Part shown: piece by piece, positions 1-64,000 of the stretch
How positions within the stretch are numbered: position 1 is the first letter of the stretch
How the letters are laid out: every line of letters begins with the position of its first letter
Origin: Chrysomallon squamiferum
Taxonomy: Eukaryota > Animalia > Mollusca
Direction: 5' to 3'
DNA: 64,000 nt
NCBI GenBank assembly: GCA_012295275.1
Contig: CM022670.1
Location: 11,966,001-12,030,000, forward strand
Position numbers and translations under genes: made by a program
The notes under the pieces: generated by a model
The model's database searches: none
What the model was told of the DNA's origin: nothing
The model's input: the letters and a program-made list of their open reading frames with translations, nothing else

Positions 1-1030
1 ACTAATTGAGGGCACTGTTCATATAATCATTTTGATTAGATGGGAAAGCATGTATTAATGGTGTTTGATTATAACATTCAGGTGGTAGTGGCAGAATGTG
101 AAATAGCTTAATGCTTAATGTGTACACTAAGACGAATTGACCCTTTGTTCCTTGGTTTCTGAGCAAACATTTCTACAGTTGAGTAACAGTCACAGTGTAC
201 TGAAAAATCTGTTATATGTGAATAGATGAATCACTGACTTTATTTTTGTATTTGTCACAGGAATAAAAAATTTCTGAAATGACAAGTGAAGGTGAAAAAA
301 GACCTGTTAAGATTTTGTTGCTTTTTTTCAACTTTATTTGAGTTAATTGTCTTTTTCTTTTCTATTTATTTATTTATTCATTTATTTATTTATTTTTAAT
401 GAAGGCATTTATCATTCTTTTAATGAAATAAATTAGAAAAATTACTTTATTATATAGAATCTCCATATAAATTCTGAATATCTCATTTCAAATTCACTTT
501 AAAACGCTACAGTAATTTTAGTTTATGTTTATGTTGTTTTCTGGCTACATAAGTCAGTTTTTAAAATAAATAGCATAACTATTAATGATTTATTCTGTTA
601 CAAATAAAAAACATTTATAATTAGTTGTTATTAAACTTGCGTTAAAGAATTTTATTTTATTTTATTTTATTTTATTTTATTTCATTTCATTTTATTGTTT
701 ATTACATTTCTAAAAGAACCAAGGAAAAAAAAACTAACACATAATATTACAAATAAAATAAATGTACTGAAAGGCTTTGACAACGAAATTATATTTGACT
801 TAATTCATTTTATTGGTTTAGAATCGACCTAACTTTTTCTTTTCAGCTTTTATTTTTATTTTTACTTTTTTTTATTTGTTGTGGTTTGTTTTGCTGCTGT
901 TTTTTTTTTTTTTTCCCCTTCTTTCCTTTTACAAAACAAAATTTGTTTGCTTTAATTTCTAGTATTTTAATTCACTTCAGATAATAGACATCCATTAAGT
1001 AATTACTTAACAAATAAACAAGAAAAAAGT

Positions 1031-1044
1031 GTTTCTATGGCAAC
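1031..1044 (+). promoter_or_regulatory. RFX X-box motif
   Basis: GTTTCTATGGCAAC is a near-consensus 14-bp X-box about 3 kb upstream of the KCNE-like CDS; target gene unproven. Confidence 0.4.
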
Positions 1045-3244
1045 ATTGATCCACATTAGTGTTTTGATGTATGCTAGAAGTGTTTTCCGTCGACTCAGTT
1101 TGTCAGAAATATTTGATACTCAGACATAAAGCTTCGCTGCAGACATTAAGATTAGTAACAGGCTTGGTGAACTAGCTGGTTAATATCTACTGTATTTCAT
1201 GGCTGAAGATATCTGACATTTTCTCTGGCTGTCTTTGCTAATGGTCTTGGTTCTTTATGGGATTCCAATACTGGTTCAAGGACAGGCTATATAACTCAGT
1301 TTGTCATTAGGGTTTATGAGTTTGAAGGATCAACCCTGCTCACCAAAGATTTTGGTCTGTTTTGCTGTTCTAGCCAAAATATCACAAGGAATTTATTTCT
1401 TGATCATGGTATGAATTTTACTGATTTTCTGGGGGGAAAAAGAAGAAAGAAAAAAAAAAAGAAGAAAGAAAAAAGTTCCTTTGTAAAGCATGATGTTGCA
1501 GAAGCATGAATAATTTTGATACAAAACACGTGCTGAAACCTAATTAACACTTTTTGTCAAATTAATTGAATTTTTATTTTTGTTTTTTTTCCAAGATGTG
1601 AAGTTTATAAAAACTATTTTTCTTAACTACAAATGTCTGAAAGGAAGGGAGCAAAGTTTTATTTAACAATAATAACAACAACGATATTTCTATGGCAGTG
1701 ACAAATCATATAGTGTGAAATGGGTCAATGTAGACACTGAAAAGCAATTTTATATCAAAAAAAATTTAAAAAAAGATTAAATTAAAAAATAAAAAAAAGT
1801 TAATAAAAAATAATAATAATAATAATAATAAATAAGTAAATAAAAAAATAATTAATCTAAGGTTAAGGATAATACAGAAAATTGTAGCTCATACCAACTG
1901 CCAGACATTTTTTTTTTTAATTATTAGTAACAAATCTTTTTAACTAGCATTTGTAAGAGTATGCATTTATTTCTATTTTGTTCTGTGTCTGCATTTTATG
2001 CATAGCCTCTGTATGTGTATGCGAGCATGAATGCATATGTGTGTGTGTGTATGTCTGAATGTGCTCAGTGCATGTATGTCAATGCACATCAAAAAATAAT
2101 TGTGAAATGATAAAAGATTATTATAGTTCAGATTGTAATTGGACAATACCTGTGGGAATCAAACCAGACAAGTAAATGCCTTCCAACCATCTCAAGAGCT
2201 TTGTTACATATACAATTACTTCTTTCCTTAGCTGTGAGGTATAATTTACATGGCTTGTGTTTTTGTTTGGGTTACAGTGATTCCTGTAACAACCAGAATT
2301 TGATTGATCTCTGTTTTTGTTTCACATTTCAGGCATTTTTTGTTAATAGCCCCTCTCTCATCAGATTTAGTGAATGACAGAAAATGTTTTTCAGCTCATT
2401 TCATTTCTTTCACTCTATCTCTCTATCCTGTCTCTTTCTATCTCTCTCTATCTCTCTCTCACTCGCACACACACACACACACATGAACACACATTTTTAA
2501 AATTATAATATATAGATGTATATATATCACAATCTTGCTTTCTTTTTCTTTACAAATTTCTGTTTCTTTCCTCTTACATTATATTTCTTCTTTCCTTTAA
2601 TTTCTGTTTGTATTTGTATACATTTTCTCTGTTTTTCTTCTACAAGTACATTAATTGCTTTAGATAAAGCATTGATTAGAGACTTTACTGATTAGTTTCT
2701 GCAAGTATCTGCTACAGTCTCAGACAACCATTGAGACGTCTTCTCCCATTTCTTCAACATAACTAAAAACTGTGTTATAACAAAGCAAATGTGTATTGAT
2801 TTTTGTGGCTTGTGGAAGGAAATGGTTTTGTTAAAATACACTATGACACTGTAGGTGGAGAGAGAGAAAGAGAGAAAAAAAAAAAAAAAAATCAACAAGT
2901 TATTAGTTTCTGGGTGTTTTTTTTTTTTTTTTTTTACAGCATCGTGCAACAGCTTGTTCAGTACAGTTTGGAGATGAAGTAAAAATAATAAGTGTGACAT
3001 TTTGTATTTAAAAATATTGCTGATAAAATTGGAATAGCTCTATTGATTGGAATGTAATGTGATTTTTTTATTTTTTATTTTTTTTTTTAGTACAGGTGTC
3101 AGTCATATTATATTATTCAGTTGATTTTTAGATTATTCAAAAAGGGTCTATATTTGGATTTAGCTGTTCCAGTTGTGTAATTACAATATAAACTATACTG
3201 TGTTGGTTATTATAAGTGGTCAGAATGCACAGGTTTGTGTGTGT

Positions 3245-3247
<3 letters not shown>

Positions 3248-3326
<79 letters not shown>
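3248..3326. repeat. (GT)n microsatellite
   Basis: Uninterrupted TG dinucleotide run. Confidence 0.95.
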
Positions 3327-3329
<3 letters not shown>

Positions 3330-4022
3330 AAACAGCAAGAGAGAGAGTCAAAAGATGTTATTTTGTCATTTTATGTCTTTATTTTATTAATTTATTTTTA
3401 TCTTGTAGTTATTATTTTATTTTTCAGAGACATCACTTTAAACAGAACACAGAGTATATCAGAATGATCCAGTCATGACTCTGCTGTTTCCCAGTTGAGA
3501 CAAATCAAAAGAAGACTTGGAACAAAGTAAGAGAAATCTGGTGATTGTTTGCAAGTGTCCGGAGAAAGAGAGAAATGTAAATAACACAGTGTGGACTGTG
3601 ACATCAAGATGACAGATAATCTTGGACTGTGACTTCTGGTTGACTGTGTGAGGATGGTGTAAAGTCTGGTGAAATGGAAAAATAGATTTTTAATATACAG
3701 TTATCTGAAAGGTGTCAAAGGAGTTGTTAGATAAGCATGTTCAGATATATTGTGTAAAAATATTAAATCTATTGATACTATTCACATATAATGTGAACAT
3801 ATAAGAAGCTTCAGGCAGCTATTCAGGTCAGCTAGAAGATATAAAAAAAAAAGAAATAAAAAAAATATTGAGATATATTATGTAGCTGCTGCCTGTGCCA
3901 TTTTGTTTTGATAGTTTAACAAGTGATTGTTATAAAATGTGGGTCATTTTTCCAAGTGTCATTTGTGTTACAGTGTTATTATCTTGACACCAGAGTTTTT
4001 GTAATCCAGACTTTTACTCATC

Positions 4023-4484
4023 ATGAAACTTGTTCAGCCTCTGTTTGGAAGCAACATGACAAACATGACTTCCATGTCAGGACTGACCATGGTCAACCTA
4101 CTGGAAGTGGTCACTCCAACCACACTGGACAACTCTTCACTGCCGACAAGCAGACCTGGTAGGACGTCCCTCAACGCTCTCATGTACATCGTTGTCGTTC
4201 TTTTCTTCTACTCATTCAGCCTCATCATTCTGATGGTGAAGTACGTGAGAAGGGAGAAAGAGGAAGCCAATTTGAGACACTATTACCAGGAATTCGTGTC
4301 CCGAGAAAGATTCCGTTCAGCTCTGTTCCAGAACAAAATTTACATGGAGAGTTTATTAAGGAAACAGAAACTGTGTGAAATGCAGGAGCAGAATGGAAAC
4401 AAAATATACTGTAGTGGTAGTCTGTTGAAAGAGGACTCTGTTGTGGAAAAGCTATTGACTAACAGGAATGAAACAATTGTATGA
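4023..4484 (+). CDS. Single-pass membrane protein, KCNE/MinK-like potassium-channel auxiliary subunit candidate (153 aa)
   Basis: Intronless ORF, clearly more GC-rich than its flanks. No signal peptide; sequons N11-M-T, N14-M-T, N37-S-S; one hydrophobic helix (A52-V72) followed by KYVRREKEE; pattern N..MYI..V.F........L...Y.R..K.......Y matches recalled KCNE1/KCNE3. In-frame downstream ATGs (4056, 4065, 4074, 4089) make the exact start uncertain. Coding status is well supported; family assignment is less so. Confidence 0.75.
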   Translation: MKLVQPLFGSNMTNMTSMSGLTMVNLLEVVTPTTLDNSSLPTSRPGRTSLNALMYIVVVLFFYSFSLIILMVKYVRREKEEANLRHYYQEFVSRERFRSALFQNKIYMESLLRKQKLCEMQEQNGNKIYCSGSLLKEDSVVEKLLTNRNETIV

Positions 4485-7400
4485 GAAAAATGTATAAATA
4501 ACGTGTGTAATATTGGAATCAAAAAGATTTATTTTTAAAAAAAAAGTTTAAAAATTGAAAAAAACCAAAAGAGAAAGTTTAACAGGAGAATCTGTGGCTG
4601 AAAAATTAAGTAGTTGTTTGATTCTTAGTTAATCGTTTGGAAGAAGACAGTTAATAACTTTGTTATGAAATTCTGAATTTTAAAAAAAAAAATAAAAAAA
4701 AAATGATAAAGTAAAAGTAAAAGTAAAGGCAGTTAAATGCTGGAAAAATTACTGAAACCCAAGTTTTAAGAAATGTAACTTGTAAGAAAAAAAAAAAAGA
4801 AGATTTTTATTTAAAGAAAAAGCAATTGTTTGTCATGATTACAACATAAAGTTACTGAGTTTGTGAAAAGATAAAAATGGAATCAAGCAGCATGAAGCAA
4901 ATGTTTAAGTTTTAGTACAAACAACATGAAACAGCTGCAGGAAGCTGGATTATGGATTTGAAGAGAGAGAAGTCACAGGAATACAAAATAAATTTGTTTA
5001 AAAAAAAACAGTAGTCACCTTAATAAGGTGAAAAAAGAAATTATATCTAACATTCATTTCTGTTTGAACTGAAATGTGCTAAAGGGGACAGAATAAGGAT
5101 TAGTAGATGGGAAAAAAGTTATTGAAAGTAATCAGTGATAAGAGCATCTGAAAAAAAGAATGTTATTTTCTGATGTGTAACTGAATAACTTAAAAGGTTT
5201 AACTGAACTGCTTCATTCTAAAAGCCAAAAAAAAAATTTGTAAAGAAACTGGGGATGTCAAAACATGAGTTAAAAGGCAAGCTTGTTGAACAGAGAAAAT
5301 AAAAAATAGTAAAAAAAAAAATTATTGGTTTTTATTTTCATTTTTCCTTGAAAAAGAAAAAAAAAATCTAATTCCTTTTAAAATTTATTTTTGAGAGCTT
5401 TTACATTTATTATTGTTTTGTTGATTGTCTTTTTTTTTCTTTTTTTTTTTTTTAGATATTTTAAATCTAAGAAAATCAATGGCCTTTCTAGATTTAATCA
5501 TGGTTGCTTTTTTCTGCCTACATTAATCAATTAAAAACAATAAAGGAACAATCACAAACACTGAATTAAATATAACCACTTTCTGATTTAACTTGTCACG
5601 AGATGAACACAACTACGCAAAAATCTTAAATCTATAAAAGCCTCAACTCATTAAAAATTAGTATCACTGGCAAAACAAAATTTATTTTATTTTATTGCCT
5701 GGTTATTTTGGTACATCATTTTCCTTGAGAAAAAAACCCAAACAAAAATACACCCCAAAAATACAATCTGTTTAGTGCATCTTTGAAGAAAATAAAAATA
5801 AAAAGCACCAAGCAATAAACATTAATGTTATCGGTTGCTGGGAAACAAACAAACATTATTATGATAAAATGATATTTTATTTTCACTACAAAGTTTTATC
5901 AGATTCTATTTTTTACACATTAATTGGGTTGTCGAGCCAGTTAATTTCCTGAACGTAAGTATTCTGATTAATAATTTGGTGAGTTAATCAGTTTCATTAA
6001 ATAACAAAGAGAACTGTTTCAGGCATTTTAGATATTCATTTCTTTCTTGTTAATTGTCTTGTCGTGGCTGACTGAATGAATGATTTGTCTGCAGACAATG
6101 AAATCCTGGACTCATCAGTGCACTTAGTATCTGTTATAATACTAAGAAACAATTTTTAAATAAAAGATAACTGTCATCATCACTCTTTTTGTATGCACCT
6201 GCTCAAAAAATGTGAAAATACATGCCATTCTATCTCTTAGATAATTTTATAAGATTATGGTCGTGTATCTGAAATATATTAGCAAGTAAAAACATTTTTT
6301 TTAAAAAGAACAATTTGTGATATATATGTGTAAGAGATAAGCTGTAAATTTGAATGATGAAAAATGTTAAAGACAGTTTGAAATGTAAGTAAATTTATAT
6401 TAAAAAATGTAAGAAAAACAGTTTGTGCAAAGTACAAGGCAGTAATTTTGCATGAATTTTTAAGAATGTTCAGGTATTTGTGTGAAATGTGAACTGTAAA
6501 TCTGTATGAAACCTCTCTTTAATTCCAGCTGAAAGATATATCGAAAACTTTTGTTTAGAAAGATAAGACAAAATTTGCTGTTCCAATTCAGTTCTCACTA
6601 AGATTTTTAAGTTTTCCAAATAAAAACCATTAACCATTGTGTATTATCCAGAAAGTAAAAAACCCAATAATTTAATAACATAGATTTTATATTTTCTACT
6701 ATCTCTGGATGTACATGTTGTCTTACTATTCTTATAAACACACAAATCAGGAGATAAAGAAATCTTATTTTCTAGACAGCTTAATCAAGATCTAAACGGA
6801 GAACTAATGTCTGGAAATACTCTTTAATAAAGGAAAATTAGTTTTAGTTCCAAAACTTTCACATCCATCAGTTTTTCATCAAACAACGAATCCTTGTTTA
6901 AAAAAATAAAACGTTCTGGTTTAGTCGAGCTAATGGTGTTGTAAGCAGTGTTTGTAGACAGATTAATGTTTTCTTTTAGGGTTCAATTGGCCAATTTGAA
7001 ATGTTAATTACAAATCAATACAATGCTGCAGACTATTTCTGTGAACTGGCAGTTCAGCTCTTCGTATGCAGCACCCATCAAAATTCTGTATTAAATCCCA
7101 TGTTTATTAACACTGTCCATTCTACAGGAACACAGAATTACCTTCTGTTAATTTAAAAGAAGAGAAATAACAATCTTTTAACCTTTTGAACCAGTTTAAC
7201 ATTCGTCTTAACTCATGGTTTTTAATTTATTTTTAAATCACATTACAATAAGAGAACAAAACATTTGTGTACATTTTAACTTGTGAAATCATTTAAAATC
7301 TAGGATCTGGAAACAAAATTTAGTAGATACAATTTAAATTAAATTTTGTTTCTCTTTCTGTAAATTAAATCAACAGGTGTCAGGTGCTAGATAAATATAC

Positions 7401-10071
7401 TGGCACAACCACTCGCAAAGAAGCAATTATTTTTCAACAACATGCAGATAAATCAGTCGCATCTTCACATCATCTTTTATCATTACCGGTTTAATCCAAT
7501 ATAGTAACAGGTGCGTAGCTTACCCGCAGGTGTTGCCATTTTCATTAAAATTGGCTTATATTTTTCATTTAATGGACATAATAGTTTCCTCTCTTGCCAT
7601 TAACCTAATAAAAAAAATCTATAGCTATGAAGACTTGCTCATAAATGGAGATAATGAGCAGTGAACTGAAGTTATATATTCCTAGGGTCAATTCTCCACA
7701 CATCAACCAAGTCATTTCCTGTTATAGCGTCATCCAAGACTGGTCTTACAAAGGCTGCGGATCTTAAGGTGTATGTGAAATATTTGAAGCAGAGAGAAGC
7801 TGTGAGAATCCTTTTTTTTTTTTTTTTTTAATGTCTTCCTTGCACAAAAACTGTTTCTCTTATCTATTAATATTTAATATTAAAAAAAAAAAGTAACTGA
7901 ACATTTCTTTTTTATTCATTTCATACAGAATTTAAAATCCCAGATTAATGAGGCCGTTAAATTTATACACTGTCTGCACAATATTAAAGTGGTTCCACAC
8001 ACTTTCAAAATCAACAGGTATGATTTTAAAGTAGGTCCAACCAACAAAGCAATGACTGACTCTTGTTCAAGCATTTTATTAAGATTGTATTTTATATTAC
8101 ATATTTCATAAAAAGATGAATAAAACCATGAGTGAAAATGTTTACAACAGTTAAAAAAGCACAAAATGCATTATGTAAGCTAAAATATACATGCTTATGA
8201 GACGTGATTATGGTTGTATGAAAAACTATTTGTAAACTAAGACAGATTTCCAAATACAGAAATGTGATGTCAACAGTTTCGAACTGGGTTCCTCAACTTT
8301 CTCCCTTGACTTCATCAAAATGTTTATCTCCATTTCTTTTTATTGGGTTTCATAAAATAATGTGAGTTAAAAAAATTTGTAAAATGTAAAACAACATGGT
8401 ATTCAGTTTTTATATTAAAAGGGTAAAAAAAACAACCCCAAAACCCCACAAAATAAAAAAGAAAGCAAACCCCAGTATTTGTAAAGTTTACTAATATGTT
8501 TATTCGTGTGTATATATATATATAAGTAATAGTTATTTTATGCAAAATTAATGTTTGTAGATACAAGTAATTCATTAATATAATAACTATGTACCAAACA
8601 TAGATATTATTCTTTTTCTACTTCTTCCTCCACCAAAGAATTTGCAATCTATCAGAGAAGAAACAAATCAGAATCAAATCATATCTCTTCTCATTTTCTC
8701 CATCTAGGTAAAAACAGGGTTTAAAAAAATAAAAATAAATAAAACTTTAAAAAAAAAGGGAAAAATACTATTTTCATGAGATTTAACTTGCTTTATAAAC
8801 AGAATCTGTTCACAATGTTAATAAATGTTTATATAACAACATTTACTATGGATTTATTCATTTTAATAATCACCATCTCAAAACTGGTTTAGAAATTCAG
8901 TTTTCTCAAACAAATGTTGTTATCATCTATTACAACTATATGTTGTACAACAAAATTTTAAAAAAATAACAAAAACAAAAAAAAAACGAAAGAAAAATAC
9001 CATCATGTACAAATCAGTACAGCTGGTGAAGTTTTGAAAATAAATGCATTTATTTACTTTAGAGAATAGATTATTTTTAAAAATCTGTCTGGAAAATAAT
9101 ATAAAAAGAAAAAAAAAAAGAAAAGAGAAAACTTTATATAATAAACCATTATATAAAATATTATAATGCGAATAAAACAGGAGGCTTGATGTAAAGTGTG
9201 TAAATTTATTTATCAAGTTTCTTTCTTTCTTTTCTTGTAAAATCTGATCCAAAACATACACGTACAAAATAAATGCATGTACGATGGAACCCAGTTTATA
9301 CAAAAACTACAGGACTGAGTAGATCTCAAAAACTTTCATCTGTACAAACTCCAAAGCCATCAGCTTTTATTTAGTTTTTTAAAAAAAAAACGTTATTCAA
9401 CATTACAGAACAAACTGCACACGCATCTAAAACATGTCTGCACATTATGCATCAGACCCAATGAAAAGCAGAGTTAAGTAAAAACTGCCTTAAAAACTGG
9501 TTTAAGAATGTCTCTCCTACATTTGTCTGCTGCGATGAACAACAATGAAAATTCATTTCTGGTCTCATATAAACAATGAATATTAATTTTACACGCTAAT
9601 GTCTTTTTATTCTCATTTACAAGCACTATCAAGTGAAATTATGAATTACAAAAATATCTATGACATGGAAATTTTAAAAATGATTTTTTTTTTTTTTTTT
9701 TTTTTAAAAATGTAAACATTAGCCTATAAAATGAACTATTTACATAAATATGTAAAAAAAAATGCAGTGGAGGTAACAAGAGAAATCCTTAAAACTTTCA
9801 CTGAACGATACGAACCCATCATATATCTCATAACAAACAACGTTACCAATGTTTGCTCAATAAAAATGATAGTAAAATGTTCTACATTTTATCTGTTTTA
9901 TTTTTACTGTATCAGTTTCCAATTTTTTTATTATTTGACCAAATAATAATAATAATAATAATAGTAATAATAATGATACTAAAAACATGTGAAACACAAA
10001 AAAACAGCAATTTGTTGTATATATTTAACTGGAAAATAAATTTTAATTCTCATATCTCCTGGAATGATATA

Positions 10072-10102
<31 letters not shown>

Positions 10103-10336
10103 TTTAAAATGGTTTATGCAAATGAAAATTTCTGTACATTGACTGATGTAAAGTGATATAAAATTGATATTTCAGTAAAATGGCTGACGTGGTTTTAGAT
10201 GCGTGAACCTGTATTAAATACACCTGATGACTACTACATCTGTAATGTTTTCAGCAACACAAAAGGTCATTTAGCTGTCTGTCTTTCAGTCCAGTTGTTT
10301 AAATATTTCCTTGTTTGTGATTAGACTGGAATATTT

Positions 10337-10358
10337 TCAGGAAATTATCTAAAAAAAA

Positions 10359-10389
<31 letters not shown>

Positions 10390-13300
10390 GAAATAAATAA
10401 AAATAATTATAAAATAATTTTAAAAAGAAATACAAAACAAAAAGGAAATAATAATAATAATAAACTTTAAAAAATAAGATTATGAAAATGAAATCGTAAA
10501 GAACTCTGACATTAATATGTAAGTAGTGGCAGCTGTATCAAAGATTAGTCTAAACAAATCAACAAACTCCTGGAAAAATGTTAAATAAAATAGGCAGTGC
10601 GTCAACATACCTGTTTAACTGTATTTTTAATAAATTCTTTTCTATCCGTCAAATCAAAATCTGGGTATTTTCCATAGACCTAGAAGAATAAAAATACATT
10701 AAACTGAGTCAATAAAAATGTCTAAAACGTTAAACATCAAACTCATTATTCTGTTATTATCAGCATAGAAATTTAAAATCTAAATCATAACAGAGTACAG
10801 AAGACTTGAATAATGAACCAACACAGAAAATAAATTCTGAATAAGGAATATTCAGTTGTACTTAACAATTTTAAATTTTAATTCACTTTTTTTTGAAATT
10901 AAGTTATTTAGTTTGTTTTTTCAGAATTTACCTGTGATTTTACTAAAAAGACTTTGAATTTAAATGGATAGAAATAGACAATCTTTAAACGATTTTTAAA
11001 CCTGAAAATTAGTTTCACAATTTGTACTGTTACTAAAAAGAAATTTTAACAAAACTTTAATTATCCATTTCAAACAACTTTCTTTCTCTTTCTATATATT
11101 TCTCTGGTTTTTTTGGGGGGGGTTTTAATCTCAACTAAAACAATGAAAACGAGATTATTACCTGTTTGACAACAGTTTTCATTGTAACTTGTTCTAAATC
11201 AGCACCATCTAAAATTTTCTTTATCAGATCCTTCAGTTCATCATTCTGAAAACAAAATGCCAAGTATTATTTTAATAATCCAATACACAAAATATTAACT
11301 ATGGCCACTAAGTATTTTCATCAAACATTTTTTTTTTAATCATTTTAAATATTGAAATGATAACAAGAAAGAATCAAATAATGATGTGAATATAAACTGA
11401 AGCCTGTACTAACCAGACTTAGTAAAACTTACCCCTGGGGCTTCCTTCCTCTTCTTCACGAGAGGCTCATCCTCCTCAGAACTGTCATCATCAGCAGCTG
11501 ATAAAAAGAATGAATGAAATTAAAAATTATTAAAATTATTAAAAAAAAAAAATCCAAAATAAAATCAACCAATCCCTAAATAAGATAGCAGTGGGCAGAA
11601 CATTTAAAACCAAAAGTAACATGCCTAATGTCATTTAAATGTTTAACAAATCTAAAATGTATCTAGATAGAAATAAATGAACATTTAAAAGGATCACGTT
11701 TTGTTTTTTTCTTTCTTTTTTTTAACATTTAAAACAACAGATTTATTAATTTTAAAATATTTTGATAATGACTGTATTCATCCACATCACGAGAATTAAA
11801 AAGTACAAGGACAATACTAAAAAGAAATGCTAAAATATATTTTATAATAAAATCGTATTCGACAAGAATACCGATGGTATAAAAAAGCAAAAAAAGAGGA
11901 AAATTTCATAAAAAAATTAAAAAAAGCATTGTGGCTAGTTTCAAAATTTTTAACTCTTTCATGTGCAACTTTTTAATAAAAAAATAAACTAATTACAGAA
12001 CTGTTTCCAAAGAGAAATTTGTCACATTGCTTGAAATTATCAGATTTAACACCTTTTTACTGTATGGTATAGTTTTTGGGGTGTTCCTAGAAAAACTTTA
12101 TTACCATACAATGTGCAAAAATTCAAATTGTTTTCATTTTCTTCTTGACTTTTTGATAATACTTTAAATAAAAACATCAGTCAGAAATATACTTGTATGA
12201 TCTGGTTCCTTCATAATCAAGGCAGATAACTACTGTGAATACTATGATTACCTTTATGTTAATGCTCTGTTCAAATTAATGTAACTTAATCTGAATATGG
12301 TCATTTTACTCAATCACCCTATTAATATAAAATTTATTTATTTATTAATAACATACCATGTTTCTTTTTTTCTGCTTTATCTTTTCTTGCAGGTTTGTCT
12401 TTCTTTGAGTCTTTTTTGCCTTCTTTCTTGCTCTCTTTTTTGGCGTCTTTCTTTGTTTCCTTTGGATTATGCTTTGTCTTTTTGGTTGGTTTTTCTTCTT
12501 TTTTTTGAGATTTCTTCGGGGATTGTTTGTCCAATTTTTTCTTCTTTTTTGGAGGCTAAAATGATTTGATTCATTTATTGTTTCTTCTTCTTTTATTAAA
12601 GTAAATATCAATTCTCTTATTAGTGCCAAACATTTTGCTTGACAATGTTATAATATTGCAAGTTGCAATTACTTAAGGTTAACAAATATGTACTGTACAT
12701 TAAATAAATAAAAAATAAAAAGTATTTTGACCTAACAGTCCTAAAATGAGAACATTACAAGATTTTTAATGTTATACTTAACAAAAACAACTATGATTTT
12801 AATTTTTAAAATTATCCTCACATATATAAAAACATTAAAAAAAAAGTCATATTCTAAATTCTGTCAAACTACCTCTGGTTCTTCCTCTTCATCTGATGCC
12901 TCTTCTTCTTCTTCTTCTTCCTCCTCCCCTTGAGCTCCTCCCTCCTCCTCCTCACTCCCTTCCTCCTGTTCACTTTCTTCTTCTTCATTTTCATCTTCTT
13001 CTGAGGTCACGTTCTTTTTTGATGGTTTAGACTTTGCATCTTTCTGTGCAAGTCTCCTCCTCTCTTCCATTTCCTTTCTGGTTGCACCTGTTACAATTAT
13101 TTAACATTTTACATGCATTAAAACCTGACTGAAAATCAAATCGCCAAGGTAACTGTCACTTGAAGTATACAACATGCTTTTAAAACAGGGTTTAGATGCG
13201 AAATGTGATACAAATTTATCAGATATTTATTTCATTCATTGACAATTCCTTACACTGTGATAACACACACACTTAGCTTTACAGCACTGTAAAACATTAT

Positions 13301-16300
13301 GGTGTAGTTGTAAAAACAATTATGTTAATGATCTATAGTTGTCCAACCTAGATGTAATAAAACAATCTCATGATAAAAAACGTGTGAAAAGTAAAATTTG
13401 TAAGAATGATATGATCTGAATGTTAATGGACAGTTTCGTCAATTTAAGATTAGCATCTGTTTTTGTTTGTTAGTTTGGTCTTGTCAAAGAAGTTACGAAC
13501 AATTATATTAAAACTGAAATAAGAATGATAGCATGAAATTATCAGACTATAGTGCATACATATTTTGAAATAACACCCTGCCTTAGCTAGATATGAGAAA
13601 TACATTAAAACCACCTACATGTACAGTGTATGTATACACACACACGTACATACATATACATATTTAATGGTATTTTCTTTATCATTCTTCAAGTACAGCT
13701 AGTTAATAAATCTAGGCCTTTATTTCTATAAAATGTAAATGCTTTGCCTGTCTGCACAAACTGGCATCAACAGATAATTCAGGTAACACAGATGTGAACA
13801 CTCCACTTTCCATAATTTTTCCAAAACAAAAATATGAGATTTCCAAAACTGAGATTTCACTGTGAAAATCTGAGAAAGCAGAAACAAAGACCTTTTCACT
13901 GTAAATGAAAATAACTTGGTCTTGATTGTCTATACCTGCTTTATCAACTGTAATGGAGACAATAAATGTTTTATTTTTTCTACAATGTAAATTAGAACCT
14001 TTCTGAAATGACAACTTTAAACAAAACTTTTCCACACTAATAGATGAAACACCCAATACTGAAACAAACAAATAAATATGTCTTAAAATATCAGTTTAAT
14101 CTTATGAAGGTAAGAATGACCCAATTCTGTGAGACTATGCCTAGCTGCTTTGGGTCATTTAATCTTAAGAAAATAATTACATGCATTTCTTTTACCCTCA
14201 AACCTAAATAAATGCAAAATCTAGAGAAATTAACTGTTTTATTCCTCAACTCACTGCTCTAAACATTAGCACATTCATCTGCATTGCTTTTGCAATGATA
14301 AAAAATATTTCTTAATACCAATTTACATATATATTTTTTTTAATGAAATGATCTTTTAAAATCTAAACCAGCAATTAAACACTATGGAATTAACTCTAAA
14401 CAATATGTACATAAGCACATATAAACAAGTAATTTTTCAAAAAAAAAACACTAGTCCTTCCCCAAAAGGCTATAATATTTGGTCACTTTAGCAATGTATC
14501 TTGCCACTGAATTCAGTGATTGCAGTATATAAAATATATCCTCAGCTTTTCAGATCTACTACAGGAATGAAACATGAAGCATGTTAAATCATTACTAATA
14601 GTAACAGTAGGATATTTTTGTTTCCTGGATTACCGGAGAGACATGTTTTCAAAATGTTACATCTCTTACGCTTCTTTCTTGGTTTTGAAGATTTCTGCTG
14701 ACTGAGTTTTTTGCCCGACGCTCGAGGACACATAAGAAAATCCATTATCCGCTGAATGATGGCCTCTTTTGTTCCTGATCTTTCCACATTCAGAACCTTG
14801 CAAATGTCTTTCAAAACTGGTGTGAACATCCTGAAATTAAAGTTTTTAGGTTCAATGACACAAGTAAGGTTGACTTTCAATCAATGGCTATAAAATGTTA
14901 AAACATTTTGTATCAATCCCAGTATATATTTTAAAATAGAAAAACAGCTTTCGTTTTTTTTTCTTTGACAGCAAAGGATATATGTGATTTCCCACATAAA
15001 TAAACAGTTATGGTTTTGACAGAAAATAGGGTGCATAAAAGATGACAGATGATACAACTCAAACAAAAAGTGTTGTAACTAATTAATGGACTATGCTTCT
15101 AATAATCCTATTATAAATAAATAAAATCTGAAAAATCAATTGATAGTAAATTAACACCGAATGATTATCAAAACATAATAATAAATAAACATTAAAAAAT
15201 AAAATATTTATCTGTCTATATATATATATATACATAGAGAGAGAGAGTTGGGGAGAGAGAGAGAGAGAGAGAAGGAGGGAGAGAGACACTTGACATACTT
15301 ATTCATAACATCTATTTTCTTCTGATATTCTTTATCTTTTTTATCAAATGCAAACCCAGAAAACTGACGGATATTTTTCTTAGCTTGTGTTGCCTGCAAC
15401 AATAAAAATACAGTAAATCATTAAGACATTTTAACAAGAAACCAATAATTATTAATTTTAAGGTTTTTAATGTTAATTTTTAACATCTTGACATTAAAGA
15501 TCATGTTATTTTGACAACAGTAATTTTCTAAATTTATTTCTATGACAAATAATTACAGTACTGTAATTGGCAAATATAAGAAAAAATATGAGTGAATTAA
15601 CTGCAATCAATAAAAGATTTATTTGTTTATTTTCAGTTAAGGTTAAACATGCATTATCTCAATTTCTTTGACTTCAATTATTTCAAATTTTTAAAAACAA
15701 TCACAACACATCTAAATATAAAAATCCCCAGTTATACACATAGCCAATATAGCATATTTACAATTTTAATCTTGAAAGAGTGTTTGTAGACTGAAGAATC
15801 AGAAAGAGAACTTATATTCTCTCTGCTGCCTTAAAAGTTTTCAGAAAAGGGATCGCTGATCTGTAATTAATTTAGATTTACTTACAACTCCTGTAACACC
15901 AAAAAGAACTCTGTGTAAAGATTTCAAATCACTGCCCCGATGTCTGTTCAATTCCATCTCAACTGAAAAACAACAAATAAATGGTTTTTTTTTTAATCAA
16001 ACATAATATATATTTCAAATGCAATTTTTGACTAAACACACTTTAACTGCTGCAGTCTGACTTACTGTGATCCGAACATAAAAGTTTAAAATTTTAGAAT
16101 GTTCTTAAACTCACTAGCTGGACATTCTCCAAGTCTGTCTCCAGAACCTTCTGGTATTTCCAGTGGTTTCTTTTCTGGTGGTGTAAATGTAGATGACATG
16201 GCCAGTCGTTCAACCTTCTTCCTCTCTCTTTTCCCTGACTCGAGTATCGGCGTCTTTTCCACTGATCCTACTGAGTAAACCACCACAAGAATTAACAATC

Positions 16301-18587
16301 AAGAATATTGTGTAACACATCATTTTGTTATTTTTTTTGTTTTTTAAAAGGATGTGACAAACAAACAAAATATGTTTTTTGGTAATAATTTCCCCTGAAA
16401 TTTCAGTAATCAATTTTTAATTTGGTATCCATAATACAGCATAAAAAAATAATCATAAAAAAAAAAAAATATGCATATTTACCTTTTCAATGCTTTCTTT
16501 CTTATAATATATATAGTTTTCACTGAATTATCAGTAATACATGTTTTACTTATTTTTATTCCATGGAAAAAAGTTCTTATTCATGTGTGATATAAAAGTA
16601 ATAATAATAATAATATTGAAATTAAAAAGGGAGACAACTCTCAGAAACAAATCTTCAACATTCACTAAAGGCAATTTGAAAACAACATAAATAAACATTT
16701 AATGATATCAACACAAAAAGGCATCAGATATTAACATTAATATTACTCTGTTCAACAATTTAACTTACATGAATCTTCATCACCTTCGTTTACTTCTTCA
16801 TAGTAATATGTTGGTGCCCGTTTCTTTTTCTTTCTGCCTTGTTTCGGTTTTGGAGTGGAGTCACCATCACCATCTACCTCAGATTTCTCTGACTTGCTCT
16901 GGTCAAGATCAGCTTCCTTCTCCTCTTTGTTGGAAATTTCCTCCATCGACACATCTTTTCCAGAAGATGCCTCACTCTCATTCTTGTCTTCCTGACTTTC
17001 CAACACTTTCACATCCTCCAGTTTGGGAGAGGATTCTTTTTCTGTGTTTTTTTCTTTGTTTTCCTGAGGTAATTCCTCAACTTTGGGTTTTGACGATTCA
17101 TCCTCAGATAAATTGTTTTCTTTTATTTCATTTTCTTTCATATCCTCATGTCCATTTTCTGTTCTCACTTCCTCTGCAAGTTCAACAGGTTTTTTTGCAG
17201 GAACATTCATCGAATTTTCTTCCGGTTTTTTATCTTCAGTCTTTTGCTCCTTAAAATAAAATTTTAAAAATAACATCCCATCAATTTCAAAATTTCATTC
17301 TAATGAAAGATTCCTTTCACTGTTCTTATTTTTTAATTAATATCATAAAATACTATATAAATGAAAACATATTGCTAGAATAAGACACAAGTTATAAATC
17401 AGATTAAGGTATTAGTTTTTACACCAGTAAAAAATAATAAACAATGCCTTATTAGCGAAGGGCTATAACTCTTGTCTAAAAATTTAAAACTGTATTCTGA
17501 ATTTATATATTTCAGATAATAAACTTCAGAAAGCTGTAATACTCTAAACAGTATTTAGTTATATATCAATTATGAATTCCATACAACTTTAACTTTATCT
17601 GTATGGTTATCTATCAAATTCCATATCAGACTGCTATAAAAAAAATTCTCATAATTAAACAAAAAAAGGAACAACATAGAAGCAGATTGTATAAATTTGT
17701 ATTATTTAAAGTGTTTAGTCATTCTGCCCTCCCCAAAATGTGATATAATTCACTAACAGTATTGCTTTAGTGTTATAGTTAGACATTTATACAATTATAG
17801 GGATGAATACTATATCAATATTGATACAGTATTTTTAATATCAAATTTACTTTTTTTTTTTTATTTGTTTATATATTAATGTAATAATTAAATTTCAATA
17901 TATTCTGCAACAGAAAAATTGAGTAAACCACTTATTCAATCAATTGAATTATTGGCAATACTTTACATTCTATAATATTCCGAAGGTAGGTTAGACAACT
18001 CTATCTGAATGATGTAAATCAGTTTGATGCATTTAAATACAAATATTTGTGGGCATATCAAGCATTAATTTTAACTTTAACGGATTTAGTTGTTTTGCAC
18101 TTTCAAACGATACTTATTAGTTCGAGAACCTTTCATCTATTCCTTTGTTGACATTTTAAAAGTAATAATAAAGGTAAGTGGATTCTGTACCAGTCAAGCG
18201 CGCTTAAATTCAAATACAGTAGCAGAAATCATTGAAGATCGACACATTTCTCAATGCAGATAACATATTTGTAACAATTGTCAAAACAATATTTCGGTTA
18301 AACGCAGTATTATATTTGGCAACTAGAATTATATATATACAGGTGTAAAAACAATAACTGCACTAACAAACTGGACACCATGATTACTGTTACGCTTCGT
18401 TTTAAAATCCATTATAAAAGCTAAGAGTATCTAACAAAAATCATGTATAAATAACTAGAGCATAATGGAAATAATTATTCGTTCACAATAAAATGTGCAA
18501 TAAATAAATATAAGCTTTCGAATCTAAAACAAGATCAATCAATACCCCCGATTGCGGAGTAGCACCGGTATCATCTCCTTCTGACAT
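10337..18587 (-). CDS. DEK: DEK chromatin protein (pseudo-SAP/SAP plus DEK-C domain), about 551 aa, 12 coding exons
   Basis: Phase-consistent GT-AG exons: 18587-18546, 17249-16769, 16270-16115, 15962-15886, 15393-15299, 14830-14670 (alternative donor gives end 14661), 13087-12873, 12555-12357, 11497-11433, 11245-11162, 10679-10611, 10348-10337. Motifs GKRERKKVERL, LKSLHRVLF, KKNIRQFSGF, SAP LKDICKVLNVERSGTKEAIIQRIMDFL, DDSSEEDEPLVKK and DEK-C DELKDLIKKILDGADLEQVTMKTVVKQVYGKYPDFDLTDRKEFIKNTVKQIIS. Confidence 0.95.
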
Positions 18588-18602
18588 TATCGCTTTGAAC
18601 AG

Positions 18603-18673
18603 AAATGGCGGTAAAATGGCGTATCCTGCAAATTTAACCAATCAAAATAAATTTAACAGCGATGAGAACCAAT
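18603..18673 (-). promoter_or_regulatory. DEK proximal promoter: two YY1-like CGCCATTT motifs and two CCAAT boxes
   Basis: AAATGGCG at about 18603-18610 and 18614-18621 (CGCCATTT on minus); CCAAT at 18638-18642 and 18669-18673, 31 bp apart; local CpG retention immediately upstream of the DEK ATG (18587). Confidence 0.55.
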
Positions 18674-20099
18674 ACTATATCGTAAAGTTTGACGAAAGAC
18701 CTGAAGCGAAATCCTTTCATTAGAACCTGTTTTCCGGCAATAAACAACGTATATGACATAATAGTATACCTATTTATTTAAAGATGTTGGATTAAAATTA
18801 TTATTTTAAAATAAATCTGGTATAAATTGAGCCATTGGAATTGGAAACAATTATTCACGAGAATTATATTTAGATTATTTGTACCGTATAAATAATATTA
18901 AATCCCTAAGTGTACTAACAAACAGCACATACCGGTTATGTACATTTTTCAATTACTAGGCATAGTATATTTTACGATGAACTGAGTTAATTTAAACTTT
19001 TTCATTGTTGAACCAAACCTAAAATACTTTTTTTTTTAATCAGTTACTTGATTAAGGGTGAAAATATATAATCATACAAGACGAAATTGCTGCCATTACA
19101 TGATTACTGTTTCTTTAACAAGTATAAATAAAGAGAGATTTACTGTAAGATCATAAAGATGTCAATACAATGGAGCATGGGCAAATGTTATCTAAGCTTA
19201 TATTGAAGTTGGGAAAAAGTAAATTATTATTTATTAAAAAAAAAAGTCCGCGGAAACTGGGATTTATTTCATGAATTCGTAATAACCCCCCTCCATACAC
19301 ACATATATACTGTTAGCAGTCACAATTTTTGATATAGTGAGGTTTGCTTTCTTTCACGATATAACCAGTGCGGTCACCTCAAACAGCTGACATTAATGGT
19401 TTCTTTTATTCCACCCCGTATTTTATTTCTTCTTTTAAAATATTATTATCACTGATGAATGATTTGCAGTGTTATATATAGTGTTCATCACAGTGTTATA
19501 AATAAGGCATGTCTTGCAATATCTAGAACCTAAAGCAAAATATTTTTTATATAATTTACAGTTGACTGGAAAACACATAATTGACATATATGATATAATT
19601 ATAATAATAAAACAAACAACCTCATTTGAGTCTACTGAGCGGGAAATAGCCCATTTGTAACTGCTCCAGAAATTTATAAAATTGTGGAAAAGATAAACAT
19701 CTTATTTTGCATTTATATAATAAAATAAACAGTGATTGATTGAATGAATAAATAAATAATAAATTTAGCAGCAAATAATAAAAAGAAAATAAATTTTAAA
19801 AAATAATAATATTTCCACAAGAAAAAATCTCCAGTTAATAATTAAATGTTCATTTTGGTAATTCCCCTATCTAAATGAAAAACAATTCCCTTTGACAATA
19901 TATAGGTATAAATTTGTATACAATTTACCAAAATGATTTAGAAACGGGGACTTGTATGGATTATTGACCTTTGCATGAACCATGTGGTCCATGGAAATTA
20001 TCTTTCGGAAATACTCGATAGTAACTACATAGTATTTTACAGCCCGAGTATTTCCGAATGCCATTAGACTGTGATTTAGTTGTACATTATTCGGAATAT

Positions 20100-20352
20100 T
20101 GTTTCTTTATTTAAATGTCAAAAATATACAGTCTACGGATGGAAAGAATATACTGATGCACAGTAGATTAGTACGCTTGTTTACTGCTTCAACAGAAAGC
20201 CAGTGAATAATAGAAAAATGGAACTGGAGTGTTTTGACATTTCTGTCATTAGTTATAGATTTTTGTTTTCATTTTTGACATTTAGATACAAAATAGATAG
20301 ATTCAACTAATTTACTAGTTGTAATCTTCTTCTAGAAATCCCAAAGAGTCCG
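20100..20352 (+). other. Probable non-coding first exon of the RNF144 gene (5' end approximate)
   Basis: Strong donor CCG|GTGAGT at 20353, CpG-containing region, matched by acceptor TTGTTTTCAG at 21202, 27 nt before the ATG. Confidence 0.5.
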
Positions 20353-20389
20353 GTGAGTGCAAATTAAAATTATTCCATATTTTGTTTTT

Positions 20390-20428
<39 letters not shown>

Positions 20429-21229
20429 TTAATTACAATTTAGTTATAGAAAAAAGGAAAAAAAAAACCAAACGCATGAAGAAACCTGATTTTGGCCGAT
20501 AAGAATATTCATTGTATCAAATGACTTTGGGATATTAATATGTTGATTATTCTCTTATCGATATTTGTTTGTAATTCACATTATTAACAAATGTATTATA
20601 AATGAAATTTTACATAAATTCGTAAATGTTTTGTAAATTAAATATATTATTTACATTTCTTTTAATAAAGGTTAGGTAGCAGGTGTATAATATTATGAAC
20701 AGATGAGTGGTATAATAAGTTTATTTATAATATCACTTGTATATTAAAGCAGAAGAAAAAAAAAGAAGAAAAAATTAAAAACTTGGGGGGTGGAGGGTTT
20801 GAGCTGATTGAGATTTATGTTACAGAAAGTAGTCTTGCAGTGTAGATCAAGGCCTTGTCAGCAGGCATTTTATTAAACCTAAAACGCATTTTGTAGTGTC
20901 ACATTGTTTCACTTTGCTACAGTCTTTGTTTTACAGTAGTAATAAAGTAAGTAAACGACAATTCAGAGACTACCATTTTCCTCCGTCTCTTTAACAGCTG
21001 TGATATTACTTCTTAATGTTAGGTAATGTGATATATAATAAAACTCACAGACATAATGATGAATAAGCTAATAATATGTTGTTGGTGGTGGTGGTGATGG
21101 TGTTGATTGTTTTGTTTTGATTCACCAACAAGTATTCTTTATTGGATATCAGCATTATACTAGTGGTAGTTGTCCTTTAGTTTATTTCTTGATTGTTTTC
21201 AGATAAGCAGTTTGTAGTCCTATATAGTG

Positions 21230-23170
21230 ATGGCGACTTACTCGGCATCTGGAAATTCAGTAGAATTAGCGATAGATCCTCTCATTACATGTAAACTTTG
21301 TCTGATGGAATGCACCCTGCCTGACATGTACGAGCTACATGACTGCAGATGTCTCTACTGCAAATCGGTAAAGAATATTTTTTAATTCTAAAATCTAATA
21401 AATATTAACTTGTTAATCAGCAAAATGTTTATTTCATTCAGAAAGCTCAGTAAGTTGCTTTAGTATCATAAATATTTCAGAAAAATTGTATTGTTTTTAT
21501 TTTAATTAGTTATCAAAATGGTAGCATGAATTATAAATATAATTTTGCCACATAGCCTGAAATTTAGAAATATTTTATGTTGTATAACATGATTAATGAA
21601 TAACAGTGATAAAAACTATATCATATATTTTGTAGACCTGTATCCACATGTTGTGGTTATAAAAGGCTTTCAGATGTAATGTCATATGTGGGAAATTTTG
21701 CTTACTTTGATGTAGGTTGTCATAAACATGTGTCATTCAGTGTCAGAACTATAATAATAGAAAAATTAATGCAGATATTCTAGATGCTAAGCTAAAATGA
21801 AATAAACTGTTTTATAGTGTGTAGAGCAGTACCTGGCTGTGATGATAACAGAGGGCAGCATTATGGATATCACATGTCCTGATGCTCAGTGCAAAAAACA
21901 GGGCAGACTAGAAGCCCCAGAGGTTTGTATATCATTTCTCAACATACATACATACACTGACTATTCCTATAATTTATAAATTATTATTATCTTCATTCAT
22001 TTACAGTTAGAAATTGTTTATCTCATTTAAGATTTATGTTTTCATTATTAATTTTTTAATTATTGTTATTCTACTCTTCAGCAACAAAATTATTTTATCA
22101 TCACCGTTTTTATTGTTGTAAATTACTTAACGTGGAGAAGTTTTATTCTAGATATATATATATTTTTTTTTTTAAATCATTAAAATTAATAAATGTAAAT
22201 TATATATTTGTAATTTATTAAACTCTTTTTAAATTGAATTTTCCTTTTATTACTTTAATTTTATTGTTTTTGTTTATTTACAGATTGAAAAATTAGTTGA
22301 CAAAAATCTTTTTGAGAGATACAAACGACTACGTTTTCAACGTGGTAACTATTATATTTTAAAGATTTCCATTTAAAAATTAATTTGAATAGAAAGTGTT
22401 CTTTAGTTTTCTTCTAGTTCAGATGTTGTTATGAAAGATACCCACAAAAAAAAAAAAAAAAAAAAAAAAAACAAAAAATTAAAAATATATTTATGCATTA
22501 AGATTGAATTGCATCTGAATTTGTGAAGGGGAGAGTCAAAAGAAAGAAATTTGAGTACTTGTATCAAATGTATATATAGTAGCCAAAACAAAAAACAAAA
22601 AATTCGAAAATGTATAGATTATGTTACTGTAATAATAGTCAATCAACATCAGACTTCACTAACAGTGAAATACTATAATAAAATTATGAAGCTTTATGAT
22701 ATGGATGCCTTTATTTACTAGTTAGTATAAATGTATATTTAAAATATCTAAAATTAAGCAATTTGTTCATATTAATTTGTTTTGTTGTATCTATATCGCC
22801 AATAAGCAATTCATTCAAAATATCTGTATCAGGTATAGAAATATTTTTGTTTATTATTATTAATGTTTAATGTAATGTGACGTTTATTAACTAAATGAAA
22901 AAGGCAGTGTCTATGAATCATCAAGTCTTATTGTTTCAATACATTTTGAAATACTTAATTTCATATATTTTGATTCATTTAAATAATGAACAGTTCATAT
23001 TAAAATTGAAATCTTTCAGAAATAGATAATGATCCAAATAAGACATTTTGTCCTGAGGCTGGTTGTGAAACAGTTTGCCATGTTTGCTCAAATCCACCAC
23101 CTCAACATGATGATGCAGTCCAGCCCATTCCTGTTCAGTGTCCTACTGTGAGTATTCATTTATTTATTTA

Positions 23171-23218
<48 letters not shown>

Positions 23219-24720
23219 TTTTTTATTTGGTTTGTTCTTTATTTAATATTAAATGTTTTTTAATTTACATGCTGAAATTTGTGAATATTCACTTATTTAA
23301 TATCATTTATTTACTTATTTAGTGTTTTATTAACTATGTGTTCATACATGCACTTTGAATATGGAATAACCAGAATAGTTTCAGTATATTAATGATGCTA
23401 AATTATTACTGTTATTGTTATTGTTATTGTTATTGTTATTGTTAATATTATTAGTATTAGTATTATTTATTTTAACTGTAATTTTCACTTTAAAATGTGT
23501 TACGTAACTCAGAGTTTAAAACTGGGGTTTAGATATTTCAATGTGTATTGTTATGTTACAGTGTGGACTTCGGTTCTGTTCAGTATGTAAATCCAAATGG
23601 CATGCTGCCAAAAGCTGTGATGAAGTTATGATTTCAGGACGACATGAAGACTTAGGGTAAGACTGAACATAACTCCTTAACTCTGAATTTAAATATAGCA
23701 GCATTTTAATCCAGACATATACACACAAACTCAAAGAAAAAAAGAAAAAAGAAAATATTTAAAATTATATTCAGGATATTATATAGTGTTTTCATGTGAT
23801 AAAGTATGACTCTATAGGGGTACTGGTTGTTTTTAATGCATCAATTAAAATTACAAACATTTGACACACAGCAACAGAGGACAGAAAATATAATTTTTGT
23901 AGTTTATAATATAAGCACAACAAAAGTATACTGTTACTGAAAGTGGGTTTATTATTTTTGTTTGTGCAGCATTCCATTTAGCAGTGCAGAGGACGCAAGA
24001 ATCAAGCGGTGTCCTGTCTGCCACGTGCCCATTGAAAGGAATGACGGCTGCGCGCAGATGATGTGCAAGCGATGTAAACACGTTTTCTGTTGGTACTGCC
24101 TTGCCTCTCTTGATGTGAGTAAATACGATTTACAGGTGTTCGTGTTAAAGTGAATTGCTGCGATGTCAGCATTTATTAATATAATTTCATTAACAAACTT
24201 TACTTATAATAAGTTAAATGAAAATAAACGTATATTTAATTGTTCAAATAAGTAATTTTATTATTATTATTATTATGTTTTTTTTTTAATGAAGCATTAT
24301 GCTCCAGATATGTGTTTTCTCAAATGGTTATTTTAAATATTTTTGACTTTATCTACCATTTACACCTACAAGGTGTTTATTTAAATTGAATTATTTTCTG
24401 TCAGTAATTACTAATCTAATTTCAGGAATTAACTTTACTCATTACAAGTTAAAATAATATAAACCTTTATATTTAATTGTTCAATGTAAATAATGGTTCT
24501 TTTTTCTTCTATAAATCCTTATGCTCAAGATATGTATTTTCTTGAAATTTCCACTAGTATTTGCATCTAAAACAAGCTTAGTGGCCTCTGTTACAATACT
24601 GTTACAATAAACTTATTTGTAAAACACTTGGTATTGTCAAAACATATTGGCATTTTCATAACATGGTTTTGTTTTCAAATTCATCTTATTTTGCAATTAA
24701 ACATTTATTTACTGGAATTA

Positions 24721-24773
<53 letters not shown>

Positions 24774-25595
24774 GCCTATTCTAAGTATTAATAATATTCG
24801 TACTTATGTGCTAGCAATATAATGATTTCTTATATGTTAACAATGTTTTAGATGAAGAATTTAATTAGTTCTGTTTTTAAATATGTTATTATATTGCATA
24901 ATGATTTATTATATATTAACAATGTTTGTATATGAAGAATTTAATTAGTTTTATTTTTAAATATATCATTATGTTGCAGGATGATTTCTTAACTATTAAT
25001 AATGGTTGTAGAGGAAGTATTTAATTTGTTTTGTTTTTAAATATGTTATTATATTTCATAATTATTTCTTAATTATTATCAATGTTTGTAGATGAAGTAT
25101 TTAATTAGTTTTGTTTCTGAACATGTCATTATGTTGCAGGATGATTTTTTGTTGAGGCACTACGACAAAGGACCATGTAAAAATAAACTTGGACATTCTC
25201 GAGCTTCTGTCATTTGGCATCGCACACAGGTACTAACAAACAGAATACTTGTCAGTTAATCATTTCTTAATAAAATGTTATCCTTTCACTGTTTGCTATT
25301 ACAAATGATTGCTTATATATTTGTTATTCAATAATCCCAGCTTCATTTAAGTAAAGGAGAATACACACATACACACACGTTCACATATTAAAAAAAAGAA
25401 AATTACATGCACTTAATCTATTGATTACTCACATTTTGTTGTAATTTAGTTTTGTTGTATATTCACTGGATATTTACTTACTTTCTACTATCTGTCTATT
25501 TATTTACTAGTATTCATTCATTTGTTTATAAATTCTTTACCAATTTATAGATTTTTGAGATTTTAATATTTAATATTTTTCATTTAAATTCTTTA

Positions 25596-25664
<69 letters not shown>

Positions 25665-25845
25665 GTTAAATAATTTATTATTATTATTTTTTTTTTTTCA
25701 GGTTGTTGGTATTTTTGCAGGGTTTGGTGTACTGCTTCTTGTTGCCTCGCCGTTTCTGCTGCTTGCTGCTCCATGCATTCTGTGCTGTAAATGCAAAATG
25801 TGTAAATGTTGTGAGGACGAAGATGGGGACGGAATACCCACTTGA
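21230..25845 (+). CDS. RNF144A: RNF144-family RBR (RING1-IBR-RING2) E3 ubiquitin ligase with C-terminal TM helix, about 301 aa
   Basis: Exons 21230-21367, 21818-21922, 22284-22344, 23020-23147, 23562-23656, 23970-24114, 25140-25229, 25702-25845, all phase-consistent. [103 protein letters not shown] match recalled RNF144A; probably co-orthologous to vertebrate RNF144A/B. Confidence 0.96.
24723..24770. repeat. (CA)n microsatellite
   Basis: Uninterrupted AC run in an RNF144 intron. Confidence 0.95.
24821..25149 (+). repeat. Tandem repeat of four ~80-bp units (A-B-A-B, 160-bp higher order) overlapping the RNF144 exon acceptor
   Basis: Units at 24821, 24901, 24981 and 25061 share atgattt..a...ttaa.aatg.tt.ta.a.gaag.atttaatt.gtt; units 2 and 4 end TCATTATGTTGCAGG, units 1 and 3 end ATATGTTATTATATT.CATA. 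Confidence 0.85.
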
Positions 25846-28757
25846 TGATAATCCACACACACACACACACGAGTTACACTTGTTTTTTCTTCAATGTATT
25901 GCTGTGTCCATTCTTTGGCCAATAGTAATCCATTGACCAGTTCCGTGAGAACTAGTCCAATGAGGCATTCATTGTTGGCAATATATTCTTTTAGTTTTAA
26001 ATATTTCTTTTTAGTATTTATTATATACTTTTTTAAAATTAATTTTATTATTATTATTATTATTATTATTTTTTTATTTTTTTTTTTTTTTTAATTCTTT
26101 ATTTGTATTTTCAATTTATTTGAAATTGTTTTTAAAAATTTACTATTTGTTTTTCTGCGAGACATCAGATTCTCTTTTCAAATGACTGCGAGGAGTCAAC
26201 AGGTTCGTTGAAGAAATTCTTGATGACTGATTAATTATTCACAAATCATGTTGTGAAGATGTCTATGAAAAATTCAGTTCGAGTTGCTGGGACTATTATT
26301 ATTCAATCTTTGGTGATTCACACACTGAACAGTTTTTACAGGAATTCTTTTTATAGAGGATCTTGTCTGCAGATTCACAGAAAATGATGACAAATGAAAT
26401 GTGTTGTGGATCTTATCTCTCATTATTTTTAGTGTTTGGTGCTTATTTAAACAAACTCACGAAACACAGTGTGAAAAACAAATGTTGATTATAAATTGTG
26501 AATGTACACTTTCTCTCAAACACACACACACACACACACACACAAAATAAAATGCAAGAAGAAATGTATACACACACAAAACACATATATAGAAAGATGT
26601 ACAAATTAATGCTCACATTCACATACATACATATATAGACATGCATAAATGTACATGGATAACACAACTGCAAATGCATTATGTAAACATAATAATGACA
26701 AAATACAAATAACTATATATAAAAGCAATTTGTGAAGTATAATTTTGAGCAGATTTATTAACATTTTGTTTTGAGGAAGATCTTTCAATACATGGTGTGT
26801 AATAACAGCAACTATTTGGCACTATTACAGCCTTACTCATGTCTTTGCATGATTTGAACTTATATAGCAGAGGGAAAAAAACAAAGGAAGAAAATGTTTG
26901 TGAAATATTATTCTAAGGAGATTTAGAAGAAGAAAAAAAAACAAAAAGGAAAAAAGATCTTTCAGGGTGTAACGACTATTCAGTACCTGACACAGCCTTA
27001 TTGAAAACTTTCCATGATTTGAACTATATCGTCGAGAAAGTTCCCGTCCGTTAAATTATTCATATACAATATTAGTCCACTGTTATTAACCCTTTATCTG
27101 TAGGCATGTAATTTTTTTGTTGTGTGAAATTTATAACACGAGTCTGCTGTTAAACATCCATTAATTATCCGTTTTGTTGGTAACGTTTTCAACTTCTCCA
27201 TCACCACCCTAAAAATCGGTTTAATCAATTAGAAAGTAAATGTTTTTGAACTCATTACATGTTAGAACTAGGCACATAACTTTACCGGTTTACAGTGCTA
27301 GTTTGGTAGGTGGGAGGGCTGGTGGTTGAATGTTGTTGCTTTGTAATTATGACCGCGTGATTTGTGGTGAGTTGTTAATCCATACTTGCATGAAATACAT
27401 CTAGTGTACGTGTGTAGAATTATTTAACACAGCCAGCTGTATTGTATAGAATGTAAATTATAATAATTTAATTGCAGTGAACAAAATATTTGCTAGGTAG
27501 ATGACAGGTTCTGTCAGATCTGTGTTGAGACGTCTTAATGCCAAAAATATTTAGGTTAGTGGTCTGTGTTCATAAAAAAAAAAATATAAAAGAAATGTCT
27601 TTTATTCTGATATTTATTTATTTTATATTATTTTTTTTATATATATATGGTTTTATGTTTGTTATCTTGTATTTTATTTTGTATATATGATAAAACTTTG
27701 ATTAAGTCTTTTACATTTGTCTAATTGTTTTTGCTTGTAATATTTATTTTATGAAAGAAAGAATAATTTGGAATTCTGTTAGAAAACTTGATACTATTAA
27801 TTTCAACAACAAAAAATAAAGCTGTGTTCACGCTGTTTGATTTCTGTTGACAACTTGTATCCTACAACTTTTAGTGCAAACAGTTTTGGAGAGGGATTTC
27901 TTTTTTTAAATTTTTTTTTTTCATATACATAACATGATTTTGTTGGTACTTTTATTTTATCACATGAAATTCTCATTAAAATGATTCTTATACTGAAGAT
28001 TAAATTTTAATCTTAATATCTTCTTTTTTCATTTTTTTCTTACAACACCTTAAGAAGAATATGGCACTTCCATTTTTTTAGACTAAGCATATTGTTTCAG
28101 TATGATGATAGAAGAATTTACCACAAATTAATCAGTTCAGTATTCCTCCCTCATAATTTGTATATGGTTAATATGATTTGTATTTAAGTATCTAGATTAT
28201 ATGATAACAAGTCTCTGATATTGCCATGTAGTGTGAACTCAGTTCGGTGTTGGAATGTCAGAATGCATTATTTCCATTGGAGAATGCTTCAAATTTTTCT
28301 TTTTCTTTTTTAGATAGTTGTTTTGAATTTTGAATTAAAATGTTTGGAAAAAAACATCTGTTTATTTAACTGCAAAGAATTTTGTTTATTATTTATTTAT
28401 TTTATAAAGAAAATAATTTAAATTCACACACACTAAAGTATTATTATTGTTGTTAAAAAATTGGATGAAAAGGTGCTAATTATACTTTTGTATTCTTTTT
28501 AATATCTTTATTTTTTATTTTATAATATTTTCTTTTTTATTTTCCTTAGAAATATCTAATTTATTTATTTAACAAGAAATAAAAATTATTGCAAGTGTGC
28601 AGGATATTTAGGCTACTTTTAAGTAAATGTCATCTTTGTGTTTTAAGTTGTTATTATTTTTTTGTTTTGAGTTTTCATATTACAGTTGTTATTGTTTTAT
28701 TTAGTTTGTTTTGAAATGTTTTTGAACATTTTATTGGTTTGTGTTATTCTTTATCCA

Positions 28758-28767
28758 TATATATATA

Positions 28768-28820
<53 letters not shown>
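28758..28820. repeat. (TA)n microsatellite
   Basis: AT dinucleotide run; similar runs at about 30188-30232 and 36687-36728. Confidence 0.9.
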
Positions 28821-28823
<3 letters not shown>

Positions 28824-29180
28824 ATACACCTCTGTCAGATTTGATAAAATATTATTTATAATTATCGGTTTAACAATTAAATGTAGCACACAGCTTTATG
28901 TGTTATTAAAGCTGATACACACAATTCTTTGAATGTCCAGCGTGTGTGTGTTCGTGTGTGTGTGTGTGTGTCTTTTATGTGAATCAAAATCATTCAGATA
29001 CTAAGACCAGATATTTCTGTGTGTCTATTTCTCCAGTTTCATTTAACTTTGCTTTCATACTAAGCATGCTAACTTATTTATAATTTCTACGTCTTTCAAA
29101 GATATTTAATGGATATAGAGAAATTTTATAACACATATCTATATATCCACACACTCTCAACCTCCTTCAGTAATATATCT

Positions 29181-29211
<31 letters not shown>

Positions 29212-29602
29212 TATTAATGAAGGGCATTTTGAGATCAGAGAGGATGTTATAAAATGATCATGATAAACAAAAAAGTCATCATATCAAAAAGAAAAAGACA
29301 AACATTCCACTTGTTGGAGCAGTTTAATTAAGACCACAGCATTTAAAAAATCAACTAACCACTTAAATATTTTAACTTTATTTCAGATATGTTCTTGGAT
29401 TTTTTGTTTTGATTCAAGAGACAACTAACAACTATTTATGCATTTTTATTTTTTGTGTTAATTTAATGATACTAAGTGTGTGTATGTGTGTCTGTGTGTC
29501 TGTGTGTGTGTGTGTGTGTGTGTGTATGATTCATAATTAGTTAAATTTTCTGTTTTTTCTGATATGGTTTGTGTTCTTTTATTATTATTTATTATATTTG
29601 AG

Positions 29603-29638
<36 letters not shown>

Positions 29639-30184
29639 GGCATGTGTCTGAAATACTTTCACCGTCATGAAGTTTATTGTTTAATTGTTGTTTTTCCAAC
29701 ATTTTTAATTTACATTCCTCTTCATTCCAGTATTATTCACTATTGACATATCCACAAAAAAAATGTTCATTTTTGTTTTCAAATCTTTGTATTGGATTAG
29801 AAATACCTATTATACACTTAGAATGTTGGTAGTTACAAAATTATTTTATCATGAATAGAATATTGCATTGAACTTTCTTTGGAAAAATTGAAATAATTGT
29901 CCCATCATTAACAGTTTGCATAAACTGAATATCTTCACGTCATGATAACAGTTGGTAGCTACTTTAAAATTTGTCAGAAATGGCTGAAATATTTTAAAAA
30001 TATGTAACTGAAATGAAATGGCAGAATTTAGTAGTCATAACAACATGCATGAAATTTGCTGTTAATAGAGTGTTTTAAATAAAATAGGTTATCAGAAAGT
30101 AAAATTAAGAATTTTTTTTTTTTATATATATAACATGAAAAAATATGCCAGAAATTGGCCACTTTGAAAATGTTTTGGAAGGAA

Positions 30185-30234
<50 letters not shown>

Positions 30235-33200
30235 TATTAAAATCATTTTTCAGTAAAAGCAGGTGTCTTTCAGGTTGTATAGAAAAACTAGTCTTGTTAT
30301 TTTATTTATGTTGACAATAGTCTTAATTCTTTTAATTTCATGTTTTTTATTTTTATGCAATTTATTTGTTATTGATGTATGTTGTAATAATACAAATGTA
30401 GTTATATTAATTATTATTTATTTTTGTATGTTCAGTTTTCTCTTCATTTGCTGTTGTTGTGAGTGGCCTTTTGGGAAGATATAAGTGTTGTTATCTTTAT
30501 TTTTTTTATAAATTATTTCCATAGAATATATTTTTATTTTAGTTAATTTAATTCTGTTTTATACAAATATTATAAAATCAGTTAAAAGATTAATTTACCA
30601 GCATCAAACCACAAGATTATTTAAAAAAGAAGAAAAAACAACTTTAAAATAAAAAAAATGTTCTGTGTATCACATGAAGAAAATCTAACACACATATTAT
30701 TTATTTCATTTTGCCCCTTAATGTGAGCTGTATGCATTTATAATTATTTATTTAAATTATTCAGTTGTTTACGAAATGTTACACTGACATATATATATTT
30801 ATGTGTATGTATGTATGTACACATTCATACACACACACATATTTATATATATATTTATATATATATATATATATATGGATCTGTGTATATCTGTTTTCCA
30901 AAGTGCTATTCTAGTTTTATTTATATATATTTTCTCAGTTTCAATATAACTTATTGATCAGATTGAAACAGTTACACACTGTTTATCACATGTAGCCATA
31001 CTTGCTAAATCTGTCACACCAATCCTTTTCCTGTTTACTGGAGATTTTAAAAAAACATTTCTTAATAGTGACTTTCTTAAATAAAATATTATTATTATTA
31101 TTATATAATTTATTTATTTATTTTGAATAAATTTTTCAAATCATGATAATATTTTGAAAATCTGTTGTTGGTGTCACAATTACTGACAATTTATTATTGC
31201 ATACAGTTGATATTTTGAATGTCAAAATGGTATGAAAAAGTTTCGATAAATTTTGCAAAAAAGTAAGATGTCTAAAACACCTTGTATTTATTAAAATAAT
31301 TTTAAGAAAATTTTTTTTTTTTTTTTTTAACAGTTAGTTTGACTTGGTAGATTATTTTAGTGAAATGAGTGTTCAGTAATCAGGTTTTTTTTTTTTATTT
31401 GGTTTTTCTTATATTTTTTATTATTTCCTTTTGTATATCTTTACAAAATGAACATTTATAATACTATTAGGGAGTTGATAAATGGATTTAATTTTTCATT
31501 ATTCATTTTAACAAATTTAAAAGAAAAGGTTTCTGTGAAACAGATTGTTTTCACAAGTCTGCCATTTTATTTAATTTTTTAATTTTTGGAGATTGGTTGT
31601 TTTATTTATATTCAAATGATTAATACTCAAAATCACAAATTTTATTTTTCTCCCTGTGTAGTTGTTTTCTAATTATAATTTATTCCAAAATATACATACA
31701 TATATTTAAAAATAAGTATAAAATAAATACAATTTATATGATCAATATTGTTTCAGATATGTATAGTAAATTCAGATATTAGCTTTTTACTGATGCACAC
31801 TGTAACTTAAAAAATAAAAATAAAAATATGTACAAACTAAATATTTGGAATGCAATTTTTTCTCTTTGTTTTTTTTTTTACATAGTTTTTAGAAGAATGT
31901 ATGTGGTTAGAGTGTTGACAACTGACTTTTTCTTGTTTTCTACACGATGAGTGTTGTAAAGAAAAACTTAAAATTGTTTGTGAATAAAGTAATATTGTTT
32001 GGTATGTTATTTTTGTTTTTTATTTCATCAATTAGGGTCAGTTTATTCCCATTTGTATACATTCATTGCTCACCCTTAGGTCTATATTATAAATAATAAT
32101 TATATTTGGCAAAAAAACAAATAAAAAATATGATATCACACAAATGTCTTCTATCCCCTTTAACTTTTGCCATTACAAAATGAAAATTATTTTTGACAAG
32201 GCCAGATAATTCATTTCCTGGACTGAAATATTTAATTACTGCAGTTACCAAACATAGAAATCATTTGTTGATTTGAAGATTAGGGCCACATTAATGGCCA
32301 GTGATAGCAATACCAAAACACAAGATGAAGAAACATGATTATCATGGGGTTTTGCAACAAATGGTATTGGTTAAAATACAGCCTTGTTCATTATTCACAA
32401 GTTTTGCAATGACAATATAAAATAACATTACATTAGGAATCCATCAAGTAAAAACAAAATGACCAAAAAAGGATCAACAAATTATCTAAATTCTTGATGA
32501 TGGCAATCACTAGCAAACTTACTCAGGTACTTGATCTTTAATTGCAAAATCAGCAGAGCTCTACCTGATTAAGTAAAGTTCACATGTCAACTTGTGATTT
32601 TCCAAGAACATAAAATCATCTTTTGACATGTAATTAGCTGGGATACTCAATTACACCAAGTATTAAGCCTACAGAGGTAATTAATACAGGAATCAACATT
32701 ACAGAGAAACTTAAACATGTTTTTTAATTTAAAGTTATGTTGAAAAAGCAATCTTTTATTCCACTTGTTCATTTCACACTTGTAAAATTTTAACAAGAAA
32801 AAACAAAAAACATCCTTTTTGGTAATAAATATTTATTAACAAATGTACAAATATAAAAAAAATAAAAAAAAAAATTAATGAAATAAAAACTTATTGAAAA
32901 GTAAATCAAACAATTTTAAAGAAATCAAGATCAGTAAATTAAAATAATTCTGCAGCTGAAGCACTACTAAAGTTTAAAAATAAAAAATTTTCAATTTTAA
33001 AATCTACTCATCTGTTTTAATGAAACAATGCACCATTTTGAAAGTAATTGTTTGGACTGGAATAAAATTGAGGTTTGAAGATGAACATCTTTTCTAATGT
33101 GGTTTTGGAACCAATTTTAACCAGTGCTTGTAATAAAAAATGTCCAATTATTATTAAAAATATGATGTTTACATTCGAATGCATTACACCAACTAACAGA

Positions 33201-33331
33201 TTAAATTTTGCACGTACATAATAAGTGTTGTAAAATTTCCATAAAAATGTAAAGTTTTGAACAAAACCATTCAAATTTAAAAGCATAATTTGTCCAGACA
33301 TTTTCCTACACCTATCAACAGCACAGCTGTG

Positions 33332-36300
33332 TTAGAAGTCTGCGTCCAGTGTGAATGTGTGCTTCTCTGCCGACTGGCCAGACATCACACCCATGCGTTG
33401 ATATTCACCAACACGTTTTTCAAAAAAGTTTGTTTTACCCTCCAGTGAAATCTGCTCCATGAAGTCGAATGGATTTTCTGACTTGTAAACCTGAAATGTA
33501 ACAATGTTTTGCAGAATGAAATATTTTGACATCATTATGGATACAGGGTGACAAGCAGTGACTATATTAATTAAATAATAGTGTTTAAAAGTAGATAAAA
33601 AAAAAAAAAAAAAAAAAACATTTTATGCACATTTCAAATTTTACCTAAATTTTTCTGTTTTATTCCATCTGATGAATTTTAAGACCCCACAGGTTGTAAA
33701 TAATTTTGTTATTATATTTCTACTACACAATAATTAGATGGAAAACACAAAAAGATCAATTCTTTTATTAGTGCCAATACAAAAAGGACGAGTTCTGTAC
33801 CTTTTCACAGTTCAGTTCTACAAGCAGCCTGTCTGCGACAAACTCAATGTACTGTTTCATCAGAGAACAGTTCATTCCTATCAGACTGACTGGGAGGGCT
33901 GCTGTCAGAAAGTCCTGCTCTATCGACACTGCGTCTGTGATGATTTCCTTTATCCTTTCTTCAGACGGCTTGTTCACCAAGTGACTGAACATCAGACAGG
34001 CAAAATCACAGTGCAGTCCCTGGAAAATAGTTTATTAGTTTTGTCATACTTTTGTCATCATTGGTTATTGAAAAATGTCTGTTCATATCTTAAAAATCCA
34101 AAGAGGTTGAACATAATACAATCCTTTTCAACAGTAATATGCATATAAATGTTTTATACTTAGTAGTTAATGGAACAATCACTGGCAAATAAAGAAAATG
34201 AAACATTACAAATGCTTTATCTTTCAAAATTGTCATGATTTAATGTCAACTTACAAGAACATTAAGAATTCACTCAGTAATGTTCTGAACAATACATTTT
34301 ATAAATTTATCTGTTAACATCCAAGCCAAACAAAAAATAAATTACAGAATACAACTGCTGGTAAATTATTCAAAATGTTAAATGATATTTCAGTTAAAAA
34401 TTTACTAATAATAAATAAAAGGAATGAAAGATAAATACCTCATCTCTGCTTATGAGTTCATTGCTGAAAGTCAGACCAGGCATTATTCCTCTTTTCTTCA
34501 GCCAGAAAATAGCTGCAAACGACCCAGAAAAGAAAATTCCTTCCACTGCAGCGAATGCTACAACTCTTTCTCCATAAGTTGCCAAGTCATCGTTCATCCA
34601 CTTCATGGCCCAGTCAGCCTTCGCCTTCACACAGGGCATCGTTTCCACAGCATTGAATAAAAACTGCCTGCAAAATACATTAAAAAATAATAATTGGCAC
34701 TAAATTGAAAATGTCAGAACAAGTTTTGTTTCTTATATATAGAAAATGTCCATTATTCTACTGCAGTGAATAAAAAATGCCTGAAAATGTTAAAGAAACC
34801 AGGTTTAAAAAAATAAATTAAACAATTTTAAAGTAATCATTAAATAATTAGTATTAATTTAAAAATGACAGAACAAATGTTTTTTTTTATTGATGTCTAG
34901 ATGCAGAACACAGGCATTATCAACATTTGGTAAACCAAAATTACATAGTACAGAGGAAACATGCCAATTGATTTCCTTTAAATCATGCATACCTGTTATA
35001 GACCAGCAATAAGAAGACATTAAATTAAAATAGTTGAAATAACGTACCTCTGTTTAGGTTCTTTGACATACGTGTCTATCAGCAGACTGTACATTTCACT
35101 GTGTATGTTCTCCATGGCAATTTGGAAACCATAGAAACACCTGGCTTCTGTCACCTGAACTTCCTGCATGAATCTTTCAACCTGTACAAATTATAAGTAT
35201 TAGAATAAAATATTTTGACAAAGTGTGTATGGACAACAGCTGTTAAGAAAACTGTAGCCTGTTTAAATATATTTGTATAACAGTGGTTATTTTCAAACAC
35301 TTCATTTCCAATATAGTGACTCACGATTATTAATTTCACAATCATCAACCTGATAAATCATTTTAAACAGGCAAAATTCCATTTACATTAATTACACTCA
35401 CCAAATTTTCGTTAACAATGCCATCACTAGCGGCAAAAAATGCAAGAACATGCGAGATGAAATGTTTCTCGTTATCTTTCAACTGTTCCCAGTGTTGGAT
35501 GTCATGTGTCAAGTCAACTTCCTCCACTGTCCAAAACGAGGCTTCGGCTTTTTTGTACATTCGCCAGATGTCATGGTATTCAATGGGGAACATGACAAAA
35601 CGATTTGGATTGTCCTTCAGCAATGGCTCATCTTTGACTTTTTTGTTAGTTTCCCTTGTTTTTTTCATAACTGCTTTAACCTTCAAGAAAATAAAAATTA
35701 AAAAAATATATAATAAAATGTCTTAAAGCCATACCTATTAGAAATATTTACAATTTGTTTGAATTTAGACTGATGAAACATGTCAGTGGTCAACACAGAA
35801 TTCTTTACCCATCTGGTAATTTTGAAAGCTAACCACCATTTTGGATGCTTCCTTTTTGTTTTCCTTTCAAAGCTCCTCAGCAAAATTTTGAAAATTTACT
35901 TTATAAAAACAATTTAATAGGTGACACTGACGTGTACAAAAATAGCTTTAGCTTATATTAAATAGATTCTGAAATGTTACCTATCTTTAGCATATTTTAA
36001 TTTTGTAATAAAGCAATATATTTATTATAAACCTTCATTTTTAAAGAGGAATACATAAAAAATTAAAGAAGTACGTATCATTCAGTATTCAAATACTTTG
36101 CCTTTATTTTGTTTTTAAATAACTAATAATGCATCTTGGAAGACAAAAGCTACTCTAAGTTATGACTTCAATATTTAAAGCTGTTTTTTTTTTTTTTTTT
36201 TTTTTTAAATTTCATTTACCAAAATATCTTATCTGGAATCAGATTAAGATACAAATTTTATCTCCTTTATTTACTTTATTATTAAATTTAAAAACAGACA

Positions 36301-36680
36301 ATTTCACTGTCCATCTTTCATCGTCATATTTTCTACTCTAAAATAAGTGATTAACAGGAGGCTTCTCTTTGCTGCATTCTAATTGGTTACTGTGATTGCT
36401 AGTGACATTACACATATGGCAAAACAGGAACTGCTTTGATAAACTGACAAAAAATTCAGTTTTAAATAATATTTAAATTCAGATTAATTAGTACTGATAG
36501 AAAGGGTGTGGATGATTTTTTTTTTTTACTTACTGGAGTCTCATTGCCATGTAAAATGTTCTGAAAAACAAACCAAACAAAGTCAGTTGTTGAGCTGAAC
36601 AGATATATTAGCTAGACAACCAGACAAGTTTTTAAAATTCAGAAAGATAAGTTAAAAAAAAATTAATAATAATAATTAAA

Positions 36681-36734
<54 letters not shown>

Positions 36735-37471
36735 GTCCCTTAATTACCTGGTGAAATATGAACTTTTTTAAAACAGTAAATTCTAACAGCCAAATATATA
36801 TTACAGTTATTTAAAACGTCTGCTTCTTAGAGTCACTTATAGAGGGAAGCAAACATTTAAATATAATTATTCACAATAAATTTATGTCTCAATCAGTGCA
36901 GTCTATTTTTAACTATTGGACAGATATTAATTTGAATTCTCAAAATAGTTTTATCCTAAGTTTATAGCTTTTTGAATATCAGTTTAAAAAGCTGTCAAGT
37001 TTCCACCTTTAATTTCCTAATAGAGGCTTTAATTAAAAACTTCACTAATTAAATTTAAGTCAACATTTTTTACCCGTTTTAGAATATTTATGAAATACTT
37101 ACTTGTCGCTGGCTTTCTCCCAAAACTTTGGTTTTCTTCAAAACTGTACCATTAACAGCAACCTGAAAATATAAAAAATTCGATGACATTTTATAATTAA
37201 TGCTATCAGCATTAACATTTGGTTGTTTCACTTAACATCACGCCTCTCTCACACGCACACTAGTCAAAATTAAAAATGGACCAAAGTCGGTGAGAAAACA
37301 TTTCAATAACCATCAAGATATCGAGAAATATTGTACTTCATTCAACCTCTTCAGACTTTGAAGGTATTTACCTACATTGTTCGAGTACAAACACTGACCA
37401 TTCAAGACAGCAAATTAACTTTCAAGATATCTTAAACAGGTTAAATTTAATTTGTAGTGAACTCGGTTTAA

Positions 37472-37504
<33 letters not shown>

Positions 37505-38444
37505 GAATTAAAGAATATGTATTGGACTTTTGTTCAACTGTTTCAAGTGAATCAAATGAATGTCCAAAACCTTTTGTTAACTTCCAAGTCATGTTTTTGG
37601 CGCCCTGTGTGAAAGGTTATCACAACGAACTGAATGACTTCACTGAGTCAACACAACCAACTAGAGCTTTTTTCAACGGAATTTTTTGTTTTCATTCTAA
37701 TTCTTTATTTTTATCTAAAATTTTGCTTAATTTTAGTTTACAAATTAATTTTTATCTACCGCATTTACAATCACTTACTCCAAAAATAGTCGTCGGGAGG
37801 GGGGGATTCAAAAACCCAATAAAAAAAATTAATATTAATTTTATACTGCTTTATTTAATTCATGTTATTAATACTTAATAGAACCACAATTTTAAATTAT
37901 AAAACGGCGTAATCCACTTTTATAAACTAACATTTTAACAATGGTCTTATTTTTATGTTTCGGTTTGGATGAAAAAAATACTAAATTTTGTTTGTCGCAA
38001 TAAAATGCTTATTCTAAAATATGAATATATACATTTACTAATTAAATGTATCAACACACATTTTTAGTAAAAGTTGAAATAAACTGAAATACAATTTATG
38101 ACATTTTGTTAAACAAGTTATGAAGTCGAACAACTCAACAAGTCCCTCAAGGTAAAAAGGAAACTTTACACAAAGAAAAGTTGTCTTTTTTCTTTACAAG
38201 TGTTAACTATTTAAAAATTGTATTTCTAAATATTTAAATAAAAATAACAAAACTTTAAATTCTGAAATTTGAATTAAATTTGGCGGTAATATACATTTCT
38301 AGTGATATATATGTCGCGCCATAAATTCTGCACAAAGTCGAAAAGATATACCTCAGGATAGCTGTTCTCGTCGTTGATTTTGTTTTTCTTCATCTGCTTC
38401 GTCAGTTCAGCGTCAGAAACGTTTACTTTAATTGAAGTATACAT
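33332..38444 (-). CDS. RRM2: Ribonucleoside-diphosphate reductase small subunit (class Ia R2), about 399 aa
   Basis: Exons 38444-38352, 37162-37103, 36560-36534 (microexon), 35680-35402, 35181-35048, 34667-34439, 34019-33801, 33490-33332. Motifs [45 protein letters not shown] (radical Tyr), [33 protein letters not shown]-terminal FTLDADF. The three N-terminal exons are less certain than the core. Confidence 0.96.
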
Positions 38445-38538
38445 TTTATTTAGTCAAAATTATAAGACAATGTCTTTACGTTAAATATTGATTAAATACT
38501 TGTTCATACAACTACAAAACAGACGCTAAATGAAGATA

Positions 38539-38626
38539 TTTTCCGCGAAACAACATCATATTCTCGCGCGCATTTGTCACTACCCAATCAGATTAAAGGT
38601 ATAAAAAAAACTTGCAAAGTTATTGG
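38539..38626 (-). promoter_or_regulatory. RRM2 promoter: E2F-type sites and CCAAT boxes
   Basis: TTTTCCGCGAAA 38539-38550 (TTTCGCGG on minus), TTCTCGCGCGC 38561-38571, CCAAT 38584-38588, ATTGG 38622-38626; further E2F-like TTTGGCGG 38279-38286 and TTTGGCGC 37596-37603 in intron 1. E2F/NF-Y control of RRM2 is established in other animals. Confidence 0.6.
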
Positions 38627-38849
38627 ATCATTTTAGTTTCGCCTATGGGTAAAATACGTCTCATATTATTGTTAAAATATTTAATTAATAATTATGTCTA
38701 AAACAATATAGGTTTATAATATATAATATAAGACTTCTATTACGTTTTATTCATATTAAGGTTATAATATTATTTTAATATGTACACATGCTAAATTCAG
38801 ACGACCACAATTAAACCTACGACCCCTAATTTGGGGTACAGTTTATTCG

Positions 38850-38862
38850 GTTGCTTAGTAAC
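38850..38862 (+). promoter_or_regulatory. RFX X-box upstream of STPG1
   Basis: GTTGCTTAGTAAC fits the palindromic X-box, about 225 bp before the ATG of a ciliary/flagellar-type gene; ETS-type ACTTCCGGT at 39057-39065. Confidence 0.6.
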
Positions 38863-39087
38863 ACAAGTAGATCCGTTATGTATCTTTGCGAGTTAAAAGA
38901 ATGTCATCATTCACATAATCTTTTAAATATATATATATATGATATTTAAACCTAATGACTTCTCTAAATCAGTAAAGCATAAATATGTCTAACTAAATAG
39001 GATAATAAGTATTCAGTGCCACATTTTATTTCAGAACTATAATTTGATTCGTTTTAACTTCCGGTTTTACGTTCTTTGGTGTCAATA

Positions 39088-45087
<6,000 letters not shown>

Positions 45088-47432
45088 TAAAATCATAAAC
45101 TTTTTAAAACACTTATCTTTTTCAAACTACATAAAAATAAATAAATAAATAAAGTATTTGTGAACCTTTTTCAAAAATATATATATATTTGGAACATTTG
45201 TTTTACTTTAGAAAATACACAAAACGTTAATTATTATGACTTTCATTTTATGAAAATGTTAATTTTTTTTGTCACTGCTACCCTTTATTTATAAAGCATT
45301 CAGTAAAATTAATTTTGTATTTAACATCATACCAGTGACTGTTGTGTGCAGAAATGTTATCTTTATTTTGAAATGATGTAGTTCTGTATCAACCAAACAT
45401 CCATTTTGTCAAAAGATACTTCTCTTCCAAATTTGCCTGTTTTGCTATTAAGACATAATTATTTATATATATATATATTGTAATGCAAGTTATTATTTAT
45501 AGCAAATTTATGGATGAGGATGCAAGTAAACTGACATTTTCTCTTTTTTTTGTGACTAATTTCGTATTGAGAATGACAAAAATTCCTGATAGCATAAGGA
45601 TACTACATATTAGACAGTAAATGCTTATTTTTCCTAAGAAATTTTGCTTCCTGTGTTATATGGCAATATGGCAAATATGTACACATACTGGCCAAGTTTA
45701 AATATATTCAAATAAGAACTTTGTCTCTCTGTTGGTTTCTGGAAGCAGAATGGCAGATTTATGGTTTGACATTTTGTGGAAAAATAAAACTAGTTTCTCG
45801 CTAGCAAAAAGCAAATAAATAAATAAATAAAACACACACTGTTTGTACCACTAAAAGTTCAATTTAAATAAGGGATATATATATATATGTTTTTTTTTAA
45901 TCAACAAAATGAAAAGAAAGAGCAGATTAAAAAAGAATACTTGTATTTATTTATTTATTTATTCCATTTTAAATGCCATAAAATCTGTGACCTGTTTTGT
46001 TACTGTCAGTTTTATCTACATTTTATTGTGAATCATTCTGTATTCTTTCGTGTAGCAGTTCTTACAAAAAAATAACATTCCTTATTCAGAATTGCATTCA
46101 TTTGAAACAAGTCTGTGTCTGTGACCAAAGAGAATAATGCAAAATAAGAGTAAAATGCACATGAATTAGATTTTACATAGTTACCCACTAGACTGTGGTT
46201 TGTGTCTGACATAATTCGAACAGATAATCCTGTTAAACTTAATCACACAATAAATATTATAATAAATATCTGGAAAGACAGTGTTGATAATTGTTACATG
46301 ACATCTGTGATAATTTTTTATGTTAATGTGTTAGTTTGTTACTGTGCGTTTTTGCTATACAAATTCACTTTGTTGAGAAACTGTTTTTACTGATATATTT
46401 TTACTGTTTTACTTGTAACAGATTTATAGTGATTTTTATATCGTATATTAGATATACATATATCTATATATATAAATATACATAAAATAATAATGTACTG
46501 ACATTGCCAAAAATATATAAAAAAATGTTTTACATGCAAAATCTGGAAAACAAGTTTTCCTGAACAAAAACTACCTTTTTCTTTTTCATCTCTTTGAGTT
46601 AATATTTATTTTTAAACATATTTTTTTATATTTATTGGCTTCAATTTCACCATTACTCAATCCATTTTATTCAATTTCATGCTGGAGATTTCGTAACTGT
46701 TAATTAAAAATGAATATTTTATACAATGTACACAGAGAAAAAGAGTAATTAAAAAAAAAAAAAATAAACTGTTGTTTAATTGATAAACTGTACATTGTAA
46801 TAGGATTTAATCACATTATACTATAACTGAATAAAGAAAGAAAGACATTTGTTAATTGTTATGTTAATAGTCTGAAGTGTTTTGATTTCAATGTATTAGT
46901 TTTGTTATTGTATGTTTTTTGTTTTACAAAGTATTACTGTTGAAAAACAATGTTTTATTGATATATATTTATATTTTTTATGTTCTGTTGGTAATAAATG
47001 TATAATAATGTTTCTATTGTATATAAAATTAATAGTAATAAAGTGATATTTCCAAAAAAACAATAAAATAAAATGAAATACTGTTGTTTTTGTTTATGCT
47101 GAATGAATGCCAGTGATTTCCAAACACAAACTTGTTAGAATAAAATTATTTTCATTTTTTATTTCATTTTCGTTTTTTTTTTTTTTTCCTCCACCTTCCT
47201 TTTTTAATAAAGGTCTTTTTTATATATTACTTTCAATTTCTCTACTAAATACAATTAACCAAATAATTAAATAAATAATCTTTATTTACCTAATGTATTT
47301 GAATCTCAGTTTATAGTGACAGAGCAGAAAATTCATTTTTCAAAAAGCCTGTGTTTTTATTTATAAAAACAAGCATTCGGGTAATATATTACCTACTAAC
47401 AAAAATGTTTTTACTTTTTATTTATTCATTTA

Positions 47433-47543
<111 letters not shown>

Positions 47544-48492
47544 CATGTTTTGATATTGTGTAATTTAAACTGTAGGTAACTTGAATTATCTGAATTTTTT
47601 CCCCGATATCTCGCTTATATACATTTACCCATGGACTCTGATAGAAACAGTAGTCATAAAGAGGTAATGGAGATGTTATAGTCAAATAACCACGTTAATA
47701 TATTCATTGTTAACGTAGGACCATGGTTGGCTGCACGGCTAGTCCTGTACTGTCTTTTATTCCTATAAATAGTTAATATAACAAGTCATGTAGCAGACGT
47801 TTTCAAAACTTTTTAAAATTATTTTTTTAATAACGTCCTTTACTATAGAACCTATGAGTTCATCTAAAGAGAGTCAAAACGAGGCATACAAACCAAGTAA
47901 AATTTTCACCATGTGTTTGAAGGATATCGCAAAACAGGTACACCGTTTTCAGCTCTTCTGAATTAAACTCGACTGCTATATCAGTTACGTATCAATTTTT
48001 TTTTTTTTTTTTTTTTTTAAATAATAAATAAATTAAGCATTCAACGGGTTGCCAAATCAAAATTAATTAAGAAAGGATTTATTTTATTTATTTATTTTTT
48101 TGACTGTAATTGTATAGTAACAGAAATAATTATGATATGAATCACATACGCCTAACCGTGTTGAATTGCCCATGTTAACGATCTTTGACTTTTCCCACGT
48201 ACATTTCGAACCGATATTTATTTATTTATTTATTGTGTAGTGTTGTTGTCGTTATTATTATTATTATTATTATTATTAACTGTTATCAGTTGCCAAATAA
48301 TAAAATTAGACAAAAAACACAGCCGCCATTTAACAGACAACGTGTGTCAACTAGAACAATATTCGTTTATTTCTGTCTTCGCTCGGAAACAAAATACCAG
48401 GTTTTAATCATTCTTAAAATAAGAAGAACCTTTTTCGAGAAGTGAGCCGCATGAGACATGACTCATATCTTAAAAAATAAATAAATATACAA

Positions 48493-48538
<46 letters not shown>

Positions 48539-49279
48539 TAAAATAAAATTTAATAAACGTTTTTTCCTCGTGTAACTAGGCGGGCAGTAGTTTGCCGACG
48601 ACCGATTTAAAATTTAGTGTTTAAAATGGTTATATCGTCAGTATATTGAAGTTAACTGTTACTAAAACAACGTGACACATTAATACATGTAGTATTCTAC
48701 ACGTCATGAAACCATATTACGTAGCTCCACAGTCACGCCATCTTCTGTATAGAAATGCACTATGAAAATCAATTTAAACTGATGCGTAAAGTTTATAAAA
48801 GCATCAGACAACGAAATAAAAACAGAAGTAACTGATATGCTTTATATGGTGCACTGAAGCGATGGAAGCAGGATTCGATAGGCATGGAAACCTAAAGTTC
48901 ACAATAACCAAAGATTTAATTAATTAAATAAATAAATAAATAAATAAATAATAATAATAATGTTGTGTTTCGGCTTTCACATATGTATGTATCCTTTTTT
49001 TCATCACTCAGGTAGGATCTTTTCTATAAACAAGACAGGATTCGCCCTGTAGTCATCATTGAAATATTTATTTAGCACCCGTTACGTCTTATCTCCTGCA
49101 ATCACGCATAAAACACTCACATAAGCAAAATATTACTATGTTGTTGTTTTTTTTTTTGTTTAAAAAAAAAAAAAAAGAATAATGATAATAATAAAAAAGT
49201 CTTTACAAAAAAAGATTTTAAAAAAAAAGGAGAACTGTTTCTTTCATACAGCTATTATAGTTACACAAAACCTGACTAT

Positions 49280-49319
<40 letters not shown>

Positions 49320-49594
49320 GAGTAACAACAAACACAATTCTTACAATCTCTTATCTCTCTGACATTCACATTTACATTCATACAACAATTCACACCGTCT
49401 GTTATTCATACTAATGACTGAAACCCAGTTCAAATCATATAACGAAAACAAATGATATAAAAAAACAAAAACAAAAACAACGACGTATACAAACCTACAC
49501 AACACCACAAACACTGGAGAAGAACAGAACAAATAAATTACTGCGTAACTTCATCTCAAATAAATCTTATCTACACTGATTACAAACTAGTGTT

Positions 49595-49800
49595 CGTTAC
49601 GTCGCCGGGACCAATGGGCTTCGAAGACAGGACTACACCAGCGCGCACTTATTGTCTGCGCGCAGAGTTAATCCGCCCTTTCGTCGAGTACTTCATTAAC
49701 TCGCAGCGTAAAGCCAACTTCGCACACAGTCTATTGTTAGCGGCTTTTCTCCGGCCAGTTCAAGCGTTACCTCCCGGTCACATGATCAAAGAGGCGTGTG
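49595..49800 (+). promoter_or_regulatory. GC/CpG-rich putative promoter of the 50237 gene
   Basis: Local GC island with CCAAT (49611-49615), GGACTACA, palindromic TGCGCGCA (NRF1-like) and GC box ATCCGCCC, 450-650 bp upstream of the ATG. Confidence 0.45.
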
Positions 49801-50236
49801 ACATTTATTGACTGGTATATATACATTTTTTTTCCCACTTCTTTTTTTTTTTTTTTTTTTAAACTGTAAGAGTATAAATATTATATCCTGCAGTGTGTAA
49901 GTAAGCGTGTGGCTTGCCGTGTGAGGTAATCTAGACAGGAGAAAGCCAGTAAACGAACAGGTTTAGTACTGGGAAACATTAAGAAAAGATATTACAACAA
50001 CAAAATATGAATGAGTTCGTGTAAACATTTAGCTCTTTAGTTTGACTAAGTGGTCAATGCTTCTAATATTTGGAAAGTCACTTGAAGGTGTCTGAACTAC
50101 AAACAACTGTTTATACGAGACTTTAAAAAAAGAAAAGAAGAAAAAACAAGACGAGAGAACGTTATTACAGTCAATTATTAATTTATAAGTGGATTATTGT
50201 TTATCTGGATTATTATAATCTGTGATCTGTGATATA

Positions 50237-51415
50237 ATGAAATTTTCTCTTAATGACAATGAAGCGGATTCCAGAAGACGGGCTCAGAGTGCAAGGTCAG
50301 GAAGAGGTGGAGGTTTGACTCAGCGAAACAAGCAGTTCAGAGGTAAATCTGCTCCCTTTCATTCACATCCCTTCCAGCCGGCGAAAAAGACGACCATGCC
50401 CACGACGTCTTACAAAAAACCCGTCACCGTCATCAAAGAGAAAGACCAAGGCATCATCGTCGTTACAGATCACGGAGACCTCAACGGCAACAACCGGCTA
50501 CGGTTAACATCTGAAAGCAGCTCCGTGTCTGTTAAATGCAAAGCATCTTCAGCGGAGTCCAAAAATACTTTATCACCTTCTGCCGCGCTGACCAGACCGT
50601 GTGATGGTCAAGCCAAGAAATCTTCACCTGTGGTCAGACGGTCTCCCAAAGAAGTGAGAAAACGATCCGAGAGCGTGACGTCTGACTCTATAGAATGCTC
50701 AAAGACCGCGGCTCAGAAGTCGACCGCGTGGGATGCGTTCGACGAGCATGTTAAGAACATTAACGATTCTTCGGACTACTACACGAAACAGCAGAAGATT
50801 TCATTCAAGGCCAGCGACACGTTTCAGAAAACCATGCTAGACCTGTACGGCAAACCCGAGTACGGCAAGACCAAAGGGCTGTCCAAATTCCGTGCCAAAG
50901 TGGGCACCATAACGTCACTGGCGTATCGTTTTTCCAAGGCGTGCAACAGGAACGCGGAGAACGGCGATTCCGAAGAACAGAGCGACTGCGAGACTCCCGA
51001 CTTGAAAACGGTAGAGAATGCTCGGAGAGGATGGAGGATTCTGAGGCGGTACGTCCAGGATCAGATCGCGCAAAAGAAAGGCAGCGCCGCCTCACTGAAC
51101 TGGTCAGTGTTGCAGCAGACGATGCGCGGGATGAGCGACATGGAGAAAACAAGGATTGATCTTTACAAACGCTATGGAATCATTCCCACGGTGAACAGTG
51201 ACGGGACGGTAGTGCAAGAAAACACGATGCTAAGCGAACGCGCGCGTGCTCAGTTGCTGAACGCGTCGAAAAACAGCGTGCTGTCCGGTCCTGTTCCTCT
51301 GCGTCGTGTTCACTCGCACGGACCGCCATCTTGGAATTTAAGAAGCAGTTACCAAAACGTTTCGAAAACAGAATCATATAAAAAAAGACGACCGAAAAGT
51401 TCGCAAAATCCATAA
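50237..51415 (+). CDS. Uncharacterised basic Ser/Arg/Lys-rich protein (392 aa), intronless CDS
   Basis: 1.18-kb open frame with GC and CpG content far above the flanks and non-repetitive amino-acid sequence; first ATG at 50237 (ORF track starts at GTG 50222); AATAAA at about 51636 and 51775. No family recognised. Confidence 0.85.
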   Translation: MKFSLNDNEADSRRRAQSARSGRGGGLTQRNKQFRGKSAPFHSHPFQPAKKTTMPTTSYKKPVTVIKEKDQGIIVVTDHGDLNGNNRLRLTSESSSVSVKCKASSAESKNTLSPSAALTRPCDGQAKKSSPVVRRSPKEVRKRSESVTSDSIECSKTAAQKSTAWDAFDEHVKNINDSSDYYTKQQKISFKASDTFQKTMLDLYGKPEYGKTKGLSKFRAKVGTITSLAYRFSKACNRNAENGDSEEQSDCETPDLKTVENARRGWRILRRYVQDQIAQKKGSAASLNWSVLQQTMRGMSDMEKTRIDLYKRYGIIPTVNSDGTVVQENTMLSERARAQLLNASKNSVLSGPVPLRRVHSHGPPSWNLRSSYQNVSKTESYKKRRPKSSQNP

Positions 51416-52636
51416 TCGAATTTGTTGTACATGTCTGACTTGTGTATTGTTATCGCTCTGGATTTGTAAAATATATCATAAACAAAGGTACTGTATTTCA
51501 TTTTTAAATCACCTTTAGTACTTTTTAAATTTAAATACGTTTTGTAACAAAATGTCAGTTGAAAACGAAAAAAAGACATATACTGCCAACCTCTGTGTAT
51601 CTGATATTATGTCATCTACGTCATTATTATTATTAAATAAAACAAAATAATAATGATCAAATACTTTTTCTTTTCTAGAGATATGTTTACACAAACAACA
51701 TAGGTAATTTTAACAAAAAATCTCAAAAAATTCTTTATACTTATTTTTATTTACTTTGAGTGTCTGTAACCATTAATAAAATAATGGTGTCACAAAATAT
51801 TTGATTGCACCATTTTACCATTTTATCTGTGTAACGTGGACTGGTATCTGTACTGTTTCCAACAACCCTTGAAGAAACGAAAGCAGACTGGTCTGCCTGT
51901 ACGCGATGACGTCACGATTACGCAGAAAATCTGCGAACCCTGGCGATTATTAAATTTCAGTATTAAACTACAGTGCGTTGTGAAACTTCGATATTAATTA
52001 AAACCTGAATAAAGTACATCTTGGAGATATGGAGATATACATTTAAACTATTTCTTTAAAGCATTTTAAGTTAAATGTTTTTCATATTACCGTGCTAGAA
52101 CAAGACACTCACTGTCGACACATTAAACTGCTGTTAGTGATTAGCTGCCAAGTTTCTAATACAATTTATAACAGACAGGAAAACACGTACCATGGTATTT
52201 GATATGCAAATAGTAGAAATGGAAGTAATGGAAAATCGGGCGACTCCAGTGAATATTCTTCTAACACAGAGCAACCGTATTCATACACTGACAACAACAA
52301 CATCAAAACCATAAATTGCAATATTTATTTATTTATTTAGTTACTTAGTTATTTATGTTAATATAAAAAAAATATATCGTACATGCCACCAGGATCAAAT
52401 TTTCAAAGTATTTATCCACGTTTATCCCAAAGTGGATTATTTTAGGCTAATCCGAATATTCGCATATGCTGGCACATTTCTGATTCCAGTAACGGCGCCT
52501 GGGAGATTAAACACGTCAAAAATCAAAACGACTGACCACCGTGCGTTAACTACGAACTACATGCAATGAACAGATTACCTTATTATTAATTTGTATTTCG
52601 TATTTTAAAATTTCACATGATTTTCTGAAGGCAGCC

Positions 52637-52718
<82 letters not shown>

Positions 52719-52770
52719 ATATTTGTGTATATGTATGTGTATGTATATGTGTATGTGTGTGTATGTATAT
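52637..52770. repeat. Compound (TG)n/(TA)n microsatellite
   Basis: Alternating purine-pyrimidine tract. Confidence 0.9.
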
Positions 52771-53109
52771 TACACCTACACGCACACATGAAAACAATAT
52801 ACCATTGCTTCATATCACTTCATATACATACGTACACCGTGCCATATAATTCGACATAAATAAAATATATACAAATTTAATTCTTTTAATGGGAGCCTTT
52901 AGGAATGTGTTAGTCACATGGATTTAAAATTAAACAATTAAAGAAAGTTCACTTTAAGAATGTATTGGAGGTAATATACCTGACAGTACGATTCAACAAA
53001 TGGATGAAACTCATTGTGAAATAATGAAGGAGAAGACAATATTATTCTTAACAAAACTAAGGGTCATCACTTTAAAAATATTTTAGCACACACACACACA
53101 CACACACAC

Positions 53110-53142
<33 letters not shown>

Positions 53143-53409
53143 CAAACACACGTTAAAAAGAGACAGGGAAAGAATAAAACAGATAAATATGTATTTATGA
53201 TAAGAGAGAGAGAGCGTGTGTGTCTGTCACAGAGTGTGTTTATGATATGGATAAATGGAAGAAAAGAAAAGAAAACAGATGATAGTGACATAAAAAAATA
53301 GAGGAAGATTTAAAAAATGGCCGAAAAAGACAAACAGCTCAGTTCTGGGTTCAAAATCATTTTATAAAAAGATATTTTAACAAAACATTAAAAAAAAAAA
53401 AAAAAAATT

Positions 53410-53473
<64 letters not shown>

Positions 53474-53985
53474 AAAAGGTAAAAAAACAGAGTCTGTCAA
53501 CAGTATTAATTTCAGGTGAAAAGTGCATTAAAGTTTTGAAGTTACAAACTTTAATCTTTAGGTTTTCAGTTCAGCTCATTTACTGGCTAAATTGTTACGT
53601 ATGTTTGCCAAAAACATGACATTTTAACAGAACGCAGCTAGCTTTATATGGCATTTTTGCAAATTATTATTATTTTGTTACGCAATATTTACATTTGTTC
53701 TTTAGTTATTATTAGTATTAGAATTATTATAGTAATAGTAGTTGTGGTAAAAATAATATTAGTAGCAGCAGTAATAACAGTACTAATATTAGCTGTAATA
53801 GTAGTAGTAACAGTAACAGTAGTAGTAGTTGCAGTAGTAATAGAAGAAGTAGAAGCAACTGTAGTAGTAGTAGCAGCAGTAGTAGTAGCATGTTTTTGAA
53901 TCAACACTAAACAAAAGCTATCGCGTGACAAACATTATATTATTCTATACTGTAGTAGCAGTAATAGTAGTAGTAGTAGTAGTTA

Positions 53986-54090
53986 CAGCAGCAGTAGTAG
54001 TAATGGTAAGAGCAGCCCCGTACTAGATGTTTTTCAGCAGCAGTAGTAGTAATGGTAAGAGCAGCCCCGTACTAGATGTTTTTCAGCAGC
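53986..54090. repeat. Perfect 49-bp tandem duplication within a (TAG)n-rich region
   Basis: CAGCAGCAGTAGTAGTAATGGTAAGAGCAGCCCCGTACTAGATGTTTTT at 53986 and 54035, plus partial third start at 54084. Confidence 0.9.
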
Positions 54091-55365
54091 TGTTGTTCCA
54101 TTTGTAGTTAAAGTAGCTGTATAACAACACTCATAATAGCTGTATTTATAATAATATCATTAATAACAACAATATAAATAATAACATAATAACCATGTCA
54201 GTAACAAAAAAACAATAACATAACCGTAATGTTTTCTTGATTACTTAAACGTTACTTCTGCTCTACGGTGGAAAAAAACATTTTAATACATTTATATTAC
54301 TGTGCTTTACAGCTCGATAAACAAGAACCGCCAAATATCTCGAAGTATTATTATTATTTTTGTATTTTTTCTTTTTTTCTCAAGTGGCCAGCGCTAGTGA
54401 CCCATAAAGTGACCAGAACTAACATGTACATAAATATTAGTAGGTAGTAAAAGTAAGTGGTTACGCCTTCTTCAGTAATTTGACCGCCAAACAAAAACCG
54501 GTTGTATGCCGTAAATAGAAGCACAAGATTTTTTTTTTTTCTTCTTTTTACAGGATTGTAAATTTATATACGACTGAGCTCAGTTTTATGCGAAGTAAAC
54601 AAGTGAAGGTATTAGAACGATACATTATGCTTGTTTTATTTATTTCTGCTAATAAATTACAGTGACGGTAACTGAGGAGGTTCATATCGCACTCGTTTTT
54701 TTTCGGGACATCACCGTGTTGCTGTGTGACAGGCTGGTTAAAAACGTGTGGTTTGCCTGCCAACAGTTAGTTAGCTCACTGATAACGAGTGCATTCAAAG
54801 AAGAAGAGTGAACACACCTTATTTACATTCGGAGATGATCAGTGAACAAAAATCATAAAAATGAAAATAAAAGGTTTATTATGCACGAGTTACGTAGAAT
54901 GTAAAATACTGTAATCGTTACGAGACCGACAGACGTACAGAAAAACAGATAAATGGATGTGCGAACATAGATACATAAACAAATACATGTAAAAAATACC
55001 CAGTAAGAATATAATATTCTGTTCGGAATGATTGTTTTATATAATACTGGATTCAAACCTCTGAATGAAGTGTGATAGAGAATATAGTGTGCCTTGTTAC
55101 TTACGACTGTTTTAATATAAAACTGAAGTCAAACCTTTGTAAATTATAAAGTATGATAAACAATTTTCATTTTCACTTGGGTACTCATGATGTCCCATTT
55201 TATATACAAATGTAAACAATATCTGATAACTTATTGTTTTTATTACATTTTTGGGTGTGTATGTGGGGGGTTGGGGTTTTTAATTCTTCGTTACTTTTGT
55301 TGTTTTTGTTGTCTTCATTATTATTATTATTACTATCACAAAGAACAGTAGAGGTATTAGCAGAA

Positions 55366-55404
<39 letters not shown>

Positions 55405-57170
55405 CTGTAATGATAAGAGCAGTCTCGTACTAATGGTTTTTCGTACTCGTATTCTTAACACCCACAAAAATAAACTCCATTTATAGAGAAGTATTTAAAT
55501 ATAAAAGAAAAACGGAATAAATAATTATACATATAAATTTGTTGTTGAAATCTGCGACGTTTAGTTTTATTAGTAAAATCACCTTCGCACTATCACTGCA
55601 GAATGAGTTTCTTTCATCTCCCGTGTTAACGCGTCACACTGACAGGTGCGTTACCTCCAAGTGTTTAAATACTTAAAATTAGCTTTTGAACTCTATTTTA
55701 GTTTTTAAAATTTTAATTTTATATGACTAAGACAGTTTTAAAGCCAGTGGAAACATACATGCAGGTATTTATGTATGCATACATACATATACATATATAT
55801 TTATGTGTGTGTGTACATACATACATACATACATGCAGGTATTTATGTATATACGTGTGTGTGTGGATGTATTTATGAACGAATGTATGTATCTATGTAT
55901 CATGTCTGTATGCATGTATGTACGTATGTATAAAACATAACAATGATATTATTACAAAGATCATTAAGTGATTATTATCAGTAAGACAGAAACTGAATTT
56001 GTGTAGAGCTAAAACGTGTTGTTTTCTCATTTTGGACTGCTCCTAATATTATTTATTACAATGGATATTTTATCGAATTATTCTTACAACGATTAGTCTT
56101 TATTGTAAAATGCCACATTGTTCCTTACGTACAGTTATGCTGAAGTTACTTATCTTATAGCTGTTGCCCTTTTCACACGTTTGTCTACACTGAAGAAAGA
56201 AAGAAAGAAATTGCAGGTGGAGTCTCTGTTCGGCAGCCAATAAAAGCGAAGATAAACAGATTTGTGGTCAATGCGTCGAATATAAACATTTTAGTTTTTT
56301 CTCTCAGTTTGACTGTCTAGTACGTATACAGAATGAACAGTTCCAGCCTACTGTAACTGGTTTCACCACGTGTTGAACAGTGCATAAGTACGCGAGACAA
56401 CCATGGTTCTAGAATTTATCAGTGAAACAAAGAGAACATTTTTTTTAAAAACGAATTCATAATATTCAAATTAACATTACTTCTTTGTAATAAAAATAAG
56501 GTGTTATTTTTATATATTATTATTATTATTTTTTTTTTTTAGGTCTTGGAATTATATTTTTTTTACTGTCACATAAGTATAACGTTTATTATAGTTGTAT
56601 CATAGTGACGAAAGACAGCCGAAAAAAAAAAAAAAAAAAAAAAAGATGCATCTTATATATTTTGAACCAGTAAAGAAATTGGCGAAAAATGATGTTAATA
56701 ATTTAAAATACATAAATTGAATAGCTCCTACAATGTTCTTTCCAATATAAATATCATTTGTGTCTGAATAATTTGTTACTGCCATGGTAAACACAAGGTG
56801 CTAATTACCCTTTATATTGTCACGTAACAAGTGACAAGTCTGACGACACGTTAGACAGACCAGAGAAAGGACGCGGACCGGACCCGTTTGTTGAAACACG
56901 GACTTCCCGCACCGTTAAGCAGAATAGTGAATGTTTGTTGCATTGCACCTTGAATAGCTGATAATTTCTTTAGGCAGTGTCCAGTGGACAACAAAACAAA
57001 TTCAAGTATAATCCACCTGCCGCAGTTCTAGTGTAATTAATACATACTTGTTGTGATTCTAACAGACACAATACTTGCAAATTATTTTTTCTAATTATTA
57101 TTTATTTCTTATTAGTGTATATCTTTGATGGCATTGATAAACACACAATTCCACCCACACATTACACATG

Positions 57171-57273
57171 CATACATACATACATACATACATACATACA
57201 TACATACATACATACATACATACATACATACATACATACATACATACATACATACATACATACATACATACAT
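57171..57273. repeat. (ATAC)n tetranucleotide microsatellite
   Basis: Uninterrupted CATA run. Confidence 0.95.
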
Positions 57274-58963
57274 AGTTACATACATACACACCCACATGCA
57301 TACGTACATATAATATACAAACACTTGGTTATATTTTAAAATTACTTGAAAAGGATGGGACAGTTATTTTAAGATAAAATTTGACTCATCATCAAGAAAA
57401 CAATAAATAAAAGTAAGAAATTGGACACCTTTAATTCATTTGACTTTTGCTATTTTCGGCTGTATGATTAGCTATCAACATTGTGGTTCCAAACTGCTGT
57501 GTCTTTCGAAGAATTCAGTACAGAATTCGGGCTAACAAGTAACAAGCTCTTCAGCTATTAATATCTCATTCAAAAATTTCAGAGACTTTTACAGCACATA
57601 TCAGTATATAAAATTTAATGTGTTCAGCACAGATCATCAGGTGACTGACTGACTGTTCCATTAATTCTACAGGGGTTTGTTTAATTAGTTTCCCTAAGCT
57701 GACTGCATAAGAAATGAATGGGACGTGTAACAAATGGGAGACAACCATTGTAGTAGACTGAATTCAGTAACGTCACTTATTTATACGAATGCTTTTACCA
57801 ACAACTAACCGCTTCACCAGCTATTAGCAGTTAATAAACGATAACAGATAAACCTGATCCGAGATCGTAAGACTATATCCAATAAATTATTTTTATAACT
57901 CGCCAGTTAACAAAATTATAGTGAACTGTCTATAAATTGTAAAAAAAATAAAAAAATAAAATAAAATAAAATAAATTAAAAAAAAATAAAGAATTTTTAT
58001 TTTAGGGATAATATTTATGACTATCCAGAGTCCTTCTATGGAAGTAAAGTGGAGGAATTACGCTCAGTTTATCTAAGGGCGTGAACTTAAGCAATAAAAG
58101 TGCAATTATTTTTGAAATAAAAGAAAATATATAACCTACTGAAAACGTTCGTCGTAAACAAGCTCACATCAGCGGGACAGGCTGAGACAGGAATGCTCAA
58201 TGTTTTCAGTACTAGTGCTGTAAATACCATCACTCTTTGTAGATGAAAGAGCTATTTTGTGAAAGGAAATTTAGGGAGATGAGGATAAGAAAAATGCAGA
58301 AAAGAAAAGAAATCTTTATATTTAATTAATTATAATGGTGGGTTTTTCAGCTTTTCTTAAATATAATACTAAAAAGACAACAGAAAATAATAATAATAAT
58401 AATATCAACAGAAAAAGCAAGACAAGAATCAGCTCAGTGCACAAAATAATAATGATCACGATGTTAATTAAGCTGGCAAATGTATTGCTATTTTCTTGTT
58501 TCTTGATGATTATATTTTTTATATTATTATTATTATAATTGCAATTATTACACAAACGACAGCTTGTCCAAATGATTGCTATATAGACAATGACCTATAT
58601 TCATACTGTTGTTAAGTCAAGAATGCTTGATCCCATGTTATGCTATTATGCAATATTTCTTGAGTGTCGGCAAAGTACTGATCATAAAAAATCGGAACGA
58701 GGACATGGTTATGACAGATAAAGTTATGTTCACACGAACTCATTTTTGATAACACTGAATAAGGGCAGCAAATAATGTTAACTAAACAGGCACAAAACAA
58801 TAAAATAAAATAAAATAAAATAAAATAAACTTGACCCCCTTTGATGTACTCACTAATCATGTGCGCAGTTTTAATTGACTACAGGTGTTAAAAGATATTA
58901 TTTTTTATTTATTTATTTATAAGAAAACAACAGTAATAGCAGTAATATTACGAACATTTGAAC

Positions 58964-58966
<3 letters not shown>

Positions 58967-59032
<66 letters not shown>
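58967..59032. repeat. (TC)n microsatellite
   Basis: Uninterrupted TC run. Confidence 0.95.
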
Positions 59033-59036
<4 letters not shown>

Positions 59037-59112
59037 AATACCTAATCATTTATATTCATACATCTTTTCAGAACTACTTTAGATAAAACGAATTCTGTAC
59101 ACCAATACATAC

Positions 59113-59143
<31 letters not shown>

Positions 59144-59469
59144 AAATAAAAAAATAGGGAAAGACAGATATTTACTTTCACTGTTTATAAGAGTAATTAT
59201 ATATATTCTGTGGTATTAACATTCCATTTTAATTTGTGATATTTTAGGTCAAAATGTGAAGTTACTGGCATTAATACATGTCTGTCTTATCTTAATGTTT
59301 TATCGCTACTGTTGTCAGTGATTTCATTTATTTCGTAAGCTGTGTGATGAATGTATACTGATCGTGGATTGTGGATATGTGCTTTTTTGCATGAGACTTT
59401 GTTCAGGTGTACTTTTGTATTTATGTCTTTGATATATTTATATGTGTATAATTTAATTACTATGAAAAA

Positions 59470-59663
59470 CAAAATAACGAAAACAGCAACAACTACAACA
59501 AAAACAATAACAGTAATAGTAGAATTAGAAGTAGTAACAACAACAGTAATAATAATAATAATAATAATACATGTAATAACAATAATAATAACAGTAGTAG
59601 TAGTAGTAATAGTAGTAGTAGTAGTAATAGTAGTAGTAGTAGAAATAATAGTAGTAGTACCTA

Positions 59664-59695
<32 letters not shown>

Positions 59696-59696
59696 T
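59470..59696. repeat. Degenerate (TAG/TAA/CAA)n trinucleotide low-complexity tract
   Basis: Mixed AGT/AAT/AAC triplets; similar tracts at about 53700-53890, 55365-55405, 62370-62940 and 63940-64000. Confidence 0.85.
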
Positions 59697-59854
59697 ATAA
59701 AATATAAAACAAATCAAAATATTAATTAACATAAACAAACAAAAAAGCTTAGCAATACTAATAATATAAAAAGACAAATTTATTCATTCATGGAGAATTA
59801 GTATGAATAAGATTATATCTGTTAGAAATCTTTTGTTAATTTTAACCCAGTTTA

Positions 59855-59912
<58 letters not shown>

Positions 59913-61179
59913 TAACAATGTAAAGTTAAACACCTATAAAATATAGACATATACTTATATATATGGAATTTGGTTTTTTCTTTTCTTTTTTCTTTTTTTA
60001 AATTTTATATATAATTTCTGATAGGCGCTTTTAGTACAAATAGGAAAAAAAAAAAAAAATATATATATATAAAAAAACTAAATAAATAATTAAATAATTA
60101 AAGTCTAGAAAATTCTTTATTGTCTCGTATTTCTGCATATAAACTAGATTTGACAGCACAGGGTATCAAAACTGAGCGAGATGTGAAAAGTAATTTGCTA
60201 AATTGATATTGGCGTTTATCTGCTTATTTTTGGTGTATTTTAATAAGATTTATGAATTTATTATTATTATTTTTTTTTTATCTTCACTTGAACCTCTGTT
60301 TCATATAGATTATATGGCTCAGTGTTTTCCGGCTTTCACCAGATTTGTAGTAATGGTAAAAATGGCCATGAAAAACGAAAAAAACCGTCACCAAAAGACA
60401 GCCGAAAAAAAAAAAAAAAAAAAAAAACGTTATATAAACTGTTCTGCAATGGCGACAACCGCATGCATAAAATATAAACATAAATAAATAAAAGTAATAA
60501 AGAAAATTAAAATTAAACTTAAACTAAAAAAAAAAAAAAAATCTATTATTTTTGAATATTAAAACCTCTTCTCGCTATATTCTTATTTCAGACTTGACTT
60601 TATAACATATTTATTTCTTCTTTTTTTTTTTTCTTCAAAATTAAAAGGAAGAAAAACGAAGAAGAACGATCGGCTAGGCATATTTTCACGTATTATGACG
60701 AGAACAATAAAATGCATTGCAAAATGTGAGAAACGTCAGTGTTGACAAGTATATTATATGTTAATGAAACAGACTTCGTTTTCTTTCCTTCAGTCGAAGT
60801 CGTGTAAGCGAATCTATCTCTGAGACTAAAATGAATGCGTCTTCTGTTCGACAATGTCGTCTGGTTCTTTTTAAGTTCAGTGGTATTGTTAAGAGACGTG
60901 CTATCGACAATAACCTAACATCGGTTGGGGGGAAATTATTCTGTATGCGAAGTCATCCGTGAAATTACTGAAGGTGACAGCATGTAAGTCAACACAGTCT
61001 GTGATATAATAATAATAATAATAATAATAACGACAATGATGACAAAAATGATAACGCTGACGACAATAATAAATAAATAAATAATAAAGATAATAATAAA
61101 GAAATGGAGTGGTATTTTTTCAAGTGAAGTGGGATTTCAGTGCAGTCAGCAACAAAATGATTTAATAAAACGAAACCGA

Positions 61180-61213
<34 letters not shown>

Positions 61214-61859
61214 CGATTCGTGACTTTGTAATTAAAAAAATAAATCATGTTATAGTAGTTTTCTTGAGATTTGTCCTAAGTAGTTACTGACGTCAGCGAA
61301 TGGCTTAAGTTAACTGAAAGTAAGATTTAGTGAGATTATGTATTAATTAGAGACTTTTATTTTTAAATAATAGAGAATATCACGAATATATAGATCTATG
61401 ATTGAGATATTCCGTGTGTGTGCGTGCGCGCGTATGCATTGAGTATCTGAATGAATGTGAGCGACATAGATAGATACAGTATCTATCAATCTAACTATAT
61501 ATTGTTATGTTATATTATGTTATATTATATTATATTATATTATATTATATTATATTATCTATAGAAAGAAAGAGATAGAACAATTTGAACGTTTTTAGAC
61601 TGTTATTACTTTCAAAAGAAAATTAAACGCATGATTATTAATTAAATGATTAATTTAAGGCACGTACGAATACACGTCATTAGGCACCCTGTTTTTTTAA
61701 CACTCTCATGTCATATGTATGAGCTGCGTTCGGAAGAGGAAATTAAAATATACATATTGCAAAACCTTCCGGTAATTTTATTGTCGGTAACCACTGAACA
61801 ACAGGAAAATTGTTAACATCATTTATCCTCATATTACTGCTATTTATTTATTTATGCAT

Positions 61860-61882
61860 TTCTTCTTCTTCTTCTTCTTCTT

Positions 61883-61913
<31 letters not shown>

Positions 61914-61922
61914 TTATTATTA
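61860..61922. repeat. (TTC)n(TTA)n microsatellite
   Basis: Trinucleotide run producing the poly-Ser ORF. Confidence 0.9.
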
Positions 61923-64000
61923 TCATAATACAGTAATAATTATTATTATTACAGCAGAGTTATTGTTTTTGTTATTTGTTTCCAATGTCATCGTTGTCGC
62001 TGTCCTTATTTATTAGTAGTTGTTGTTGTCATGACGGTGGTCGTTGTTGCTGATGCTTGTTTATTTCCTTCTCTCTCTGATCTATCTCTAATCGAAAAGT
62101 GTCACATTCTGATAATTTTTACAGTGATAATATTTGATTAATTGTATTTTAAAAAATAACAGATGAATGCAAATCAGTGGTTAGGCGCTGATCAGACGTT
62201 GGCAGTTTGCCCAATCAAATCGAATTATATCAGATTATGGACGTTTTATATGTTCCAGCAGAACCTAATAACTGTAACCAATATATATATATATATATTA
62301 ATTTGGCATTAAATACATTATCATCATCTTCGTCGTCAGCATTAATATTGTTATTAGTAGCAATAGCATGTCAGTAGTAGTAGTAGTGGTAGTAGTAATT
62401 GCAGCCGCAGTTGGAGTCGTAGTAGTGGTACAAGCAGTAGTAGTAGAAGAAGTATCAGTAACAGTGGTAGCTGCAGCAATAGTAGAGTAGAATAGTAATA
62501 GTAGCAGCAATAGTAGTTACAGTAATAACACAAGCAGCAATTATTATAGTAGTAGAAGTTGTAATATTAGTAATAGAATGGTACTGCGATACAAATTGTA
62601 GAAGTTGTTGTGGTAAAGAGTTACTAGTTGTGGCAGTGGTGAAAATAATAAAGAGATGGTTATGTCAATCTATGACAGTAAAAAGAAGTTAACTAATGAC
62701 AGATTTAAATACATTAAGAATTAATTTACTTAGAATTATTATTATTATTAGTAGTAGTAGTAGTAGTATATTATTATTAGTAGTAGTAGTAGTAGTAGTA
62801 GTACTAGTAGTACAATTATATAGAAGTAGTAATAGTAGTAGTGTAGCAGTACCAGTAGTAGTTGTAATGATAACAATAGTGTAGATCTAGTACTAGCAGT
62901 AGTTTATAGTAGTAGGATTTACAATAGTAGTATTGTATATACAGCAACCAGTCATAAACTTTTCCAAATAATTACTCAACTGATTATGACATTATATCCC
63001 ACATCGACTAAGTTAAGGTTACTGTGCCGTGTTATTCAACATTGTACTGGCCGTAAAACAAACTCCTGTTATGACGGCTGATGATATATGTATATGAAAT
63101 TATTTTCCACTGCTGCTTCGTTTTAAAATTTAATAATAAAATAAAAAAAAATAAAAAATAAAAAAAATGAAATACAATAAAAAAAAAAAAAGAAAAAATG
63201 AAATAAAAAAAAAAAAAATAAATAAAAAAAAATAAAAAAAATGATTATGTTTAGTATCTAAACACAAAACAACAACAACCCAATAATACCAAATTATGTC
63301 TTGTTCTTTTTATATTATTAGTTATCTGAGGCAGGCGAAATTTCGGTCAATCGATAACCCTCTTCGGGTATTAACGCCACTTGGATACATTTCAGTTTTA
63401 CGCTTGATCAAAGAACACGTCTGCTTCGACTGATACCGCAGAACAATGGCGGGATTATTATGTTTTTAACGTCTGCTTTTCAGAAATAAGTAATTACAAA
63501 GTTATTTCTTTTGTATCCACAATCATGCAAATGAATCGAATTTTGATTTATAGCACAAAGTTGACTTTGATTTTTTTTTCCCCTTATTTTTTTGTTTTAG
63601 TTTTTGTTTTTCATTTTTTTTCTTCTTTTTTTTACAAGATCCAGGAGATCGACTGAAATTTGATAGTTGAAAATTATTATGGAGGATTACAATAACCGAC
63701 ATCGTTCAAAGCTTGTTTTTGTTTTGTAAATAATTTCTGAATTCAGTGGTTCAAAAATGCATTTATTCTTTTTCGATCAATAATAACCGCATTACTGCTA
63801 ATGGTCCTGACTGAGTTTTGTTGGAAATAATTCAGAATGAGTAATTATTGAGTAAAGATAGTTGTATGTAATTTGATCATAAAAAATACATTTAATTTAT
63901 AATAACTGTAAGCAGTAATATTGCAGTTAGTATAATTATTTCACTGCCATAGCAGTAATGGCAGCTGTAGTGGTAGAAACAGTAGTAGTAGTAGTAGTAG

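What the first reader, a model, noticed from the sequence alone, without database searches (positions are those of the whole stretch)
4023..4484. Candidate invertebrate KCNE (MinK-type) ion-channel auxiliary subunit
Seen: 153-aa intronless ORF with no signal peptide, three N-terminal N-glycosylation sequons, a single TM helix and a basic juxtamembrane segment (NALMYIVVVLFFYSFSLIILMVKYVRREKEEANLRHYYQEF). Known: this is the KCNE architecture, and KCNE CDSs are typically single-exon. Against my recalled human KCNE3 segment (NSYMYILFVMFLFAVTVGSLILGYTRSRKVDKRSDPYHVYI) it aligns with no gaps, sharing N, MYI, V, F, L, Y-x-R, K and the downstream Y in register. KCNEs are generally regarded as vertebrate genes, with divergent MPS proteins in nematodes. 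Inference: this may be an unannotated protostome KCNE-like modulator of KCNQ/Kv/ERG channels.
Basis: partly seen in the sequence, partly recalled or inferred. Interest (0 to 1): 0.82.

Follow-up and report, generated by a model that had tools for sequence, protein, structure and literature searches.

The report
Invertebrate relative of KCNE channel subunits
This is a real, spliced gene for a small one-helix membrane protein from a large unnamed family found in molluscs, arthropods, a priapulid, an acorn worm and amphioxus, which is likely the invertebrate branch of the KCNE potassium-channel helper subunits that recent papers say exist only in vertebrates.

Summary
The ORF (4023-4484, +, 153 aa) is real. 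Contigs of three RNA runs from one study cover it and show splicing upstream. It belongs to a family of 210 representatives at E<=1e-3, with named members in molluscs, chelicerates, decapods, a priapulid, a hemichordate and amphioxus, none named KCNE. The link to KCNE is weak per protein but specific. Pfam ISK_Channel matches 90 of 141 members, the next family 4, and hydrophobic controls 0 of 25. In six PDB searches 45 of 46 rows were KCNE1-3, best E 5.6e-6. This protein misses Pfam's cut-off (20.9 against 22.1), and the family lacks the vertebrate D-P motif (0 of 141). It adds a C-terminal S/T-x-V/I/L motif (82 of 152). I file it as a KCNE-like homologue, likely a Kv/KCNQ1 helper subunit; function is untested. 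Papers from 2024 and 2026 state that invertebrates lack canonical KCNEs. This scan noted the same family three times before on other DNA.

The parts
4023..4484 (+). Complete coding sequence, one exon, 153 aa KCNE-like protein (P0001)
   Evidence: RNA contigs of 3 runs cover it with no listed difference inside the ORF; 210 relatives
4023..4160 (+). Residues 1-46: Ser/Thr-rich, predicted disordered and likely extracellular segment with sequons N11, N14, N37; no signal-peptide core
   Evidence: hydropathy, sequons; family sequon rate 4.5 per 100 aa before the helix against 0.6 after; pLDDT 55-60, no secondary structure
4176..4238 (+). Residues 52-72: single transmembrane helix; Y55 and Y63 invariant, A52, I56 and V59 at least 96% conserved in 141 sequences
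4239..4313 (+). Residues 73-97: conserved juxtamembrane segment K-Y-x-R-R-E ... Y-Y-x-E-F-V-x-R, predicted to continue the helix
   Evidence: K73 90%, Y74 99%, E78 91%, E90 86%, R94 93%; helix 47-97
4470..4481 (+). C-terminal ETIV, fits a class I PDZ-binding motif (motif definition recalled; binding inferred)
   Evidence: 82 of 152 family proteins end in S/T-x-V/I/L (background 2.6%), 54 of 152 in E-S/T-x-V/I/L (background 0.11%)
3406..3427 (+). Pyrimidine tract and AG splice acceptor of the exon that carries the CDS; the upstream exons are not in the window
   Evidence: cover in 3 RNA runs starts at 3426/3427, and two contigs go on with different upstream letters; neither upstream piece is found in the window
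3428..4022 (+). 5' untranslated part of the exon
   Evidence: RNA contig cover; in-frame stop at 4002-4004
3527..3973 (+). Alternatively removed 447-nt GT..AG intron in the 5' UTR
   Evidence: one contig of one run (depth 5) joins 3526 to 3974, while other contigs read through; donor and acceptor context

Best explanation
The gene is transcribed and spliced and encodes a one-helix membrane protein that is likely a homologue of vertebrate KCNE subunits and likely works as a helper subunit of voltage-gated potassium channels, KCNQ1 being the first candidate partner. Shown here: the gene, its RNA, the single hydrophobic helix, the family, and the family's specific sequence match to KCNE1-3. Inferred: (1) the helix acts as its own membrane anchor, with the glycosylated N-terminus outside and the basic segment inside; (2) the conserved stripe of the helix (A52, Y55/I56, V59, F62/Y63, S66, L70, K73/Y74) packs against a channel in the groove between the S1 helix of the voltage sensor and the pore, as vertebrate KCNEs do, and shifts gating or surface delivery; (3) the C-terminal ETIV ties the complex to a PDZ scaffold. 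Read this way, KCNE-type proteins date from the bilaterian ancestor and were lost or diverged beyond recognition in Ciona. My odds: common ancestry with KCNE about 0.85; helper subunit of some K+ channel about 0.65; KCNQ1 as the main partner about 0.45.
For: Pfam: ISK_Channel is the top hit of the protein, E 3.1e-4. It matches 90 of 141 family members at E<=0.01 while the next family matches 4. Of the protein and its 29 nearest listed relatives, 29 of 30 match at E<=0.02 and 7 of 30 reach the curated cut-off. None of 25 control frames with a hydrophobic stretch and a basic tail match at E<=0.1. PDB sequences, independent of Pfam's seed: 8 of 9 rows are KCNE for this protein and 6 of 6 for the unselected 141-sequence profile. 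A relative with 46% identity matches human KCNE1 at E 5.6e-6, and a selected sub-profile matches KCNE3 at 2.4e-5 and KCNE1 at 1.7e-3. HMMER's bias term is 0.0-0.1 in the printed alignments. ESM Atlas: the top three clusters carry ISK_Channel in 25-40% of members, scores 0.93-0.94. Architecture and size fit the KCNE description in PMC13054283. The conserved family positions Y55, V59, L60, F62, M71, Y74 and R76 are identical in KCNE1. A partner exists in molluscs: abalone P0289 matches KCNQ1 at E 5e-207 against 1e-141 for KCNQ5, and keeps 5 of the 6 residues that PMC3206303 found important for KCNE modulation.
Against: This protein scores 20.9 bits, under the cut-off of 22.1. Its own PDB matches are not significant (best E 0.032), nor are those of the unselected family profile (best E 0.031). 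The two strong E-values come from a relative and a sub-alignment that I picked after seeing KCNE-likeness, and part of the relative's match lies in the unconserved N-terminus. The 45 PDB rows stand for only three genes. The matching core is about 45 residues, half of it a transmembrane helix. The D-P of KCNE1-3 is absent in 141 of 141 members and the Ser after Y-x-R in 140 of 141. The amphioxus member, which should lie closest to vertebrates, gave no ISK_Channel match at E<=0.1. With residues 40-110 alone the Atlas scores fell to 0.86-0.88. The KCNQ1 residue argument does not discriminate: insect KCNQ1s keep the same five residues, though no named family member was an insect. No tree with vertebrate KCNEs, no reciprocal profile search and no functional data were possible.
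Confidence: 0.62

Rival explanations
1. It is a true KCNE relative by descent, but its main partner is not a Kv channel: it serves as an accessory or trafficking subunit of another membrane protein (another channel, a transporter or a receptor), held at PDZ scaffolds.
For: The features vertebrate KCNE1-3 share after the helix (Ser, D-P) are replaced. The family has its own strongly conserved cytosolic segment and a C-terminal motif. Vertebrate KCNEs are themselves reported to act on channels other than KCNQ1 (PMC13516689 discussion). Many paralogues per mollusc (at least 3 in Patella caerulea) could mean many partners.
Against: The transmembrane positions most conserved in the family are the ones shared with KCNE1 and KCNE3, and PMC11659587 passages place KCNE3's KCNQ1 contacts along the transmembrane segment. 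Molluscs have a KCNQ1 orthologue.
Confidence: 0.22
2. The likeness to KCNE is convergent or by chance: this is an independent invertebrate family of type III single-pass proteins, perhaps nearer to SERTM1, C10orf105 or MRAP-type accessory proteins.
For: Short core, marginal E-values for unselected queries, cut-off missed. SERTM1 and C10orf105 clusters appear in the Atlas at 0.84-0.87. One member gives SRTM1 at E 0.017.
Against: SRTM1, DUF5527 and MRAP models match 0 of 141 members at E<=0.01 against 90 for ISK_Channel (that Pfam holds an MRAP model is recalled). The member with the SRTM1 hit scores higher with ISK_Channel (22.1 against 15.7 bits). Among 177,635 PDB sequences only KCNEs come up, in 45 of 46 rows. 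Control frames give 0 of 25.
Confidence: 0.13
3. The ORF is not a protein-coding gene (a chance frame, a pseudogene or a piece of another gene).
For: RNA support comes from one study, as contigs only. The second study's run did not cover the ORF when laid. No protein-level data.
Against: Full-length 67% identity to relatives with the same start and C-terminal motif, 210 relatives, raised GC3, splice junctions on the + strand, upstream in-frame stop.
Confidence: 0.03

Closest known systems
Vertebrate KCNE1-KCNE6 and lamprey KCNE0 (Pfam PF02060 ISK_Channel; PDB 2k21, 9u7f_C, 2m0q, 6v01_C, 2ndj)
   Same: Size in the 103-177 aa range, one helix, N-terminal sequons, A/S-x-x-Y-I/V at the helix start, Y-x-R/K at its end, an aromatic pair about 13 residues further on; the only family matched in Pfam and PDB searches. 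CDS in one exon behind non-coding exons (that this is typical of KCNE genes is recalled).
   Different: No D-P and almost never the Ser after Y-x-R; an invariant second Tyr in the helix (Y63); an acidic E-x-E-E stretch and a Y-Y-x-E-F-V-x-R motif; a frequent C-terminal S/T-x-V/I/L; found across invertebrate bilaterians; below Pfam's cut-off for this protein.
C. elegans MPS-1 to MPS-4 (MiRP-like subunits of KVS-1)
   Same: Invertebrate single-pass proteins described as K+ channel helper subunits (PMC4210162 passages), which shows that such a role exists in protostomes.
   Different: Described as nematode-specific and non-canonical (PMC13516689). No MPS sequence was compared here. No named member of this family was a nematode protein, and no MPS-type Pfam model appeared among the 15 families hit.
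SERTM1 (PF15872) and C10orf105/DUF5527 (PF17665)
   Same: Small single-pass proteins that come up as lower-ranked look-alikes in the ESM Atlas (0.84-0.87).
   Different: 0 of 141 members match these Pfam models at E<=0.01.

Membership tests
KCNE (MinK/MiRP) | One transmembrane helix, no cleaved signal peptide, 103-177 residues (PMC13054283 passage for size and layout) | tested here: met
   153 aa; single hydropathy peak at 52-72; AlphaFold2 helix 47-97 with pLDDT 96-98 over 51-90. Signal peptide judged by hydropathy only.
KCNE (MinK/MiRP) | Extracellular glycosylated N-terminus, cytosolic C-terminus | tested here: met
   Sequons at N11, N14, N37; 134 of 144 family proteins with a locatable helix have at least one N-terminal sequon (8 of 152 not scored); rate 4.5 against 0.6 per 100 aa on the two sides. 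Topology is inferred from this asymmetry and the basic segment, not measured.
KCNE (MinK/MiRP) | Reaches the curated cut-off of Pfam PF02060 | tested here: not met
   20.9 bits against 22.1. 7 of the 30 nearest proteins and 19 of 70 scanned (a partly selected set) do reach it.
KCNE (MinK/MiRP) | KCNE is the best and specific sequence match | tested here: met
   90 of 141 against 4 of 141 for the next Pfam family; 45 of 46 PDB rows; controls 0 of 25.
KCNE (MinK/MiRP) | Juxtamembrane Ser-basic and D-P-aromatic motif shared by KCNE1, 2 and 3 (as seen in the chains printed) | tested here: not met
   D-P in 0 of 141, Y/F-x-R-S in 1 of 141. Y-x-R and the downstream aromatic are kept.
KCNE (MinK/MiRP) | Coding sequence in a single exon behind non-coding exons (recalled as typical) | tested here: met
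   Uninterrupted ORF; acceptor at 3426-3427 with two different upstream pieces; UTR intron 3527-3973.
KCNE (MinK/MiRP) | Reciprocal best hit, or grouping with vertebrate KCNEs in a tree; conserved gene neighbourhood | not testable with these tools
   No vertebrate KCNE sequence was returned as a usable record. The tree holds invertebrate-family rows only. Window neighbours (a SAP-domain gene, an IBR-domain gene, a ribonucleotide reductase small chain) do not match the rab20 or pax3 neighbours named for kcne0 and kcne6, which says little at this distance.
KCNE (MinK/MiRP) | Co-assembles with and modulates KCNQ1 or other Kv channels | not testable with these tools
   Needs electrophysiology.
SERTM1 / C10orf105 / MRAP-type single-pass proteins | Match to their Pfam models | tested here: not met
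   0 of 141 at E<=0.01; one SRTM1 row at E 0.017 among 70 proteins.
Nematode MPS-1 to MPS-4 | Sequence similarity to MPS proteins | not tested
   No MPS sequence was at hand; none of the 15 Pfam families hit is MPS-named.

The most novel reading that the evidence does not exclude
KCNE helper subunits are a bilaterian invention, not a vertebrate one. Molluscs, chelicerates, crustaceans, priapulids, hemichordates and amphioxus carry an unrecognised, often multi-gene branch that tunes KCNQ1 and other Kv channels and couples them to PDZ scaffolds through a C-terminal motif. Invertebrate K+ currents recorded from cloned pore subunits alone would then have been missing a native partner, and the absence in Ciona would be a loss.
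Probability: 0.55. Interest if true: 0.82.

Novelty: new variant of a known kind. Interest (0 to 1): 0.68.

Why it matters
[quoted passage not shown] A family in both protostomes and invertebrate deuterostomes would move that origin to the bilaterian ancestor. It would give natural variants for asking which residues set KCNE1-like against KCNE3-like gating, and offer candidates for missing modulators of K+ currents in molluscan and arthropod neurons and epithelia. The claim is directly testable in oocytes with same-species pairs. It is not wholly hidden: automatic Pfam tags already mark a few members (6 of 88), but none carries a KCNE name.

Tried and rejected
Complex prediction of residues 47-93 with four copies of abalone KCNQ1 S1-S6: no verdict, score 0.00 in two runs, alignments not used, cross-species pair; it is no evidence either way. 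Foldseek of the AlphaFold2 model against the PDB: 0 matches at E<=10, as expected for a bare helix; the VIA-align searches were not run. No whole genome is held, so paralogues and the upstream exons could not be sought. The genome index gave only A-rich low-complexity matches in 20 genomes and did not answer later. The metagenome scan for DNA of relatives found none (211 pattern matches, 0 confirmed), so no dN/dS. Run X5 of the second study held the words by index but laid only on short AT-rich pieces, not on the ORF; it is not counted as support. No second family member lies in the window: 1 of 1527 frames matches the family profile significantly. Gene neighbourhood gave nothing to compare. 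The KCNQ1 contact-residue argument was weakened by insects keeping the same residues. Literature search was swamped by papers without KCNE, and one search returned 0. Look-ups of earlier scan findings by sequence and by place returned nothing.

Full report
1. The observation. The window is AT-rich animal DNA (28.5% GC) with intron-split genes. The ORF at 4023-4484 on the + strand gives 153 residues, with an in-frame stop at 4002-4004 upstream. It has sequons at N11, N14, N37 and N149, one hydrophobic segment at about 52-72 and no hydrophobic core near the N-terminus. AlphaFold2 with a 141-sequence alignment predicts a confident helix over 47-97, a weaker one over 100-124 and disorder elsewhere. 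HMMER opens a one-residue gap after the first Tyr of the YY pair in two of the printed searches.

2. It is a gene. Five public runs from two studies hold the words of the stretch, and I laid four of them on 3335-4670. The three RNA runs, all from one study, cover the whole ORF with no listed difference inside it. Their cover starts at 3426/3427, at an AG behind a pyrimidine tract, and is zero over 3335-3424. Two contigs continue upstream with different letters that are not in the window, which suggests two alternative upstream exons. One contig of depth 5 removes a GT..AG intron at 3527-3973. The fourth run did not cover the ORF. These are contigs, so level and ends are unknown, and I laid no separate silent stretch; the junctions are the evidence for RNA. 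ORF GC3 is 55%. A relative is 67% identical over the full length, including the first Met and the C-terminal motif (P0236).

3. The family. An exhaustive search of 1.84 billion representatives gave 210 proteins at E<=1e-3 and 80 at E<=1e-10; 150 were listed. I aligned 141 of the 152 proteins then in hand, leaving out 4 very long and 7 N-terminally cut ones. Y55 and Y63 are invariant, and A52, I56, V59, K73, Y74, E78 and R94 are at least 90% conserved. A profile search added named members in spiders, a scorpion, ticks, decapods, bivalves and gastropods, all uncharacterised, hypothetical or mis-named; 6 of 88 carry a precomputed PF02060 tag. Of 30 proteins looked up, 7 clusters had a species: Patella, Pomacea, Babylonia, the hemichordate Glandiceps, and Branchiostoma, Tachypleus and Priapulus. 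The last four score 79-82 bits against the family core profile, while 120 KCNQ proteins score at most 2.5. In a quick tree of 232 rows and 64 columns the window's protein falls in a group (support 93) whose named members are gastropods, so the source is likely a mollusc; the tree is poorly resolved. No named member was an insect, nematode, tunicate, cnidarian or vertebrate, but most members are unnamed, so this shows no absence.

4. The link to KCNE. Pfam ISK_Channel is the best hit of the protein (E 3.1e-4, 20.9 bits, cut-off 22.1). It matches 90 of 141 members at E<=0.01 and the runner-up 4. Among the protein and its 29 nearest relatives, 29 match at E<=0.02 and 7 reach the cut-off; in the whole, partly hand-picked set of 70 the counts are 65 and 19. 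Among 12 more distant members 9 match at E<=0.1; the amphioxus protein is among the 3 that do not. As a control, 25 frames from the window and from unrelated loci with a hydrophobic stretch and a basic tail gave 0 matches at E<=0.1. Because Pfam's seed might already hold invertebrate sequences, I also searched PDB sequences. KCNE1, 2 or 3 made up 8 of 9 rows for this protein (best E 0.032), 6 of 6 for the full profile (0.031), 5 of 5 for P0004 (5.6e-6), 9 of 9 for P0092 (0.018), and 8 of 8 and 9 of 9 for two sub-profiles (2.4e-5; 1.1e-3). P0004 and the sub-profiles were chosen for KCNE-likeness, so their E-values are optimistic; P0004 as best of 141 corrects to about 8e-4. The ESM Atlas ranks three ISK_Channel-bearing clusters first, one of them mostly molluscan (0.93-0.94); with the core alone the scores drop under 0.9. 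Together: weak per protein, consistent and specific across the family.

5. How it differs. The Ser and the D-P that KCNE1-3 share after the helix (chains) are missing: D-P in 0 of 141, Y/F-x-R-S in 1 of 141. The family instead has R-R-E-x-E-E and Y-Y-x-E-F-V-x-R. At the far end, 82 of 152 proteins finish in S/T-x-V/I/L against a background of 2.6%, and 54 of 152 in E-S/T-x-V/I/L against 0.11%; in the larger set 140 of 235. That pattern is the class I PDZ ligand (recalled). Since two tested features fail, I call the protein a KCNE-like homologue and not a canonical KCNE.

6. How it likely works. Sequons cluster before the helix (134 of 144 proteins scored; 4.5 against 0.6 per 100 residues) and basic residues follow it, so an N-out, C-in anchor is inferred. 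The conserved residues fall every three to four positions along the helix, which marks a binding face, and seven conserved positions are identical in KCNE1. A partner is available: a search seeded from a KCNQ exon gave an abalone protein that matches KCNQ1 far better than KCNQ2-5. It keeps F123, F127, F130, G272 and V334 and has Met at V324, in human numbering. PMC3206303 names these six residues as important for KCNE modulation, and Ciona KCNQ1 differs at four of them. This is only permissive, since insect KCNQ1s show the same pattern. I commit to a helper-subunit role on Kv channels at about 0.62-0.65, with KCNQ1 first. Binding and modulation are untested.

7. What is in print. [quoted passage not shown] PMC3206303 (passages) says Ciona has no KCNE-like gene. 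All three lean on Okamura et al. 2005 or a numbered reference, which I did not see. PMC4210162 (passages) calls MPS-1 a KCNE family member, so the idea of invertebrate KCNE-like subunits is not new for nematodes. Passages of PMC13054283, PMC10950684, PMC11148248, PMC4640657, PMC5945843 and bioRxiv 10.1101/2025.09.21.677649 report no invertebrate KCNE. Ten searches listed no paper that describes this family; for unopened papers I saw listings only. The library lacks most subscription journals and I opened no supplements, so a mention in a genome paper's tables cannot be excluded.

8. Earlier notes of this scan. Three reports on other genomes (an annelid, a mollusc, an arthropod) reached the same reading. 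I saw them after my own tests; they are AI notes and not independent support.

9. Verdict. Observation confirmed; interpretation supported as to homology, open as to function. Novelty: a new variant of a known kind. Interest 0.68.

Noticed in passing
window 50237-51415 (+): A 392-aa single-exon ORF in the only GC-rich block of the window (about 42%), basic and Ser-rich, with no Pfam match better than E 7.7; likely a real gene of unknown family.
   Followed up: no
window 33771-35722 (-): Four exons of a ribonucleotide reductase small chain gene.
   Followed up: partly
window 23520-24150 (+): IBR-domain exons, likely an RBR-type ubiquitin ligase.
   Followed up: no
window 14587-17294 (-): A SAP-domain exon (14587-14880) and an acidic, Lys/Glu-rich exon (16752-17294), possibly one chromatin-protein gene.
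   Followed up: no
proteins P0009, P0013, P0014, P0048: A subgroup close to the window's protein carries a shared Cys-containing C-terminal extension that makes them 600-870 residues long, far beyond any KCNE size range given in PMC13054283.
   Followed up: no
proteins P0092, P0100, P0101, P0113, P0118-P0120, P0124, P0128, P0131, P0134: An unnamed subgroup whose helix start (N-A-Y-M/L-Y-I-L-F-V) is much closer to KCNE3 than the window's protein is; a good entry point for reciprocal searches.
   Followed up: partly
window 3428-4022 (+): The 5' UTR holds short upstream ATG frames in the spliced form, and a retained or removed 447-nt intron; translation control is possible.
   Followed up: no
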